Shown here: positions 1 to 64,000 of the stretch, piece by piece
Position numbering within the stretch: the stretch's first letter is position 1
How the letters are laid out: every line of letters starts with the position of its first letter
IMG/VR virus record: IMGVR_UViG_3300017780_004980
Location: 33,767-97,766 of that record
Length of the DNA: 64,000 nt
Origin: a virus
Direction: 5' to 3' (one strand)
Position numbers and translations under genes: made by a program
Notes under the pieces: model-generated
What the model was told of the DNA's origin: nothing
Databases searched by the model: none
The model's input: the letters and a program-made list of their open reading frames with translations, nothing else

Positions 1-56
1 GATCATCCCGACGATCTCTCCTGTCGTGGAGTTGTATATCACGCTGGTCCCGGCGG

Positions 57-3000
57 TCATGTGGCCCTCTTAATTTCGCTGATCGACAGAAGACGGTTAG
101 TGATCGTCACCGTGTTTCCGCTCGTGTTGATCAGGTAGACCCGGAACGTATGGCTACCAGCAGACAGGCCGGTCACCAACCACTTGAACACTTTCGGCAT
201 TTTGACGACCCCGCTACCCGGGGCCCGGACAACAATACTGTCGTACACCGAGCCTACAGGGTTTCCCCCAGACGCCGTTATCGTGTTGTCGATGGTCAGG
301 TAGTAGCCGAAATTGTCGTTACCGATGATTTCGTCGAGGATGTACGCCTCGACCTCCAGCAGGTCTCCCGTGCATACCACCACCAAGCTCATGAGCAGGT
401 TTGCGAACGCCCCGGAATTCACCTGGGTGATCGTGCTGGTGTTGTACGAGGCGCCGACGGAGTGGATCGCCTTGGTGGCCACCTGCTCGGTTTGCAACAG
501 GCTGGTCGTGGCGTTGATCGAGCCGGAGAAGGCCGAGACATTCCCCGATGTGTCGACAGCCTTGAACCAGTAGTACCGCTGCACGGCATTTCCCAAGCCA
601 CCCCGGGCGTAAGCTCCGGGCGCCGATGCCGCTCCCTGCACCGTGGCGATCTTGGTGGCCGAACCACTGGAGTTTGACGTGTGCTCCCAGATTTCGATCT
701 GGGCGACATCCGCGTCCGCCGGACAGGTCCAGGTCAGCATGATCTGGCCGATCATCCCGGTCGCCGCACCGGCCGTAGGGGCGGACGGAGCCGTGGTATC
801 CTTCGCTGACGTGTGGCTGCCTGTCGCCGATGACCAGGCGGATTTGTTGCCAAGGCTATCGTAGGCCCGGATGCGGGCGGTGAAACCGACGTTACCCTTG
901 ACAAGCCACTCGGCCCTGTTGGTCGAGGTCGTCAGCTGGGTGATCGTGCTGCCGCCTTCGGTCAGCTCGACATTGTAGCCGGCGAGGTCACTTTCGACGT
1001 TGGCCGTCCAGGCGGCCACCAGGACCACCCGCTGCTTTCCATCGGTATCCAGGGTGACGGAGGAGGACAGCGCCAGGCCGGAAGGAACCGCCGGCGGCGT
1101 GGTGTCAATGTCCGAGGTCGAAACGGTCGTGGTCGTGGCGCTGACCACCGTCGTGAAGGCGCTGGCGTTACCGGAGAAGTCCACCGCCTTGAACCAGTAG
1201 TAGTACAGGGTCGAGTTGGCCCGGCCGGTGCGGCTGTAGGTCTGGCCGGCGGCCGAGGTCGCCTGCACCGAAGCGATCTTCGTGGCCGTGCCCGAGTCGT
1301 TGGCCGTGTTCTCGTAAATGTCGACGTGGTCAAGGTCCGCCGCCGTGGGGTTGACCCACGACAGGCTGACAGCCTGGAAGCCGGCGGCTGCGGCTGGCGA
1401 CGTCGGGGCGCTGGGGGCCGTAGTGTCCGCCGTGGAGGTCTGGGTCACCGGGGTCGTGTACGCCGAGCGGTTGCCCAGCTTGTCCACGGCCAGCACCTTC
1501 ACCGCATAGGAGACATTGCCCTTGACCGGGAAGATATCGCTCACGGCGGTGCCAATGGCCCGCACGACGTACGCTCCGCCGTTCTCGGAGACGGCGATCT
1601 CATAGTGGTCCAGGTCGCTGTCGGCGACGCCCGTGAAGCTGGCGGTCATCTTGACCACCTGGGTACCGTCAGTGTCCAGCGTCAGCGCCGAGGACAGACC
1701 CAGCCCGGTCGGTACCGCCGGCGCCGTCGTGTCCAGGTCTCCGCCGACCACCCCGACCGTCGTGCCGCTGGCCACGGACGTGAACGCCGAGGCGTTGCCG
1801 GACGTATCTACGGCCTTCAGCCAGTAGTAGCGGAGCTGCCCCGTGGCGAGACCCGAACGGGTCCAGCTGCCGCCCGCCAAGGGCTTGGCGGTGATCGTGG
1901 CCACCAGGGACGCCGAACCACTGGAGTTGGACGTGTGTTCGTAGACCTCCACGAAGGCCAGGTCGGTCGCCGCCGGGTTGACCCAGGCGAGGGCCAGGTT
2001 CTGCAAGCTGGCGGTGACGGCAAAGCTGCTGGGCGCGGACGGCGCCGTCGTGTCCTTCGCCGAGGTATGCGTGCCGGTCGCCGAGCTCCAGGCGCTCTTG
2101 TTGTTGAACGTATCATACGAGCGAACACGGGCCGTGAAGCCGACGTTCCCCTTGACCTGCCATTCGTAGCGGTTGGTGGCTGCGTTGAAGATCGTGACGT
2201 CCGAGCCTTCGGTCAGCTCGATCTCGTAGCCCTTCAGGTCCGTCTCGACGTTCGCGGTCCAGGTCGCGGACAGCTTCACGCGCTGGGTGCCGTCAGTGTC
2301 GACGGTCAGCACCGAAGACAGGGCCAGGTCGGCGGGGACGCCAGGCGGGGTGGTGTCTACCTCGTTCGTCTGGATCACCAGCGGGGTCGCGGTCACCGAC
2401 GCCGAGAAGGCCGACTTGTTGCCGCTCTTGTCCACCGACTTGAAGAAGAAGTACCGGGCGACGCCGTTGGTCAGGTTCCCCCGCACGAACGACATATTGG
2501 CCGAGGGCGCCCCGCCGACGGTCGTGACCAGAGTGGCGCCTACCGACGTGTTGGTGCTGTTCTCGTAGACCTCGACGACATGGAAGTCGGCAGCTACCGG
2601 ATTGGTCCAGGTCAGGGTCACCTGCGAGAAGCCGGCCGTAGCCGACAACGAGGTGGGGGTAGACGGAGCCGTCGTGTCAGCCGCCGTGGTGTGGGTCACC
2701 GCCGTGCAGAGCGCCGAGCGGTTGTTGACCCGGTCGAAGGCCCGGAGCTGGATGTAGTAGAGCTTGCCCGGCTTGGCCAGGAACTCGTCGTGGTTCGTCG
2801 ACGTGATGTTGACGTGACCCAGGCCCGTGCTGTCGCCGTGCTCGAAGTAAATGACGTCGTAGCCGGCCAGGTCCGCGTCGACGTTGGCGGTCCAGTCCAC
2901 GACCATCTTGACCACCAGGGCGCCGTCGACGTTGCTGGCGATGGACGACGTGACCGTGGGCGTCGCCGGGACCGCCGGCGGCGTGGTCTCCATGTCCGCG

Positions 3001-6000
3001 ACGGCGACGGACGGCGTGGTCAGCGTCTCCTCGTCCGTGGGATCGCCGTAGCCGAATTCGTCGTAGTGCCGGAACCGGTAGTAATAGGTCGTGCCCGGGT
3101 CCAGCGCGAGCGTGACGTTCTCGCGGCCGATGGCCCACTGATGGCTGAGGTCCGTCAGGACGCCAGGCGAGGTGCCGGCGTAAACAATCACCCCCCGGTA
3201 GTCGGGGTCCACGATCTCGTCGAAAGTGAACGTCACCCCGTAGGCCGTAACGTCCACCTCCGAAGGCTCGTAGGCCGGCGGCGGCGGGTTGGCGATGGTG
3301 ACCGTGGTCTCGGTGCTGGCGACGTCGTTCTTGTCGATCAGCGCCACGCTGATCTTGTACTCCCGCACGCCGGCGCTGACGAGAAGCAGGTCGTCAATCG
3401 GGATGGTCAGGCGGGGCGTGTGCGTGGTGTAGGTCTTCAAGATCGACAGGGTGTCGGTGTCGCGCAAGCGGACCCGGAACTCCTTGAAATACGGGTCCAC
3501 CCCGTCGGTCGGCAGCGTCCCGTCCGGCGCGTAGATGGGCTTGGCCAACCATTGCAGGAAGACGTTCCGGCCCGACCACTCAAGGCCCCCGCCCTGGATT
3601 TCGACGTCGGTGATCAGCGTCTTGCCCGAGGCGGTACCGGCCGTCAGGTCGATGCGGCGCAGCTTGGGCCGCGACTTGTAGCCCTTCAAGCTGACAGCCC
3701 GGACCCAGACGGTGACGTACTCCATCTTCGGGTTCGGCAGCGTCACCTCGGTCATCTTCTGCATGGGCAGGACGATGATGTTGTCCTCCCCGTACTGGAC
3801 CGAGACGATGTACCCGTCGAGGTAGGGGTCGGGGCTGGCCTCCCAGTCCACGTAGAGGAAGCCCTGCGAGGTCGTGCCTTGGGTTCGCGCGGTGTAATAG
3901 CGGAGCGACATGGTCGCCACCGGCTCCACCACCTCGGTGCCAGGCAGATCGGAGAACGCCCGGGTGACTTCCGGGATTTTGTTCTCGATCAGGGCGAACT
4001 TCTCAGGCGCGTGCTGGGTCCCCAGGACCTTGTACTGACCCTTCTCCTCGTCGTCCGCGATGGACATGATCCGGAAGCTGCGGGGCTCCAGGACGTCCGA
4101 CGAGACGCCGAACATGGCATTGACGATGGGCATGTCGTCGCCGTCGAGCGGGGTCACCAGGGTGGCCGTGATGTAGTCCCCGGTTCCCGGGTTGACCAGT
4201 TCGCGCTCGACCATCTGGTTGCCGGCGGTGATCGTGGTCAGGTAGTAGGTCCGCGCACCGTCGAAGGACAGCGGCCGGTCGAACTTCACCTCGCTCGTGG
4301 AGACCTCACGCAGACGGCCGGCCCATTCCGCCTGGGTCATCATCGGGTCGTAGATATCGACGATGCTGCCCGGCAGGATATCGGCCTCGCCCATGCCGAT
4401 GCGGAACTGGACGGTGTCGGTCTCCAGGTATTCAGTGTGCAGGGCGAAGCGGGCCAGCCGCAGGGCCTGGGCCTTGCTCGTGCAGCCGTACGCCGTGATC
4501 GACAGGACGTTGTAGCCGTACCGGAGGATGCCCTCCTTATGCTCCACCAGGAGGTCGTCGGCGATGTAGCCCAGGTCCGGGTTGGTCCAGGTCACCGTAC
4601 AGGCGGTGTGCCGGGCCCGCAGGGCCGTGCCGCTGTAGTTGAAGACCCCCTCGATGACGTTGGCCGGGGAGAACACCTTGGTGGCCGGCTTAGGGGCGTC
4701 CTGGATGAAGGTCATCTGGCCGGCGGCCCAGACGGCGCTCGTCCGCATCATCCCGCAGATCGCGGTGATGGCGTTGTAGGCCGACATACGCTGGTTGACG
4801 ACCGTGTTGAACGTGAACATCGGCTCGACGCCGGCGAACTCGATGTCGTCCGACCCCATCGTGGTGATGGCGTGGCAGCAGCGGAAGAACTTGTCGGCGT
4901 AGGTCCCGCCATAGACCGCGAAGGTAGCGCCCAGGACGTCGCCGGCGGCGTCCATGTCCGTGGCTCGGGTCATAGCCAGGTCTTGGCCGTTGTAGACCCA
5001 GATGCCGTTCTCGGCTTTGTCCGTCTGCCCGATCAGACCAACCCGGACCCCCGCGTCCATCTTCCAGCCGTCGATGTATTCCGGGGCGTCGTTGACGTCG
5101 ATGTTGACGTCGCTGACCAGGGTCACCCGCTCCTTGCGGACCTCGACCACGTCGGGATCGAAGCCTACCCCCGTGCCGTCGGACACCAGCCGGTCGTTGT
5201 ACCGGCCGATGTTGTACAGGTCCCATTTGCTCACCCGCGCGTCCGGCAGCACCTCGCCGATGCCGAAGCGGGTGTTGGTCAGCAGGTCCCACAGCACCCA
5301 GGCCGGATTGTTGCAGTAGGCCAGCTTGAACGTGCCGTCCCAGATACCCTCGTAGGTGCGCTCGATGGGATCGTAGTTCGACGGGACGTTGATGATCCGC
5401 CCGTAAATCTCGTAGCCCCGGCTGGGGAACGAGTTGCCGAAGAACTCGGCGTCGAACTGGCAGCCGAACAGGGCCGTGTCCGGGTAGATGTAGCGATGGT
5501 CGACGATCTCGGTGTACGAGGTCCAGAAGAACCGCGACTGCACATTGGCGCTGTCGTCGTCCGGCGAGACCCGACGCACCCGCACGTCCCAGGGGCCGGT
5601 CCCGTCGAGCGGGATGCGGTACTGCTGCTGGAACTGGGACGTGGTCTTGCCCCGGATCGGCTCCGCCACCTTCTGCACCCAGGCCGAGCCCGGATTGTTG
5701 GCGTTCGACCGGACCTCAATCGAAATCTCGACCTTGTATCCGGTCAACTCACCGGTGTCGGCCACGGCCTGGGTCAGGCCGGACAAGGTCAGCAGGACCC
5801 GCACGGCGTTGGCGTTGTCGTTGTTGATCCGGCGGACAAGGGCGCCCGAGTAACTGTCACCCAGGTGCTGGACCTCGACCCCTACACCGAAGGGCGTGGT
5901 CGTGGCCTCGAAGCCCTCGATCACATCCTGATCAGGCAGGCCGAGGCGCCATTTGATAGTCGCCCCACCGAAGTTGTAGGTCCGGTCCGCGTTCTGGAAC

Positions 6001-6215
6001 GGCGTGTCATTCAGGTAGACCGACCGAAGGCCGTTCACCAGCCCCCTGATCGGACCCTCACTGACGACGTCCAGCACCTTGGCGATGGACTTCGACTGGA
6101 GGGTGTTCGGGTACTCGTACGGCTCCTGGCCGCCGTTGCCCCCGGACTTACCCCCGGAGCCCATACGCTCGCCCTGCGCCAGCAGGGGATCGCGCACTTT
6201 GATCAGGGCCGCCAT
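57..6215 (-). CDS. Tail tip / host-specificity protein J (lambda gpJ-like) with C-terminal fibronectin type III repeats
   Basis: 2052 aa. N-terminal gpJ motifs (DVVSEGPIRGLV, YPDTAL, WDGTFKLAYCNNPAWVLWDLLTN, GCTSKAQALR). Four tandem ~210-aa units starting D/ETT(P/A)P(A/G)VP with YYWFKAVDxSGN FN3 signatures. Last gene of the M-L-K-I-J block. Confidence 0.93.
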   Translation of the reverse strand: MAALIKVRDPLLAQGERMGSGGKSGGNGGQEPYEYPNTLQSKSIAKVLDVVSEGPIRGLVNGLRSVYLNDTPFQNADRTYNFGGATIKWRLGLPDQDVIEGFEATTTPFGVGVEVQHLGDSYSGALVRRINNDNANAVRVLLTLSGLTQAVADTGELTGYKVEISIEVRSNANNPGSAWVQKVAEPIRGKTTSQFQQQYRIPLDGTGPWDVRVRRVSPDDDSANVQSRFFWTSYTEIVDHRYIYPDTALFGCQFDAEFFGNSFPSRGYEIYGRIINVPSNYDPIERTYEGIWDGTFKLAYCNNPAWVLWDLLTNTRFGIGEVLPDARVSKWDLYNIGRYNDRLVSDGTGVGFDPDVVEVRKERVTLVSDVNIDVNDAPEYIDGWKMDAGVRVGLIGQTDKAENGIWVYNGQDLAMTRATDMDAAGDVLGATFAVYGGTYADKFFRCCHAITTMGSDDIEFAGVEPMFTFNTVVNQRMSAYNAITAICGMMRTSAVWAAGQMTFIQDAPKPATKVFSPANVIEGVFNYSGTALRARHTACTVTWTNPDLGYIADDLLVEHKEGILRYGYNVLSITAYGCTSKAQALRLARFALHTEYLETDTVQFRIGMGEADILPGSIVDIYDPMMTQAEWAGRLREVSTSEVKFDRPLSFDGARTYYLTTITAGNQMVERELVNPGTGDYITATLVTPLDGDDMPIVNAMFGVSSDVLEPRSFRIMSIADDEEKGQYKVLGTQHAPEKFALIENKIPEVTRAFSDLPGTEVVEPVATMSLRYYTARTQGTTSQGFLYVDWEASPDPYLDGYIVSVQYGEDNIIVLPMQKMTEVTLPNPKMEYVTVWVRAVSLKGYKSRPKLRRIDLTAGTASGKTLITDVEIQGGGLEWSGRNVFLQWLAKPIYAPDGTLPTDGVDPYFKEFRVRLRDTDTLSILKTYTTHTPRLTIPIDDLLLVSAGVREYKISVALIDKNDVASTETTVTIANPPPPAYEPSEVDVTAYGVTFTFDEIVDPDYRGVIVYAGTSPGVLTDLSHQWAIGRENVTLALDPGTTYYYRFRHYDEFGYGDPTDEETLTTPSVAVADMETTPPAVPATPTVTSSIASNVDGALVVKMVVDWTANVDADLAGYDVIYFEHGDSTGLGHVNITSTNHDEFLAKPGKLYYIQLRAFDRVNNRSALCTAVTHTTAADTTAPSTPTSLSATAGFSQVTLTWTNPVAADFHVVEVYENSTNTSVGATLVTTVGGAPSANMSFVRGNLTNGVARYFFFKSVDKSGNKSAFSASVTATPLVIQTNEVDTTPPGVPADLALSSVLTVDTDGTQRVKLSATWTANVETDLKGYEIELTEGSDVTIFNAATNRYEWQVKGNVGFTARVRSYDTFNNKSAWSSATGTHTSAKDTTAPSAPSSFAVTASLQNLALAWVNPAATDLAFVEVYEHTSNSSGSASLVATITAKPLAGGSWTRSGLATGQLRYYWLKAVDTSGNASAFTSVASGTTVGVVGGDLDTTAPAVPTGLGLSSALTLDTDGTQVVKMTASFTGVADSDLDHYEIAVSENGGAYVVRAIGTAVSDIFPVKGNVSYAVKVLAVDKLGNRSAYTTPVTQTSTADTTAPSAPTSPAAAAGFQAVSLSWVNPTAADLDHVDIYENTANDSGTATKIASVQATSAAGQTYSRTGRANSTLYYYWFKAVDFSGNASAFTTVVSATTTTVSTSDIDTTPPAVPSGLALSSSVTLDTDGKQRVVLVAAWTANVESDLAGYNVELTEGGSTITQLTTSTNRAEWLVKGNVGFTARIRAYDSLGNKSAWSSATGSHTSAKDTTAPSAPTAGAATGMIGQIMLTWTCPADADVAQIEIWEHTSNSSGSATKIATVQGAASAPGAYARGGLGNAVQRYYWFKAVDTSGNVSAFSGSINATTSLLQTEQVATKAIHSVGASYNTSTITQVNSGAFANLLMSLVVVCTGDLLEVEAYILDEIIGNDNFGYYLTIDNTITASGGNPVGSVYDSIVVRAPGSGVVKMPKVFKWLVTGLSAGSHTFRVYLINTSGNTVTITNRLLSISEIKRAT

Positions 6216-7111
6216 CAGATGAACACCGGGTCTTCGATGGTGTCGTCGTCGTCCTCGCCGCCGACGATGGTATCCCAGCCGGGCATCACCGTGCCCGGGT
6301 CGACACCACCATTGTCAATACCACCTCCGTTGCCACCCCCGCCACCACCAGGCCCAATCGGGACTTCGCTGTAGCCGTCGTAGGTGCCTTCCGGAACGAT
6401 CTGGATTTTATCGGCCTGGAGGTCGGAAGCAGCCACCACCGAGCCCGCCCGGTGCTTGCCGTAGACGATAGGCACGATGTTGCCTTGCTCGGTCACATTG
6501 GCCACCCCATCGAACAGGAAGGAGTTCGTGTCCTTCGCTTGCGAGGAGGTCGAACCGGCCGGCGACGGGGCGGCGAGCATGGCAATCCCGGACAACGCGA
6601 TGGCCGCGCCGAACATGGCGATCTGACCGTAGCTGATGCCCATGAAGGCAGGGGCGGACATGGCCGCGCCGGCGGCGGCGAAGTCCCCGGAAAGGAACGG
6701 CGAGGTGGCGCCGGCGGAATAGACCGTGACGACAATCAGCACGATGCCGATGATCACCTTGGCGACGCCCTTGCTGTCCTGCTTCCTCTCGGCGCTTTGT
6801 TGCTGCCGCGAGATGGACCGACGGTTCTGCTGCCACGCATTGCTCGGCTGGTTTACGGCGTCACCGACGGGGACCGGAGTGAAGATGATCTCGCCGTCGG
6901 TCAGCCCCAGGAACAGGGTGTCGTAGTCGAGCTCGTATTCGTGGCCGCGCCGGACCTGGGTGATGCGCCAGGAACCCTCTGCGATGGCGGTCTCGAAGCC
7001 CTCCAGCTGACAGGCGAGGGCTTTCACGGCTTCGACGGCGGACCTGACGTCCATGAGGTAGGGGCCGCCAAATCGCTCACCGAGCGACCCCTTCAGGATC
7101 ACCTTGTTCAT
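6215..7111 (-). CDS. Tail assembly protein I (lambda gpI-like)
   Basis: N-terminal ubiquitin-like VILKGSLGERFG...SAVEAVKAL, hydrophobic middle, SFLFDGVANVTEQGNIVPIVYG; lies between K and J. Confidence 0.88.
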   Translation of the reverse strand: MNKVILKGSLGERFGGPYLMDVRSAVEAVKALACQLEGFETAIAEGSWRITQVRRGHEYELDYDTLFLGLTDGEIIFTPVPVGDAVNQPSNAWQQNRRSISRQQQSAERKQDSKGVAKVIIGIVLIVVTVYSAGATSPFLSGDFAAAGAAMSAPAFMGISYGQIAMFGAAIALSGIAMLAAPSPAGSTSSQAKDTNSFLFDGVANVTEQGNIVPIVYGKHRAGSVVAASDLQADKIQIVPEGTYDGYSEVPIGPGGGGGGNGGGIDNGGVDPGTVMPGWDTIVGGEDDDDTIEDPVFI

Positions 7112-7131
7112 TGCCCCCGATCCCTTGCCGC

Positions 7132-7851
7132 TTAGGCTTCGATCATACTCTCATGCCGCAACCACCTGGCCGCCCGGTTCGCCCACACTTCGGCGGCGGT
7201 GACCGTGCTCAACTGGCCCGGCATGTGGTGATAGACGCGCCCATCACCATTGTAGACCAATGCGTGTTGTTCGGTCTTGAAGTCCAGCTTGAACGTGAAA
7301 ATGTCCCCGGCTTTCGCCTCCGAGAGGGACAGGCCTTTCATCTCGACAAAGCCGTATTGCCTGAAGTGATCGACGTACAGGTTCTCGCCTTTCTCCCACC
7401 AGCGATCCTGCCGCACGAAGTCCGGGAACAGGCGGTTCTGCTTCTGCCACCACCAGGATCGGAGGAGCGCGAAACAGTCGAAGATGCCATGGCAAAACGG
7501 GCGACCTTCCAGCTCCCAGTCCAGGAGATGGTCTCCGAGTTCCAGGTGGACCCACCCGGTCATCGGGTGGTGGGCTGCGATCACATACGGGATGCCGACG
7601 TCGATCTGAGCCCGCATGTCGCCGCAACTGGGATGTATCGGCCCATCCGGGTGGCTGTGGACGATGGCTTCCAGCAGCGGGTCTTCGAGGTACCGGTCCA
7701 TGTCAGCGTTCGACATGGCGAAGTGTTTCTCGGGGTCCAGGTCGACGTTCTTGAGCCGGACGTACTTGTCGTTGTGGATGATCCCGAGGCACTCCTCCGG
7801 GAACACCTCTTCCGCGTGGCGGACAATCTCCGCCCGGTGTTTCTCAAACAT
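7132..7851 (-). CDS. Tail assembly protein K (JAB/MPN + NlpC/P60 domains)
   Basis: PEECLG, IVHSHPDG..PS..D (JAB) and GIFDCFALLR...HALVY...HH (NlpC/P60). Confidence 0.92.
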   Translation of the reverse strand: MFEKHRAEIVRHAEEVFPEECLGIIHNDKYVRLKNVDLDPEKHFAMSNADMDRYLEDPLLEAIVHSHPDGPIHPSCGDMRAQIDVGIPYVIAAHHPMTGWVHLELGDHLLDWELEGRPFCHGIFDCFALLRSWWWQKQNRLFPDFVRQDRWWEKGENLYVDHFRQYGFVEMKGLSLSEAKAGDIFTFKLDFKTEQHALVYNGDGRVYHHMPGQLSTVTAAEVWANRAARWLRHESMIEA

Positions 7852-8579
7852 CAGCCCGCTCTTGTTCTGGACATCCCAGGAAAGCCCCCGAAGGGCTTGT
7901 TCACGCTGACAGGGTAGCGCAGGGAGCAGCCGGCGTCATCATTGGAACAGACGTCCTGCTCCGGGTCCACGGTGGGCTCCCCGTCGACCGTGAACATAGC
8001 GTCTCCCGCGTAGGGGCAGGGTCTGACCGTCGAGACATCGAAGGAGGCCGCGTCCGCGTTGTAGCGCCGGTAGCGCAGCAGGCAGATATCCTTGAAGCAG
8101 GGCCGACCAACCAGGCGGTCCCCGGTGTCGGCCAACACCCGCAGCGCAAACTCGCCGTACAGGTTGTTCAGGTTCAACTTCTGCTCGATGACGAACAGGT
8201 CGTAGTGGATCATGGCGTTGCCGTCAGCCATCGGCTTACCGTCGAGGAACTGCTCGAAAGTGACGATCCGGGTCAGCTCGGCCCCGACCATGTCCCCGTA
8301 GGCGACGACCAACCCGGCCGCGAACTTGTTGTAGTTCGGGACCACCACCTTCGGCTGGGGCGTCTCTCCCGTGGCCGTACGCTCGATGCCGGTGATGTTG
8401 ATGGCGGCCTGCGAATACACCTGGCCGGCGAAGGAGATGGGGCTGCCGTCAGGCTCCGACGAGATCGTGAAATAGTAGACGTCCGTGGCGCCGATGGGGG
8501 TCAGGTCCAGTTTGTAGAGCTCCACCCGGGCGCCTGGTGTCAGGCTCTGCTGGGCGGCGAAAAGCTCGGGGGTGCTCAT
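7851..8579 (-). CDS. Minor tail protein L (lambda gpL-like)
   Basis: VELYKLDLT, C-terminal Cys cluster (C..C..CPY...DVCS....C..R) and PFGGFPG. Confidence 0.92.
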   Translation of the reverse strand: MSTPELFAAQQSLTPGARVELYKLDLTPIGATDVYYFTISSEPDGSPISFAGQVYSQAAINITGIERTATGETPQPKVVVPNYNKFAAGLVVAYGDMVGAELTRIVTFEQFLDGKPMADGNAMIHYDLFVIEQKLNLNNLYGEFALRVLADTGDRLVGRPCFKDICLLRYRRYNADAASFDVSTVRPCPYAGDAMFTVDGEPTVDPEQDVCSNDDAGCSLRYPVSVNKPFGGFPGMSRTRAG

Positions 8580-9460
8580 CCTTCGACAACCTGCTCAAAC
8601 GTGGCTTCGATGGTGTAGTTGCTGGCCGAGACCCGCCGACGGGTGTACCGGGGGGCCAACCACTTCTTCCGGTCCGTCACCACCGCCCCAACCTCCGAGG
8701 TGCCATTGGTCACGCCGGTACCGCTGACGGCCGCCGAGCCCAAGGTCCCCGCCGCCAGGTCGACGTTTATGTAAGCGGAGTCCGAGACGGTCGTGCCGTA
8801 GACCATGGCGCGGACCTCCGTGCGCTCATCGAACTTCACCAGCCAGACCGCCTCGTAGTCGATGTCGGAAGCCGCCTTGGCGATACCAGGCAAGGTGACC
8901 AGGTGGCTGCTGGTGACCCCGTTTTCGGTGACGACGTACCCGCCGAATTCTTCCTCGTGGTTGTAGACGGTGGCGTCGTAGACCGTCGTGACGTTGGTGT
9001 CAGTCCAGGTCGTAACGTCCTGCTCGGTGATCGACAGCAGCTCGGTGTCAGAGCCTACCACCTTCAGCGATACCGATCCGATGGTGAAGGCGTCCATGCT
9101 GTTGCCGGCAAAGGAGATCGCGCCCCCGGACAGCGCGTACAGCCGCAGGGCCAGGGTGGTGTGTGCGGAACTCACCGTGAACCGGTGGGTGATCGACACC
9201 CAGTCCGGCGACAGGTTGAACGGCAAGGCGTACCAGAAGCTCTCCACCGCCTTGCGAGCCCGCAGGAACCGCCAGATTTCGGCGGCTTCTTCCCGGGTGA
9301 GGTTCTCCCAGCGGAGCATAACCCTGGCGAGATCGTGGTTGATCCCATCCTGGGACCGGCCGACGTAGCCGTCCCCGAACGTCTGACGCAGGACCCGGGG
9401 CTCCCGGCTGTCATCGAGGTCGAAGCTGGGCCCGACCGGGGGTTCGAAAGTCAAGGTCAT
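8576..9460 (-). CDS. Distal tail protein (lambda gpM-like) with ~180-aa internal insertion
   Basis: FGDGYVGRSQDGIN, FLRARKAVESFWY and terminal IEATFEQV gpM motifs separated by a beta-rich insert. Confidence 0.8.
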   Translation of the reverse strand: MTLTFEPPVGPSFDLDDSREPRVLRQTFGDGYVGRSQDGINHDLARVMLRWENLTREEAAEIWRFLRARKAVESFWYALPFNLSPDWVSITHRFTVSSAHTTLALRLYALSGGAISFAGNSMDAFTIGSVSLKVVGSDTELLSITEQDVTTWTDTNVTTVYDATVYNHEEEFGGYVVTENGVTSSHLVTLPGIAKAASDIDYEAVWLVKFDERTEVRAMVYGTTVSDSAYINVDLAAGTLGSAAVSGTGVTNGTSEVGAVVTDRKKWLAPRYTRRRVSASNYTIEATFEQVVEG

Positions 9461-9461
9461 G

Positions 9462-12400
9462 TTACGCCCCGTTGAACGGGCGGTTGTTCACGCCGCCATT
9501 CATCTTGGCCCGGATGAGAGCCTCGTTCACCCGCTTATCCACCATATCCCCGATGGCGGAAACCAACTTCTTCATGGTGCGCTGGTCGACCTCCTCGTTC
9601 CCAGACGACTGGAACGGGATGGTGACCGGCATGTCGATGCTGACCTGGTAGGTGTCTCCGCCGGTAGAGCCAGCCAGGCCGCGCCCTTGCGTGGCGCCGT
9701 AGCCAATGCTCTCCGTCGCGCCCCCGGCCATCGGGCGGCCAGCGAGGGATTGCGCCGTCAGGTAACTGTCCGGCTCAGGCATCTGCCATTGCTTGGCGGC
9801 CTGGGTCATGGCCGTGATCGCCGAGGTCAGGGCGCTGACGTCGATGTTTGCAACCACTTGCAAAGTCTGAGCATTCTGCTGCGCCTGGATCGACATGACC
9901 CCGAGCTTGCCGTCCTTGGTGCGAACCAACGGCATGACCGCCTCGGGACCGGCCTCACCCATCACCCCCTGCTTGGTGCGCCCGCCCTTATTGAAGGCGA
10001 ACGGGGTCGCCTGGTTGACGACGGAGTTGGCGAAGGCCGAGCCCTTGGCGAAGGCCGTGATCCCGCCATCGAAGCTACCGCCGTTGCGGTACCCCGTCCG
10101 GGGGGACGACCCGGCCTTATTGGCCGCGTTGGAGAACTGCGCGCCGCCGACGATCAGCTGGCTGGAGCCGGGCGAGATCGCCTCCATCGCGTAGAGCACC
10201 GCCTGCATGGCCAGGGCCTGCACGATCATGGCGGCGACGCTGGCGGCGAGGTTGGCGACCATCTCCCCCCAGCCCACCTCCTGACCCATGAAGAACTGCT
10301 TGGCGGCCTGCCCCACGCTGTCGAACGCTTGCGTCCAGCCGTCCCGGAAGATGGTCAGGGCGGTGGTGTCGGCGGCCTGCGCCGTCAGCTGCGCCATCAA
10401 GGCGTCCCAGGTCGCCAGGTTTGACGTGTCGGCGGTGAACTCGCCACGAGCCAGCTGGGCCGCCTTGAGCCCTTCAGCAGCCGCCAGGGCCTTGTCCTTG
10501 GTCTGGCCTAGAACCTCGTTGTACGTGCGGATGTAGGCCGTCTGGGCTGCGATCTCACGGGCGTCGGTCGAGCGGATGCGTCCGAGCTGCTCAAGGACCG
10601 TGATGTTGTCCTGCTGGGCCTTCTGGCCTTCCCGCAGCTTGGTCAGGTAGTCCTGATCGAACCTTTGGCCGGCGGCCCGGGCCGCGTTCGTCGCGCGGAT
10701 GGCAGCCAGGCGCTTACCCTCAGCGGAGCTATCCTGATCGAGGGCGGCCCGCTCGGCATCGAGATAGGCAATCCGCATCGCCCGGCTACGGGCGTCGAGG
10801 TCCGCAGCAGCGATGTACTGCTGCATGTATCGGGTCGCCGTCTCGTAGGCCCGGCCCTCCTCCAGAACGGAGGTCGTGACGCCCGTATCGAAGGCGGAGG
10901 CGGCCTTCTTCTTGGCGTTCTCGATGGCGGTTTCGGTCTGGGTCGCCGACAGGTATCGCTTCTTGGCATCGGTCTGGGCGTTGATGGCTGCCGTCTGGAT
11001 CGCGCGGGTGCGCGCGTCCGACAAGGCCAGCTGTCCCAGCGCCTTGTTGGCTTCGATGTCCAGGCCGACAGCCCGGGTCTGCGCCTCTATCTCGGAGGTG
11101 TACTTGGTCTCGACCGCCAAAGCGACCTTCTGGCTGTCCGTCAGGGCGGTCTTGGCCGCGAGGGCCGCCTTGGCCGCTTCGAGCTGCTTCTCGTAGTTAC
11201 CCAGAGCCGCCTGAGACGTGTCGATCCCGGCCTGCTCGGCGGACGTCAGGTATTCCTGCGCCTCGGCCGACTGGCGGTAGGCGAGGGCCTGCTGCCGCAG
11301 CTGGTCGAGGACCTGCTTCAGCTTGTCGACGCTCTCCTTGGCCGACTTGCGGTCCGCCCCGCCCGTGTCACCGCCCTCCAGGTTCGGCATGGGCGGCATG
11401 GTGATGGGCTTGCTGAGATCGGCCACCAGCTTGGCGATCCGGTCGTACTCCTCCTTCTCCTTCTTCTGCGCTTCCTGGAGGACCTTGACCCGGGCCTGCG
11501 CTTTGGCTTCCCGCGCACCCATGGCGGCGGCCTGAGCAGCCGGGGCCTCCGCGTTGAGCCCCTTGCTCATGACTTCGTTATTACGCGCGGCGACGACGGC
11601 CAGGTGGGCCCGCGCTTCACCCAACAGGATACCGGTATGCTGGTACGCCATGTTGGCTTCGATGCGCTTCGCTTCGGCGTTCGCAATCGCAGCCTTCCGG
11701 TCCTCGCCGGTGGCCTGGGCCGCAATCATGGCGGCGTCAGCGTAATTCTTCAGCGCGGTGTCGGCGACGCCGGTCACACCGGCGAGCTCCTGGGTGGCCG
11801 ACGTAGTGTAGCGGGTGCTGTCCGCCGTGTAGATGGCCACGGCGGCAAGGGTGCCAAGACCGACAATCAGGGCCCCGACGCCGGTGCTGATCATGGCGAG
11901 CTTGAAGGCGTGGGCCGCAGCCGAGCTGATACCGAAGCCGGTAGCCACCAGCAACAGCTGGGATTGCATGAAGGTCAGGCCCGCCGACATGGCACCGATG
12001 ACGGCCGTGGTCGCCGAGAAGATGGCTCCTCGGTTCATGACCAGCCACAAGGCGACGAAGGCGGTGGTCACCCCGCCGAGCACGGCCTTTAGGATCGCCA
12101 ATCGGTTGGCGGCCTCCTGGGTCGGGGCCATGAAGTAGTTCCAGGCCTCGATCATCGAGCGGATGCCTGCGATGATGACGGGCATGACGGCGGTGCCGAA
12201 CTCGATCATCGTCAAGCGCAGCAGCTGCATACCCTGATCGAGCGACAGGACGCCGCTGTCCGCTGCGATCTTGAAGGCGTCCCGTAGGTCCTTGGCCGAG
12301 GCAACGGCGACCTTGCCGAAGGTTTCCGTGGCCTTGCCCAGGTTCTGCATGATGATCTGGATCGCGCCGAAGCCTTCGGCGTCGTCGATCACCTTCCGCA

Positions 12401-13280
12401 GGTTCACGTCGTCCAGCTTCTCGCGCAGGGCCGTGACACCCGCCAGGAAGCCCTTGTCCCGGAAAATGTCCTGGAAGTATTTCATATCCAGGTTGAGGTC
12501 TTTCAACGTCTTCCGGGCTTGGGTGGTCGGGGCGACGACCTTGTACATGATCTGGCGCAGCGCCGTGATGGCTTCGCCCGCCGAGGAGCCGGTCTGCGAC
12601 AGGAAGGCCGCGCCGGCGGAGACTTCCTTGAATTCGACCCCCAGCGCCGACGAGACGCCCAGGACCCGGCCGACGGAGATCGAGAATTCCCGCGCCTCCA
12701 TCTTACCTTCGCGGACCGCCGCGATCATGGTGCCGGTGGCCTCGGCCGCCGTAATGTTCGAGGTCCGGTAGGCGTTCAGCGCCGAGGTGACGGCGTTGGC
12801 CACGTCCTTGGTATCACCCAGGCCGACGATGGCGCCCTTCGACGCCGCGTCCATGACTTCCATGGTCCGGCTGACGTCGATACCCGACGAGGCGACGTAT
12901 TGCAGGGCGGTAGCGAGTTCCCGGGGGTCCTTACCCGTGGTCAGGGACAAGCCCTTGAGCTCCGCACCCCACTTCTTCACCTGCTCGGCGTTGGCGCCGG
13001 CGAGGGTCTGCGACTGGACCAGGGCCTTGTTGTACTCGTTGGTCAGGACCAACGACTGGCGGATGGTCGCCGCCGCCGACAGGGCCCCGAAGGCCCCGGC
13101 CAGTCCGCGCACCATGGTGGTGGCGGCAGACGTGGCGGCAGCGAGACCCCGGGCCTGGATTTGAGCCTCCGCCGCCCCGCGCGCCAGGCCCCGCATGTCG
13201 AGACCGGCAGCACGAAGGGCTGCGGAGGCCTCGTCCCGGACCCGCAGGATGAACAGCATCTCCTGAGAAAGCGTGCTCAT
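9462..13280 (-). CDS. Tail tape measure protein
   Basis: 1272 aa, Ala-rich and helical; TP901-type core (ELATALQYVASSG), C-terminal FAKG..GVMGEAGPEAVMPL motif; follows the chaperone genes. Confidence 0.95.
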   Translation of the reverse strand: MSTLSQEMLFILRVRDEASAALRAAGLDMRGLARGAAEAQIQARGLAAATSAATTMVRGLAGAFGALSAAATIRQSLVLTNEYNKALVQSQTLAGANAEQVKKWGAELKGLSLTTGKDPRELATALQYVASSGIDVSRTMEVMDAASKGAIVGLGDTKDVANAVTSALNAYRTSNITAAEATGTMIAAVREGKMEAREFSISVGRVLGVSSALGVEFKEVSAGAAFLSQTGSSAGEAITALRQIMYKVVAPTTQARKTLKDLNLDMKYFQDIFRDKGFLAGVTALREKLDDVNLRKVIDDAEGFGAIQIIMQNLGKATETFGKVAVASAKDLRDAFKIAADSGVLSLDQGMQLLRLTMIEFGTAVMPVIIAGIRSMIEAWNYFMAPTQEAANRLAILKAVLGGVTTAFVALWLVMNRGAIFSATTAVIGAMSAGLTFMQSQLLLVATGFGISSAAAHAFKLAMISTGVGALIVGLGTLAAVAIYTADSTRYTTSATQELAGVTGVADTALKNYADAAMIAAQATGEDRKAAIANAEAKRIEANMAYQHTGILLGEARAHLAVVAARNNEVMSKGLNAEAPAAQAAAMGAREAKAQARVKVLQEAQKKEKEEYDRIAKLVADLSKPITMPPMPNLEGGDTGGADRKSAKESVDKLKQVLDQLRQQALAYRQSAEAQEYLTSAEQAGIDTSQAALGNYEKQLEAAKAALAAKTALTDSQKVALAVETKYTSEIEAQTRAVGLDIEANKALGQLALSDARTRAIQTAAINAQTDAKKRYLSATQTETAIENAKKKAASAFDTGVTTSVLEEGRAYETATRYMQQYIAAADLDARSRAMRIAYLDAERAALDQDSSAEGKRLAAIRATNAARAAGQRFDQDYLTKLREGQKAQQDNITVLEQLGRIRSTDAREIAAQTAYIRTYNEVLGQTKDKALAAAEGLKAAQLARGEFTADTSNLATWDALMAQLTAQAADTTALTIFRDGWTQAFDSVGQAAKQFFMGQEVGWGEMVANLAASVAAMIVQALAMQAVLYAMEAISPGSSQLIVGGAQFSNAANKAGSSPRTGYRNGGSFDGGITAFAKGSAFANSVVNQATPFAFNKGGRTKQGVMGEAGPEAVMPLVRTKDGKLGVMSIQAQQNAQTLQVVANIDVSALTSAITAMTQAAKQWQMPEPDSYLTAQSLAGRPMAGGATESIGYGATQGRGLAGSTGGDTYQVSIDMPVTIPFQSSGNEEVDQRTMKKLVSAIGDMVDKRVNEALIRAKMNGGVNNRPFNGA
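9849..9862 (-). repeat. 14-bp dispersed motif TGCAAGTGGTTGCA (copy 1, inside tape measure)
   Basis: Exact match. Confidence 0.9.
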
Positions 13281-13283
13281 AGC

Positions 13284-13670
13284 CTACCCCCTGGACGACA
13301 CCCGCCGTCCGCCACCACCATCTTGCCCGTGTCGGGACTGTTTGTCCCGATGAAATTGCTCGACCTTATTGTACGCCCGGTCGAGGATATTGAAGACCTG
13401 CACCGCAATCGCAGCCTGCTGCATGAAAGCACCGGGCTCCGGCAGGATGCCGTTCTTGTAGTTCCTGTACGCCTGAAGCCAGTAGGCGAAGGAGGCGGGG
13501 TCTTCGTAGATCGGGCGGCGGGGGCAGCGCCAGTGGTCCACCCCCATGATCTTGATCGGCATCACCGCCTTCTCTACGCAGCCCCGCTCCTGCTTCTTGG
13601 CCGCCGTACACGTCAGACAGTCGTACTCCGGAAGCAGCTCGACGACGACTACTCCGGTTTCAAGTTTTTT
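13284..13670 (-). CDS. Tail assembly chaperone, -1 frameshift extension (gpT-like part of gpGT)
   Basis: The -1 frame is open from slippery A AAA AAC (13664-13670) through KLETGVVVVELLPEYDCLTC...CVEKAVMPIKIMG into ORF 13284..13565. Confidence 0.85.
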   Translation of the reverse strand, partial: KKLETGVVVVELLPEYDCLTCTAAKKQERGCVEKAVMPIKIMGVDHWRCPRRPIYEDPASFAYWLQAYRNYKNGILPEPGAFMQQAAIAVQVFNILDRAYNKVEQFHRDKQSRHGQDGGGGRRVSSRG

Positions 13671-14131
13671 GCCTGGTCCACCGTGATCGTGTTGGCCTTC
13701 TGGACCTTGTTGAAGATCGCCAGGCAGAGGGTCGGATCGAGGCTCCGGATGAAGTTGTCGTCCGCGACCAGCCGCTTCCGGCCGGCGACGAAGTCATCGA
13801 CCATCTGGAGTTCGACCTGCTTTCCCTCGTCGTCCTGGATGTTGCGCACACCCCGGATGGCCAGGCGCGCGGTCAGGACGGCGGCCTTGTAGGTCTCCAC
13901 CCGGCGCTGGGACAGCTGGGTCATGATCGCCATTTCGATCTCGGCTTCCGTGGTGCCGGTCGAGGTGACTTCCCCGTCGAACGAGGTCATGCGGTCATTG
14001 ATGTAGGCGTGGTCGTAGGCGTCCAGGTAGCCCAGCTCGAAGACCGTGGCCTTCTTGGGGTCATCCTTGTCCGGGTCCTGGTCCCAGATGAAATCAAACG
14101 TCTTCGTCAGGTTCGCTACGCGAATGGCCAT
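13649..14131 (-). CDS. Tail assembly chaperone (gpG-like)
   Basis: Between tail tube and tape measure genes; AAGGAG RBS before MAIRVANL; ends ..DQAKNLKPE with the slippery site at AKN. Confidence 0.85.
   Translation of the reverse strand: MAIRVANLTKTFDFIWDQDPDKDDPKKATVFELGYLDAYDHAYINDRMTSFDGEVTSTGTTEAEIEMAIMTQLSQRRVETYKAAVLTARLAIRGVRNIQDDEGKQVELQMVDDFVAGRKRLVADDNFIRSLDPTLCLAIFNKVQKANTITVDQAKNLKPE
13664..13670 (-). other. Programmed -1 ribosomal frameshift slippery heptamer A AAA AAC
   Basis: GCA AAA AAC near the end of the chaperone ORF; the -1 frame joins the downstream ORF in frame. Confidence 0.88.
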
Positions 14132-14336
14132 TTGCTGCTCCTTTGGTGCTGCGGCTTGGCGGTTGAATGTCAAACTTACTCGGTCCCGCGTCCTTGGTGG
14201 CGATCAGCTTGTGCCACCCTCTGTTCGGAGCCTGCTTTGCAAGACCTACGGTGGCCTCAAGCGTAAGGCGGGCGCCAACCGGATGGTCGATGCCCGCCTC
14301 GTCACGCTGGAAGACTACCCAGACCTTGGTCTGCAC
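14094..14336 (-). CDS. Small hypothetical protein
   Basis: 80-aa ORF filling the gap after the tail tube gene; overlaps the chaperone start; no motif recognised. Confidence 0.4.
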   Translation of the reverse strand: MQTKVWVVFQRDEAGIDHPVGARLTLEATVGLAKQAPNRGWHKLIATKDAGPSKFDIQPPSRSTKGAANGHSRSEPDEDV

Positions 14337-14344
14337 GAGTCACC

Positions 14345-15607
14345 CTATCCGAAGAACAGGATGACTTCGTCGTCCCCCGACTGGAACTGGTTGAAGGCCA
14401 GCGCCGCATCGAGAACCCGGAGACTGTCCCGGGATTGGTAGGTCAGTCCGGTGTACTGGACGGCGGGACCCAGCAGCCAGATTTGGTTGCCGATGACCGA
14501 GCCGAACCGGGTGCGGAACGGCATGATCGTCGAGTTGGCCAGGCGGAGCCAGAAGTTCTCGTCGGCGACCAGCTGCATTTCCGGGTCGATGCCGCCCTTG
14601 GCCATCCGGTCGACGATGATCACGCCGTTGTAGCCGTCCGAGCTGTTGGCATCCGCACGCGGAACCACCTCAACGCCGGCGTCGAAGGTGACCTTGTCGA
14701 CCACCGCCGCGATGCCGTTGATGTAGAGCTTGGCGTTCTCGAAGATCGGCGGCAGGGTCGTCTCGTACACCGACGTGGTCGGCAAGGAGGCGTCCGTCGG
14801 GGCGACGTACTGGCCGGTGAAGGTGAAGGTCACCTTGCCGTACTGCCCGGCCTGGCCATCGACGGTGAACGTCCCACGGGCGCCGGTCAGCTTGTGCAGC
14901 AGGCCGTCGAAGTACCCGTAGATCGTGCCGCTCTCGTAACCCGAGGACACCGGGTCGTACCGGTAGCCCGCCGGGAACCACCAGACGTAATACTTGGCGC
15001 CCAGCACGAACGAGCCCGTGAAGGTCGGGGTGATGGTCACGCCGGTTTTCAGGGTGAAAGCCGACCCCGAAGTGACGACCGCAGCGGAGATCGCCGCCGC
15101 ATAGGACGACGCCACCGCGTTGGCGTCCGGGGTCACCGTCATCTTGGCGGTGCCGGAAGCGCCGGCCGTGGTGACTTCCAGGGTGAACATCACCGGTTCC
15201 GTCGGCAACGAACCCGAGGCGGCGGAACCCCAGGTCAGCGTGGTCGGGTTGGTGTTGGCCTGATCCGCGACCACCGCCGAAACCTGGGAGGCGCCGGACG
15301 TGATCGCGGTTTCCGAGAAGCCGCACATGCGGAGCAGGCGTCCCAGGCGGGCCGCGCTGGCCGCCGAGCCCCCGCCACGGAGTTCGTGGCTGAAGGTGAA
15401 CGAGGCGAGCTTGCGGCCGACCTTGTGCGCCAGGCGGGACAGCGAGTTCCGCGAGAAGTTCCGTTCCAGCACGGTCGGGTCGACCTTGTAGTCCGGGTCC
15501 TCGCAGAGCAGCGCATCCACCGTAGGGGTGGGCGTCGGGTCCGTGTTGTAGGTGGTCTCGATCTTGGCGAGAACCACCGCACGGCGGGTCAGAAGCGGGT
15601 TGGGCAT
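14345..15607 (-). CDS. Major tail tube protein with inserted beta-sandwich segment
   Basis: LLTRRAVVLAKIETTY, FSHELRG, TGARGTF, FTFTG tail-tube pattern; upstream of the chaperones. Confidence 0.85.
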   Translation of the reverse strand: MPNPLLTRRAVVLAKIETTYNTDPTPTPTVDALLCEDPDYKVDPTVLERNFSRNSLSRLAHKVGRKLASFTFSHELRGGGSAASAARLGRLLRMCGFSETAITSGASQVSAVVADQANTNPTTLTWGSAASGSLPTEPVMFTLEVTTAGASGTAKMTVTPDANAVASSYAAAISAAVVTSGSAFTLKTGVTITPTFTGSFVLGAKYYVWWFPAGYRYDPVSSGYESGTIYGYFDGLLHKLTGARGTFTVDGQAGQYGKVTFTFTGQYVAPTDASLPTTSVYETTLPPIFENAKLYINGIAAVVDKVTFDAGVEVVPRADANSSDGYNGVIIVDRMAKGGIDPEMQLVADENFWLRLANSTIMPFRTRFGSVIGNQIWLLGPAVQYTGLTYQSRDSLRVLDAALAFNQFQSGDDEVILFFG

Positions 15608-15631
15608 CGGAGGGTCCTCCTAACTTTCCGC

Positions 15632-16384
15632 TTACAGCGCCACGACGGTGGGCACCAGGGTGCGCGAACCGTTCGTGGCCTCGTTCAGCTTGGCGGCGCA
15701 GGTGGCGATGACGCCGGCCACCGCCGTCAGATACGTGTCGACCGCCGCCTTGGACATGGTGCCCAGGGCCGCAGCTTCCGGGGCCGTGGCCGCAGTGCCG
15801 GTATCGGTACCCAGGGCCGCGAAGGTCCGCGACTTGCTGGCCGAGCCGCCCGAGCTGTCGGTGATCGGGGTCAGGGCGACCGCCGTGGCGATCTCGTTGA
15901 CGTAGGCAACCACCTCGGAGAGGTAGGTGCGCAGGGCGATCATGTAGAGCGACCCGGTGTCGTACGCGATGCCGGCGGCGCCCGAACCCGCGACGGCGGT
16001 GACCGACTTGGTCATGGCGGCGATGGTGCCCGAACCGTTGGTGCCGCCGGTCGAGATGGTGACCGTCTGCACGGAGATGGCATCACCGATGGTCTTGGCG
16101 CTGTTGAGCAGCGTGGTGATCGCGTTCTTCACCGTGCCGAGCGCGGTTTCGGTACCGGCCTTGGGCGCGGTGTCGGTGCCGGCGCTGGTGAAGGCGGCCG
16201 GGATGGCGATGGCGGCGATGGTGTCGCCGCCCGAGGTGCCGGTCGAGTTGTCCGTGATGTCGGCCAGGGCCTTGGCGGTGGTGGCGCACTGGTACTGGGC
16301 CAATTCGCGGATGGCGTTGGCCAGAGTCCCGTCATAGAGCTTGGCGCCGCCCGAGAAATGGCGCGAGGAAAGGCGGATAGTCAT
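15632..16384 (-). CDS. Putative virion structural protein (Ala/Thr-rich, helical repeats)
   Basis: 250 aa inside the structural operon; internal repeats of the ITDNS/ITDSS GG type. Confidence 0.55.
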   Translation of the reverse strand: MTIRLSSRHFSGGAKLYDGTLANAIRELAQYQCATTAKALADITDNSTGTSGGDTIAAIAIPAAFTSAGTDTAPKAGTETALGTVKNAITTLLNSAKTIGDAISVQTVTISTGGTNGSGTIAAMTKSVTAVAGSGAAGIAYDTGSLYMIALRTYLSEVVAYVNEIATAVALTPITDSSGGSASKSRTFAALGTDTGTAATAPEAAALGTMSKAAVDTYLTAVAGVIATCAAKLNEATNGSRTLVPTVVAL

Positions 16385-16436
16385 CGGGGCATCCTTTCAA
16401 GTGATGCGGTGACCAACGACTACCCGCCTTGGGACC

Positions 16437-16670
16437 CTAGACCTCGGCGTCGTCCTTGTGAACGCCCGCGTCGATCTGAGTGTCGTCCGTCAGCAGCACC
16501 CGCTCGCCACCCCCAAGGTGAACGTACGTGCCTCCCAGGCGGCGGCTCTCATGAACCTTCGGCCCGTCAGGCACGACCGGGGTATCCTGCGTTTTCGTTT
16601 CAGTCGAGGGGGTGGTCTCGTCCGTGGGGTCGTTGTCCCCCGAATTCGTGATGTTCAGGTTTCTGGCCAT
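16437..16670 (-). CDS. Hypothetical protein
   Basis: 77 aa with AGGAG RBS, in the structural operon. Confidence 0.6.
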   Translation of the reverse strand: MARNLNITNSGDNDPTDETTPSTETKTQDTPVVPDGPKVHESRRLGGTYVHLGGGERVLLTDDTQIDAGVHKDDAEV

Positions 16671-16672
16671 GG

Positions 16673-17149
16673 TCAGCTCCTTCCGATGGTTGGGTCGTCT
16701 TCGCGGTGGAAATACAGGACGTCGAAATACAGAGCCGCGTCAACCTGGTTGTCATACGGTCCGTCGATGTTGGTCTGTTCCCCCGTCACCTCGATGTTCA
16801 CGACGAGACCACCCAGCGTGCTGTTGGCCTTCAGGACGGTCTCGGCGACGGCCAGCATGCGCTCCAGCGCCTTGGTCTTGCCCCCGCTGTCCGTGCTGTA
16901 GAAGTAGACCTCCAGGGTGCAGGGCAGCAGGACCCGCTGGAAGGACGTGGTGGCCGCGCGGGCCGCAGTGCCGCCGTAGACCCCCAGCGCCGTCTTCTTG
17001 CCCTTGGGTAGCTGGTCGAGGGCATCCCTGGACGTGACCGACCATTCCAGCCCGTAGTCGGTCAGGAACTGCTCCGCCGCCGGCGTGCCCTTCTGGGGGA
17101 ATAGAGCGAGGATCGCGTCGAGCACCTGGCTCCGCATGGCATCAGACAC
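16673..17149 (-). CDS. Putative tail terminator protein
   Basis: 158 aa; N.TLGGLV and FDVLYFH..DP pattern; position after the neck genes. Confidence 0.65.
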   Translation of the reverse strand: MSDAMRSQVLDAILALFPQKGTPAAEQFLTDYGLEWSVTSRDALDQLPKGKKTALGVYGGTAARAATTSFQRVLLPCTLEVYFYSTDSGGKTKALERMLAVAETVLKANSTLGGLVVNIEVTGEQTNIDGPYDNQVDAALYFDVLYFHREDDPTIGRS

Positions 17150-17774
17150 GAGACATCTCCCCCATCAAATTCTTGGCCGTCTTCTCGATGAACCGTTCGA
17201 GGCTGGCTGTGGCCACCGCCTGGCGAAGGCCGAGGCGCGGCTTGATCCTGATACTTTCCAGCAGCAGGTACAAGGGCACGATCCGCCGACCCCTCTTCTG
17301 GAAGATCAGCAGGTTCCCCTTCCGGCTCCGGCCGACGAAGGTGTTCAACCATTGGCGGGCGTGCAGGTACTTCGGAGTGCCGTCCGGGTTCTTGGCTGCC
17401 TTCAACGGCATGGTCAGGTACTTGCCCGTCCTCGGCTTCAGGACACCCCCGGTCTCATGGATGACGAGATGAGGGGCCACCAGGAAGGCCGCCACGGTAG
17501 CCCCAAGGGCTCCACCCGTGACGACGACGCCCTTCTCTATGCTGCGTACGCCCTCGCCGGTACGGGAGGCCAACGAGGTCTCCGTGGTGGTACTGCCGCT
17601 ATGTCGGGCGGCGACCTGTTTTGCAACCACTTGCAAATGGGCCCGGAGCTCCTGCTGGAACTGGGGCGTGGTGCGCGCGACCGACGTGGTCCAGCTGTTG
17701 GCCACGGTGTTCAGGCCCTGCGAGACGTCCGCGAATTCCTTGCCGCCTATGGCCAGCCGGAAGTCGAAGTCCAT
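17142..17774 (-). CDS. Putative neck / tail completion protein
   Basis: LASRTG, IHETGGVLKP...YLTMPL, IKPRLGL motifs; position. Confidence 0.65.
   Translation of the reverse strand: MDFDFRLAIGGKEFADVSQGLNTVANSWTTSVARTTPQFQQELRAHLQVVAKQVAARHSGSTTTETSLASRTGEGVRSIEKGVVVTGGALGATVAAFLVAPHLVIHETGGVLKPRTGKYLTMPLKAAKNPDGTPKYLHARQWLNTFVGRSRKGNLLIFQKRGRRIVPLYLLLESIRIKPRLGLRQAVATASLERFIEKTAKNLMGEMSRV
17622..17635 (-). repeat. 14-bp motif (copy 2, inside neck gene)
   Basis: Exact match. Confidence 0.9.
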
Positions 17775-17776
17775 GG

Positions 17777-18403
17777 CTACACCAGCGGATGGACCGCAGC
17801 GGGAAAGTACCGGATGCGGGGTTCGGTGTTCAGGCAGACGCTGCGCTTCAGCACGTCCACGTTCACGGGCACCTTGCTGTCCGAGCGCATCTGCGGCCGG
17901 GCGGAGTCTAGGCGGATGATCGCCTGGGCCACGGCCGCTTCTTTCAGCCAGGTCGGCACCTGGTCTTGGTCGTACAGGTCAGCCTCGGTGTCGTCGACTT
18001 CAATGCCGGCGGTGTACGTGGCCTGGATGTAGCAGTCGTTCACGTCGGTATCGAGCAGAACCAGAACGCCCTTCTCAGCGCCCACCTTCTGCTTGGCCGC
18101 GTCCGGGGTGATCGGGTCCTCCGTCAGCCCTGTGGTCGTCGTCGCGTAGGTCACCGTGACCGAACCGACAACAAGCCCCCTGGAGAGCGCCAGGGACACG
18201 CGGTAGCCCGCGCCGCCCAGCTTCAGGACGTTGGCCTCCGGGGTGAAGAACAGGTCGGTGACCGAAGCTCGTGCGAACTCCGTACGGAGGATCGTTTCAA
18301 GGTCCCCTGTGGCAGAATGGATCGCGTTTTCGATGGCGGCGTCTTCAAGACCCGCCTCGAACCCGATGGCGTCCAGAACCGATTGGAGCGGCACGAGCTT
18401 CAT
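17777..18403 (-). CDS. Head-tail adaptor protein (gp6/gp15-like)
   Basis: AIHSAT..LE, TYTAG...VPTWLKEAA; downstream of the capsid gene. Confidence 0.7.
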   Translation of the reverse strand: MKLVPLQSVLDAIGFEAGLEDAAIENAIHSATGDLETILRTEFARASVTDLFFTPEANVLKLGGAGYRVSLALSRGLVVGSVTVTYATTTTGLTEDPITPDAAKQKVGAEKGVLVLLDTDVNDCYIQATYTAGIEVDDTEADLYDQDQVPTWLKEAAVAQAIIRLDSARPQMRSDSKVPVNVDVLKRSVCLNTEPRIRYFPAAVHPLV

Positions 18404-18408
18404 CGCCG

Positions 18409-18885
18409 TCAGACCGTGGTGCCGGCGCCGGTGTCGAAGTCGCCTTCGTCGTCGACCCCACCTTCCGACTGGGCGTCTCCGCCGCCGAACTTCTTGGCGT
18501 AGGCCTCAGCCACCAGGTCGTTCAGACCCTTCAGGGACCGGTTCTTGTCAAGAACCAGGTCCGGGAGGTGCTTGGCCGCCCAGGCGATGGCCTTGTCCTT
18601 GGTGGCGAAGCCGGTGGCCGGCAGCACCGGGACAACCTTCGTGAGGTCGAGGTCCTCCGGTTCGGTAACCTTCTTCTTGCCGCCCAGCTTCAGGCGCGTA
18701 CCGCCCGTGGCCGGCGCGTCAGCCGCGTCAGCCTTGAGCACCTTGAAGCGATCCGTCCGGGCTTCCAGTTCCTTGAACAGCTCGTCGCCGATCTCCTGAC
18801 GGGTCTTGATCTCGCCTCGCTGGAAGCGGGTCGCGCCGACCGTGAGAGAGGCGGCGGTGCCAATGAACTTGATCTTGTCGGTCAT
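18409..18885 (-). CDS. Hypothetical protein following the capsid gene
   Basis: Start MTDKIKFIG with GAGG RBS; 158 aa. Confidence 0.65.
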   Translation of the reverse strand: MTDKIKFIGTAASLTVGATRFQRGEIKTRQEIGDELFKELEARTDRFKVLKADAADAPATGGTRLKLGGKKKVTEPEDLDLTKVVPVLPATGFATKDKAIAWAAKHLPDLVLDKNRSLKGLNDLVAEAYAKKFGGGDAQSEGGVDDEGDFDTGAGTTV

Positions 18886-18907
18886 GGTATCCTCGTTTTC
18901 ATCCGTG

Positions 18908-18943
18908 AAAGAAAAAGGGCCGGCAGCGTGTGCCACCGACCCT
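18908..18943 (-). terminator. Rho-independent terminator after the major capsid gene
   Basis: AGGGTCGGTGGC-ACAC-GCTGCCGGCCCT hairpin followed by a T-rich run. Confidence 0.75.
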
Positions 18944-19002
18944 ATCACTCCCCGCCAGGTTGGCAAGGTAGAGCTCCCCCGAGCCCCGGATCAGCGCACC
19001 TA

Positions 19003-19959
19003 CTAGGTGGTGGCGCCGATGTTGTCGTAGCGCACGACGGCGTCAGCTTCTTCGATCTGAAGGGCGACGCGGGCGGTCAGGACGATGATGTAGACGCGGG
19101 CAGTGATGTCCTTGTCGTACTCCATCGAGACCTGGCGCTGGATGCCGAAGATCAGGTTCTTCGGGTTGCAGAACAGGCCGTCGCTGTCGGGCATTAGCGC
19201 AACCGGCACCAGCGGCGAACCGTAGGGGCTGATGGCGCGTTGGCCGTTGACCACGTCGTCGCCGAGGGCGGTCGGGCGGTCGGCCAGGGTGTCCATGTAC
19301 TCGGTGTACTGGTCCACCGACACGAAGTGCCGCATCGAGCCGACGTCGCGCAGGTAGGCCTTCGGCATGGCCATCTTGCCGCGCTTGAAGGTCGTCTTGG
19401 AGATCGTGGCGTTGGCCCGGTCCACGACGTTGCCGTCCTGGTAGCCACGCTTCAGATACCCGTCCTGCATGGCGAGGTAGGTGTCGCCGCTGTCGTCGTC
19501 GGCCAGGATGCCGAGTTCTTCCAGGTCGAGGGCCGCCCGTTCCGCGATCAGTTCGATCAGGGTGGTGCGGAGGCCGCCGGGGCCGCCGTTGGAGCCTTCG
19601 TTGTTGGCCGCGCCGGCGCTCTCGATGTTGTCTTCCAGGACATCGTAGGGCAGGCGGATTTCCGCGATGACTTCGTCGGTGTCGAGCTGGATTTGCTCGG
19701 TGGTCGGCTTGGCGCGGTCGCCCGAGCTCAGGGCGGTCGAGGAGACGGCCTTGCGCAGGATGCGGCTGCCGAAGCCGATCTTGTTGATCTTGCGTTGCGG
19801 CGCCGACATGCCAACCACCCGGACGTCCTGAAGCAGGGTCGGCTGAATGATCATCTTGCGGATGAAGGTGTCGGCTTGTTCCGGCAGCAGCAGGCCGCCG
19901 TCGGTGGTCAGGTCCGAGAGGGCCAGATCGGCCTTACGGAGCAGGGATTGGTTCTTCAT
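19003..19959 (-). CDS. Major capsid protein (HK97 fold, PBSX XkdG-like)
   Basis: GGLLLPEQADTFI, KIGFGSRILR, LPYDVLEDNIE, NPKNLIFGIQR; follows protease and scaffold. Confidence 0.92.
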   Translation of the reverse strand: MKNQSLLRKADLALSDLTTDGGLLLPEQADTFIRKMIIQPTLLQDVRVVGMSAPQRKINKIGFGSRILRKAVSSTALSSGDRAKPTTEQIQLDTDEVIAEIRLPYDVLEDNIESAGAANNEGSNGGPGGLRTTLIELIAERAALDLEELGILADDDSGDTYLAMQDGYLKRGYQDGNVVDRANATISKTTFKRGKMAMPKAYLRDVGSMRHFVSVDQYTEYMDTLADRPTALGDDVVNGQRAISPYGSPLVPVALMPDSDGLFCNPKNLIFGIQRQVSMEYDKDITARVYIIVLTARVALQIEEADAVVRYDNIGATT

Positions 19960-19986
19960 TTCGGTAGCCCCCAAAAGGTTTGCTGG

Positions 19987-21171
19987 TTAGCCGCGCAGCC
20001 GCGCGACCTGGCCGGCGCGACGGTCGCGTTCGGCCTTCTTGTCATTCACGAAGGGATCGCTGAAGCCGGTGTCGATCAGACCGAACTGTCCGTTGTCGGA
20101 CCGGTCGCCCTTGCGGGTGACCTCCGGGTCTTCTTCGGTATCTGCTCCCACGATGCCCGAACCGAGCACGTCGTCCATCTTCTTCAGACCGGCGGAAGTG
20201 GCCGCGACCTGTTCGGTCAGGCTGGTCAGGGCGGTACCCTGCTCATCCTGCTTCTTGGCCACGCCCTCGACGACGCCGGACATCTTCTCGATGGCCGCCA
20301 TGACCGCAGCCAGGCCGTCCGGCTCGGCCGTTTTGGCGACCGTGGCGGGGGCATCAGCGGCGGGTTCGGGAGCAGCTTCCGGGTCCGACTTCTCGGCCGC
20401 CACAGGGGCGGCTTCGGCAGCGGGCTCGGGAGCCGGTTCCGCAGCGGCCGGGGCCGGCGCGGGGTCGCCCTTCTTGGTGCTGTCGGTCGTGGCCGCGATC
20501 TCCCCCTTCGGGGCGTCAGCCTTGAGGACAACATCTTCCAGCTTGAAGGCGTTGACAGGGATCGCCTTGACGGTCCCCAGAACCACTTCGGTGAAGTCGG
20601 ACAGAGCCGCTTTCACCAACTTGGCGGCATCGGCAGGCGAGGACGCCATGCCCATGGTGTTGTAGATCGTGTCCATCAGGGCCGAGCAGGCGATGCTGAC
20701 CATCGGGAGGGCGCCCTCCTGGGAGAAGACCTCCTTGAAGTCGCCGCTCTGCCAGTTGTAGCCCTCGAAGCCCTTGGTCAGGGTTTCCGGCATGTCGGCG
20801 ACGCCGATGAAGACGTGATCGTTCAGCTTGACGGCGACGTAGTCGTCTTCGTCGCGGAAACCTTCCTGCTTGAACAGGTAGCCGGTTTCCTGTTCCTCGA
20901 CGTTGTCGACGGTGAAGCCACCCTGGGTCACCAGACCCGAGGCTTCTTCCATCGAATAGGTCTTGGCGACGGCGATGAAGCCCACCGACGGCGGGGCGAG
21001 CACCTTGTCCTTCTTGCGGAAGGCGAACACCCCCAGGTCGATGCCAGCCATGTTGTCTTCCCCTGATTTGCGCTTCACCAGCCGGAACGGCTCGCGGTTA
21101 GCCCCGTGATCGACGAGAGAGATGAACTGAACTTTTCCGCGCGTCAACTCGTTTGCAGTAGTTTTGGACAT
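19987..21171 (-). CDS. Capsid scaffolding / maturation protein
   Basis: N-terminal ISLVDHGAN..F motif, Pro/Ala-rich linker, C-terminal coiled coil; directly before the capsid gene. Confidence 0.7.
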   Translation of the reverse strand: MSKTTANELTRGKVQFISLVDHGANREPFRLVKRKSGEDNMAGIDLGVFAFRKKDKVLAPPSVGFIAVAKTYSMEEASGLVTQGGFTVDNVEEQETGYLFKQEGFRDEDDYVAVKLNDHVFIGVADMPETLTKGFEGYNWQSGDFKEVFSQEGALPMVSIACSALMDTIYNTMGMASSPADAAKLVKAALSDFTEVVLGTVKAIPVNAFKLEDVVLKADAPKGEIAATTDSTKKGDPAPAPAAAEPAPEPAAEAAPVAAEKSDPEAAPEPAADAPATVAKTAEPDGLAAVMAAIEKMSGVVEGVAKKQDEQGTALTSLTEQVAATSAGLKKMDDVLGSGIVGADTEEDPEVTRKGDRSDNGQFGLIDTGFSDPFVNDKKAERDRRAGQVARLRG

Positions 21172-21912
21172 CTAAGCCCCCACCATTTTCTCGATAAAGG
21201 CGAACCGATGGGAGTGATCCCCAGATTTCTCAGTCGCCGTGCCACGCTTGATGACGTGGAGATGGCTCGTGCCGTCCGCGTCGGTGTGTATGGAAGTTCG
21301 GCCGCCGATCAACTTTCCGTCCTCGTCGTAGTAGACCTCGAACTCGTGCTCGTGGTCGTCCGAACCTGACTTGAAGGTGCGACCAAAGGCGACGCCCGGC
21401 GCCTCGATGACCAGCTCGGCCTCCTTACGGACAGCGAGCACCTCCATGCTGAAGCCGTTCAGAGTGCCGTCTTTCACCAGAGCCCACAGCTCGGGGTCGG
21501 GGATTTTCACCGCCACCACCCAGCTACCAGGGATCGGGAAATCCGGGTCGCCCTTGCGGACGATGAAGCTCTCGACCACGAAGCAGCCGTAGGCCCGGTT
21601 GTCGTGCATGACGTCGATGGCCTTCAGGTCGCCGTCCTCGGCGTACTTGTAGGCCATGGTCTCGATTTCCGAGGCCGTCATGAAGTCGTTGTGCGTGTCC
21701 GGCACGTCGGGCGCGTAGACGACGCCCCAGACGATTTGCTTGTCGGCGTCAGCCTTCTTGCTGAAGACCAGGTCCGCCCCAGGGACGTGGGTGATTTCGT
21801 CCATCACCGGATCGACGACGCCCTTGCGCCGGCCAAGCTGTCGCTCCTCGTCCGTAAGACGGAACGGCAGGAGCACTCGGCCCCCCAGCGCGTGTTTCGT
21901 GATCCCCGACAT
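21172..21912 (-). CDS. Prohead protease (XkdF-like serine protease) with His-rich C-terminal extension; start uncertain (21912 or 21804)
   Basis: QIVWGVVYAPDVPDTHNDFM, IDVMHD, VVESFI, GSWV, VKDGTLNGFSM. Confidence 0.88.
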   Translation of the reverse strand: MSGITKHALGGRVLLPFRLTDEERQLGRRKGVVDPVMDEITHVPGADLVFSKKADADKQIVWGVVYAPDVPDTHNDFMTASEIETMAYKYAEDGDLKAIDVMHDNRAYGCFVVESFIVRKGDPDFPIPGSWVVAVKIPDPELWALVKDGTLNGFSMEVLAVRKEAELVIEAPGVAFGRTFKSGSDDHEHEFEVYYDEDGKLIGGRTSIHTDADGTSHLHVIKRGTATEKSGDHSHRFAFIEKMVGA

Positions 21913-21933
21913 GCCTGCCTGTATCAGGCACTT

Positions 21934-21947
21934 TGCAAGTGGTTGCA
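21934..21947 (+). repeat. 14-bp motif (copy 3, portal/protease junction)
   Basis: Exact match. Confidence 0.9.
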
Positions 21948-21957
21948 AGACCCCTGC

Positions 21958-23562
21958 TTACGCAGCGGCGGGCGTTTTCACCGGGGTCGGCTTCTTGCTG
22001 CCGGGCTTCACCTGATTGGCCGTCGCGCTGTTCGCCGGCGCCGGGTTCTTCAGCCCCTCGATTTCAGCGGCCCCGCGCTCCTCGAATTCCTGGTCGGCCC
22101 CCGGGCGCACAGTCAGATGCAACGAAGTCGAGGTGTTGATCGCCTCAACCAGTTCAGTCGGCGTGATCGCCCGCGCATTGACGGCGAGCTCCAGGGCGGT
22201 GAGCTGGTTGGTCACATCGTTGACCGAGGTCGGCAGAGACCGGAACGCCACCGAACCAGTCGGGTCGAGCTCCCGGATGATGGTCGAGTTGATCGTGGCG
22301 TCGAACTCCCGGCGCATGGGGGCAAACACCTGGGCCTCGGCCATCGTGTACGAGGCGTAGGCGGTGGCGAAGGTGTAGTCCTTGGCCGACCCGACGAACA
22401 ACGGAGGCAGGCGCCAGGCGCGGCGGATGCGCTCCTCGCACTTGGCGTCGTAGTTCTCGAACATGCTGTCCTTCTGGCGCTCGTTCCCGAACCGCTCGAC
22501 CGTCACCCGGACGGAGCCACTGCTGTCCAGGCTGCCGCCGGAGGCGTAGGTCTCGAACACCGGGACGCCCTGTTTCGCGCCCGGCTTGGAGGCCAGGTAG
22601 TGCTGCAAGTCGATCTTGGCCTGCGTGGCCATGATCCCGCCGTGGACGAAGACCATGAAGGGCGGGACGCCGCCCGCGTTGAAGTAGTCGAGGTTGAACT
22701 CCTCGGCCTTGCGGCTGCCCAGCACCGACGGGGTCTGGGTGATCCAGGCCGGCACGCAATACGGCGTGTCCACGTCCGGCATCTTGGTGAAGGCCAAGAT
22801 TTCGGAGCCGAGCTCCTTCTTGGTCATCATCTTGACCCGCTCGTTCGGCTCCTTGAACTCGCCGTTCTTCTTGTTGATCGGCAGCGGGCAGCCGTATTCC
22901 TTGAAGTAGATGAACTTCGAGCCCAGCTGCTGGACATACCGGCGATAGCGCATCGCCGTGTTGACCTTGATCTCCTCCCCGCCCCGCCAGATCGAGATGT
23001 TGACGGTGATCGGCTCGCCGAGCTTCACCATCCGCATCGGTTTGGGGTCCAGGCGGCGAAGCATGACCAGCTGTCCGCGCATGTTGCGGACGATCTCGAC
23101 GTAGGCCATGCCGAAAATCTCGACGTCCTCGCCGATCTGCTTCCGCAGCTGGTTGAAGGTAGTCTTCGGCCAGACCTCGTCGAAGAATTCCAACACCTTC
23201 TTGGCTTCGGGCGTGATCTTGGCTTCGCCCTCCAGGTTCGGGTCCTTGCTCTCGACGACGTAGCCCGTCCCGTGGACGTTGGTCACGACCGCCTCGATGC
23301 AGGCCTGAACGGCGTTGCTCTGCTGGACGAGGCCTTGCAGGAGCTTGGGCAGGAACGGCGGTTCGATGATCCCCGAGGAGGCGCCGGCGACGCCGCTGCT
23401 GACGTACTTGCCGGCGAACTCGTCCTCATACTCCAGACCATTCGGCTCGACATCGGCCTTCGACAAGAACGACTTCATCGGCCGGATGAAGTTGTAGCCG
23501 ACCTCCCGGATTTGCTCCTGGGCTTCCTTGATCGTGACTTCACCGGCCTCGGCCATGAGCAT
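21958..23562 (-). CDS. Portal protein (PBSX/HK97 family)
   Basis: IIEPPF, FGMAYVEIVRN, YFNAGGVP, AWRLPPLFVG, FATA...AEAQVF.P motifs. Confidence 0.92.
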   Translation of the reverse strand: MLMAEAGEVTIKEAQEQIREVGYNFIRPMKSFLSKADVEPNGLEYEDEFAGKYVSSGVAGASSGIIEPPFLPKLLQGLVQQSNAVQACIEAVVTNVHGTGYVVESKDPNLEGEAKITPEAKKVLEFFDEVWPKTTFNQLRKQIGEDVEIFGMAYVEIVRNMRGQLVMLRRLDPKPMRMVKLGEPITVNISIWRGGEEIKVNTAMRYRRYVQQLGSKFIYFKEYGCPLPINKKNGEFKEPNERVKMMTKKELGSEILAFTKMPDVDTPYCVPAWITQTPSVLGSRKAEEFNLDYFNAGGVPPFMVFVHGGIMATQAKIDLQHYLASKPGAKQGVPVFETYASGGSLDSSGSVRVTVERFGNERQKDSMFENYDAKCEERIRRAWRLPPLFVGSAKDYTFATAYASYTMAEAQVFAPMRREFDATINSTIIRELDPTGSVAFRSLPTSVNDVTNQLTALELAVNARAITPTELVEAINTSTSLHLTVRPGADQEFEERGAAEIEGLKNPAPANSATANQVKPGSKKPTPVKTPAAA

Positions 23563-23567
23563 CCCCC

Positions 23568-23581
23568 TGCAAGTGGTTGCA
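23568..23581 (+). repeat. 14-bp motif (copy 4, polA/portal junction)
   Basis: Exact match. Confidence 0.9.
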
Positions 23582-23588
23582 ACGCCGA

Positions 23589-26003
23589 TCAGGCGGGCAA
23601 AACATACTTCTTGCAATCGCTCATATTCGTCCCGACTTCAAGGTCCACCGGGAAGTCGATCTGGTGGTTCCAGCCCATCGTGGACTTCAGGGGCAGGGTC
23701 GACATGATCTCCTTGACCCGGCCCAGGTAGTAGTCGGCATGCTCGGCGTTGACATAGCCGTACAGGTTGTCGTGGGTAGCTCCGGCGATCCAGAGCTTGT
23801 CCTCTCCGCCAATGTCGGCTTCGAGCAGGGCCGCCGCCCAGATGTTCATGTCCGACAAACAGCCCTGGACCGGGCTGTTGATCGCCTGGCGCTCGGCTTC
23901 GGACTTCAACTGCCAGTTCTTCGAGTTGATCAGGGGAAGGTGGCGGACCCGGCCAAGCGGAGAAACCACCCATTCGTTCCGGCGGGCGAAGTCGATGTAG
24001 TCTTCGTGCCACGCGACCAGACCCGGGTAGGTCTCGAAGAACTTGTTCCGTACGCCCTCGGCCTCCTCGGCCGAGAGCTTCAGGCCGTAGGCCGTCCGCG
24101 CGTACTCCCGGAAGCCCGGGGCCTGCATGCCGTACAGCAGGCCGAAGTTGGCCGGCTTGGCCCGGTTCCGGAACTTGGCGAACAAGGACTTGCCTTCGGA
24201 CCCCTCCTCCAGTTCGTTCAGCGCCAGGAATTCGTCGAGCTCATAGCCAGCCATCGACGCCCCGGTCACCGCGTGCAGATCGAGCCCCGCCTTGTAGGCG
24301 GCGAGCATCGTCTCCTCGTTGGCGAGACAGGCGGTGATCCGCAACTCACCCTGGCTGTAGTCGGCCGACCAGAACACCATCCCGGGCGGCGCCGGGAAGC
24401 AGGCGCGCAACCGGGGAGCCCAGACCTTGTCGTGCTTGGGCACCGTCTGCATGGCCGGCTCCTTGGCCGCCAGTCGTCCGGTGACCGTACCGCTGTCATC
24501 GGCACTGGTGTCGTCGAACATGGCGCCGGCGAACAGCATGTAGGTCGGATGGAACCGGCCATCGGGCCGCAGGTGCGCCAGGAAACCCCGGACATAAGTG
24601 CCGAGGAACTTCCCGCACTTCGACCACTCGGAGTAGGCCTTGATGAACGGACCCGCGACCTCATGGTCCGCGAACAACATCAGGTGGGCCTTGTTGATCT
24701 GCGGGTCCTGCTTCTTGTCCGTCACCATCAGCGGCTTCAGGTTCAGGCCGGCAGGCGAGAACAGGAAGTCCCGGATCATGGTGCCCCGGGTCAGGCTCAG
24801 GTCATCGGCGTAGCGGGCGCGGATGCGTCCCGGGATCATCTGGAGGGCGACCTTCTCCCACTTGGCCATCTCCTCCATGAGATCGAGCTCAAGCTGCTGG
24901 AACTTGTCCAGGTCCACCACCAGTCCCCGGTGCTCGATCTTCTCGAACGCCCGGGCCGCCGGGTGCAGCACCTTCGTGTAGAACCGCGACAGGATCGGCT
25001 GCTGTCGGAGCTCCTCCTTCATGTAGTCGGCGATCCGGTAGGCCGCGTCGGTATCCCCGCCGGCGTAGATCAGGAACCCCTCGGGGTCCTTGACTATCTC
25101 CTTCTCCATCTTGCCCTTGTCGGCCGTGGAGGCGAAGGGGTCGTCATAGCCGCCAATGGCCGTGTGCTCCTTGGCGTGCCAGTTCAGGCCGTTGCTCCGG
25201 TTCTCGTTCAGCAGCGATCCGACTATGGTCGTGTCCAGGCGGAAGTTGGTGCACTCAAGCCCCCACTTCACCCTGATCCAGTTGAGGTCGAACTTCAGGT
25301 TCGCGCCGATCAGCGCCACCCTCGGGTCGTTGAGAAGGGTGCGCAGCTCCGACAAAAAGAGGGACAGGTTCTTCGGGTCTTCGAAGTGCGGGTCCATCAT
25401 GTTGATGACGTCCGCGACCCCCTCGGCGACGGTGACCTGCACCGTGACGATTTTCTTCTCGGGGTACCACGGGTGGAAGCCCATCGTCTCAAGGTCTAGG
25501 GAGACTTGGATAGGCTTCTGTTTGGCCTCGTAGGACTGTCGCACATACTCTTGGACGTACTTTAGGGTGGTTGTGTAGGCGTACGTGCCGACAGGAGGCT
25601 GGAGGCTCTGGGTGGTCAGGTACCTGTGGGCCAGGCGGATGTCCCAGATGATCTGGCCCGCCTTGTCGGCCTCCATGTTGGCCAGGGCCGGGGAGAACGA
25701 CACCATCCAGTGACCGACGCCGACCGGCTGACCCTCGTTGTCGAGGCAGGTATGCGTGAACAGCTTGCCCCGCTGGCCGGTCACCGCCCGGTTCTTGGGG
25801 ACCACGCCCGCGTACTTCAGCTCCTCGTAGATATCGGAGCCCATACCTAGGACCAATTCATCGGGGTCCGGGTAGACTACCTTCTGGACCTTGTGCTCGA
25901 TGATCCGCCAGTCGACGACCGGCGCCAGCTTTGGCATCACCGTCTTGACCGTCTTCTTGAGGCCGGCGTCGTCGTTCTTGCACCAGAAAGTCAGGATGGC
26001 CAA
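23589..26003 (-). CDS. polA: DNA polymerase family A with 3'-5' exonuclease and degenerate UDG-like N-terminal domain
   Basis: Exo I DLETMG, Exo II NLKFD, Exo III YAGGD; TGRL; motif A ADYSQGELR; motif B RAKPANFGLLYG; motif C THDN. Confidence 0.95.
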   Translation of the reverse strand: MAILTFWCKNDDAGLKKTVKTVMPKLAPVVDWRIIEHKVQKVVYPDPDELVLGMGSDIYEELKYAGVVPKNRAVTGQRGKLFTHTCLDNEGQPVGVGHWMVSFSPALANMEADKAGQIIWDIRLAHRYLTTQSLQPPVGTYAYTTTLKYVQEYVRQSYEAKQKPIQVSLDLETMGFHPWYPEKKIVTVQVTVAEGVADVINMMDPHFEDPKNLSLFLSELRTLLNDPRVALIGANLKFDLNWIRVKWGLECTNFRLDTTIVGSLLNENRSNGLNWHAKEHTAIGGYDDPFASTADKGKMEKEIVKDPEGFLIYAGGDTDAAYRIADYMKEELRQQPILSRFYTKVLHPAARAFEKIEHRGLVVDLDKFQQLELDLMEEMAKWEKVALQMIPGRIRARYADDLSLTRGTMIRDFLFSPAGLNLKPLMVTDKKQDPQINKAHLMLFADHEVAGPFIKAYSEWSKCGKFLGTYVRGFLAHLRPDGRFHPTYMLFAGAMFDDTSADDSGTVTGRLAAKEPAMQTVPKHDKVWAPRLRACFPAPPGMVFWSADYSQGELRITACLANEETMLAAYKAGLDLHAVTGASMAGYELDEFLALNELEEGSEGKSLFAKFRNRAKPANFGLLYGMQAPGFREYARTAYGLKLSAEEAEGVRNKFFETYPGLVAWHEDYIDFARRNEWVVSPLGRVRHLPLINSKNWQLKSEAERQAINSPVQGCLSDMNIWAAALLEADIGGEDKLWIAGATHDNLYGYVNAEHADYYLGRVKEIMSTLPLKSTMGWNHQIDFPVDLEVGTNMSDCKKYVLPA

Positions 26004-26006
26004 TGT

Positions 26007-26555
26007 CTAGTCCCCGGGAAGCGCCAACTCCATTTGGCTTTGGGGGGCGAGCCTGGAAGGGGTCACCCACCCCTCTACAGTAGCCTCTCGGGCGGCAGAT
26101 GCAAGGACGTGGGGGCGGAGGCTTTCGAGGATTTCGTCAATCGGGGCCGGGTCCAGCTTTTCGAACAGGCCGGTCATCGCCGTGACCCGCCCCTTGATGC
26201 CGGGATCGGTCAGCACCTTGCGGCTGTCCAGCATGATCAGGTCGAAATCGGGCACGATGGGGCCCGGGTTGTCCGCCGTCGGAACGTACGTCTGTGTCGC
26301 CACCAGATACAGGCTGCCGCGCAGGTGGACGACGACCGCGATCCGCTCCGGGAACACGTAGTTATCGCCCCACTCGATCCGCGACGAAACGATCACGGCA
26401 TTGAACTTCATCGTCAGGCCCAGCGTCGGGGCCTTGACCTCTCGAACCACCTCGCCCCGGATGACCTGCTGGTCATTGGCGTCCAGGGTCATGTTGAGCA
26501 TGTCGGCCAGGGGGTACAGGGCCGAGGGGGTCAGTCTTTTCAGGCTGTCTGCCAC
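26007..26555 (-). CDS. Hypothetical protein
   Basis: 182-aa ORF tightly packed upstream of polA. Confidence 0.7.
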   Translation of the reverse strand: MADSLKRLTPSALYPLADMLNMTLDANDQQVIRGEVVREVKAPTLGLTMKFNAVIVSSRIEWGDNYVFPERIAVVVHLRGSLYLVATQTYVPTADNPGPIVPDFDLIMLDSRKVLTDPGIKGRVTAMTGLFEKLDPAPIDEILESLRPHVLASAAREATVEGWVTPSRLAPQSQMELALPGD

Positions 26556-26770
26556 CGGATTTTTCCTTCTTCAATACGGGCCCGCATGTCGGCCATCTTG
26601 GCCCCAAAATACCGAACCTCGAAGGTCCAGCCGGCCAAGCCGTTGCCGGCGCCGTCAGCCTTCTTGGTCACCTTCAAGATCAGAGGTTCGCCAAGGACCG
26701 CCACCGGGCCGGGCACCTCGACGGTGTCTCCCTCGACCATCTTCATCAGGTTTCTGGCAGATGCGTTCAT
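26540..26770 (-). CDS. Hypothetical protein
   Basis: Start MNASARNL in an ATGA overlap with the upstream stop; 76 aa. Confidence 0.6.
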   Translation of the reverse strand: MNASARNLMKMVEGDTVEVPGPVAVLGEPLILKVTKKADGAGNGLAGWTFEVRYFGAKMADMRARIEEGKIRWQTA

Positions 26771-27612
26771 GCGACCAGGGTCTCCATAATAGCCACGGGG
26801 GGCAGGGGGGTGCAGAGAGAGACCATCGAGCAAACCGCGTGGACGGCACCCAAAATCTTGTAGATATCGACGAAGTTGGCGCACTGGACGTGCATCGACA
26901 TATACTTGTCGCTCATGCCGCCATCGCCGCCGTTGCCGAACATGCCGGCCTGGGTCATCAGGTTGGCCAATTGTTGGCCATACTTCTCAAGCCGGATGCT
27001 AACCGAGTAACCCTCGTCGTCATCCTGTTCGAGGATACGGACCGCACAGGCTACGGCCGGCGACAGGAAGACGACAAAGTACCGGCTTCCGGTGCTTGTG
27101 CCTTTGACCGGATAGAGCAGCTGCGAAGCCGTCTCCAGCGCGGTCTGCGGGGCCGTTTTCCCGTTGCCTTGAAACACCGGATAGGCGGGTGGGGTCCAGA
27201 CCTTGGGGTCCGGGTCGACCGGGGTCTGGATGGTCTCTACGGAGGCCCCCACCAGGTCCGCGTCGCCGGTGACGGTCAGCTTGCCCGCTTTCAGATCAGA
27301 CTTAGGCGGTTGCCCGGGGCTCGGGGTTTGCATGAAGGTCAGGAGCTGCGTCAGATGCCCGTGCAGGATTGAGATCAGCGTCAGGTGCGCCGAGTTACTG
27401 AGGTCCGCGCCGCTGTCCACCATGGTCAGCAGCAAGTGCGTGGTCAGGGGTATCTGGTATCCCGCCGCCGTCGGCAGCGCCTTCGAAATGGCTTTCAGGT
27501 ACGCGCCGCTGACCTGGAACTCCAAGTCGTCGTCGGTCTGGACCATCAGGTCGTTCAAGACGATTTCGAGTTCCGGGGTGAACTTCAGGTCGTCGACTGT
27601 GATCTTCGTCAT
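26767..27612 (-). CDS. Hypothetical protein
   Basis: Start MTKITVDD after a GGAGG hairpin; 281 aa. Confidence 0.7.
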   Translation of the reverse strand: MTKITVDDLKFTPELEIVLNDLMVQTDDDLEFQVSGAYLKAISKALPTAAGYQIPLTTHLLLTMVDSGADLSNSAHLTLISILHGHLTQLLTFMQTPSPGQPPKSDLKAGKLTVTGDADLVGASVETIQTPVDPDPKVWTPPAYPVFQGNGKTAPQTALETASQLLYPVKGTSTGSRYFVVFLSPAVACAVRILEQDDDEGYSVSIRLEKYGQQLANLMTQAGMFGNGGDGGMSDKYMSMHVQCANFVDIYKILGAVHAVCSMVSLCTPLPPVAIMETLVA

Positions 27613-27681
27613 GTGATCCTCCGTGATCAGTACCTTCTGGACTTCCGTCGAACCTATGGTGTGTAGGTCTAGGTACGTCAT

Positions 27682-28431
27682 CTACGATATCTCTGCCCCC
27701 TCGGGGGTCAATATGGAAGCCGACCAGATGGACAGATGTTCGTTCAGGGGCCCGCCCGTCGTGATGATCTTGCCCGAGGCCGGCGGCTTGGTCGGCTTGT
27801 AGGCATCGAAGTCCTGCAACTTACCGCCCGTGATCTTGGACAGCGTGGGCTTCTTCGCCTCATACGAACCCCAGCCGGCGTGGTGGAACAGATCGGCCTT
27901 GCTGCCCTCCACCTTCTTGGCGCCGTAGGTCGCGTGCAGGAAGTTGACCTGCTTGCTGTTTTCCACCGCCTTCTTGCAGTAGTTCACCCGCACGAAGGTG
28001 ATCGGGTCGTCGTCCGCTGGCACCAGCCGGGCGCGCAGGGCTGCCAGGAACATACCGGTCCGGCCGTGGCCGCCGATGCAGCCACAGTGGATTTTCTTGC
28101 CCTCCTTGAGCCTGGACGCCGTCCATTGGACCATGTTCTCGAACTCAGAGGGACTGGTCGGGATATCCATGTCCTGGATGCGGAAGAAGACCTCCTCGCC
28201 CTCGGTCCAGGGGTAAATCTTCGAGGTGGGCCGCATACCGCTGTCGAAGCCGATGTAGATATCGGCGTCCTTGACGATGGGGCTGATGCAGCTGCCGCCG
28301 TAGATCGTCAGGCCTGGGGCGATTTCCAGAGGGGGGTGGCTTTCGTAGCAGCGGGGAGGTACCGGCCCTTTGGGAGTCTTGCTCTCCCAGCCGTCGAAAT
28401 CCTCCCACTGCTTCTTCTTGGGTTTAGGCAT
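27682..28431 (-). CDS. Cys-based (dual-specificity / PTP-like) phosphatase
   Basis: CX5R loop HCGCIGGHGRTG, upstream IQDMDIP acid loop, downstream AVEN..Q. Confidence 0.9.
   Translation of the reverse strand: MPKPKKKQWEDFDGWESKTPKGPVPPRCYESHPPLEIAPGLTIYGGSCISPIVKDADIYIGFDSGMRPTSKIYPWTEGEEVFFRIQDMDIPTSPSEFENMVQWTASRLKEGKKIHCGCIGGHGRTGMFLAALRARLVPADDDPITFVRVNYCKKAVENSKQVNFLHATYGAKKVEGSKADLFHHAGWGSYEAKKPTLSKITGGKLQDFDAYKPTKPPASGKIITTGGPLNEHLSIWSASILTPEGAEIS
27684..27711 (-). promoter_or_regulatory. Sigma70-type promoter
   Basis: TTGACC-N16-TATCGT. Confidence 0.6.
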
Positions 28432-29581
28432 GCTCGGGGACCTTTCTGGGGATTTTCTTGACCCCGATCTTCTGGGTGATCAGGACGTGGGTTTCGGTCG
28501 TCATATGGCCATTCGGCAGCGGGACCGGAGGGATCACCCCGGGCCCAGGCGGGGCCACGGCCTCCAGAGGCGCCGGATAGATCACCTTCGGTTTCTTGCC
28601 GGCCTTGAACGGCGGGGCGGCCTTCTGCTGGGCCGGGGTCATGTACTTGCTGTACGGGTGCATGGAGCCGAGCTCGTGGACCTTGATCCAGTCGACCGGC
28701 TGCCTGGCGAAGTCCGCCGCGCCCGGCACTTCCTCATGAACCCGACGAGCGAACTCGATCATCTCGTTGTCGACGTGCGTGTGCGAGAACAGCGAGGTCG
28801 GGTACGGATAAGGCATCATGCCCTTCGACCGCACCAGGGCCGGTATTTGCCCCGACCTCTGGACGTCCAGGATTTCGTAGAGGCCCGCGCCGTAATTATT
28901 GTAGAGCATGCCCTTGTTGAAGATCGGGCCGCCGTTGTGGGCCAGGGTCCAGACCGTGTCGAGGAACATCTCCGCCGTCGTGTGGCCCCGGACAAACGAC
29001 ACCAGAGGGTCGGTCACCTGCCCCCAGGCCGGGCCGCCGAAGCTGCTGCTGTAGCTCCCGTAGTAGTGCGTGTACTGGAGACTGGCGGCGAAATCACCGA
29101 TGGAGACATCCTTCAGATTGTTCCGGAATACGCTCATCGTGTTGCTGATTTCCGACGTGTCCTTGTAAGCCTTAAGGGCATCCGCGCAGGGTTGACCGAA
29201 GTGCTTGGCGATTATCGGCTGCATCTCGGACTTGTTCTCAAGGTGCCGAGCTTCGCGGGCCGTGATCACCGCCACGTAGTAGACCGCCCGCAGCATGCTC
29301 CGGGCCGCCCTGTCGTGGTATTCCTCGCAGATGGCCAGCACCGGATCGGGCAAGGGTTCATAGGGATCGAACGCCTGGGCGATGCAGTGCATCGCGTGGT
29401 TCGCCAGATAGAACCAAAGCGCGTGCTTCTCGGGCACCATACTGTCCGTGGCCGAGGCCCTGAAGTGGTCGATCTGGTCGGCGAAAACGTGCATGGGGGT
29501 GGCCGACAAGTCCCGCCGCATCATCAGGGGTCGGCCCTGAAGCTGATAGGCCACCGTGTTCTTCTTGGCTGAAAAGGCCAC
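28424..29581 (-). CDS. Hypothetical protein of the dikinase/phosphatase cluster
   Basis: 385 aa; conserved-looking motifs REARH, FGGPAW, DTVWTLAHNGGPIFNKG, LDVQRSGQIP; no family assigned. Confidence 0.75.
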   Translation of the reverse strand: MAFSAKKNTVAYQLQGRPLMMRRDLSATPMHVFADQIDHFRASATDSMVPEKHALWFYLANHAMHCIAQAFDPYEPLPDPVLAICEEYHDRAARSMLRAVYYVAVITAREARHLENKSEMQPIIAKHFGQPCADALKAYKDTSEISNTMSVFRNNLKDVSIGDFAASLQYTHYYGSYSSSFGGPAWGQVTDPLVSFVRGHTTAEMFLDTVWTLAHNGGPIFNKGMLYNNYGAGLYEILDVQRSGQIPALVRSKGMMPYPYPTSLFSHTHVDNEMIEFARRVHEEVPGAADFARQPVDWIKVHELGSMHPYSKYMTPAQQKAAPPFKAGKKPKVIYPAPLEAVAPPGPGVIPPVPLPNGHMTTETHVLITQKIGVKKIPRKVPEHA

Positions 29582-29615
29582 CTCGCATCCTCCATGATGC
29601 CTTAGAGATACTCGT

Positions 29616-29643
29616 ACTTTAGCTCTGGGGGCCGACGGGTCAA
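29616..29643 (-). promoter_or_regulatory. Sigma70-type promoter
   Basis: TTGACC-N16-TAAAGT (GCTAAAGT). Confidence 0.65.
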
Positions 29644-29668
29644 ACTTGAAGGCGCCGGCCCCCGGCTT

Positions 29669-30163
29669 TTACCGGAGCAGGCCCAGCCAGGCCCGGACGG
29701 CCCAGCCGAACAGTTTCTTGCGGATCGGCTTCGGGTCGAAGGCGTCGATGAAGTCCTGCTGCCCTTTCGTCTCGACGGCGTGGTCCAGATAATGCTCGCG
29801 CACCCAGATCACCGCGACGGGCGGGCCCCAGTTGTCATCATCCTCGTCCTCGTCAGGCAGGAACACCTTGGCCAGGCAGCTGTAGAACGTGCCGGTCCGG
29901 CCGATGCCGCCCATGCAGCCGGCGTAGACCTCGTTGCCGATCATGGCCTGCTTGATGGCGAACTCGACACCGGCCGCCATATCGGCCTGGGTCGGGGTGC
30001 TGAAGTCCGCGCAGGGCACGGAGTGATCGAAGGGCTTTTCGATCTCGGCGGCGAGCTTGATACCGACCAGCGCCGCCGGCCGGTTGCGGTAGGGTCCGCC
30101 TCGGAACCGCAGGGTGCGGCCGAGATAGCGGAAGCTGAACGGATCATAGTGGGCAGTCGACAT
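29669..30163 (-). CDS. Cys-based (dual-specificity / PTP-like) phosphatase
   Basis: CADFSTP acid loop, YAGCMGGIGRTG CX5R, AVET..Q. Confidence 0.9.
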   Translation of the reverse strand: MSTAHYDPFSFRYLGRTLRFRGGPYRNRPAALVGIKLAAEIEKPFDHSVPCADFSTPTQADMAAGVEFAIKQAMIGNEVYAGCMGGIGRTGTFYSCLAKVFLPDEDEDDDNWGPPVAVIWVREHYLDHAVETKGQQDFIDAFDPKPIRKKLFGWAVRAWLGLLR

Positions 30164-30186
30164 TTGACCCTCCTTGGTCTTTCTCT

Positions 30187-30214
30187 ACGGTAACTCTGGT
30201 GCAAGTGGTTGCAA
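30187..30214 (-). promoter_or_regulatory. Sigma70-type promoter whose -35 overlaps the 14-bp repeat
   Basis: TTGCAA-N16-TACCGT; TGCAACCACTTGCA covers the -35 box and part of the spacer. Confidence 0.55.
30200..30213 (+). repeat. 14-bp motif (copy 5, overlapping a promoter)
   Basis: Exact match. Confidence 0.9.
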
Positions 30215-30217
30215 ACT

Positions 30218-30580
30218 TTAGAGCAGCGAGGCGACGTCCTCGTCGATTTGTTTCTGGGTGCGCAGAGCCCGGCCGGTGTAGCCGCAGTCCGCGCAGCCCG
30301 CGCCGCTGCACAGGCCGCATTCGACCTGCTGCTGCCGGTGCTCATATTCGTGGCGGTAGGCGTCCTCGGTCCAGACCTGGTAAATCACCTCGTCATGGAC
30401 CTCCAGCACGTAGTCTTCGTACCGACGGTTCATCTGTCCCAGTGTGAACGGGGCGCCGAGATACCCCATCTCCGCGACCTTCTCGTAGGACAAGCCCAAC
30501 CTTTCGGCTTGATGCCCGGCTTTGTCGAATATCGCGTACCGGTGCGACGTGCTCTGCCCGGGATCACCCGTTCTTGGCAT
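30218..30580 (-). CDS. Hypothetical protein with C-terminal CxxC..CxxC zinc ribbon
   Basis: ECGLCSGAGCADCGYTG; likely start MPRTGD. Confidence 0.65.
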   Translation of the reverse strand: MPRTGDPGQSTSHRYAIFDKAGHQAERLGLSYEKVAEMGYLGAPFTLGQMNRRYEDYVLEVHDEVIYQVWTEDAYRHEYEHRQQQVECGLCSGAGCADCGYTGRALRTQKQIDEDVASLL

Positions 30581-30857
30581 GGAACACCTCGCCACGGTCG
30601 ATCTTGATTTCCAGGGCCGCCTGGAACACCGCGCGGACCTTGCTGGACAGGACCCGGGGACCTTCCGACACCCGGACACCGGGCAGTATTTCAGTCGCCT
30701 TCTCGGGGCCGATTTCGTACTGCTCGCCGGTACTGACCCGGGTCAGGGTAAAGGCTTCGTCGGAAAACATCTCCGTCATCACGAACCGCGCCGGCGTCTC
30801 TCCGGGCAGCGTGATGTACAGGTCTTCCTTTTCCGCCAATGTCAGGGCCAGGGCCAT
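30564..30857 (-). CDS. csrA: CsrA/RsmA-like RNA-binding translational regulator with internal insertion
   Basis: MALALTLAEKEDLYI aligns with CsrA MLILTRRVGETLMI; KVRAVFQAALEIKIDRGEVF aligns with [20 protein letters not shown], keeping the Arg44 equivalent. Confidence 0.6.
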   Translation of the reverse strand: MALALTLAEKEDLYITLPGETPARFVMTEMFSDEAFTLTRVSTGEQYEIGPEKATEILPGVRVSEGPRVLSSKVRAVFQAALEIKIDRGEVFHAKNG

Positions 30858-30905
30858 TATGCGATCCTCATGATCTTGTGGCTGTGCGTCGGTCGAGCCA
30901 CCATA

Positions 30906-32999
30906 TCAAGCACTCTTGAGGACCGCAAACGCCGCCTCACCCTTGAACATCGGTTTCGGCATCAATCTGGCCTTCGGGTTCTTCCCGAGCACCAGGTCCA
31001 TAACCTCCTTCACCTGAGCTCCGTGACCTAGGGCCGCGCGGAGGTTGTCGCTGACCGTGACGAAGCCCTCGACATGAAGCAGGCTGTGCAGGGTCAGGGC
31101 CTCCGGGACTTCCATCATGGTCTTCTTCAGCACGTCCCTGATCGGGTCGCGGTCCGTGACGAAGTACGTCTTGGTCAAGTCCGCGCCCTTGACGCCGGCC
31201 AGCACGTTCTGGACGAAGCGGGCCTGCTCGGGGACGACCCCCATAGCGTTCCAGATCATGGCGTCCGGTTTGTCGCCATAGGCATCGGCCGGGGTCGCGT
31301 CGAGGATCACCAGCTGCCCGTCATCGTTCAGCAGCTTCAGCGTATCGACCATGGTGACGATCTCCGCCGGGGTCCGGTGCAGCCATTCGGCCAGCATCAC
31401 GCAGCTGTTCGCGCGGGGCTGGACGACCTTCTCGATCATGCCGTGGTCTTCGAACAGCCAGCGGAAGAACTGGTCGAGGTATTCGTCCTCCTCGCCGCCG
31501 GCGACGGGAACCTCCTGCTTCCAGACTTCGCCGGTCGAACCGTTGATGCTGATCATGTGGCCCGGAAGCAGCGGGTCATCGACGTTCAGGTCCGTGCAGC
31601 CGACGACACAGGGCTTGTTCATGCCTCGGGCGACCACGGCAGCGTGGCTGGTGGCGCCGCCGGTCTTGGTCAGGATGCCGAGGGCCGCGTCCATGCCGGC
31701 GATGTCGTCCGGCGTCGTCTCGTGCGTCACCAGGATCACCTTCAAGCCCTGCTTGGCGGCCGAAACAGCCGCTGCGGCCGACGTGACGACATGCCCGCTG
31801 ACAACGCCAGGCGAAGCCGGAATGCCCTTCATCCAGGGCGGCGTCTTGAACTTCGGGTCGATGACCGGCCGGCTGGCGAGCAGATACTGCTTGGCGGTCA
31901 CCCGACGGTAGACCTCCTTGCGCTCGATCATGCCCTCCATGGCCAGGTCGACGGCGATCCTGAAGGCCGCCTTGGCGGTGCGCTTGCCGTTGCGGGTCTG
32001 GAGCATGAACAGCTCGCCATCCTGCACCGTGAACTCCACGTCCTGCATATCGCGGGCGTCGAGCTCCAGCTTCTCGGCGATGTCCAGCAGCTGGTGGCGA
32101 ATGGGCTCCCAGTCTTTGTCCTGCGCCATTTCGTCGAGCCCGAGCGGGGTCCGGATGCCAGCGACCACGTCCTCGCCCTGGGCGTTCGGGAGAAACTCGC
32201 CAAGCACCACCTTCTCGCCGGTCGACGGGTCGCGCGTGAACAGCACACCCGAACCCGACCGGTCGTTCATGTTGCCGAACACCATGGCCTGAACAACAAC
32301 GGCAGTGCCCATGTCCTCCGAGATGCCCTCCATCTTCCGGTAGTGGATCGCGCGCTCGCTGTTCCACGATTTGAACACCGCGCCGATGGCGAACCGCAGC
32401 TGGGTCAGCAGATCGTCGGGCGGGGTTTTGAGGCCGGCGTCCGAATAGATCGTCCAGTACCGCTTGCAGACCGAGCGAAGGGCGTCGACCGTCATGTCCG
32501 CGTCCGTGTGGGCCTTGGTCTCCTTCTTCACGGTCTCGAAGGTGGTGTCGAACCGCTTGGCGTCCAGGTTCAGCGCCGTGGTGCCCAGCATCTGGAGCAT
32601 CCTGCGGTAGCTGTCATAGGCCGCCCGCTCGTTCAGGCGCTCCTTCCAGTCGGGCAACACCTCGCGGCACATGCCGACATTGAGGATGGTGTCCATCATG
32701 CCCGGCATGGATACCGGGGCGCCCGACCGGACCGACAGCAACGGCATGTAGCCGAAGTGGTTGCGGAGCCAGTCGAGGTAGGGGCCGAGGTCGGCCATCA
32801 CCGCGTCCATCACCGCGTTCGGGGCTTCCGCGAACATCGGCGACAACGCCGTGGGGATGATGAAGCCGGGGGGCACGTTGTAGCCCCGGGCCGCCATCTT
32901 CGAAAGGTTGGCCCCTTTGCCGCCAAGCTCCCAGGCGTCGGCGTTTTGATCACCGAAACCTGCGCCAAAGCGGGGGAAAGCCTCAAATTGGTCTGTCAC
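30906..32999 (-). CDS. Pyruvate-phosphate-dikinase-like protein: ATP-grasp and phospho-His swivel domains, PEP/pyruvate TIM barrel replaced
   Basis: LGGKGANL, LLSVRSGA, MPGMMDTILN, QAMVFGN, NAQGEDVVAG, QDVEFT..LQTR, GGATSHAAVVARG. About 700 aa, ending in ~200 aa that do not resemble the PPDK barrel. GTG start at 32999. Confidence 0.9.
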   Translation of the reverse strand: MTDQFEAFPRFGAGFGDQNADAWELGGKGANLSKMAARGYNVPPGFIIPTALSPMFAEAPNAVMDAVMADLGPYLDWLRNHFGYMPLLSVRSGAPVSMPGMMDTILNVGMCREVLPDWKERLNERAAYDSYRRMLQMLGTTALNLDAKRFDTTFETVKKETKAHTDADMTVDALRSVCKRYWTIYSDAGLKTPPDDLLTQLRFAIGAVFKSWNSERAIHYRKMEGISEDMGTAVVVQAMVFGNMNDRSGSGVLFTRDPSTGEKVVLGEFLPNAQGEDVVAGIRTPLGLDEMAQDKDWEPIRHQLLDIAEKLELDARDMQDVEFTVQDGELFMLQTRNGKRTAKAAFRIAVDLAMEGMIERKEVYRRVTAKQYLLASRPVIDPKFKTPPWMKGIPASPGVVSGHVVTSAAAAVSAAKQGLKVILVTHETTPDDIAGMDAALGILTKTGGATSHAAVVARGMNKPCVVGCTDLNVDDPLLPGHMISINGSTGEVWKQEVPVAGGEEDEYLDQFFRWLFEDHGMIEKVVQPRANSCVMLAEWLHRTPAEIVTMVDTLKLLNDDGQLVILDATPADAYGDKPDAMIWNAMGVVPEQARFVQNVLAGVKGADLTKTYFVTDRDPIRDVLKKTMMEVPEALTLHSLLHVEGFVTVSDNLRAALGHGAQVKEVMDLVLGKNPKARLMPKPMFKGEAAFAVLKSA

Positions 33000-33023
33000 C
33001 TGATCCTCCATGATCATACGATT

Positions 33024-33051
33024 ACACTAGGCTCTGGGGTCTGCTGGTCAA
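33024..33051 (-). promoter_or_regulatory. Sigma70-type promoter
   Basis: TTGACC-N16-TAGTGT. Confidence 0.65.
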
Positions 33052-33069
33052 GGAGTATATCAGCCGGCG

Positions 33070-33315
33070 TCAATGGGGGGGTCCGGGCGTGTGCGCCTTG
33101 ATGACCACCACCATGTCCGTCGTCATGAACACCTCCATCTCCGTCTGGAACGGGAAGGCGGTCAGGGCCGACAGGAGGCTGTCCTTGGACACCTCCGCAA
33201 CCAGCTTGGCGGCGTACGTCACGCCGGCCGTGGTGAGTGTTACCGGGGTCTCCAGCATGACCTTGACCCCGCCCTGCTTGATCAAGGCCTTCACCTTGGA
33301 GAGCTTCATCTTCAT
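33070..33315 (-). CDS. Hypothetical protein
   Basis: Start MKMKLSKV in an ATGA overlap; 81 aa. Confidence 0.6.
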   Translation of the reverse strand: MKMKLSKVKALIKQGGVKVMLETPVTLTTAGVTYAAKLVAEVSKDSLLSALTAFPFQTEMEVFMTTDMVVVIKAHTPGPPH

Positions 33316-33581
33316 GCGAGGATCGGAGCCACTTTCACCGGCATGTCGTCCACGCCGATTTCTTCGATGCTGAGGCGGAAGCACCGGCCGTCGCCCGGCT
33401 TGTAGTAGATCACGCCCTCGCGGTCGAGGGCGGCGCCAACCTTGAACTCCGAGGTCAGGCCGGTGCGTTGCCGGTGCGTCTTCTGCAACGGGTTGTGGTT
33501 CTTCACCTTGCGGCCGAGCCATTGGGTGAAGCCGCCGAGCTCGCTCTTTGCGTTCCGCAGCTTGTTGTTGTGGGCAGGCAT
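33312..33581 (-). CDS. Hypothetical protein
   Basis: 89 aa with strong AAGGAGG RBS and upstream promoter. Confidence 0.7.
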   Translation of the reverse strand: MPAHNNKLRNAKSELGGFTQWLGRKVKNHNPLQKTHRQRTGLTSEFKVGAALDREGVIYYKPGDGRCFRLSIEEIGVDDMPVKVAPILA

Positions 33582-33609
33582 ATATGACCCTCCTTGGTCT
33601 GATACCCCT

Positions 33610-33637
33610 ATTGTATCTGGAGGGTCCGACGGGACAA
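33610..33637 (-). promoter_or_regulatory. Sigma70-type promoter
   Basis: TTGTCC-N16-TACAAT. Confidence 0.65.
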
Positions 33638-33641
33638 GGGG

Positions 33642-34121
33642 TTATCCGGCCGCCAGGATGAGATGGCTGAAGTACCCGCGATGCCGGGCCTCCTTCTCCA
33701 TCTTGCGGGCCGCATCCATGATCGTAGAGATGCGTCCGTAGGCGCCATCCTCGTCCTGCTCGTCCTCGCCCGTGGCTTCGCCGGCAATCGCCAGGCACAC
33801 CAGCATGGCGTTCTCTTCGACGTCGTGGCCGCGCTTCTGAAGGTTCACGAACATGACGCAGACGCCCGCCAGGAGCGCCGGCAGCTGGTCTTCGTTCGAG
33901 GCCTTGAGAATGTCGTAGCCGTCCTTCTCGATGGCCCGCGCCACGGTCTGTCTAGCCACAGGAGGAAGGTCCTTGACCGACAGGACCGACGCCTTGCCGG
34001 CCAGGTCTTCAAGGTCCTTCCTGATCTCCAGGCCGACATTCTTCATGCTGGCCAGCACGAGGGAGATCATGAAGCCGGGCAGGCCCTTCTGGACCCGGGC
34101 GTGGTTGAGATCAGCGTGCAT
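33642..34121 (-). CDS. Hypothetical protein
   Basis: About 159-aa helical ORF in operon orientation. Confidence 0.65.
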   Translation of the reverse strand: MHADLNHARVQKGLPGFMISLVLASMKNVGLEIRKDLEDLAGKASVLSVKDLPPVARQTVARAIEKDGYDILKASNEDQLPALLAGVCVMFVNLQKRGHDVEENAMLVCLAIAGEATGEDEQDEDGAYGRISTIMDAARKMEKEARHRGYFSHLILAAG

Positions 34122-34132
34122 GTTCAAAGCCT

Positions 34133-34146
34133 TGCAAGTGGTTGCA
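34133..34146 (+). repeat. 14-bp motif (copy 6, intergenic)
   Basis: Exact match. Confidence 0.9.
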
Positions 34147-34147
34147 A

Positions 34148-34339
34148 TCAGTCGTCGTCTTCCATGACGCCGTTGTGGTCGACCACCAGGCGCATGATCT
34201 GCGCGTTTGGGTCGCCCCCAAGAAAGCGGACCGTACGCGCTTCCTTGTCCAATTCCAAGAGGTTCGACGGGTAGCGCAGGTCCAGGAATTCGGTGAACAG
34301 GCTGAAATTCGTGTCCGAGGTGAATGACACCAGCATCAT
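34148..34339 (-). CDS. Small hypothetical protein
   Basis: 63 aa, ATGA overlap with the upstream gene. Confidence 0.5.
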   Translation of the reverse strand: MMLVSFTSDTNFSLFTEFLDLRYPSNLLELDKEARTVRFLGGDPNAQIMRLVVDHNGVMEDDD

Positions 34340-37074
34340 TGCACTTGCATGCTGATCAGAACCTTGTGCGTGCGGCCCTGCGCGGTGACGCCGATCACCC
34401 CGATACGCGCGTTGGCGCCGGCCGTACCAGCACTAAGCCAGAAGGTGGTGATGCCGCCGGCAGTGCTTATGTCGCCAAGGACCAAGCCGTCTGACGGCGT
34501 GATGGTCACCGTCAGGATCGTGTCGTCAGACAGCAGGGCTTGCCAGTCGACCTGGTAGTCCAGCACTTCGCTCGAAAACTTCTTCGGCAGGGTGAGCAAG
34601 ATCAGGTCTCCTTTCCGGACTACAGCGTTTCCGGCTCCGGGCCGCAGCATACGCGAAACATAGGGAATAGACAGAGCCCGGTCCTCGCTGAGGAGCGTGA
34701 TCTTTCGGCTGGTGTACGCCAGCGTCAGGCGTCTCTGTCTCGGGGTAACAAGCGGGTCCAGGTAAAAAGCCGATAGGACCAGGGCCCCGAGGGTCGACGC
34801 GGCGGTACCAACAATCTGGACGGCGCCGGCGGCGGCGCTGGCCAAAGAGCCCAGGACGGCGCTGGCTGCCGCCGTGATGGCCAGGGCGCCCGTGGACGCG
34901 CCCGTCAACACACCGAGGGTGGTGCTCGTCGTCCCCGCGATGGGCAGGGTGCCTGACGACAGAACGGTGACCGCGCCGAGGGTGTTGTCGGAGGCGCCGG
35001 TAGCGGCGGGGCCGCCAGTCGCAACCGCCGTAACCGCACCGAGGGTTTGGGTCGCGGCTCCGGAAACAGCCACGGCTGCCGTTGCGGTGGTCGTAAGGGT
35101 TCCGAGCTCCGGGGCCGCCGATCCGGTGAGGGAGATCGCGCCGCTGGCGGTAACCCCGACCGCGCCGAGCGCCGGGGCCGCAGTGCCGGCAACAGCAACG
35201 AGGCCCGCCGATGAGGCGGTGATCGCGCCTAGGGTGCCGTCTAGCTCCCCGAGTGCCGCCTGCCCAGCCGAGGCCGACAGGGTCACCTCGCCGAGGGTGA
35301 GGCTCGCCGCGCCGGCGATGGAGACGGCGCCAGCTCCTGTGGTCGTAACCAGGCCCAGGGTCGGCCCGGCCTCCCCGGCGACGGTCACGGCGCCGGCCGC
35401 CGCTATAGTGGCCGGGGCCAGGGTCGGTGTCGCCGCCCCGATAACGGACACCGCACCAGCGGCCGAAGCCGCCACTGCGCCGAGGGTGAGGCTCGCCGCC
35501 CCTGAAACCGAGACGGCTCCGCTCGAAGACGCCGTGACCGCGCCCAGGTCCGGGGCTGCCGAGCCTCCGACAAGCACCGTGCCTGCCGCCGACGTCCCGA
35601 GAGCGCCCAGCGACGGCGAGGCCGATCCCGTGACAGAAACCGTGCCCGCACCGGTAGCAGCCGCGTCCCCGAGCGTGGCAGACAGGGCCCCGTACGCGAC
35701 TTGCTCTGACGAGGCCTCCAGCGTTACCGCACCGAGGGTGGCATTGACCTCGCCCGCGATGGCCACAACCCCGGTAGCCGAGCTTGTCGCGGCCCCCAGG
35801 GTTGAAGCGACCTCCCCGACGATAGCAACAACGCCAGCAGCGGACGGCGTGACGGCCCCGAGAGTAGCCGCCAGCGTGCCGGTGATTTCCGTGACCGCTT
35901 GCGTGTATCGTAACGCGAAGCCACGGGGAGTCAGAGTGCCATCGTGGTCGCTGATCTTGACCGACAGCAGGTCGCCCGTCGAGACCGCGACGCTGTTGGA
36001 CGTGTCCGCGAATAGTCCGGTGGCGCCCGCCGTTATGGCGATGGTTACAGCCGTATCCGCCCCGGCCTTCCGAAGCGTGATGTTGGACGTGACCGTCGAG
36101 GCGTTGGCGGAAAGGCTGTAGGTCAGGTAGCTGGCCGTGCCGTCAAACGGCGCGGGAGCCTGGACGGTGGACTCCGTGGAGGTAACCGCGAACCGCCCCA
36201 TCACAGGGTTGAACCTGTTGGCCCCCGCCGACGCCGAGGTGGACGCCATGATGGGGGCCGCAATCACCGAAGCCCCCGCCGTGCTCGGCGTAAAGGTCGA
36301 AGAGGCGTTTACAATCGTCAGCGTATCAGCGCCGCTTCCCGTCACCAGGGAGATGCTGAGATTGTCGCCGGCAGCTACGGTGTCACTGTTGCTGGTGTCC
36401 TCAAAGGCGCCCGTGCCCGTGATACTCAGAAGCTGGTTGCCGTTGGCGCTGTTCTTCCGGCTGCGAACAGTGGTCGTCGTCGCCCGCGCCGCCGTGACAT
36501 ACAGCCGAAGATGCGACCACGACCCGGCCACGGGGGTCTTCAGTTGCGCTTCGCTTTCCGTCGCCAGCATAGACTGGAGGCGGCCCCCAAGGGCTATGTA
36601 GCGGGTCGCGCTGGCCGTGGTCAGCGAGACCGTCCCGAAGCACGACAGCGGGCTGACAGATTGACCGGTGCTTTCCAGTTCTGCCGTCAGGGCGTTCAGC
36701 AGGAGCGTGCCAGAGGTGGCGCCGATGGCCAGGGCGTAGCTGTAGGTATCGCCCGCCGTCAGGGAGACGGTGTTGGTCAGGTCCGTGTACGTGCCCGTCG
36801 TCGAAGCGGTGATCGTCACCACCTGCGACGTGGCCGATCCGTTCTTCTGGGTCGTGATGGTCGAGTTCGCCGCGCGGCTGTTGGTCGTCAGTCGGGCGCG
36901 AAGGTTCTGCAACACACAGTCCGACCCGCGATGAACAATAGCCGCATGGGCCTCGTTCGTGTTCGCCGGCTGCGTGGCCGCTACAGAGTTTCCATAGTTG
37001 CCGTAGTATGTGACGCTCGATGCCGGGGAGATACCGGCGCTGTCAGTCGCCCCGACGAACGCACTCTCAGCCAA
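34336..37074 (-). CDS. Putative head/tail fibre protein with 21-aa tandem repeats and C-terminal adaptor-like domain
   Basis: 912 aa: three ~125-aa beta-rich N-terminal repeats, 18 copies of xGxxxxTLGAVTxxAxGxVxx, and a C-terminal K..EVLDYQVDW...TFWLSAG domain. Confidence 0.7.
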   Translation of the reverse strand: MAESAFVGATDSAGISPASSVTYYGNYGNSVAATQPANTNEAHAAIVHRGSDCVLQNLRARLTTNSRAANSTITTQKNGSATSQVVTITASTTGTYTDLTNTVSLTAGDTYSYALAIGATSGTLLLNALTAELESTGQSVSPLSCFGTVSLTTASATRYIALGGRLQSMLATESEAQLKTPVAGSWSHLRLYVTAARATTTTVRSRKNSANGNQLLSITGTGAFEDTSNSDTVAAGDNLSISLVTGSGADTLTIVNASSTFTPSTAGASVIAAPIMASTSASAGANRFNPVMGRFAVTSTESTVQAPAPFDGTASYLTYSLSANASTVTSNITLRKAGADTAVTIAITAGATGLFADTSNSVAVSTGDLLSVKISDHDGTLTPRGFALRYTQAVTEITGTLAATLGAVTPSAAGVVAIVGEVASTLGAATSSATGVVAIAGEVNATLGAVTLEASSEQVAYGALSATLGDAAATGAGTVSVTGSASPSLGALGTSAAGTVLVGGSAAPDLGAVTASSSGAVSVSGAASLTLGAVAASAAGAVSVIGAATPTLAPATIAAAGAVTVAGEAGPTLGLVTTTGAGAVSIAGAASLTLGEVTLSASAGQAALGELDGTLGAITASSAGLVAVAGTAAPALGAVGVTASGAISLTGSAAPELGTLTTTATAAVAVSGAATQTLGAVTAVATGGPAATGASDNTLGAVTVLSSGTLPIAGTTSTTLGVLTGASTGALAITAAASAVLGSLASAAAGAVQIVGTAASTLGALVLSAFYLDPLVTPRQRRLTLAYTSRKITLLSEDRALSIPYVSRMLRPGAGNAVVRKGDLILLTLPKKFSSEVLDYQVDWQALLSDDTILTVTITPSDGLVLGDISTAGGITTFWLSAGTAGANARIGVIGVTAQGRTHKVLISMQVQ
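34762..35883 (-). repeat. About 18 degenerate 63-bp (21-aa) coding tandem repeats
   Basis: Translated periodicity with TLG/SLG/DLG every 21 residues. Confidence 0.85.
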
Positions 37075-37405
37075 CGGTCACACCTTCGGGGACGAGGCCC
37101 CGAAGTTGCTCCAAAACCGGGTCAGTAGCGCCCGGGATGGTGAAGGACAGCAGGCCGTCAGCCACACCAAAATCCCATTCGACGCTCTCCGGGTCGATCC
37201 AGGCCGGGAGGTTTTCGCGGATCAGGTTGAGCGTGGTGTTCTTAAGCTGGTTCTCCAGCAGAACAGCATCGTACACGGCCTGCGAGTCCAGGACCTCTTC
37301 ACCGTTTACGATAGCTTTCGTACAGCCTTGAAACTCGTCCCCGTCCCAGAGCGTGTGAAGCTCGTGGCCGGGGTGAGTGTCAGGCCACCAGGCCTGGGTT
37401 CTCAT
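37067..37405 (-). CDS. Hypothetical protein (fibre module)
   Basis: 112 aa, translationally coupled to both neighbours. Confidence 0.65.
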   Translation of the reverse strand: MRTQAWWPDTHPGHELHTLWDGDEFQGCTKAIVNGEEVLDSQAVYDAVLLENQLKNTTLNLIRENLPAWIDPESVEWDFGVADGLLSFTIPGATDPVLEQLRGLVPEGVTVG

Positions 37406-37812
37406 CAGGCGTTGGCGTCGGTCAGGGTGAAGCTGGAGATGGTCACGGCCTGCCCGGAGGCGATGGAGGTGTTGTCCAGCGTGAGGTCGCCGCCGCCGCC
37501 CGTGGCCGTCACCGTGCCCTGCAATCCGCAGGTGGTGCCGTCCGAGGCGAAGATGCGGAAGTGGCCCGCCGTGCCCGTCGCGTCAGCGGTGGCGTCGGTC
37601 CAGGTGCCGCTCTTGGCCTTCGCGCCCGCCGAAGCAGCCGCCATCCAGTCAGAGCCGAGGGCGATGGTCGCCAGCACGGTTCCGCTGTTGGCAGTCGCAC
37701 AGGTGGCCGGCGCCGAGCCCGAGCGGATTTCCATGATCGCGCTCGTGCCGATGGAGGTTTCGATAGCGTCAAGCCGCGCGTTGCGCACAGCGACAGAGAG
37801 TTGGATTGCCAT
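37405..37812 (-). CDS. Putative fibre base / virion structural protein
   Basis: RNARLDAIE...IRSGSAP...GTVLA...ATGTAGHFRI...LQGTV...GGDL.LDNTSIASGQ pattern typical of small phage structural proteins found before fibre genes. Confidence 0.65.
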   Translation of the reverse strand: MAIQLSVAVRNARLDAIETSIGTSAIMEIRSGSAPATCATANSGTVLATIALGSDWMAAASAGAKAKSGTWTDATADATGTAGHFRIFASDGTTCGLQGTVTATGGGGDLTLDNTSIASGQAVTISSFTLTDANA

Positions 37813-37872
37813 GAGTGACTCCCGCTTGGCCCAGGGCTGGACTAGTATGCGACTTTGCGGGGTTCCGCAAGA

Positions 37873-39756
37873 TCAGCCGCGTTGCTGCTGCTGATAGATC
37901 GTGGGCGTAATCCCGTGCTGGAACCAGAGTTCGGTCCGCATGGTCAGCCCATAAGCGACCCCGGCCATGGCGTCCGAGCAGTCCTTCGACCCCTGCGGCG
38001 GGTGGTCGATCTTGCTTGTCAGCATGTTGCGTTCCAGATGGATCGTCTCGGTCATAGCCACCTCATGCTCAGGGGCCAGGACCCGGCCATCCCCCAGGGC
38101 GGTCTTGAACGTATCGTACGGCAGGGTGTCGATATCCACCGACTTGATCCCCGTCATGAAGCCGTTCTGAGCCAGGATTTGCCGGGTGTCCGCCGACTGG
38201 AAGCTGTCCATGGTCACGTACTTGATCGGCAGGCCGAGGTCGCGCAGCCGCATGAGCATGTCCCGGATACGGCTGAAGACGATCTCGCCGTTCTCCGGCC
38301 GGCGGACCCGCAGGATGAAGTCATAGACGATCTCAGGCAGCATCTCGACAGTGGTCGGGCTACGCTTCATCGGCACGAACCGCTTGATGTACCCGCACGC
38401 CACGCCGGCGGCGTCCCCGGTCAAGGCCAGGTCGAGGTGGACCCATCGCGGGTTCTCCGTGTCCCGGAACAGCTTCGGATGGGTCTGGGCGAACGAGGCC
38501 ACAAAGTCGCAGTCCGGGCGGGACAGGATCGAGGGAACCTTGCCGAAGCAAGCCTTCACCGGTTCCGGGTCCATAATGTACGGGTTGATGGCGTAGGTCG
38601 AGTGGCCGCCGATGTTGCGGATCGCCTTCAGGATATCGTTGCGGAACGAGGGCCTGAACTCCTCCGGCACCCTCAGCACCAGGTGAGCGTCCTTCTCGGG
38701 GATTTTGTCCCCCTCTTTGACCAGGAACGGTTTCCGGGTCGCGTCCCCCAGGAACACGTCGAACCACTTGCCGGTGAAGAAGTGGAGCGGCTTCACGTCC
38801 CAGACCCGCTTGTCGTAGACGTAGATCGTCGTGACGCCCTGCTCCTTGAGCTCCTTGCGCGCCTCGTCGATCTTCCGGTCGGTGAACTCGCCCGGGTAAC
38901 GCTTCGAGGACGCCATGCACAGCATCCCCGCCAGCTTGCCGTTCTTCGAGAAGCGCGACCGGCGACGTTCAGCGATGGTGTCGTACAGCGCCTTGGCCTG
39001 GTCGAAGGTCTCGCTGTCCATGTTCTGCTTCGAATTCTCGACGATGGCCATGTAGTTGACCTCGTCCAGCAGACCGCCAATGACGTTCTGACCGATGGCC
39101 GCCGCCGTCGAGCCAGAGTAGTACCGGCAGCAGATGCGGTTCGGGAAGATCAGCTCCGACGTCCGCTCCCGATCCCACTGGAACTCGTTCTGGAAGTACG
39201 GCGCCGCCGTGATCAGGTTGTACAGGCGCTCGAAGGCGTTCTTCGTCGGGCCGCCGGCCGAGAACGACTGGATGGCGAAGACGATTTCGTCGGTGCTGGC
39301 CAGGCCGAACTCCGCGTGCGGGTTCCGATACCGGGACAGGATGTAAATCTGGTAGGCGATGGTGTAGTTGGCCAGGGTCGTCTTCGCGGACCCGATCCCG
39401 CCGGTCAGCACCGCCTCGACGTAGCGTCCGCTGTTCAGCTCAGAGCCACACTTCAGCACCTCGGGGTAAATCTCGTGGGCCCGGTCCAGATACTCCTTGC
39501 CCGTGACGAACTCCGCGAAAGAGACCGGCAGGACGTTGTCCTTGTAGAGGCTGTACTCCTCCTCGTAGGCGAAGGCGTCCTCCACGGCCTGGGCCAGCCG
39601 GCGCAGCCCTGCCTCCAGGAACCCGCGCTGGTCGACCTGCTTCATGCCTTGGGCGGCCAGCCACACCGACTGCCCCGGAACCCCGAACTCCATCAGGAGT
39701 TCGTGGATTTCAGGCAACGTGAGTTTGGGTGACTTCTTCTTCGTAATCGCCGTCAT
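37873..39756 (-). CDS. terL: Terminase large subunit
   Basis: Walker A GGIGSAKT, Walker B GLLDE, coupling motif ASS, nuclease HLDLA / MDSFQS / KDCSDA; likely start MTAITKK. Confidence 0.9.
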   Translation of the reverse strand: MTAITKKKSPKLTLPEIHELLMEFGVPGQSVWLAAQGMKQVDQRGFLEAGLRRLAQAVEDAFAYEEEYSLYKDNVLPVSFAEFVTGKEYLDRAHEIYPEVLKCGSELNSGRYVEAVLTGGIGSAKTTLANYTIAYQIYILSRYRNPHAEFGLASTDEIVFAIQSFSAGGPTKNAFERLYNLITAAPYFQNEFQWDRERTSELIFPNRICCRYYSGSTAAAIGQNVIGGLLDEVNYMAIVENSKQNMDSETFDQAKALYDTIAERRRSRFSKNGKLAGMLCMASSKRYPGEFTDRKIDEARKELKEQGVTTIYVYDKRVWDVKPLHFFTGKWFDVFLGDATRKPFLVKEGDKIPEKDAHLVLRVPEEFRPSFRNDILKAIRNIGGHSTYAINPYIMDPEPVKACFGKVPSILSRPDCDFVASFAQTHPKLFRDTENPRWVHLDLALTGDAAGVACGYIKRFVPMKRSPTTVEMLPEIVYDFILRVRRPENGEIVFSRIRDMLMRLRDLGLPIKYVTMDSFQSADTRQILAQNGFMTGIKSVDIDTLPYDTFKTALGDGRVLAPEHEVAMTETIHLERNMLTSKIDHPPQGSKDCSDAMAGVAYGLTMRTELWFQHGITPTIYQQQQRG

Positions 39757-40333
39757 CGGCGTCCCCCAGGGCTTCATGGATGCGCTTGGCGGCGCGGGCA
39801 ACGGCGGGGGTGATCTCGATGCGGGCGACGCGCGGGTCGCTCGACGGAGCAACGGCCTCGCGGTAGGTCATCTTCATCTTCGGACGCAGGCCGAGCTTGT
39901 CCAACAGCAGACTGTACTCGGAGTTGGCCTTAAACGCCGCCGCGACGCCGTCGGTGAACTGCTTCGGGATGACCGGCGTGCCCTGTTCCATGAGCTCGTC
40001 GATCTTCTTCTTGCCGTGGTAGCCGACCTCCGCCAGGGACATGGCCATTTCGTGGGCCACGTTCAGCGGGTTGTAGGCCGAGGCCATGCGCCGGACGTCG
40101 GCCAGACCCGCCTTATCCAGCTCCCGCATCAGGTTGGCTTCGACGACCTCCCGCTTGTAGCGGGTGAGCAGCTTCTCGCAGGCGCCGTCCGACTTCTCAG
40201 CCCAGAGCTTCCAGTCGATCTTGATGACCGAGCGCATGCGCTTGGCCCCGGCGCCGGCGGCCATCATCTCGTCGATCTGCTTAACCCGCTCGGGGCCCAG
40301 CGCGATGATGTCGGCAAACCGCCCCTTAGCCAT
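39710..40333 (-). CDS. terS: Probable terminase small subunit
   Basis: 207-aa helical protein immediately upstream of and overlapping terL; call is positional. Confidence 0.55.
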   Translation of the reverse strand: MAKGRFADIIALGPERVKQIDEMMAAGAGAKRMRSVIKIDWKLWAEKSDGACEKLLTRYKREVVEANLMRELDKAGLADVRRMASAYNPLNVAHEMAMSLAEVGYHGKKKIDELMEQGTPVIPKQFTDGVAAAFKANSEYSLLLDKLGLRPKMKMTYREAVAPSSDPRVARIEITPAVARAAKRIHEALGDADDGDYEEEVTQTHVA

Positions 40334-40769
40334 GTGCTCCCGCCCACGTACGCCCGAGTAACAGCTTGCTTACTGTCGCCTGGGTCACCCCATATTCCTC
40401 GGCTAGGTCAGCTTGCCTGATCTTTCCAGGAACGTAGGCCTCTTGTATGGCCAAAACGGCGGCATCCGTCAATTTGCTATTCCCTGCGGCGGCTCCTCTG
40501 GCCGTTCTTCCGCGCACCTGTCGGTCGTCTATGTTTTGCTGATGCGTCCCGTATAGGAGATGAGCGGGGTTCACGCAGCGCGGCTGGTCGCAGGTGTGCC
40601 GAACTTCCTGATCCGGCGGGCACGACCCATGAGCCAGTTCGCAAACGTACCGATGGACGTACATCTGCCGGCCTTTAACTTTGACAAAGCCGTAGACCTC
40701 ACCGGCTCCTGTGAAAATCCAGCAGTCTCCCGCCGGGAACACCTTGTCCATGATCCGATCTGGGATCAC
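40326..40769 (-). CDS. HNH homing endonuclease with C-terminal HTH
   Basis: CWIFTG, HR...VRHTCDQPRCVNPAHL..GT...N, QADLAEEYGVTQATVS. Confidence 0.92.
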   Translation of the reverse strand: MIPDRIMDKVFPAGDCWIFTGAGEVYGFVKVKGRQMYVHRYVCELAHGSCPPDQEVRHTCDQPRCVNPAHLLYGTHQQNIDDRQVRGRTARGAAAGNSKLTDAAVLAIQEAYVPGKIRQADLAEEYGVTQATVSKLLLGRTWAGAHG

Positions 40770-41713
40770 AGGCCCTCCACCTTCTTCAAATTGTCCAAAG
40801 TCGGGGCGACCAGCATGTCCTTGGGCATTTTCACCAGCGGCGTGTTGTCAAACGCGGCTTGCACCAAGGCAGGCTGCTCGCCCTTGGCGATCTCCTGAAT
40901 GACGTACCCAATGACGGCGTCCATGGAGCGGTTCTGCTCGATGCAGGCTTGCCCGATCAAGGTGAGCGCGTCCCACGATTTCTTGTCCGCCAGCCTGAGC
41001 CAGATCGACTGCTGCCCGCCATAGTCCATGATGAGGTACCCATAGGGTAGCGTGTCCCCGTACATCGTGAACATATGGTTCAGTAGCTTGGCCAGGCCGT
41101 CGACCGTCTTGATCTCGGCCGCCGCCTCGCGGAACGTCTGCTGCAAGTCCTTCGGCAAGGTCTTGGCCGACTGCTCGATCAGCTTCTTGAACTCCGCCTC
41201 GTCGGCGAAGCCGAACATATCCTGGATGACGTCTTCGCCGTAGCCCTTGGTCAGGTACTTCTCGTACAGGCCGAAGAACCGCTGCGGGTCCAGCCGGCCC
41301 TTGATGGCGTTGTGCCGCATCAGCTGCACTTCCGCCTCCTCCTCGTTGAAGGCCGGGTCGACGATCACCGTGCAGGGAATGTCCAGTTCTTCGTTGAACT
41401 TGGCGGCTTCGGTACGGTGGTGGCCCCCGATGATGCGGAAGACGACGCCCTCGCCCTGCAAGGCGGCGTAGAAGGCGGCGAGGCTCTCGTCGGTGGGCTC
41501 GGCCCCCAACAGCTTCTTGTGAGCGTCCCAGACCTTCCTGAACAGCTTCAGATCGAACGGCCAGACGAGGACGGCGTCGGTGTGGCCGACCCGCTGCCGG
41601 TTCTCCACCAAGAGATCGAACTCCCGGTCGGTCATCTTGTTCGGGTTGTTCTCGGACGGGATCAGCAGCTTGATCGGCAGCTTGGTCCGCACCGGCTCGT
41701 AGGATTTCGCCAA
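40766..41713 (-). CDS. ParB/sulfiredoxin-like N-terminal domain protein
   Basis: L.PSENNPNKM, RIIGGHHR..AA, HNAIKG motifs; TTG start. Confidence 0.85.
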   Translation of the reverse strand: MAKSYEPVRTKLPIKLLIPSENNPNKMTDREFDLLVENRQRVGHTDAVLVWPFDLKLFRKVWDAHKKLLGAEPTDESLAAFYAALQGEGVVFRIIGGHHRTEAAKFNEELDIPCTVIVDPAFNEEEAEVQLMRHNAIKGRLDPQRFFGLYEKYLTKGYGEDVIQDMFGFADEAEFKKLIEQSAKTLPKDLQQTFREAAAEIKTVDGLAKLLNHMFTMYGDTLPYGYLIMDYGGQQSIWLRLADKKSWDALTLIGQACIEQNRSMDAVIGYVIQEIAKGEQPALVQAAFDNTPLVKMPKDMLVAPTLDNLKKVEGL

Positions 41714-41727
41714 AGCCCCCTCCTTGG

Positions 41728-43212
41728 TCAGGATCGGAGGCGAAGATGCCCCGTCACCGTGCTTGCGTCCTCATAGCCATAGTGCAGTTTCAGGCCGATG
41801 CGAAGGGTATTCCAGGCTTGGCTGAAGGTGATCGACCGCTTCAGCCGGTCCCCGTCCCGCGTCTTGTCGGCCAGCACGCCCATGGCGCCGGTCTTGCCCA
41901 GCCGCTTGACGGTCTCGAACATCGTCTCCTCGCCGGATTTCATCTCCTCGGCCAGCAGCTTCACGGCGGCGTTGTCCTTCAGGACCTGGAGGTCTTCGGT
42001 CTCCTCCATCATGGTCTCGTACCGGAGCAGAGCGTCGTAGAGCTTCGGGTACAGCAAGTCGTCCGCGAACCGCTTGGCGTAGGTGGTCTTGAACCAGCCT
42101 TGCTGCCATTCGACGAACCGGGCGTACTGGCCGGCGTAGTCGTCATAGAGCGCCTTGAACATGCCGTACACGCTCGCCGGCCCGGGGCAGTAGAACGGAT
42201 AGTCAGGCCCGAGCATGCTTTCATGGACCGGCGTGCGGGTCGTGATGACCGGGGTGCCGAGCATCAGCGGCTCGATCAGCGACAGACTGAAGCCGCCGCC
42301 TTTTGGCATGTAGATGAAGGCGTGGAGCTCCGACTTGACGATCTCCCAGAACTGCTCTCGGGGCGGGAACCGGACGTCGACAATGTCCTCGTCGAAGCCC
42401 TTGATGATCGTCGACACCGTGCAGGCGATCAGCTTGACCTGATCCCCGCGCAGGACCCAGGCCTTCTCCATGATCTGGTAGATATCGTCGACGTTGTTCG
42501 CCTTCTCCATCCGGCCGATGTAGGCCAGGCCGAACGGCTGCTCTCCACCCTTCTGGAAGAAGCTGTCCTCCGGCTTGATCCGGTATTCCTCGAACTGGCC
42601 GGTGACCACCGGGGTGATCTTCGGTTCCAGTTGGCGGACCAGCGACGGGGTGAAGTGGTTGCGGGCCTCCCGCAGGATACCGGGCTTCTCATGGTACGAG
42701 CAGACCCAGACGTTGTCGGCCGCCAGGTAGCCGTCGATGGTCCAGCGGTCCTGAACCCCGGGCACCATCTGCGGAACCGTGTCCTTGAAGCTGACCATCG
42801 GCATCACCTCCAGCACCCAGACCTGCTTGGTCCAGTGCCAGCGGCGCTCGCGCGGCGAGGTCATGATCAGGCGCATCAGCGGGGTCAGTCCGGTCCGCAC
42901 GGTCAGCACGACGTCCGCATCCCAGGTCTCGCCGTTGAAGGCCAGGTAGTCCTCCAGTTCGGCGCCGAGCGTGATGTACTCCCGCACCCGGTCCTTGGTG
43001 CTGGTGTTCCGCAGGTACCTGATGTTCGGGTGCTTCGGGTACCAGTCCATGTCGGCCTCTTCGACATAGGACGGGACCACCCAGTAGAAGAACACGTCCT
43101 CGCGCTTCTCATCCAGCAGCACCCGGTCGACGAAGGTCCGGAACATGATCGTCGTCGAGCACTTGCCCGGCGTCGAGGTCAGGATCGGATCGAGCAAGAT
43201 TTTCGTGGTCAT
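41728..43212 (-). CDS. Glycosyltransferase (GT-B fold, GT4-like)
   Basis: YIGRMEKAN and GFSLSLIEPLMLGTPVI nucleotide-sugar-binding motif. Confidence 0.8.
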   Translation of the reverse strand: MTTKILLDPILTSTPGKCSTTIMFRTFVDRVLLDEKREDVFFYWVVPSYVEEADMDWYPKHPNIRYLRNTSTKDRVREYITLGAELEDYLAFNGETWDADVVLTVRTGLTPLMRLIMTSPRERRWHWTKQVWVLEVMPMVSFKDTVPQMVPGVQDRWTIDGYLAADNVWVCSYHEKPGILREARNHFTPSLVRQLEPKITPVVTGQFEEYRIKPEDSFFQKGGEQPFGLAYIGRMEKANNVDDIYQIMEKAWVLRGDQVKLIACTVSTIIKGFDEDIVDVRFPPREQFWEIVKSELHAFIYMPKGGGFSLSLIEPLMLGTPVITTRTPVHESMLGPDYPFYCPGPASVYGMFKALYDDYAGQYARFVEWQQGWFKTTYAKRFADDLLYPKLYDALLRYETMMEETEDLQVLKDNAAVKLLAEEMKSGEETMFETVKRLGKTGAMGVLADKTRDGDRLKRSITFSQAWNTLRIGLKLHYGYEDASTVTGHLRLRS

Positions 43213-43856
43213 GCTTGGGTCGCCCGGAGCAAGAGGAAGCGTTCAGCGTGGGTTCGGTTGACTTGCATCCCCCGCATACGGGTGTGGACTTCGGCGCCTT
43301 TGATCGAAATCAGGCCGGTCGCCAGGTCCAGCCGTTGGGTGGCGTGCAGCATAAGGGCCGCGCCCTTCCGTTCGATATCGGGTTCGATCAGGGCCTCGTA
43401 GCGCCAGCCGAATTCCTGGGGCGGGTGCTGTCCGGGCATCTCGTAGGCCCATAGGTCCGGGCCCTCGGCACGGCGTGCAACCACTTGCAATGCGTCCCAG
43501 AGCGCCGTGTGGTCCTGATTGAACCAGGGCAGGCAGACGTAGACGGCGCTCGGCGCGTGTTGCAACAGCAGGCCGTCGATCCAGTCGGCGACTTCGCTCC
43601 TCGGCACCAGGTCCAGCTTGTTCTCGGCGTCGAACGGCCGCCAGTGCCAGTGCGCTCCCAGCACATGACAAGCGGCCATCTGATCCAGTTCACGGTCTTC
43701 CGGAGAGACCACCAGACCATCCCGGTTTTCGTACTTCGAGGCGCAGGCGACGGCGATGACCACCTCCTGTTTCCTCCGGTGGCACCACTTGGCGATAGTA
43801 CCCCCCATAGCCAGTTCGGCGTCGTCGGCATGGGGGGACAGGACGAGGATGGTCAC
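43209..43856 (-). CDS. PIG-L/LmbE-family N-acetyl-sugar deacetylase
   Basis: LSPHADDAELAMGG, R..D, NQDH, H.TQ, AERF; GTG start overlaps the upstream stop. Confidence 0.9.
   Translation of the reverse strand: MTILVLSPHADDAELAMGGTIAKWCHRRKQEVVIAVACASKYENRDGLVVSPEDRELDQMAACHVLGAHWHWRPFDAENKLDLVPRSEVADWIDGLLLQHAPSAVYVCLPWFNQDHTALWDALQVVARRAEGPDLWAYEMPGQHPPQEFGWRYEALIEPDIERKGAALMLHATQRLDLATGLISIKGAEVHTRMRGMQVNRTHAERFLLLRATQA
43476..43489 (-). repeat. 14-bp motif (copy 7, inside PIG-L gene)
   Basis: Exact match. Confidence 0.9.
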
Positions 43857-44491
43857 AGGTGCTCCAATCGGTAGTCGCGCAGGAAGTCCGCCGGCCGCTC
43901 CTCGCGGGCGATGATCTCCAGGAAGCTGCGACGGTCTGGGTTGTTCATTACATGAACCAACGCCGGGATATGCGCGGTCTCGTCGGCCAGACGATAGTCC
44001 CGCACCGCCGGCCCGCACAAGTACAGCTTGGCGTCCGGGGCGTATAATTGCACCCGGGCCAGGTTCCGCCGGAAGGTCGTGTGCCCGGGCGGGTAGGTCT
44101 TGCATAGCCGGATATACGCCCCGGCGCCAACGAGGCCCTGGATCGTCTGAGCCATGGCCAACCAGACCTTGCTGTACGGCTTGCCCTCGGAGACTTCCAG
44201 CAGGTTGGCGATCTTCTCCAGCCGGGCTCCAAACCTGTTGCGCCGGGACATGAGCAGCTGGCGGATCGTCTTGGCCGCCTTGTCCGTCCCGGTAACCCGG
44301 GCTTCTCCAATGGTCTTCTCTCTGGTCAGACCAACGCCGAATTGACCCTGTGCCGTGATCTCCCCGCGCCCAAGATGATCCTCCTGCCGCAGGGCGACGT
44401 CGAGCATGGCGATGTGCGTGTCGGCAGCGAACACCTTCGACCAGTAGCCGGCATGGCCGAACAGGAAGGGCTGGTGGTCGGAGACGATCAT
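43853..44491 (-). CDS. wbqC: WbqC-like protein (putative aminoacyl/glycyl transferase for amino sugars)
   Basis: N-terminal HQPFLF..GYW.K...AD....LDV and YLCGP...DY, S.LE motifs. Confidence 0.75.
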   Translation of the reverse strand: MIVSDHQPFLFGHAGYWSKVFAADTHIAMLDVALRQEDHLGRGEITAQGQFGVGLTREKTIGEARVTGTDKAAKTIRQLLMSRRNRFGARLEKIANLLEVSEGKPYSKVWLAMAQTIQGLVGAGAYIRLCKTYPPGHTTFRRNLARVQLYAPDAKLYLCGPAVRDYRLADETAHIPALVHVMNNPDRRSFLEIIAREERPADFLRDYRLEHL

Positions 44492-45159
44492 TTTTGGGCC
44501 ACGACGAAAACGGCCTTCTGCTTGGCGTGGCGGAACCAGCTGTTCCCGGTCAGGCGCTCCAGCGCCACCGCCAGCCGTTGCGGGACCAGTTTTGAGTACG
44601 CCCAGGTCAGCAGCCCCGGGCGCTTGTCGGTCTGGTGCATGGTGCCGTGCCAGAGAACTTCGAGGCCCGCCATCTCGACGGCCTTCACCAACCCGGCTTC
44701 GGTCACCGGGTGGACGTGGGTCGGGTCGTCCCAGAAGTAGGCGGAAGTCGTGTGCCAGTCCGGCGCCATGACGACCAGCACGCCGCTGTCGGCAAGCATC
44801 GCGGCCAGCTTCTCGATGAAGCCGACCTGATCCCCGATGTGCTCGATCACCGACTTGCAGAACACCATGTCGGCCTGGCCCATGAGCAGCACCGGGACCT
44901 CGCCGAAGTCCCAGTACCGGAACATATCGGACAAGTGCCCCCTGATCGCCATGCGGGAGCGATCCAGCAGCCAGAGCGTCGATTTCTTCGTGGTCTTGTA
45001 CAGCAGGGCCTCTCCGAAATCCCCGGTGCCGCAGCCGACGTCAAAGATCGTGATGTCGTCGTCGAGCAGGCTCTCCTCCCAGAGGTCCCGCGCCAGTCGC
45101 GCCGGGAAGCCGCTCGGAGCGGCCTGGGTCAGCTCGGTCTTGGCGTAGGCGTCAGACAC
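44488..45159 (-). CDS. Class I SAM-dependent methyltransferase
   Basis: FDVGCGTG, SVIEHI, WDDPTH. Confidence 0.9.
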   Translation of the reverse strand: MSDAYAKTELTQAAPSGFPARLARDLWEESLLDDDITIFDVGCGTGDFGEALLYKTTKKSTLWLLDRSRMAIRGHLSDMFRYWDFGEVPVLLMGQADMVFCKSVIEHIGDQVGFIEKLAAMLADSGVLVVMAPDWHTTSAYFWDDPTHVHPVTEAGLVKAVEMAGLEVLWHGTMHQTDKRPGLLTWAYSKLVPQRLAVALERLTGNSWFRHAKQKAVFVVAQK

Positions 45160-46231
45160 GGTAGTCTCCAGTGTAGGTCGGAACCAGTTCCTTCAAGAGC
45201 CGCAGCGCGGCCTCCCGGTGTCGGAGCGGCACCGCGACCTTGAGCTTGAGCAGGGTCTGCGACAACTCCGGGTCCAGCTGGATCGTGCCGGCCATTACGC
45301 CGGGGATCACCGTGGACGGCTTCGGGGCCTCGTCCGGGTAGAACAGCTCCTCGGACAGCTTTTCGCCCGGTCGGATGCCTATCTCCTTGATGCAGATATC
45401 GACGCCCGGCTCCTTGTCGGCCAGCTTGATCAGCATGGTCGCCAGGTCGATGATCCTGATCGGCTCGCCCATATCCAGGACGAACAGGGATCGGGGCTCG
45501 TAGTCCAGCGACAAGGACCCCAGGACGAGGGTGACCGCGTCGGTCAGCGTCATCATGTAGCGGGTCATGGCGTGGTGGGTGATCGTCACCGGGCCGCCGG
45601 CCGCGATCTGCTCACGGAACAGGGGGACGGCCGACCCCGCCGAGTTCACGACATTGCCGAAGCGCACCACGGAATACTGGGTCGCCGGGTACAGCCGGCT
45701 GTCGCTGTAATGGGCGGTGATCAGTTCGGCCGCGCGCTTGGTCAATCCCAGGATCGAAGACGGGTTCACCGCCTTGTCGGTCGAAATCACCACCACCTTC
45801 TCGGCCTTGTGGTAGCCCGCACAGGCCAGGACATTGTCGGTCCCGTCGATGTTCGTGGTCATCGCCTCCATGACGTTGTGCGCGATCTCCAGCATCGGGA
45901 CGTGCTTGAGCGCCGCTGCGTGCAGGACGATGTGCGGCTGGTATGCCGTGAAGACCTCGTCCAGCGCCTCGTAGTTCCGGATATCGCACAGGATCGTCGT
46001 GCCTCGGCCGTGCAGGGCCTTATGGGCGTGGTACAGACCGACTTCCGAGTGATCGACGAGGATCAGCTTGGCCAGCGAGTGCTCCAGGCGTTTGGCCAGG
46101 GCCCCGCCGATGGAACCGCCGGCGCCCGTGATCATCACCGTCTTGTTGTCGAATTGGGCCAGGTCCAGAGCAATGCTGGACCGGTCGAGCAGGAGGTGGC
46201 CTAGAGCCGCTCCGCGATCAGCTGAAACCAT
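45152..46231 (-). CDS. UDP-GlcNAc 4,6-dehydratase (PglF/CapD/WbpM catalytic domain, SDR); start approximate
   Basis: TGAGGSIG, HAAALKHVP, ISTDKAVNP, TKR, VRFGNV, MTRY, RPGEKL.EEL. Confidence 0.92.
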   Translation of the reverse strand: MVSADRGAALGHLLLDRSSIALDLAQFDNKTVMITGAGGSIGGALAKRLEHSLAKLILVDHSEVGLYHAHKALHGRGTTILCDIRNYEALDEVFTAYQPHIVLHAAALKHVPMLEIAHNVMEAMTTNIDGTDNVLACAGYHKAEKVVVISTDKAVNPSSILGLTKRAAELITAHYSDSRLYPATQYSVVRFGNVVNSAGSAVPLFREQIAAGGPVTITHHAMTRYMMTLTDAVTLVLGSLSLDYEPRSLFVLDMGEPIRIIDLATMLIKLADKEPGVDICIKEIGIRPGEKLSEELFYPDEAPKPSTVIPGVMAGTIQLDPELSQTLLKLKVAVPLRHREAALRLLKELVPTYTGDYRV

Positions 46232-46836
46232 TGGCGAGTATTGTCCCCCAGGAACGAATAGGCCTTTCGGCCGACATAGGTGATGACGATGTTGCGGAAG
46301 CCGGCGGCGTAAACCAGGTCGTGCAGCTGCGTCTCCGACCACATCTGGCGGATCGTTGGATCGCCCTTGTACCCGGAAAGCAGGTTGTCGAGGGCGAGCC
46401 ATTTGTCGTGACGAGGGTTGGCCACCAGCATGCCCAGCTTCCCGCCAGGTTGCAGGGTGTCGCGCATCGACTTGAGTAGCTCCGCCGGATACGCCGTGTG
46501 GGGCAGAGTATGGATGCAGACGACGTGCCCGACGTTTCTCTCTTTGATCGTGACGCCGTCGAAGGCGCATAGCTGTCGGTGCGGGGCCTTCTCCAAGCCC
46601 AGCTGGATGGCCTCCGGGTTGTAATCGACACCATGATACCGAGCCGCCGGGTTGAAGGCCCGCAGCACGTCGTGCAGGGCGCCCTGATTGCAGCCAACGT
46701 CGAGGACTTTCGGACTGCCGGCGATCTTCATGGTCTGGAACAGAGCGGTGGCGGTCCTCCACCATTGACCGCTCGTTGACCACTCGTCGACGGCCTTCGA
46801 ATAGTCCTTCAGATCGCCTTGTTTATGGTCTCGCAT
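46201..46836 (-). CDS. Class I SAM-dependent methyltransferase; start uncertain
   Basis: VLDVGCNQG, GVDYN, HTLPH, LQPGGKL. Confidence 0.88.
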   Translation of the reverse strand: MRDHKQGDLKDYSKAVDEWSTSGQWWRTATALFQTMKIAGSPKVLDVGCNQGALHDVLRAFNPAARYHGVDYNPEAIQLGLEKAPHRQLCAFDGVTIKERNVGHVVCIHTLPHTAYPAELLKSMRDTLQPGGKLGMLVANPRHDKWLALDNLLSGYKGDPTIRQMWSETQLHDLVYAAGFRNIVITYVGRKAYSFLGDNTRQWFQLIAERL

Positions 46837-47867
46837 ATCCTGTCGACCTCCATGTCGGTGAGCCCGGGGTAAATCGGCAGGGACAGCATACAGCCCGATG
46901 CGCGGGTTGCAACCGGCGTGTCCCAGCCGCTGAGAATGTGCGGCTGAAGGGCCGTCAGGTCGGTCAGCAGCGGGTAGTGCTTGGACACCCGGATACCGGC
47001 CGCCCAGAGCGCCGCGACCACCCTGGACCGCATGGTCGTGTCAAGAAACTCGACCACCATCATCGTCAGGCTATGCCCCGCGTGGGGGGCCTGAATAGCT
47101 GCTCCCTGAAGGGCAAGCCCTCGGCTGTACCTATTTCTGATGGCCAGCCTCTGGGTCTTGAACCCGTCCAGCTTCTTCAGCTGCTCCAAACCCATCGCGG
47201 CGGCGATGTCCGTCATGTTCGCCTTGTTGCCCAGCATCTCGACATCGTAGTCCAGCACCGGGCCGGCGGCTTGATCCCGTCCGTGCGCGTCCATGCTGAT
47301 CCCGTGCAGGCGAGACTGGCGAGCGTAGGCCGCGAGATCATCGTCCTGGGTCATCAGGGCGCCGCCCTCGCCGGTGGTCATACCCTTGTTGGCGTAGAAC
47401 GATGTGACCGCGTGATTTCGGTGCCGCCGGGGTCCGTGGTAGCAGGCGCTGTCGTACAGGGCGAAATTGCTGACTCCTTCGACAGGGCGGCCGGCGTAGT
47501 CGGTCGGAACCGAGAAGACGTAGTCCGAACTCGATCCGATGACCATGTTATAGTTGTTCGGGTCCACGTCCTTGATCAGGATTTTGCCCCCGCGCTTGGC
47601 CCACTGGATCGCCAAGGACGAGAAGGTCAGGTTCGGAAAAGCGATGGCCCAGAGATGCGGGTCCCGGGCCTTCGCCCAGTCAAAGAAGATGGCGCCGGCC
47701 ATGGTCGCCGAGTTCGTGGCGATGACGTGCTTCCACCCCCACCGCTTCTCAAGGGCTTGCTCGAACTCCCGCACGACAGGCCCGTTGGTCAGCCAGCCTG
47801 ACTTCAGGACCCGGGCAACGGCTTCCGCCTCTTCGATGCCGACGGACGGCTTGGAGATCGGGATCAT
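46809..47867 (-). CDS. DegT/DnrJ/EryC1/StrS PLP-dependent nucleotide-sugar aminotransferase
   Basis: SGWLTNGP, NSATMA, DSAC, SFYANKGMTTGEGG (PLP Lys), LSLPIYP. Confidence 0.93.
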   Translation of the reverse strand: MIPISKPSVGIEEAEAVARVLKSGWLTNGPVVREFEQALEKRWGWKHVIATNSATMAGAIFFDWAKARDPHLWAIAFPNLTFSSLAIQWAKRGGKILIKDVDPNNYNMVIGSSSDYVFSVPTDYAGRPVEGVSNFALYDSACYHGPRRHRNHAVTSFYANKGMTTGEGGALMTQDDDLAAYARQSRLHGISMDAHGRDQAAGPVLDYDVEMLGNKANMTDIAAAMGLEQLKKLDGFKTQRLAIRNRYSRGLALQGAAIQAPHAGHSLTMMVVEFLDTTMRSRVVAALWAAGIRVSKHYPLLTDLTALQPHILSGWDTPVATRASGCMLSLPIYPGLTDMEVDRICETINKAI

Positions 47868-48239
47868 CTAGTCCTCCTTGACGTACGCAATATCGAATTT
47901 GACCCTGACCGACGACCCGTCCTTGAGGTACGCCAAGGTCGACTTGAACAAGCCAAGCACGTTGTTCTGGCCCGCCGGCGGGGGGCTGCGCAGGGCCTCC
48001 AGCATTTTCGGCGCCAATCGGGACGCCAGCAGGCCGGGCCGCACGGCAATCTCGGGCTCCCATTCCAGGACGAATGTGAAGGTCTCGGCCGCCAGGAGCA
48101 GGTCGGCGCCGTGCGTGCTCAGACGGGGCACTTTGCGCAGCGGGGTGTGCATAGGCACCAGCCGCCAGTCCGCGAACTGCGGGCTTGCGGTAATGGTGCG
48201 CAGGAACCCGGACCATTCAATTTCTGTCAGCTTTCTCAC
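47868..48239 (-). CDS. Hypothetical protein
   Basis: 123 aa, coupled to neighbours. Confidence 0.6.
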   Translation of the reverse strand: MRKLTEIEWSGFLRTITASPQFADWRLVPMHTPLRKVPRLSTHGADLLLAAETFTFVLEWEPEIAVRPGLLASRLAPKMLEALRSPPPAGQNNVLGLFKSTLAYLKDGSSVRVKFDIAYVKED

Positions 48240-49504
48240 AGGCTCAGTACCTTCTTGCGGGCCTTGATCAGCTGTCGAAGGTCCCGCGCCACGTCATGGA
48301 TCAGGCCGGTGACCTGGTCCGGTTCAAGCTGGTAGTTGTCGAAGAAATACTGGTTCCGGAAGCCCTTGAAGGCCGCGTCGGAGTTGTCGTAGTGCAGGCG
48401 TGGTCCGAGCAGGCCGACCTCCGCGTAGAAAAGGGCCTCCTTGACCGCGCCGGTGAAGGTTGCAAGTGGTTGCAAGGCGTGCTCCGCCATGGCCGGCGAG
48501 GCCTTGAGCCAGTAACCGATGGCCTTGCGCCCGTAGTGGGTATGCTGGTCAACCGCAGCGGCCAGCAGGAAGTCCGCGTTGGCGCCCAGATGCACGAAGG
48601 CCGCGATCTCGTCCGGGTTCCCGGGGATCATGGTCGGGTGGTACGGATCGAGGTCCGCCGAGGCTTTAGTGGCCTGGCACAGGCGCTCCCACACCAACGG
48701 CACCGGGACGTTCAGGCCGTAGCCGGTCGCCGTCCGCGTCCAGTGGAACAGGTAGCTGATCAAGCCCGGCATCCGCATCACCTCGATCAGGGTCTCGCGG
48801 TGCTCGGCGGTCAGGCCGTCCGTGTACTTTTTGCCCTCGATGATCAGCTCGCGGGGGTAGAAGTTCCATAGCAGGCCCATCCGCTCGTTGAACGGGTTGC
48901 CGTCGTCGGCGATCCTGCTGATGATCTCCACCGGGTCCCGGCCGATGCTGGCCTCGTAGACCTGCTGGATCGGGTTGCCGTCGGCCAGCGAGCTCACGAA
49001 GGGGTCCGTCAAGTCCCGCGACTTCGGCATGTCGGGCCGGCACATCTGCGTCAGGAGCCACGACAGCAGTTTCGGGCCCAGCTTGTTCCGGGTGGTCTTC
49101 GACCGGGTGGCGTAGACGGCGATGGCCGTCAGGTAGGGGTCGCCGAAAGCAATGTCCTCGGCGGCGATGACCGACAGCCGGGTCCACATCTTGTCCTCGA
49201 ACTCGTGCTCGATCAGCCAGTTGGCCGACCGCCAGGCCTGCTTGAAGTTGCCGCGCCGGATGGCCTTCTGCATGTTCGAGGTGTGCAGCCAGCGGTCACC
49301 GAAAGACGGAATGTTCGTCGTCAGGGTGTGTTCGTGGTGCGCCAGGTCCGCCTTGATGAACTCGTACAAGCCCTGCTCGACCTCGGCGGCAGACGCCGGC
49401 CGCAGGTGGTAGTCGAAGGTCAGCCCGTGGTCGTGGGCCCGCTGCACCGTGTCGAGAAACAGGAAATCATGCACCTGATCGGCGGGATACTGGCTTTGGT
49501 ACAT
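48236..49504 (-). CDS. Protein with MgsA/RarA C-terminal-like helical domain, no ATPase
   Basis: SNMQKAIRRG...W.RL.VIAAEDI..GDP resembles the RarA SAxxKSxRGS..RRL...ASEDIG.ADP segment; no Walker A. Confidence 0.55.
   Translation of the reverse strand: MYQSQYPADQVHDFLFLDTVQRAHDHGLTFDYHLRPASAAEVEQGLYEFIKADLAHHEHTLTTNIPSFGDRWLHTSNMQKAIRRGNFKQAWRSANWLIEHEFEDKMWTRLSVIAAEDIAFGDPYLTAIAVYATRSKTTRNKLGPKLLSWLLTQMCRPDMPKSRDLTDPFVSSLADGNPIQQVYEASIGRDPVEIISRIADDGNPFNERMGLLWNFYPRELIIEGKKYTDGLTAEHRETLIEVMRMPGLISYLFHWTRTATGYGLNVPVPLVWERLCQATKASADLDPYHPTMIPGNPDEIAAFVHLGANADFLLAAAVDQHTHYGRKAIGYWLKASPAMAEHALQPLATFTGAVKEALFYAEVGLLGPRLHYDNSDAAFKGFRNQYFFDNYQLEPDQVTGLIHDVARDLRQLIKARKKVLSL
48461..48474 (+). repeat. 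14-bp motif (copy 8, inside 422-aa gene)
   Basis: Exact match. Confidence 0.9.
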
Positions 49505-49528
49505 CGGACACCCTGTTGTTGTTACGAT

Positions 49529-49556
49529 ACTCTATCTGGTGGGTCGGGTAGGTCAA
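49529..49556 (-). promoter_or_regulatory. Sigma70-type promoter
   Basis: TTGACC-N16-TAGAGT; heads the sugar/terminase transcription unit. Confidence 0.65.
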
Positions 49557-49560
49557 ACTG

Positions 49561-50280
49561 TTAGCCGAGCGACCATAGCTTCCGGTTTGTTCTCACCCGG
49601 TGCCACGACGTCAGCACGAAGTAGTCTTTGACCAGCGCGAAGGCCTTCTTGTGCGGAACCCCATGGATCAAATCCACCACAGTCGCTGCATCCAGGTCGT
49701 ACACACCCCAGCTTGCATTGCCGGCGTTGAGATGCTCGGCCTGAAGCGCCTTTCCGAGCGCGCAAAGGGCGTCTGCCATCTCATTGCCCATTTTGCCGGC
49801 GTGTCCCGGCGTATGCTTCATGGTCCAGTTACCGATCTTGCTGCGGGCCAGTAGGCCTTCCCAATAGGGTTGGTTCAGCACCGGCTTTCCGTCAGCGGTT
49901 TTCCACCCTTTGGCCTGCCAAGTGCTTACCCATTGGGTCAGGCCCTTCACGACGTACTGGCTGTCCGACCAGATTGTGAATTCCGGCCACGGGCAGGCCT
50001 TCACCTTGTCCTCGCCGATGTTGCAGATCACGTCGTTGGTGCAAACCCCTTTGAACCCGAGGACGCCGCAATCCGAGCAGCGGCGGGCCATGTAGTAGGG
50101 GACGATGCGCTCGAAGGCGATGATCGCGCCGAGCAGTTCCGCCTGATTGTTCGAGAGCTGCGGGGCCGTGACGATGGCCGCCGAATGCAGCTGCCCGTCG
50201 ATGTAGAGAACGGCTGCGCCGGCGCCTGCCGAGTGCTGCTCAACGATCCCGCCGTCGACGTAAATTTCATATTTGGGCAC
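49561..50280 (-). CDS. rnhA: Ribonuclease HI with Cys-rich insertion and C-terminal extension
   Basis: YVDG, NNQAEL, SDSQYV, W...GWKTADGKPV.N, GHAG..GNEMAD. Confidence 0.9.
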   Translation of the reverse strand: MPKYEIYVDGGIVEQHSAGAGAAVLYIDGQLHSAAIVTAPQLSNNQAELLGAIIAFERIVPYYMARRCSDCGVLGFKGVCTNDVICNIGEDKVKACPWPEFTIWSDSQYVVKGLTQWVSTWQAKGWKTADGKPVLNQPYWEGLLARSKIGNWTMKHTPGHAGKMGNEMADALCALGKALQAEHLNAGNASWGVYDLDAATVVDLIHGVPHKKAFALVKDYFVLTSWHRVRTNRKLWSLG

Positions 50281-50343
50281 GGACCCTCCTGGTCCTTCAA
50301 AGACAAGGTGGGGGGCCAGGCATTGCCTATCCTGACCCCCCGG

Positions 50344-50415
50344 TTTGTCATCGAGGTATCGAACCCCGAACCGACGGATTATGAATCCGTAGCTCTACCA
50401 TTGAGCTAATGACAG
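50344..50415 (-). tRNA. tRNA with CAT anticodon (Met, or Ile2), C1:A72 mismatch, no encoded CCA
   Basis: CTGTCAT TA GCTC AATGGTA GAGC T ACGGA TTCATAA TCCGT CGGTT CGGGG TTCGATA CCTCG ATGACAA A folds as a full cloverleaf. Confidence 0.85.
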
Positions 50416-50424
50416 TCGGCTTCG

Positions 50425-50588
50425 TCCAACACTTACGACCTAGACGCCTCATTTTCATTTGGTGCTGCTCTACCACTGAGCTAAGGGCCACCAAATACCT
50501 TGTAGTTTCTTCCAAGAGATTTGGCTGGCCCTCGGGGACTCGAACCCCGGACCTGCATTGGTCAGGACGTCTTAAGCGGGTGTCTGGA
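50425..50588 (-). ncRNA. Circularly permuted tRNA-like RNA (YrlA/Y-RNA-like topology)
   Basis: T arm plus AGGGCCA-G-CCA precedes TGGCCCT-TA-GCTCAGTGGTAGAGC (D arm); acceptor stem closed by a hairpin; flanks pair into a long terminal stem in place of the anticodon arm. Confidence 0.75.
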
Positions 50589-50719
50589 ACTCCGTCTGTT
50601 TAAGTCTTAGGGATATCACGCTGATCAGCTACTGTTTCTGAACCACGCAAGGCGAAGTCCAAGCAGCTATCAATACAACAACAAGGCTTACAGCAAGTCT
50701 GTCCCTTTTGGGCTCTGGA

Positions 50720-50753
50720 GGGGGTGGGGCGGATCAGCCCGCTCACCACCCCC
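50720..50753 (-). other. GC-rich hairpin just after the 251-aa gene (processing or stability element)
   Basis: GGGGGTGG...CCACCCCC stem with inner GCGG/CCGC; no U-tract. Confidence 0.55.
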
Positions 50754-50761
50754 AATCTCGA

Positions 50762-51517
50762 TTACTTCAGGCCGGCGTGGAGGTAGCCGAACAGGGCGGC
50801 ACCGAAGCCGTCGCCGTTGATCTGGTCAGCGCCGTTGGCCTTCTGCCTCGCCTTCTTGACCGCCCGGATCAGGGCGTCGAGGCGTTCCAGAAGGTCGGAC
50901 TTCTCGCCGGCCGAGAGCATGCCGGAAGCTTCCTGCACGACCTTCTTGGCCACCGGGACGTCGACTTCCAGCGCCTTGACCTGGGCCGGGTGTTCCTTGG
51001 TCGCCGGCGACAGCTCGAAGGGGGTCAGGGTGCGGCGGGTGACCGACCGCTCCTCGGGGTGCTTGTTCAGGTACACCCCCTGACGGACGGCGTCCGGCTC
51101 CCAGACCTTGCCCGGCGCCAGGGTCGGGATGGCCTCGTAGACGGCGCGCAGTTCCTTCAGCCGGCTTTCCATGCCCAGCAGGGCGGTGGCCGGCACGTTG
51201 CCGAAGATGACCACGCCGTTGACGACAACGTCGGCGTGGGCGACCTGGTTGGTCAGTTCCTTCGACAGGAAGGCGTCGAAGTATCGGCCGACCGCGCCGG
51301 TCATGTACTTCAGCTTGGCGCCGACCGTGGTGACCAGGGCCTTGGTTTCGCTGGTGTTCAGGTTCTGCTGGCTGTCGTCGAAATACTTCGTTTCGGCCGT
51401 CTGTTCCTGGAAGTGGTCCGGCTTCTTGTCGAAGGTCGCCCGGGTTTCCGTGATGATCTTGTCGGCGGTGCCCTTCAGGTCACCCTCGACAGCCAGCACC
51501 TCATGCAGTTTGGCCAT
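50762..51517 (-). CDS. Conserved hypothetical protein (MAKLHEVLAVE... / ATKEHPAQV family)
   Basis: 251 aa with its own promoter; from memory resembles an uncharacterised family of phages and actinobacteria (not verified). Confidence 0.8.
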   Translation of the reverse strand: MAKLHEVLAVEGDLKGTADKIITETRATFDKKPDHFQEQTAETKYFDDSQQNLNTSETKALVTTVGAKLKYMTGAVGRYFDAFLSKELTNQVAHADVVVNGVVIFGNVPATALLGMESRLKELRAVYEAIPTLAPGKVWEPDAVRQGVYLNKHPEERSVTRRTLTPFELSPATKEHPAQVKALEVDVPVAKKVVQEASGMLSAGEKSDLLERLDALIRAVKKARQKANGADQINGDGFGAALFGYLHAGLK

Positions 51518-51596
51518 CCGTGGCCCCTTTTCTGTTCGTCGGTTGATGCCGGGATAAACCCCGGTGGGCCCTCCATGGCCCTGTAGTTACCCTCAG

Positions 51597-51624
51597 ACTA
51601 TAGCTGGGGATAACCGGGTGACAA
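51597..51624 (-). promoter_or_regulatory. Sigma70-type promoter with DnaA-box-like TTATCCCCA in the spacer
   Basis: TTGTCA-N16-TATAGT (GCTATAGT). Confidence 0.65.
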
Positions 51625-51637
51625 TAGGGTTGTTCGG

Positions 51638-52240
51638 TCAGAAGGGAATTTGATCGTCTTCGTCTTGGTCCGTGCTCATGGAGTGCTCCATAGGCGGGTC
51701 GAACCGGTCGTTGTTGAAGTTCGTCCAGGCGTGCGGCCCGTACAGCCTCAGCACCGCTTCGTCGTAGGCCAAGGCCGCCTCAATCGGCGAGTCGTAGTAG
51801 CCAATGTGCTGGTACTGGCCATCGAATTTCAGCTTGGCCCGCCAGCGATGCCCCCGCTTGTCTACGCCTCGGAAGCCGGCCGCGCTGATCCGAAACTTGG
51901 CGTTCATATTCTGGGCGTTCGACCCGAAGCCACATACCCGCAGGTTCTTCCGCCTGTTGTTCAGGCCGCAGAAATCCCAGTGATCCACCACGCCGGCTGT
52001 ACGAGCCTGGGCCACCATCCGGTGCATGTAGAGCTTCTTGCGGGTCCCGGGCTCCTGTGAGGCTGCGTAGCAGGTGTTTCTGCCGAACTGGACCCGCCAG
52101 CTGTACTTCGAGACCAGCGGGTAGTCGGCCTCGTCGATGATCGCTTCGTAGCCGCGCGTCAGGAATATCAGGCGCTCACCCTTCTTGGGCTCGAAGCGCA
52201 CAGGCTCAAAGCGGCTCTCTTCGATTGCAAGTGGTTGCAT
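51638..52240 (-). CDS. HNH endonuclease with AP2 DNA-binding domain
   Basis: AIIDEADY, MHR, VDH...GLNNRRKNLR, FRGV...WRA....HIGYY.....AALAYD. Confidence 0.92.
   Translation of the reverse strand: MQPLAIEESRFEPVRFEPKKGERLIFLTRGYEAIIDEADYPLVSKYSWRVQFGRNTCYAASQEPGTRKKLYMHRMVAQARTAGVVDHWDFCGLNNRRKNLRVCGFGSNAQNMNAKFRISAAGFRGVDKRGHRWRAKLKFDGQYQHIGYYDSPIEAALAYDEAVLRLYGPHAWTNFNNDRFDPPMEHSMSTDQDEDDQIPF
52226..52239 (+). repeat. 14-bp motif (copy 9, at the HNH-AP2 start codon)
   Basis: Exact match. Confidence 0.9.
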
Positions 52241-52500
52241 TATGCGGGGCGGACGCTGTCGGCCACCGGACCCTTGGTCCCCTCGATCACGTAGACCCGG
52301 ATCGCCTTGCCGACTTCCATGGTCTTGACCACAGCGGGGTCGAGCCGGTCGATGTGGAAATGGACGTCCTTGCCGCCTCCGGTCCGCTCCAGGAAGCCGT
52401 AGCCTCGTGGGTGCAGGAACTTGATGATGGCGGGTTCATAGTCTTCGTCAGGGATCACCTGCGGCGTCTTCTTCCGACTGTCGCTGAACTTCTCGCGCAT
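52240..52500 (-). CDS. Cold-shock domain protein
   Basis: IKF....GYGFL.....KDVHFH and GTKGPVA.SV (RNP1/RNP2). Confidence 0.85.
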   Translation of the reverse strand: MREKFSDSRKKTPQVIPDEDYEPAIIKFLHPRGYGFLERTGGGKDVHFHIDRLDPAVVKTMEVGKAIRVYVIEGTKGPVADSVRPA

Positions 52501-52564
52501 GGGGCTCTCCCGAAACTGCCAAAATATCAGCACAGCGTTTTACGAGATGCAAGAGGCTCTAAAT

Positions 52565-52759
52565 GGCGGGAGGCCCGCGTGGTTCCACCCACTACGGACC
52601 TCCTGTCGAGCGGCTCCTGGGAACGTCCCGGTACCCAACCGCCTCTCTCACCTTGGTATCTTCCAGCCCCGCGTGGCTGGTCACCTTGCTGATTTAGGTG
52701 CGGCCTTTCGAGGGGCCAACGGGCGAAACCCGCATTCGCTACTTGGGGCTGGAAGACCC
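52565..52759 (-). ncRNA. Putative structured RNA / 5' leader (4-way junction plus two hairpins)
   Basis: 12-bp stem TCTTCCAGCCCC/GGGGCTGGAAGA enclosing three hairpins, starting at the predicted TSS. Confidence 0.5.
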
Positions 52760-52763
52760 TCTT

Positions 52764-52791
52764 ACTGTACGAGTTGTCCCCAGATGGTCAA
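52764..52791 (-). promoter_or_regulatory. Sigma70-type promoter
   Basis: TTGACC-N16-TACAGT. Confidence 0.65.
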
Positions 52792-53165
52792 GGAGATTTC
52801 CGGCGGGATCGGCTGTGGGCCTGCTTGAAGCGAGGGTACAGCATGTACCGCTCGGCGTTGCCCTTGCGGATCGCTTTCCAGTCGGTCAAGGCCAGGCCGT
52901 TAACGGCCCCCGCGAACAGCTCCAGCTGGTCGATGGTCGGCATCGTCTCGACATCCCGCTTCAGGCGGGCGTACTCGGTCGGCGACGCCGGCACCGTGAC
53001 CTGGATCACGCTCTGGGGGTCTACCGGGTAGTAGCCGACACCCTGCCCCACCGCGACCGCGTAGTTGCCTTCCGGGTCCGCCGAGTGCTCCGGCAGCACG
53101 GCGACGACATCACCGGTTAGGTACTTGCGAAAAAGGACCACGGTTTTTACGGGCTCGTCGGACAT
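52788..53165 (-). CDS. Hypothetical protein
   Basis: Start MSDEPVKT; VLFRK...GDVVAVLP pattern; 125 aa. Confidence 0.65.
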   Translation of the reverse strand: MSDEPVKTVVLFRKYLTGDVVAVLPEHSADPEGNYAVAVGQGVGYYPVDPQSVIQVTVPASPTEYARLKRDVETMPTIDQLELFAGAVNGLALTDWKAIRKGNAERYMLYPRFKQAHSRSRRKSP

Positions 53166-53616
53166 CTTCGGCCGGCTCCTGAACTTTGTTGATGCTTTCG
53201 ATGCGCTGATCCGTCTCATGGATCAAGGTTTCGAAGACCTCGCGCATGGTGTTCGCCATCTCCGGAGACATAGTCGGATCGTCCTGCACCAGTTCCACCA
53301 TACGCTCGAAGCAGCGCCGGTAGTGCTCGGCGATTTCCTTCTGGGCCTCCATGAGCCACCAGGCGGTCCACATTTTCAGTTGGGCGTCCTGCAACGGGTC
53401 CAACCCGAGGGTCTGCCCCGGGAACATCTTCTGCGCGGTGTCGAAGGCCGTCATCTGAAGCGTATTGGTCGGTCGGTGTGGGTCAGCGGAGGCGAACCAC
53501 TTTTCCAGGTCTTCCGGGGTAAGACGGGTGCCGGGCGAGCCCTCGATGACCGCGACGATCTTCTTCTCGTTCGTCTTCAGCAGCAGGGCGATGGCGGCAA
53601 ATATGGCGGCAGTCAT
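53110..53616 (-). CDS. Hypothetical protein
   Basis: Start MTAAIFAA after AAGGAGG; coiled-coil C-terminus. Confidence 0.65.
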   Translation of the reverse strand: MTAAIFAAIALLLKTNEKKIVAVIEGSPGTRLTPEDLEKWFASADPHRPTNTLQMTAFDTAQKMFPGQTLGLDPLQDAQLKMWTAWWLMEAQKEIAEHYRRCFERMVELVQDDPTMSPEMANTMREVFETLIHETDQRIESINKVQEPAEDVRRARKNRGPFSQVPNR

Positions 53617-53642
53617 GCGGGTGATCCTCCTTGATCTACACA

Positions 53643-53978
53643 TTAGGGTAGGCTCTGGGGGGCTGGTGACAAGGGGTTTTGCAGCCGGGCTACCATCTCA
53701 GACAGGATCAAGTAATCCCGGACGTACCGAGGCTCCCGCTCCAGCTTCTTGGCCAGGGATAGGGTGCCCGCGCAGACCGTTGTATGGTCTCGACCACCTG
53801 ACAGCCTCCCTATAGAGGGCGTCGACAGGTCGGTGTATTCCCGCGCCAGCCGCCACACCATCTGTCGAGCCAGGATGATGTGCCCGAACCGGCGATCACC
53901 ATCTATGTCCTCGACAGGCACGCCGTAATACCCGGACACGGCTTTCTTTATGGCTGCGAACGACACCCTCGTAGTCAT
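53643..53978 (-). CDS. Stand-alone DnaA C-terminal (domain IV) HTH DNA-binding protein
   Basis: I...VSGYYGV...DI...RR......ARQMVW.LARE.T.LS.PSIGR..GGRDHTTV. Confidence 0.9.
   Translation of the reverse strand: MTTRVSFAAIKKAVSGYYGVPVEDIDGDRRFGHIILARQMVWRLAREYTDLSTPSIGRLSGGRDHTTVCAGTLSLAKKLEREPRYVRDYLILSEMVARLQNPLSPAPQSLP
53645..53672 (-). promoter_or_regulatory. Sigma70-type promoter
   Basis: TTGTCA-N16-TACCCT. Confidence 0.55.
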
Positions 53979-54066
53979 GCCCGTACCCCATTATCCAGAC
54001 TGGGGATAACTTGACACAGAAACAGGGTGCGTCGTCAAGACGGGCAATCGGCTCCCCGAGGAAGGA

Positions 54067-54873
54067 TCAGGTCGCGCTACTGCCGATAGCCGTCATAAAG
54101 GCGACATAGGCGTTCCACAGGGCGGTATGCTCCGCGTCGGAGATCGCCTGGCCGACGAAGCCGAGGGCCACCTGCTTGGACGTCAGGTTCGTCCCGTCCG
54201 ACGTCAAGATCAGGAAGTTGGCATTGGTCGGAGCTGTTGAGGTCTGGCCTACCGACGCCTGGGCCACGCCGTTCTTCTGGGGCGTGTACGAGCCAGCCGC
54301 AGACCGGCTCATACCATACAGGCCTTTCCCCGTGTTGGCGGAAACAATGACGTTCACCGTCGTCGACCCGCCGTACATGATCCAGTCCCCACCCGTCGCC
54401 CGGCGCGGCATGGTCCGCATGTTGGCGACGCCACCCAGCGCCTTGACGTTGTTGCTGTCCGCCGCGTCCGTGAGTGTGGCGAATCCGTACGAGACGTCGT
54501 CCTGGGCGAGTTTCCTGCCGGCGGCCGTGGACGGGTTGAACCCGCTATCCAGGTACGACGACGCCGCACTGGTCCAGCCCCCGTCTGCCGTGAAAGTCGG
54601 GGTGTTGACCTTGGTGAGGTCGTACGTGCCGGGGTTGACGAGGTTGATCCGGGTGGCCGCGTCGGCGTGACCCACCAGCAGATACAGCAGGTCCATCTTT
54701 GTCCAGCCACCGGCGGTGAAGACACTGTCGATGAACGTGCGAAGATGGCCTTCCCGGGTCGCGTCGGGGGATACTCCCAGCGCCGACATTCTATCCAGCA
54801 CCGCCGTTTGAGCCGGCATGGAGCCGGTCGCGCGGCGGCTCAAAATCAATCGTCGCCGGCGGGTCGGGTCCAT
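54067..54873 (-). CDS. Putative virion accessory protein (lectin-like beta-sandwich)
   Basis: Start MDPTRRRRLI; W.KMDLLY, INL.NPG, YLDSGFNPST pattern; coupled to the upstream fibre-like gene. Confidence 0.55.
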   Translation of the reverse strand: MDPTRRRRLILSRRATGSMPAQTAVLDRMSALGVSPDATREGHLRTFIDSVFTAGGWTKMDLLYLLVGHADAATRINLVNPGTYDLTKVNTPTFTADGGWTSAASSYLDSGFNPSTAAGRKLAQDDVSYGFATLTDAADSNNVKALGGVANMRTMPRRATGGDWIMYGGSTTVNVIVSANTGKGLYGMSRSAAGSYTPQKNGVAQASVGQTSTAPTNANFLILTSDGTNLTSKQVALGFVGQAISDAEHTALWNAYVAFMTAIGSSAT

Positions 54874-56405
54874 CAGTTGTTGTCCGCCGTCACCTTCAGC
54901 GTCCAGTCCGACGTGGTGCCGGGCGTAAACGCACCACGGGTCAGGATCAGGATGAACAGGTCGGTGCCGGCCTGCCCTTGGAACGGAATGCGGCACTCCA
55001 CCGCGCCGACCGTCTTGGTTCCTCCGAGGGGGCGCCAGGTGTCAATCCGGGCATGGCCAAGAATGTTGGCTTCGTCCCCCGCCGACAGAGTCAGAGCCCC
55101 GTTGTCGGTGTAGGTGCCGCTGGCCGGCGTGGCCTTGAACAGGATGATATCGAGCGCCTGCGCCACCGCCGTCTTCGAAACAATGTCGATGTACGTGATG
55201 TAGCCGCTCTTGGCCGTAGCCCGGGCGATGGCCGACAGGGTGATGATGCCGCCGACCACGTCGTCCGCCGCGTAGGCCGAGGTCGAGATCGTCGGGGTCA
55301 CCGACACGGTGATCATGCTGCCCGCGACTTCGCCGATATGCCCTTCGTTGGCGTCGATGGCGCCGATCCGCGTATGCAGACGACCGACGCTGTCGTAAAT
55401 CGCCAGGGTGTAGTCCCCGTCCGTGCCGGCCAAAGACGCCGCCGTGTCCTTGCGGACCCCGAGGGCGCCAATTCCGGAGTCCCCCGACCCATGCGCCGCA
55501 TCTTCCGCGTACTGGGTGACCGCGCTGGAGCCGGACCCGCCGACAGGAGCCACCGCCGCAGGCGCCAGGGTCCGCCCGGTGCTCAGGGTCACGGCGATTT
55601 CGTCGATATCCAGGCAGGCGATCCGGGAGATCACCACGTTGGTGTTCGTGGCCGGCGTAGAACCATTCTTGAAGTGCAGTTGCAGCTTGTACAGTCGGCC
55701 AGGGTGCGGGACCTGCGAGCTCAGGCGGAGAGCCGTGGCCGTGGGGGCGGTGACCACGTCCTTGGCCTGTGCGTGGTAGAAGACGTCCTGCGGCCGGACA
55801 ACCATGGCGTACTCACCACCAGTGGTCAGGCTCTGCGAGGCGGTCGTGTTGACGGCTAGGACCGAGCTGTCTTCAGAGATCGTCTCCAGTTCCGCACGGG
55901 CCGCCGTGGTCGTGTTCCCGAAATACATGCTGGCCCGGTTCTTGTAGTCTCCGGACAGGCTCGCGTGGGCCACGGCAGCCAGCGTGGTGGCGTCGACTTC
56001 GATCAGGCTGATCCGGACCTGGTTCGCGGCCAGGCGCTGCGACAGCGACAGGATGGCTCGGATATCGGTCGGGATCGTGAAGGTCTCGACGGACCGAAGG
56101 ATCAGCTCGGCGCCATTGGTCGTGCCCATACCCACCGTCAGGGTGCTGGCACTGACCGTCTTGGTCATACCCCCCGTGTCGGTGATCGTCTCCCACAGGG
56201 TCGCGTCAATGGCGGAGCCTGAGAAGCAGTCCGTGAAGGTCTTCTTGGTCGTCGACACCCCAAGGCGGGGCTGACCATCAGCACCAAGGACCTCCGAGTC
56301 GGACGCCGCGTACTGGGCGTAGATATCCGTCTCGCCGGCCACCACCCGCATGCCGAATTTCTTCGACACACCGTTGCGGTCCTGTCCCGTGTAGAAGTCG
56401 GTCAT
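54873..56405 (-). CDS. Putative virion fibre/decoration protein
   Basis: 510 aa, Thr/Ser/Ala beta-rich; YAEDAAH.SGD.G..ALGVR.D and AYAADDVVGG segments typical of phage structural proteins. Confidence 0.55.
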   Translation of the reverse strand: MTDFYTGQDRNGVSKKFGMRVVAGETDIYAQYAASDSEVLGADGQPRLGVSTTKKTFTDCFSGSAIDATLWETITDTGGMTKTVSASTLTVGMGTTNGAELILRSVETFTIPTDIRAILSLSQRLAANQVRISLIEVDATTLAAVAHASLSGDYKNRASMYFGNTTTAARAELETISEDSSVLAVNTTASQSLTTGGEYAMVVRPQDVFYHAQAKDVVTAPTATALRLSSQVPHPGRLYKLQLHFKNGSTPATNTNVVISRIACLDIDEIAVTLSTGRTLAPAAVAPVGGSGSSAVTQYAEDAAHGSGDSGIGALGVRKDTAASLAGTDGDYTLAIYDSVGRLHTRIGAIDANEGHIGEVAGSMITVSVTPTISTSAYAADDVVGGIITLSAIARATAKSGYITYIDIVSKTAVAQALDIILFKATPASGTYTDNGALTLSAGDEANILGHARIDTWRPLGGTKTVGAVECRIPFQGQAGTDLFILILTRGAFTPGTTSDWTLKVTADNN

Positions 56406-56493
56406 GCGTGCCCCCGTAGCGATCCATGCTGGATTACCACGTTTTCCTGGGGACGCGACGGTTCAGATGAGGGTCATGCCCAGAAAACTGGAT

Positions 56494-56507
56494 TGCAACC
56501 ACTTGCA
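56494..56507 (-). repeat. 14-bp motif (copy 10, intergenic)
   Basis: Exact match. Confidence 0.9.
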
Positions 56508-56791
56508 ATTCTTACCGAGGTCTGGGTCAGCCTTCTCGCCAGCTTCGGGGTTCTGGCCTGCGGGCCATGGGCGAGACGAGGTCGTCGATCAGGTCTTCGC
56601 ACGCTTGGCAGGTCCGGGGTGTTTTTTCCGGGGACGGGTCGAGACGCCCGAAGCACAGTTGGCAGATACGACCGGTGCGAATGTCCTCAACTGAGGTCTG
56701 CATAGAAACTCCCCGAAACTCTCAAACAGCCTACGGGTCAGTCGGGCTGTGGACAACCCTTTAACCAGCCATGACGGAGAGTACAACCCAG

Positions 56792-57214
56792 CTACTTCTC
56801 GGTGTTCAAATCCATGTACTTTCCGTCCATGAACACCCCCTGAGATTTGGCCGACAGCGTGCGGATGATCAACCCATCCTTGGCTACCGCCTTGAGGCCA
56901 AGACTTATATAAGTCCGCCTCCATGCTTCGTCGGTCGTTCCCGGCGTAACATGGGCGGTCCAGTCCTTGCCTTGTCCGATGTCGATCAGCATGCCGATCT
57001 TGTTCGGTTTCCAGTCTCGGGGCAGATGACCCAGGGCCCAGGCGCAGAACCAGGTTCGGCAGGAGTCGGGTCGGGTCTGGTATATGCGGCAGCCCCGCGA
57101 GCAGATGTGTGGGCACTTGGCCCGCATCGGCTTTTCCAGCTCGACGACGGCCATCACGGTGCAGCAGGCCGTACAGTCTCCGCAGCGACGGGTGGCTTTG
57201 ACGGGCTCAGTCAT
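56792..57214 (-). CDS. YkgJ-family cysteine-cluster (CxxCxxCC) protein
   Basis: CGDCTACC...CPH....C.IY..RP..CR.WFC. Confidence 0.85.
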   Translation of the reverse strand: MTEPVKATRRCGDCTACCTVMAVVELEKPMRAKCPHICSRGCRIYQTRPDSCRTWFCAWALGHLPRDWKPNKIGMLIDIGQGKDWTAHVTPGTTDEAWRRTYISLGLKAVAKDGLIIRTLSAKSQGVFMDGKYMDLNTEK

Positions 57215-58077
57215 CCTTGGAGACCGGCGGCCAGCTTGTCGAGCAGGTCAGATATTTCCTTCCGGCGTTTGTCGAAATCCTCCATCGCCTTGAGGAAGTC
57301 CTCCTCCAGCTGGACCAGCCGCGCTCGGTAGGCATCCAGCTTCACCGTATTCTGATCAGCGGCTTTGGACCGGTCGGGTCCGTACAAGGCCTCCCGCACT
57401 TCGGCGATCCACGCCCGGGGGACATCCATCTTTTCAGCCAGCTTCTTGTCCGACCAGGAGCCATTGTACATCTCGGCTTCCGGGTCGTAGTAGTGCGCCA
57501 GGGCCTCGTCTACCGCACGCCTCTGGGCCCGGGTCGGCTGCCTCGGCGGATCAGCGGTGATCCCGATCTCGGCGCCGGGGCGATCTTGCCGGTCTTCTTC
57601 TGGAATAGGCATGGTCGGCTCTTTCTCTGGCTCGCGCGGCGGAGGGGGTGCAAGAGGCGCCACCGGGGCAGAGCGAGGCTTCCGGGGCTTTATGGGCTTG
57701 ATGGGCTTCGCCGGCGGAGGCTCGGCCGGCAGGTCATGGATTTCGTGGTCCCGCGTGTTGCGGACTTCCAGGGCGGCGCCCTCGGCTATGTGAACCAGCC
57801 GATCCAGGCCGGCTTCCGGTGCTGACTTGGCGCGCTCCCAGCCCGCGCACGTCGGGCACTTGTCCTTGGTCCGGCTCGACCCCATGGACCATCCGCGTTT
57901 GCGGAACAACTTCTCGCCGGCTTCCGGCGGCACGGAGCCGCTCAGGTTCGCGGCTATCAAGAAATCCTTCTTCGGGCATTTCGAGCACGAGACGACGATA
58001 GCGGGTTTCGGCTTTGGGTCGTCGCCTACCAGATGGCTTTCTACCGGGAAGCCTCTCCGTTCCATTCTCTGGCTCAT
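57211..58077 (-). CDS. Hypothetical protein with N-terminal zinc finger, Pro-rich linker and HTH/coiled-coil C-terminus
   Basis: CSKC...CPTC; WSDKKLAEKMDVPRAWI..VRE..YGP. Confidence 0.7.
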   Translation of the reverse strand: MSQRMERRGFPVESHLVGDDPKPKPAIVVSCSKCPKKDFLIAANLSGSVPPEAGEKLFRKRGWSMGSSRTKDKCPTCAGWERAKSAPEAGLDRLVHIAEGAALEVRNTRDHEIHDLPAEPPPAKPIKPIKPRKPRSAPVAPLAPPPPREPEKEPTMPIPEEDRQDRPGAEIGITADPPRQPTRAQRRAVDEALAHYYDPEAEMYNGSWSDKKLAEKMDVPRAWIAEVREALYGPDRSKAADQNTVKLDAYRARLVQLEEDFLKAMEDFDKRRKEISDLLDKLAAGLQG

Positions 58078-58865
58078 TCCGGCGTGTACCATCCTTCCTG
58101 GGACAGGTAATACCCCGTGTCCCCAGCGTATTCGAAGAAGTCCTCGATGACCGAGTCATCGTCGTCAGGGGCTGGCTGCGGGTGCGACACGTGGGACCAC
58201 ATCTCACGGCAATACTCGGCCAGCTCCTTGCGACCTAACTCCTTGGTGGCGAACAGGCGATAGAAGGCGGAGGTTTCCGGCTCCTCGATCAGATACCCGT
58301 AGACCTCCTTCAAGGCGGTCTTCAGGCCAGGCACTTTCGCGCTGTCGTGGACGTCGATGTATTCCTGATCGTTGTGCTCGAAGTAGAAGTCGATCACCAT
58401 CTGATCCGGGATGCCGGTATGGTCGTCCGGCACTTCGTCGTGGTCTGAAACTTCATCCCAGCAGTCCCGGCAGTATTGCGCCATCTGCTTGGTCAGGCCG
58501 TCGTCCGTGGTGTCGACGTAGAAGTTGTGGCCGTGCTTGTGTGAGATCGTCGCCACCCAGATCACCGGGTCCTCGGTCTTCGGTTCCGGCATGAGGCTCG
58601 GCGTTCCGAAAGTGATTGTGGCGTGCTGGAAGGGAAGCTGCCCGTCCGGGTCCATCCTCTCGGACGACCAATGGTCAAGGCCGCGCCGGACGAGGTCTGC
58701 GGCGTCATAACCCAGGCTTTCCGCGTAGTGGCAAATGTCCCCGATCATATCTCCAATGATCGTGTTCATCTCCTCTCCGTGCAGGGGGCCATCGCTGACG
58801 ATGCTGTAGGCCACCGCCGCTGTCCGGCCGGCGCCGGCCCGGTAGTCGTTGTTCTTGGATTCCAT
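58074..58865 (-). CDS. Hypothetical acidic protein with internal duplication
   Basis: Start MESKNND after AAGGAGG; two copies of A.YCR..W..V......P.D...I..(Y/F)FE. Confidence 0.7.
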   Translation of the reverse strand: MESKNNDYRAGAGRTAAVAYSIVSDGPLHGEEMNTIIGDMIGDICHYAESLGYDAADLVRRGLDHWSSERMDPDGQLPFQHATITFGTPSLMPEPKTEDPVIWVATISHKHGHNFYVDTTDDGLTKQMAQYCRDCWDEVSDHDEVPDDHTGIPDQMVIDFYFEHNDQEYIDVHDSAKVPGLKTALKEVYGYLIEEPETSAFYRLFATKELGRKELAEYCREMWSHVSHPQPAPDDDDSVIEDFFEYAGDTGYYLSQEGWYTPE

Positions 58866-58890
58866 TCTGACCCTCCTTGGTCTTCGTCTT

Positions 58891-58918
58891 ACGGTAGGGG
58901 TTATACCCCCTGCTTCAA
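58891..58918 (-). promoter_or_regulatory. Sigma70-type promoter
   Basis: TTGAAG-N16-TACCGT. Confidence 0.5.
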
Positions 58919-59320
58919 GTAGTTTTTCTTGCGCTCGACGATCTTCCAGTATTCCCGGAGGCACTCGACCATAGCCGGCCGGTCGTCCTTCAGGATCGCC
59001 GTGACCACGTCGACGGACGCCTGGGCGACCTGCTTCCAGCGGTGGAACCAGATCACGTACGACAGGTCGTAGGTGTGCTTGGCGAGCTCGTCCCGGAGCG
59101 CCTGAATGTCTCCCAGCTGGCCCTTGTTGAGCAGGGCGTCCGCGAGCGGCGGCATGTCGAATAGCGCCTTGGTTTTCGGCTTGGCGAGCTCCCAGGGCGT
59201 CCCGCCGAGGTCGGCGGCGGTAACCTTGTCCTCCCCCGGCTCCTTGTCGCCGATGACCAGGCGTTTCGGCGCAGGCTTAGGCGGGGGCGGCGGAGTGCGG
59301 TTCGTGATGTTCAGCGGCAT
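58901..59320 (-). CDS. Hypothetical protein
   Basis: 139 aa, Pro-rich N-terminus. Confidence 0.65.
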   Translation of the reverse strand: MPLNITNRTPPPPPKPAPKRLVIGDKEPGEDKVTAADLGGTPWELAKPKTKALFDMPPLADALLNKGQLGDIQALRDELAKHTYDLSYVIWFHRWKQVAQASVDVVTAILKDDRPAMVECLREYWKIVERKKNYLKQGV

Positions 59321-59361
59321 CGGGGCTCTCGTTGTTGGGGCCTGCCCGGATTAGCAGGCCC

Positions 59362-59375
59362 TGCAAGTGGTTGCA
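59362..59375 (+). repeat. 14-bp motif (copy 11, intergenic)
   Basis: Exact match. Confidence 0.9.
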
Positions 59376-59383
59376 AAGTCAGA

Positions 59384-59500
59384 TCAGAACGGTGCTGATC
59401 TTCTGGGCCCGCTGGTACAGGGCCTTGACGTCTTCCATCGGCGTCGTCGGGGACACTCGTTGCAGGGCTTCTTGTGGACGAGGGGGTACCGGTCGGCCAA
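59384..59500 (-). pseudogene. Short ORF / deletion remnant (MADRYPLVHKKPCNECP...)
   Basis: TTG start after a GGAGG hairpin; the KPCxECP motif runs into a basic, frameshift-like tail; an overlapping frame encodes MEDVKALYQRAQKISTVLI. Confidence 0.4.
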
Positions 59501-59617
59501 GGCATCCTCCGTGATGCGTCAAAAGGTGGGGGAGACCGGCTGGGTGCGAGTGGGCCGATCTCCCCTGCTCCTGCCTGGCGGGGGGTGTGCTGGGCAGGAG
59601 GGTCTTGTTGTACGTCT

Positions 59618-59645
59618 ACGATGGCACAGGGGCCGTGATGGTCAA
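59618..59645 (-). promoter_or_regulatory. Sigma70-type promoter
   Basis: TTGACC-N16-CATCGT. Confidence 0.5.
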
Positions 59646-59653
59646 GGAAAGGA

Positions 59654-60190
59654 TCAGGCGGCGACTTGTTGGTTGTCCGCCGTGATCTTGGAGTAAACGG
59701 GGACGCCGGCCACCGTCCAGTCGACCTCGCCGGTGTCGTTGAAGTGCGTGAGGACCTTGATCGCCTGTTCCTTGGTGATGGTATTCCAGAGGCTCATGGG
59801 TTGGGGCATGAACAGCGCCGACCGCTGCAACAGAGTCAGGCCCAGGTACGTGGCGGCGTAGTCGCCCCAGTCATCCAAGGGTTCCTCGCTATCTTTCGGG
59901 CGGAAGCCGGCCGCCAGGGCCAGCAAGGAGGCCTCTCCGGCGATGCAGGCGACGGTGCCACAGGCGGGGGCATCCAGGGCCTTCTTCTGCAACCCGGTCA
60001 CCCGGACAGCCTCGTCCCGGGCCATCTTCCAGACCTTGTCGTCGTCCACGACTTCGTAGAGGTTGCTGTAGTTCTCTATGTCGAAGACGGCGGCGCCGTC
60101 GATCCATCCGGACATATCGAACGCCTCTGCCGGCATCTTCTCCAGATGCGTGATCAGCTTTTCGAGACGTTTCTGGTGTATACGGTCCAT
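59654..60190 (-). CDS. Hypothetical protein (C.TVACIAG family, paralogue of 61952..62431)
   Basis: F.M..W, CGTVACIAGEA, LGLT......LF.P, I.KE.AI..L.....TGEVDW. Confidence 0.8.
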   Translation of the reverse strand: MDRIHQKRLEKLITHLEKMPAEAFDMSGWIDGAAVFDIENYSNLYEVVDDDKVWKMARDEAVRVTGLQKKALDAPACGTVACIAGEASLLALAAGFRPKDSEEPLDDWGDYAATYLGLTLLQRSALFMPQPMSLWNTITKEQAIKVLTHFNDTGEVDWTVAGVPVYSKITADNQQVAA

Positions 60191-60225
60191 TTATCGGCCC
60201 CTCCATGGGCTAGGTGGCTTGAGGT

Positions 60226-60253
60226 ACTCTGTACTATACGCCTGTGTTGTCAA
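60226..60253 (-). promoter_or_regulatory. Sigma70-type promoter
   Basis: TTGACA-N16-CAGAGT. Confidence 0.45.
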
Positions 60254-60257
60254 TGGG

Positions 60258-60638
60258 TTACAGCGGCAATTCGAACTGCCGGGTGATGATGCCATGCACG
60301 TTCCGGGCGTTCATCTGGAAAGTCGCCCATCGGAGATTGCCGCGCCGGGCGTCCATCTTGTTCCCGTTCATGTGGTCTCCGATGTGGTACCGGGGGTCGG
60401 AATGGGGGCCGACCGCGCGCATAAGGACTTCCTTATGTAACCAGATCAGCCGACCGCCCTCCGAGCGCACCGGGTACATGGTCTTCCACTTCTTGTGGAT
60501 CGCGTGGGTGACGAACCAGTTGCCCCGGTCCTTCGCCCATTCGTAATCCTCCGGGGATACCAAGGCCGTCATCTCGTAGGTCTTGCCGCAGCATATCAGC
60601 TCGAAATACGGGCCCCGGCCGTCGGGATGCTCAATCAT
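60258..60638 (-). CDS. HNH endonuclease
   Basis: ALVSPEDY, LHKEV, DHMNGNKMD.RR.NLRWAT...N; start MIEHPDG. Confidence 0.85.
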   Translation of the reverse strand: MIEHPDGRGPYFELICCGKTYEMTALVSPEDYEWAKDRGNWFVTHAIHKKWKTMYPVRSEGGRLIWLHKEVLMRAVGPHSDPRYHIGDHMNGNKMDARRGNLRWATFQMNARNVHGIITRQFELPL

Positions 60639-61035
60639 CCCCGTCGTCGACCGGCTTGTAGGCCCGCTCCCAGACCTCCTTCGGCACCACTTTGGAAATC
60701 GTCCCGCCTTCGTCCAAGAAATTGATCCCGGGGATTTCGGCATCGGGGCCGACGATGATGATCTCGTCGATGTAGATGACCTGCTTGCCGTTCGGGCCCT
60801 CGAACAGGACGCCCATCATATCGAGCTCCGCTTCGATCTCGGCGACCCGCTTCTGGGCCTCCTCGTCGGCCAGGGCGACCGCGATATCGCCGTCGTCGAT
60901 CTTCTGGTCGAAGAAGTCCCGCACCCGGGCGAACAGGTACTCGGTCGACTTGTCCGGGTCCTCGGCCTCGACGTCGTTCCAGGCGATGATGATCTCGTCG
61001 TTCGAAATCCCGGCGTCGTTGCTCTCGTCAGTCAC
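60631..61035 (-). CDS. Hypothetical acidic protein
   Basis: 134 aa, strongly Asp/Glu-rich. Confidence 0.7.
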   Translation of the reverse strand: MTDESNDAGISNDEIIIAWNDVEAEDPDKSTEYLFARVRDFFDQKIDDGDIAVALADEEAQKRVAEIEAELDMMGVLFEGPNGKQVIYIDEIIIVGPDAEIPGINFLDEGGTISKVVPKEVWERAYKPVDDGDD

Positions 61036-61261
61036 TTTTCGTCATCTCCCTAATTGCCCGGCCGGCGGCCTGGCGAATGTTGTTGAGGGCGTTGTCCCGA
61101 TTGATCGGGGAACTGCTGATCGTGACCAGGCGGGTCTTTTCACCAATCGTGATCTCGATCTTGGTGTGCCCTCGGCCCCCGGTCGTGTGCTTGGCATCGC
61201 CGCCGGCGCTCTGGGCCATCTGCCGGATCGTCCGCAGGGCCTCGCGTTCATGCTTCTGCAT
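61028..61261 (-). CDS. Small basic protein, HicA-like dsRBD pattern
   Basis: GRGHTKIEI...VTISSSP......N pattern; 77 aa. Confidence 0.5.
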   Translation of the reverse strand: MQKHEREALRTIRQMAQSAGGDAKHTTGGRGHTKIEITIGEKTRLVTISSSPINRDNALNNIRQAAGRAIREMTKSD

Positions 61262-61461
61262 CAGCGGTCATCACCGGGCTGGTCGACCCTGCTGACCACC
61301 ATGCCGACGCCGTTTGGACGGACGAAGTCCAGAGCGCGCCGTTGCTCCTTGGTCGGGTTAACGAACAGGCGAGACACCGCGTCCAGCGGACTGTCCCCCA
61401 TCTTGAATATGTGCGTCACGCTGCCGTCCGTGCATGTGACGCTGATCCGCCAATAATCCAT
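61261..61461 (-). CDS. Hypothetical protein
   Basis: 66 aa with AAGGAGG RBS and promoter. Confidence 0.65.
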   Translation of the reverse strand: MDYWRISVTCTDGSVTHIFKMGDSPLDAVSRLFVNPTKEQRRALDFVRPNGVGMVVSRVDQPGDDR

Positions 61462-61490
61462 CTCTGTGACCCTCCTTGGTCTGTTCTCTA

Positions 61491-61518
61491 ACTATGGCTG
61501 GTGTGTCCGGCAGGTCAA
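61491..61518 (-). promoter_or_regulatory. Sigma70-type promoter
   Basis: TTGACC-N16-CATAGT. Confidence 0.55.
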
Positions 61519-61691
61519 GGGGTGGGTCATGGGGGAGACACTGGTGTCTAGGGGGTCGCCCCCACCGTCGCCCCCATGACTCAAAGGTTAACGCCTTTTT
61601 TGCCTTTAAAGCCCAATTTTCAGCCTGGCCGATAAGAGTCGGACTGAAGGCGCCTTCGGGGCCCCCCATTTGCAGTATGCCCGAGCTGGGC

Positions 61692-61952
61692 CTAGACCTC
61701 CCGGACCTGGCAGACGTCAACGGCCGTCCAAGGGATCAGGGTCACGTAGTCGGCATCCCCCCACTCCTTGTCCGGTAAGCCGTGCGGTCTATGGGGACGG
61801 ATGATCAGACCGAGCTCGTCGTAAGACAGCACGGCGGACCAGGCTCCGAAATTACTCCTGTCCCGACATTGGAGCCTAACATCGTAGACTTGTCCCTCGG
61901 CGTCGAGGGTGCGGAAGTGGGCGAGCATCCCCATAGGGGTCTTGGTGGCCAT
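61692..61952 (-). CDS. Hypothetical protein
   Basis: 86 aa, coupled to the upstream gene. Confidence 0.6.
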   Translation of the reverse strand: MATKTPMGMLAHFRTLDAEGQVYDVRLQCRDRSNFGAWSAVLSYDELGLIIRPHRPHGLPDKEWGDADYVTLIPWTAVDVCQVREV

Positions 61953-62431
61953 CAGGCGGTCTCCTTCTTCTTCCTCGGCTTGACCAGATGGCTCCAGTCG
62001 ACCTCACCGGTCTCCAGCAGCTTCTCCAAGGTCCTGATCGCCTCGTCCTTGCTGATCCCCACCATACCGCCGGTCCGCTTGGCGGGCAGGTCATCCATAC
62101 CTGGCGTAAACAGGGCCATCGACTGTCCTAGGGTCAGGCCCAACCACTCAGCGGCGGCGGGAGCAAAACCCAGGGCTCCCAATTCTTCTCCCCGCGCCTT
62201 GGCGAGCAGGACCGCCTCCCCGGCTATGCAGGCGACAGTCTTACAGGGGTGGCCACGCTCGGCGGTCTTCTGGGCCTCGATTATGGCCTTGGCTTGGTCC
62301 TGCTCCAGCTGCCCGGCGAAATTGTAGGCCCCGGCGGGACCCATCAACCAGTCGCCCATGTTGAAGGCCCGCTTCGGCATGACCTTCATGTGGTCGATCA
62401 GGATTTGCAGGTTCTCTGTGTTCAAGGCCAT
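61952..62431 (-). CDS. Hypothetical protein (paralogue of 59654..60190)
   Basis: FNMGDW, CKTVACIAGEA, LGLTL....ALF.P, TGEVDW. Confidence 0.8.
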   Translation of the reverse strand: MALNTENLQILIDHMKVMPKRAFNMGDWLMGPAGAYNFAGQLEQDQAKAIIEAQKTAERGHPCKTVACIAGEAVLLAKARGEELGALGFAPAAAEWLGLTLGQSMALFTPGMDDLPAKRTGGMVGISKDEAIRTLEKLLETGEVDWSHLVKPRKKKETA

Positions 62432-62607
62432 CAGGCAGTCCTCTTGGTGCGGGGTTGATAGCGGGTGCGGGCTGCGACCTCGCCCTGGGTCTTCTCCAGC
62501 GCCGTGGCGAGCTTGCGGATCATCGCGGTGGCCTCCGCCATGCTGTAGTGCCCCAGGGCCAGGTCGCCGGCCAGCTGCCGGGCTTCTCGTACGAGTTTCT
62601 TGGTCAT
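62431..62607 (-). CDS. Small hypothetical protein
   Basis: Start MTKKLVRE in an ATGA overlap; 58 aa. Confidence 0.55.
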   Translation of the reverse strand: MTKKLVREARQLAGDLALGHYSMAEATAMIRKLATALEKTQGEVAARTRYQPRTKRTA

Positions 62608-62963
62608 GCCATCTCCTTGAGGACCGCCAGGACGTCGGCCTTCTTCCGCAGCGGGCTGTCGTGCCATTCGATGATCGGCCTGACCCCGATGATCTCCCGC
62701 ACCTTGTTGGCGATGTTGGCGAGAGCCGCGATCTTCTCCTGGGTCATGCCGGTACGACCCTGCCTGAAAGCCACCCGGTGCAGAGCCCCGAGGATGCAGA
62801 AGCTGCACGCCTTGGAGCTGTCGTACATGACCTTGTTCCCCTCCGCGTCCTTGGCCGAGGACCCCTGCGTCCACCCGTTGGGTTTCTCCAGCAGGACGAG
62901 CGCCGCTGCCGCGATTTTCTTCTCCGCCGGGGAGAGCACGATCTTGTCTTGGGTGTCGCTCAT
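62604..62963 (-). CDS. Hypothetical phage protein (GWTQG...C..GAL...W.D family)
   Basis: Start MSDTQDK; GWTQG, FCILGAL, IIEWHD...R....V motifs. Confidence 0.7.
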   Translation of the reverse strand: MSDTQDKIVLSPAEKKIAAAALVLLEKPNGWTQGSSAKDAEGNKVMYDSSKACSFCILGALHRVAFRQGRTGMTQEKIAALANIANKVREIIGVRPIIEWHDSPLRKKADVLAVLKEMA

Positions 62964-63325
62964 TGGTCCGTCACCAGTTCGAGGTAGCTGTCGTCCGGCC
63001 GGGTAAACCAACCCTTGCCGGCAGAGGGGTGAAACTCGACGAAGGTCCCAACAGGGTCCTCCCACTGGACGATGTCCGGTCCCGGGTCCGATCCCATCCC
63101 AGGACGCCAGCCCTTGCAGGTAAGGACCTCCCCCACAGGGACGGCCCGGCCCCAGCCCTGCCAGCCCCCGGTGATAGGCTTCCACCCCCAGAGGCGGGCC
63201 CCGTCCTTGATGATCCGGTACCTGCCGCCCTTGGCGTAGGGATGCTGCGTGGGCGGGGGCGCGGGCGTCTCCTCGGCAGGGCGCTGGTTCGTCCCGGGGC
63301 CGTCCTGTGCCTGAATGTCCGTCAT
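62960..63325 (-). CDS. Hypothetical protein
   Basis: 121 aa with AGGAGG RBS. Confidence 0.65.
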   Translation of the reverse strand: MTDIQAQDGPGTNQRPAEETPAPPPTQHPYAKGGRYRIIKDGARLWGWKPITGGWQGWGRAVPVGEVLTCKGWRPGMGSDPGPDIVQWEDPVGTFVEFHPSAGKGWFTRPDDSYLELVTDQ

Positions 63326-63738
63326 GCGATCCTCCTGATCGTCTATGTCTTCCGAAATTTCCCGAAATTTTCCGGGCTATCGTGTGCCGGGTTTCTGGGA
63401 TGGTGTCGAACTCTTACTCTAGCTGAAATGGGGCTGGTGTCCGAGAAATGTCAGCCATTTGTCTGATGTGTCGTCCGTGGTCCCATGAGGGGCGCACAGG
63501 TCTTCGAGGGGCTCCGTGGGGCTTCGAGGGGCAATGAGGGGCGCCTGGTGCCTCCTGGACGCTGTGTGACACAGTGTCGGTCCTCCCGGGCGAATTTGAC
63601 AGCTGGTCCTGTGAAAACCTTGGAAATTCGTACGACGTCGGCGGGACGATGCATTTCGTCGCCAGCATTCCTATTCCTGCGAAATCTGCGGTCAGACGGC
63701 CGGCCCATTGGACCGACCATCCTTCGCCTTCTCGTCGG

Positions 63739-63957
63739 CTACTCCTCCTGCTCCCCCCAGGCGACCAACTCCTTGGCCATCTTCAACAATGCGGGGCTAG
63801 GCTTGCGGGCGTTCTGGCAGGCCCACCCCATAGCCTGCGCTGCTATCTGGTCTGCGTCGTCCTGACTGTACACCCGCAACTGGGCAATCTCCCTGCCCCT
63901 GTCGTCGTTCCCCTGTATGACCAGGCTGTCCAGGGCTCGGTGCGCTCTCGTCTTCAT
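63739..63957 (-). CDS. Hypothetical protein
   Basis: Start MKTRAH after a GGAGG hairpin; 72 aa. Confidence 0.6.
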   Translation of the reverse strand: MKTRAHRALDSLVIQGNDDRGREIAQLRVYSQDDADQIAAQAMGWACQNARKPSPALLKMAKELVAWGEQEE

Positions 63958-64000
63958 CTGTCGGTCCTCCATGACCAATGGGGGGGCGGGGGCCATCCCT

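Follow-up and report, generated by a model that had tools for sequence, protein, structure and literature searches.

A phage gene of 251 codons is followed, on the same strand, by the two halves of a tRNA in reverse order, and the locus thus raises the question of what this RNA is and whether it forms a dedicated system with the protein encoded before it. The window analysed here, a stretch of 64,000 nucleotides, comprises positions 33767-97766 of a phage record that is complete at 97.8 kb and has direct terminal repeats, and all the features described below are located on its minus strand. A candidate sigma-70-like promoter (51597-51624; TTGTCA, a 16-nt spacer and TATAGT), recognised by consensus match only with 10 of 12 positions matched, precedes the start codon of the gene (50762-51517) by ~80 nt. 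It was the sole promoter-like site across 50200-51750, where shuffled sequences gave 0.2 on average. The first RNA helix (50720-50753), a G+C-rich 8-bp hairpin in which GGGGGUGG is paired with CCACCCCC, begins 9 nt past the stop codon and is followed by CUCCAG. Next to it is a lower-GC linker (50589-50719), in which a long, irregular hairpin is predicted, and a cluster of (C/A)AGAC pentamers, four of which fall in 40 nt at 50569-50608 and one more at 50697. The tRNA-mimic domain occupies 50425-50588, and a tRNA-Met (CAT) gene (50342-50415), the only tRNA gene of the whole phage, begins 10 nt past the terminal stem of the mimic. This tRNA carries a C1 x A72 mismatch, which is typical of bacterial initiator tRNAs. 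No match to the RNA region was found by blastn in 50,697 phage records.

The downstream end of this transcription unit was read from the sequence. An 11-bp G+C-rich hairpin followed by ACCTTGTCTTTG lies at 50310-50341, between tRNA-Met and the RNase H gene, and is probably the terminator of the unit formed by the gene, the RNA and the tRNA. Its loop of 10 nt is above the loop limit of the terminator scan, so the hairpin was not called there. The scan called no terminator between the gene and the RNA at the phage locus, and in relatives the terminators were placed 3' of the RNA. Co-transcription of the RNA with both tRNA(CAT) and RNase H had been proposed in the first-pass annotation. The tRNA-Met part of this proposal agrees with the unit described here, but the RNase H part is doubtful because the hairpin with its T-rich tail separates the tRNA from the RNase H gene.

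The 3' domain of the RNA is the elbow-and-acceptor half of a tRNA, with a long stem in place of the anticodon arm. In the direction of transcription, the 3' half is encoded by TGC (50555-50557), which is one side of an anticodon-stem remnant, a variable AGGTC (50550-50554), the T arm (50533-50549), the acceptor 3' strand AGGGCCA (50526-50532) and, directly after it, the discriminator G with CCA (50522-50525), which is concealed in a capping hairpin (50491-50524; CCAAAT/ATTTGG and CTTG/CAAG). The 5' half is then encoded by the acceptor 5' strand TGGCCCT (50484-50490), the D arm (50467-50481) and GCA (50463-50465). Around both halves, an outer stem is formed by AGACGTC (50566-50572) with GGCGTCT (50442-50448) and a terminal stem by 50580-50588 with 50425-50432, and the domain also holds an asymmetric A/U-rich internal loop. 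The anticodon arm is replaced by the 3-bp remnant TGC/GCA, which runs on into the terminal stem, and there is no anticodon loop. All the stems and positions that had been listed for the reversed halves were found in place on the minus strand. The acceptor stem of 7 bp is paired 7/7, and position 3:70 is G3:C70, which agrees with the earlier remark that G3:U70 is absent. The minimum-free-energy fold recovered all the listed stems (-65.7 kcal/mol, z = -3.1, 1 of 200 shuffles as good), and the 348 nt from the stop codon to the terminal stem gave a fold z of -3.0 (0 of 100 shuffles as good). At this locus ARAGORN, and Rfam at its gathering thresholds, called only the neighbouring tRNA-Met (50342-50415). 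The first-pass annotation had also considered the RNA as a decoy for anticodon nucleases, which is unlikely because the RNA has no anticodon loop.

The protein of 251 aa is a full-length member of PF25283 (DUF7873; E = 1.3e-68), the only Pfam family that it matched. More than 1000 homologues were found, every one of them unnamed and some of them 57-65% identical, and a literature search found no paper mentioning DUF7873. There was no match to it in PHROGs, NCBIfam, PADLOC or PDB sequence profiles. An AlphaFold2 model (pLDDT 86, pTM 0.72) predicted four long helices and a sheet, with a long beta-hairpin that would carry the invariant TKEHPAQVK at its tip. The best Foldseek hit to this model was Rogdi at an unconvincing TM of 0.23, the best hits of VIA-align were helical bundles within noise (Z <= 9), and a search of the ESM Atlas returned only DUF7873 clusters. 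No RNA-binding fold could be recognised with Foldseek and VIA-align. The protein is near neutral (pI 7.0 for the phage protein; family median 6.4), and this charge and the absent RNA-binding fold count against DUF7873 as the partner of an RNA.

To see what accompanies this gene elsewhere, DUF7873 loci were collected from IMG/VR (24), from bacterial genomes (80) and from metagenomes (80). The bacterial loci covered Nostocales, Planctomycetota, several actinomycete families, Myxococcota, Chloroflexota, Spirochaetota and Thiotrichaceae, and no metagenome locus encoded a protein >50% identical to the phage DUF7873. An initial pattern scan revealed permuted tRNA-like heads, singly or often as a tandem pair, shortly 3' of DUF7873. 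A covariance model, R1, was built from 27 copies with the window copy left out, and gave 162 matches in 610 kb. In this search the phage RNA was matched with 47.7 bits (E = 1.7e-10) over model positions 1-135 of 135, which was the only match in the window and in the whole phage. Together with the Rfam match given below, this puts the RNA far beyond a chance resemblance. Of 99 DUF7873 loci in phages and in bacteria of at least seven phyla, 89 had an R1 match on the same strand within 900 nt 3' of the gene; 137 of the 149 locus matches fell in this downstream 8% of the searched sequence, a ~130-fold enrichment. Most of the remaining loci had weaker matches, flanks that were too short, or a variant head whose D arm resembles that of tRNA-Leu. 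In the independent metagenome set, 56 of 68 evaluable loci had an R1 match in place, all 72 matches were on the strand of the gene and 69 of them in place, and the pattern scan added 5 further loci to this tally. Within one order of cyanobacteria, an R1 match was adjacent to 17 of the 18 DUF7873 genes of full length. The distance from the stop codon to the start of R1 ranged from 2 to 638 nt with family medians of 92-120 nt; in the phage the T arm starts 212 nt past the stop codon.

No other protein gene was conserved within 3 kb of the DUF7873 loci. The neighbours are lineage-specific: Nostocales loci have an AI-2E transporter, Actinomadura loci an M1 peptidase together with ABC-2 transporters, and tmRNA genes and tRNA clusters are found near DUF7873 in several jumbo phages. 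The first-pass annotation had suggested that the upstream protein and the RNA make a dedicated RNP. The genetic side of this suggestion stands, as the RNA is the sole conserved neighbour at ~90% of >160 loci; the physical binding is what we infer. A conserved permuted tRNA fold downstream of the homologues, for which a search had been proposed with it, was found with R1. R1 also matched YrlA RNAs linked to Ro60, tandem tRNAs in cyanobacterial arrays of 27 tRNAs and a few heads linked to neither protein. The idea that the RNA is exclusive to DUF7873 was rejected on account of the Ro60-linked YrlA and the unlinked heads. In a Mycobacterium MAG, DUF7873 and its RNAs are directly followed by RtcB; a link to RtcB as a general feature was rejected as well, with RtcB in 1 of 25 related phages and non-adjacent in three other Mycobacteriaceae genomes.

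The alignment of 145 distinct family members was paired at 94% of cells (T stem 99.3%, acceptor stem 99.0%). Compensatory changes were observed at all 20 pairs, every stem covaried, and the covariation score was 0.75 versus 0.21 for shuffled alignments (0 of 500) and <=0.17 for slid ones, in an alignment that was fitted to the R1 structure and so favours it. The model-free scan also gave acceptor strands paired 7/7. Cognate flanks paired with -21.7 kcal/mol versus -14.2 kcal/mol for non-cognate ones (p = 1e-31); because they pair so much better than mismatched flanks, the terminal stem is a feature of the family, and in the nearer relatives of the window its sequence varies and its pairing is kept. 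The phage RNA has one head, of the type that stands second in the two-headed bacterial RNAs, and in the first-head position it has a plain hairpin followed by CUCCAG. In relatives this first position is taken by a larger first domain or a first tRNA-like head, and a GGG...CCC helix followed by YCAG, read by eye, starts 3-12 nt past the stop codon. The motifs RAUCRA and UUAAAC that flank the bacterial copies are absent from the phage copy. The number of heads follows the DUF7873 tree (22 changes versus 50 when shuffled, 0 of 200 shuffles as low). One-headed forms occupy 14 of the 22 nearest rows on this tree, in a clade that is weakly supported and with the window on a long branch.

How this RNA relates to the Y RNAs was asked with the Rfam YrlA model (RF02553). 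In a search of 501 nt with relaxed thresholds it scored 43.3 bits (E = 2e-8), which does not reach the gathering threshold of 69 bits. The complete model (1-114) was aligned, the tRNA-like core almost base for base, with one basal helix deleted. The phage RNA has the YrlA layout, in which a T arm, a loop-closed acceptor-like stem and a D arm are enclosed in an end-to-end stem, and the YrlA topology described earlier is thus confirmed by the full-length alignment. However, a full D arm and the retained CCA had been listed as differences from YrlA. Neither of them sets the phage RNA apart, nor does a 7-bp acceptor stem or cleavage by RNase P, as all four have been published for YrlA (PMC4201824). 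Apart from the D arm, they were reported for M. smegmatis YrlA, which in vivo is cleaved by RNase P and acquires CCA, the 7-bp acceptor stem being named as the feature that permits the cleavage (PMC4201824). The Ro60-binding motif GNCGAAN0-1G belongs to the 5' side of the basal helix (PMC4201824), and the stretch aligned to it in the phage RNA reads GACGUCCUG, in which both A positions are replaced.

The absence of a Ro60/TROVE gene, noted before for the window, extends to the complete 97.8-kb phage. TROVE was found in 5 of 25 related phage records, and in 1 of 8 complete ones. Those related jumbo phages that have a Ro60 gene possess separate YrlA copies next to it, which score higher; these Ro60-linked copies bear a GAAUGC...GACUACA signature, which the phage RNA does not have. 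In the first sample of DUF7873-bearing bacterial genomes, from several phyla, TROVE was present somewhere in 22 of 30, which taken alone could point to a link. A controlled sample speaks against such a link. Among 121 genomes of one cyanobacterial order, DUF7873 was found in 20 and TROVE in 26 (both in 4, DUF7873 without TROVE in 16, TROVE without DUF7873 in 22, neither in 79). DUF7873 and Ro60 occur independently in these genomes, TROVE being present in 20% of the carriers of DUF7873 versus 22% of the non-carriers. The complete genome of Anabaena azotica has the DUF7873 module and no TROVE. In one planctomycete (locus L107) the module is convergent to Ro60 and YrlA, 2 kb apart, and this locus and the Mycobacterium RtcB locus give a hint that repair or quality control of RNA is a theme common to both. 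DUF7873 may share a pathway with Ro60, and the host of the phage may encode Ro60.

A further question was whether the head is processed like a tRNA. Of 155 distinct copies, 58 have CCA after the acceptor 3' strand (37%, and 70% in the metagenome group; chance ~1 in 64), and C74 is present in 133 of 155; the encoded CCA is absent from 63% of copies. This enrichment, by analogy with M. smegmatis YrlA, suggests tRNA-like processing. G3:U70 occurs in 11 of 155 copies and the discriminator base is variable, so that these RNAs do not point to one particular amino-acid identity. ARAGORN, which recognises permuted tmRNA, found no tmRNA at the locus. The beta-tmRNA model scored 9.4 bits on the phage RNA against a threshold of 84. 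A tag-like frame after the D arm (APNENEASRS and a stop codon) was rejected since no such frame is kept in relatives. The tmRNA-like role that had been considered for this RNA thus receives no backing from ARAGORN or from a conserved tag frame.

Four other explanations were weighed against these results. The halves could be the remnants of decayed tandem tRNA genes, or the end of one tRNA that by chance lies before the beginning of another. False matches do arise from tandem tRNAs, as was met here in the cyanobacterial arrays and as has been warned (PMC4201824); however, the acceptor strands pair 7/7 in the phage and >150 relatives via compensatory changes, neither half is flanked by an anticodon arm, and the flanks make a conserved stem, so that we give this explanation almost no credence. 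Covariation in the acceptor stem and in the terminal stem refutes the reading as decayed tandem tRNAs. The RNA might instead be a divergent YrlA, supplied by the phage to load or hijack Ro60/Rsr and partner nucleases of the host, with DUF7873 as an accessory of the Ro60 pathway. This would fit the arrangement at the planctomycete locus L107, the TROVE genes of the 22 of 30 genomes and the full length over which the Rfam model was aligned. In the Mycobacterium MAG, DUF7873 and its RNAs are directly 5' of RtcB and thus take the place of Rsr, which in the Salmonella operon is directly upstream of RtcB. Phages carrying Ro60 with YrlA are also known (PMC4201824), and five of the related phages do so. 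We still regard the explanation as unlikely: the score is far below the gathering score and one basal-stem helix is deleted, GACGUCCUG breaks the AA of GNCGAAN0-1G (PMC4201824), the signature of the Ro60-linked phage copies is missing, DUF7873 and TROVE are statistically independent in the 121 cyanobacterial genomes, and the module is found without TROVE in complete genomes.

It would be equally improbable, in our judgement, that the RNA acts only in cis, as a tRNA-like structure in the 3'-UTR that recruits RNase P, blocks exonucleases, sets the end and stability of the DUF7873 mRNA and aids the maturation of tRNA-Met, with no role in trans. A stabiliser does not need two differing heads, internal loops and flank motifs kept over seven phyla; the strict conservation of D and T loops that form a full tRNA elbow would be superfluous, and the tie to one protein family and to no other gene would be left unexplained. 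These points are set against the constant position of the RNA directly 3' of the gene on the same strand with no intervening terminator, the terminators that come after the RNA in relatives, the protein without RNA-binding features, and the argument that a CCA-ended tRNA-like 3' end would resist exonucleases (PMC4201824). Very unlikely, finally, is that the two-piece RNA left by RNase P cleavage and CCA trimming becomes aminoacylated and then engages the ribosome or EF-Tu, as a tmRNA- or tRNA-like translation factor with DUF7873 in the part of SmpB. The perfect 7-bp acceptor stem with G73-CCA, the CCA enrichment throughout the family, the gene order of permuted tmRNA genes and the tmRNA genes or tRNA clusters close to DUF7873 in several jumbo phages speak for it, and yet no permuted tmRNA was called by ARAGORN, the beta-tmRNA model gave ~9 bits, the open frame after the D arm is unconserved, only 11 of 155 copies have G3:U70 and the discriminator varies, and 63% of copies have no encoded CCA.

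We therefore return to a link with DUF7873 that does not involve Ro60. The RNAs constitute a large family of YrlA-like tRNA mimics, tied genetically to DUF7873 rather than Ro60 and apparently undescribed in print. The gene-RNA pair, which is met in many phages and bacteria and in most cases in the absence of Ro60, the sole partner known for RNAs of this kind, probably marks an undescribed RNA-protein system. For the phage, we consider it somewhat probable that the promoter, DUF7873, an RNA of ~340 nt (50425-50760) and tRNA-Met make one expression unit, whose RNA would be a YrlA-like mimic tied to DUF7873 and acting independently of Ro60; binding, processing and a cellular role are what we infer for it. 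By analogy with M. smegmatis YrlA, the tRNA enzymes of the host would handle the head as a pre-tRNA. RNase P would cut 5' of U50490 and the 3' side would be trimmed to CCA at 50522-50524, and the product would be a two-piece, CCA-ended head joined by the acceptor and terminal stems. DUF7873 would bind the part that is not tRNA-like, namely the basal stems, the internal loop and the linker, and the particle would act on, or compete for, tRNA-recognising factors during infection, with no need of Ro60. A more far-reaching and only tentative proposal is that DUF7873 and the RNA form a self-sufficient RNP, a second family of tRNA-mimic particles beside Ro60-Y RNA, whose RNA would be matured by RNase P and CCA trimming to a two-piece tRNA mimic ending in CCA. 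The compact phage form, with one head and located among the tRNA genes of phages, might protect or re-tune the tRNA and translation apparatus in the course of infection.

To our knowledge, Y RNAs have been understood only as partners of Ro60. Here a second widespread tRNA-mimic RNA is genetically tied to another protein, which is without a solved relative; it occurs in phages, ranging from ~60 kb up to jumbo phages, and in bacteria of at least seven phyla. The tRNA-like head would then be a reusable module with several protein partners, and a simpler system of two genes would be at hand for asking why the Y RNAs of bacteria mimic tRNA. For phage biology, a conserved ncRNA would join the tRNA-related cargo of phages.

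Several known systems resemble the phage RNA in part. In permuted tRNA genes, such as those of the red alga Cyanidioschyzon, the halves restore a complete tRNA including the anticodon arm, whereas the phage halves give only the 3-bp TGC/GCA remnant. Two-piece circularly permuted tmRNA is found in alphaproteobacteria and some other lineages. It also has its acceptor (3') piece encoded before the 5' piece with a removable linker, and a tRNA-like domain without an anticodon loop; the phage RNA differs in having a normal D arm and in being without a conserved tag frame, G3:U70 or a link to SmpB. Burroughs and Aravind reportedly proposed in 2016 that a tRNA-like RNA accompanies SPFH/Band-7 proteins in RtcB RNA-repair operons. 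This would likewise be a tRNA-like ncRNA with a protein partner other than Ro60, and one DUF7873 module lies directly 5' of RtcB; the partner there is however SPFH/Band-7, while DUF7873 matches its own Pfam family only and no solved fold convincingly. M. smegmatis YrlA (PMC4201824) shares the 7-bp acceptor stem and a C encoded after the acceptor strand, and the predicted product is in common too, a two-piece tRNA-like head that ends in CCA. In the phage, by contrast, all of the CCA is encoded, within a capping hairpin of 31 nt that conceals it, and processing is predicted only, whereas Rsr binds the M. smegmatis RNA, which is encoded upstream of rsr (PMC4201824). A close relative is also YrlA with Ro60/Rsr as a family (RF02553; Chen et al. 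2014, PMC4201824). The order of 5' stem strand, T arm, loop-closed acceptor-like stem, D arm and 3' stem strand is common to both, as are the lack of an anticodon loop, the conserved sequences of the T and D loops and the occurrence in bacteria and phages. Unlike YrlA, the phage RNA is below the family threshold, lacks one basal helix and the motif GNCGAAN0-1G, and follows DUF7873 in a complete phage without a Ro60 gene instead of standing beside Ro60, and its mimic domain is part of a longer RNA of ~340 nt.

On the minus strand, the terminal stem of the tRNA-mimic RNA is followed after 10 nt by the start of a tRNA-Met(CAT) gene (window 50342-50415, minus strand), which is the sole tRNA gene of the phage. 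A mismatch between C1 and A72 is a hallmark of the bacterial initiator tRNA. This mismatch is present in the phage tRNA-Met(CAT), but its anticodon stem has just two G-C pairs at the bottom. The DUF7873-RNA module was also found near a tRNA-Met(CAT) gene in five other collected loci (L005, L008, L009, L018 and L021). On the other side of the module, the gene immediately upstream of the DUF7873 promoter (window 51638-52240, minus strand) encodes an AP2-domain-containing HNH endonuclease, of the homing-endonuclease type. In addition, tmRNA genes were located 2-3 kb from DUF7873 in three jumbo-phage loci (L007, 5505-5895; L019, 1476-1873; L023, 6032-6434).

Just 5' of the tRNA-like head on the minus strand, (C/A)AGAC pentamers were clustered at window 50569-50608, and one more was located at 50697. 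Four pentamers were observed in the 40 nt of this cluster against about 0.08 expected, a comparison made for a pattern that was picked out post hoc. These pentamers, spotted after the fact, may serve as a protein-binding repeat. In the bacterial copies, AGRCU-type repeats likewise flank the heads.

In two loci with paired heads (L097, 3283-3557; L022, 3801-4019), both heads of one RNA carry the same acceptor sequence. Because the acceptor sequences are identical, the Rfam tRNA model built its match across the two heads, taking the 5' half from head A and the 3' half from head B. Strand swapping between the two heads of one RNA might be possible.

Permuted tRNA-like heads adjoining tRNA genes were also found in cyanobacteria (L221, 3308-3625; L224, 3061-3189), and the few cyanobacterial heads of this kind were linked to neither DUF7873 nor Ro60. 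Many other cyanobacterial model matches were rejected as artefacts of 27-gene tRNA arrays.

In a Mycobacterium MAG (L091, 69-2502), DUF7873 is followed by head A, head B and a gene for the RNA ligase RtcB. DUF7873 is rare in the family of this MAG (4 of 101 genomes), and RtcB was adjacent to it in none of the other three DUF7873-bearing genomes.

As for the known Ro60-YrlA system, 15 YrlA-model matches are scattered across 50 kb (97-147 kb) of the related 392-kb jumbo phage G019, two of them scoring 55-62 bits, and both Ro60 and DUF7873 are present in this phage. In a Planctomycetaceae MAG (L107, 3237-5581), DUF7873 with two heads is convergent to a Ro60 (TROVE) gene. This Ro60 gene, which is accompanied by its own YrlA-like RNA, is located about 2 kb from the DUF7873 module, the only case among the loci examined in which the DUF7873 and Ro60 modules lie side by side.
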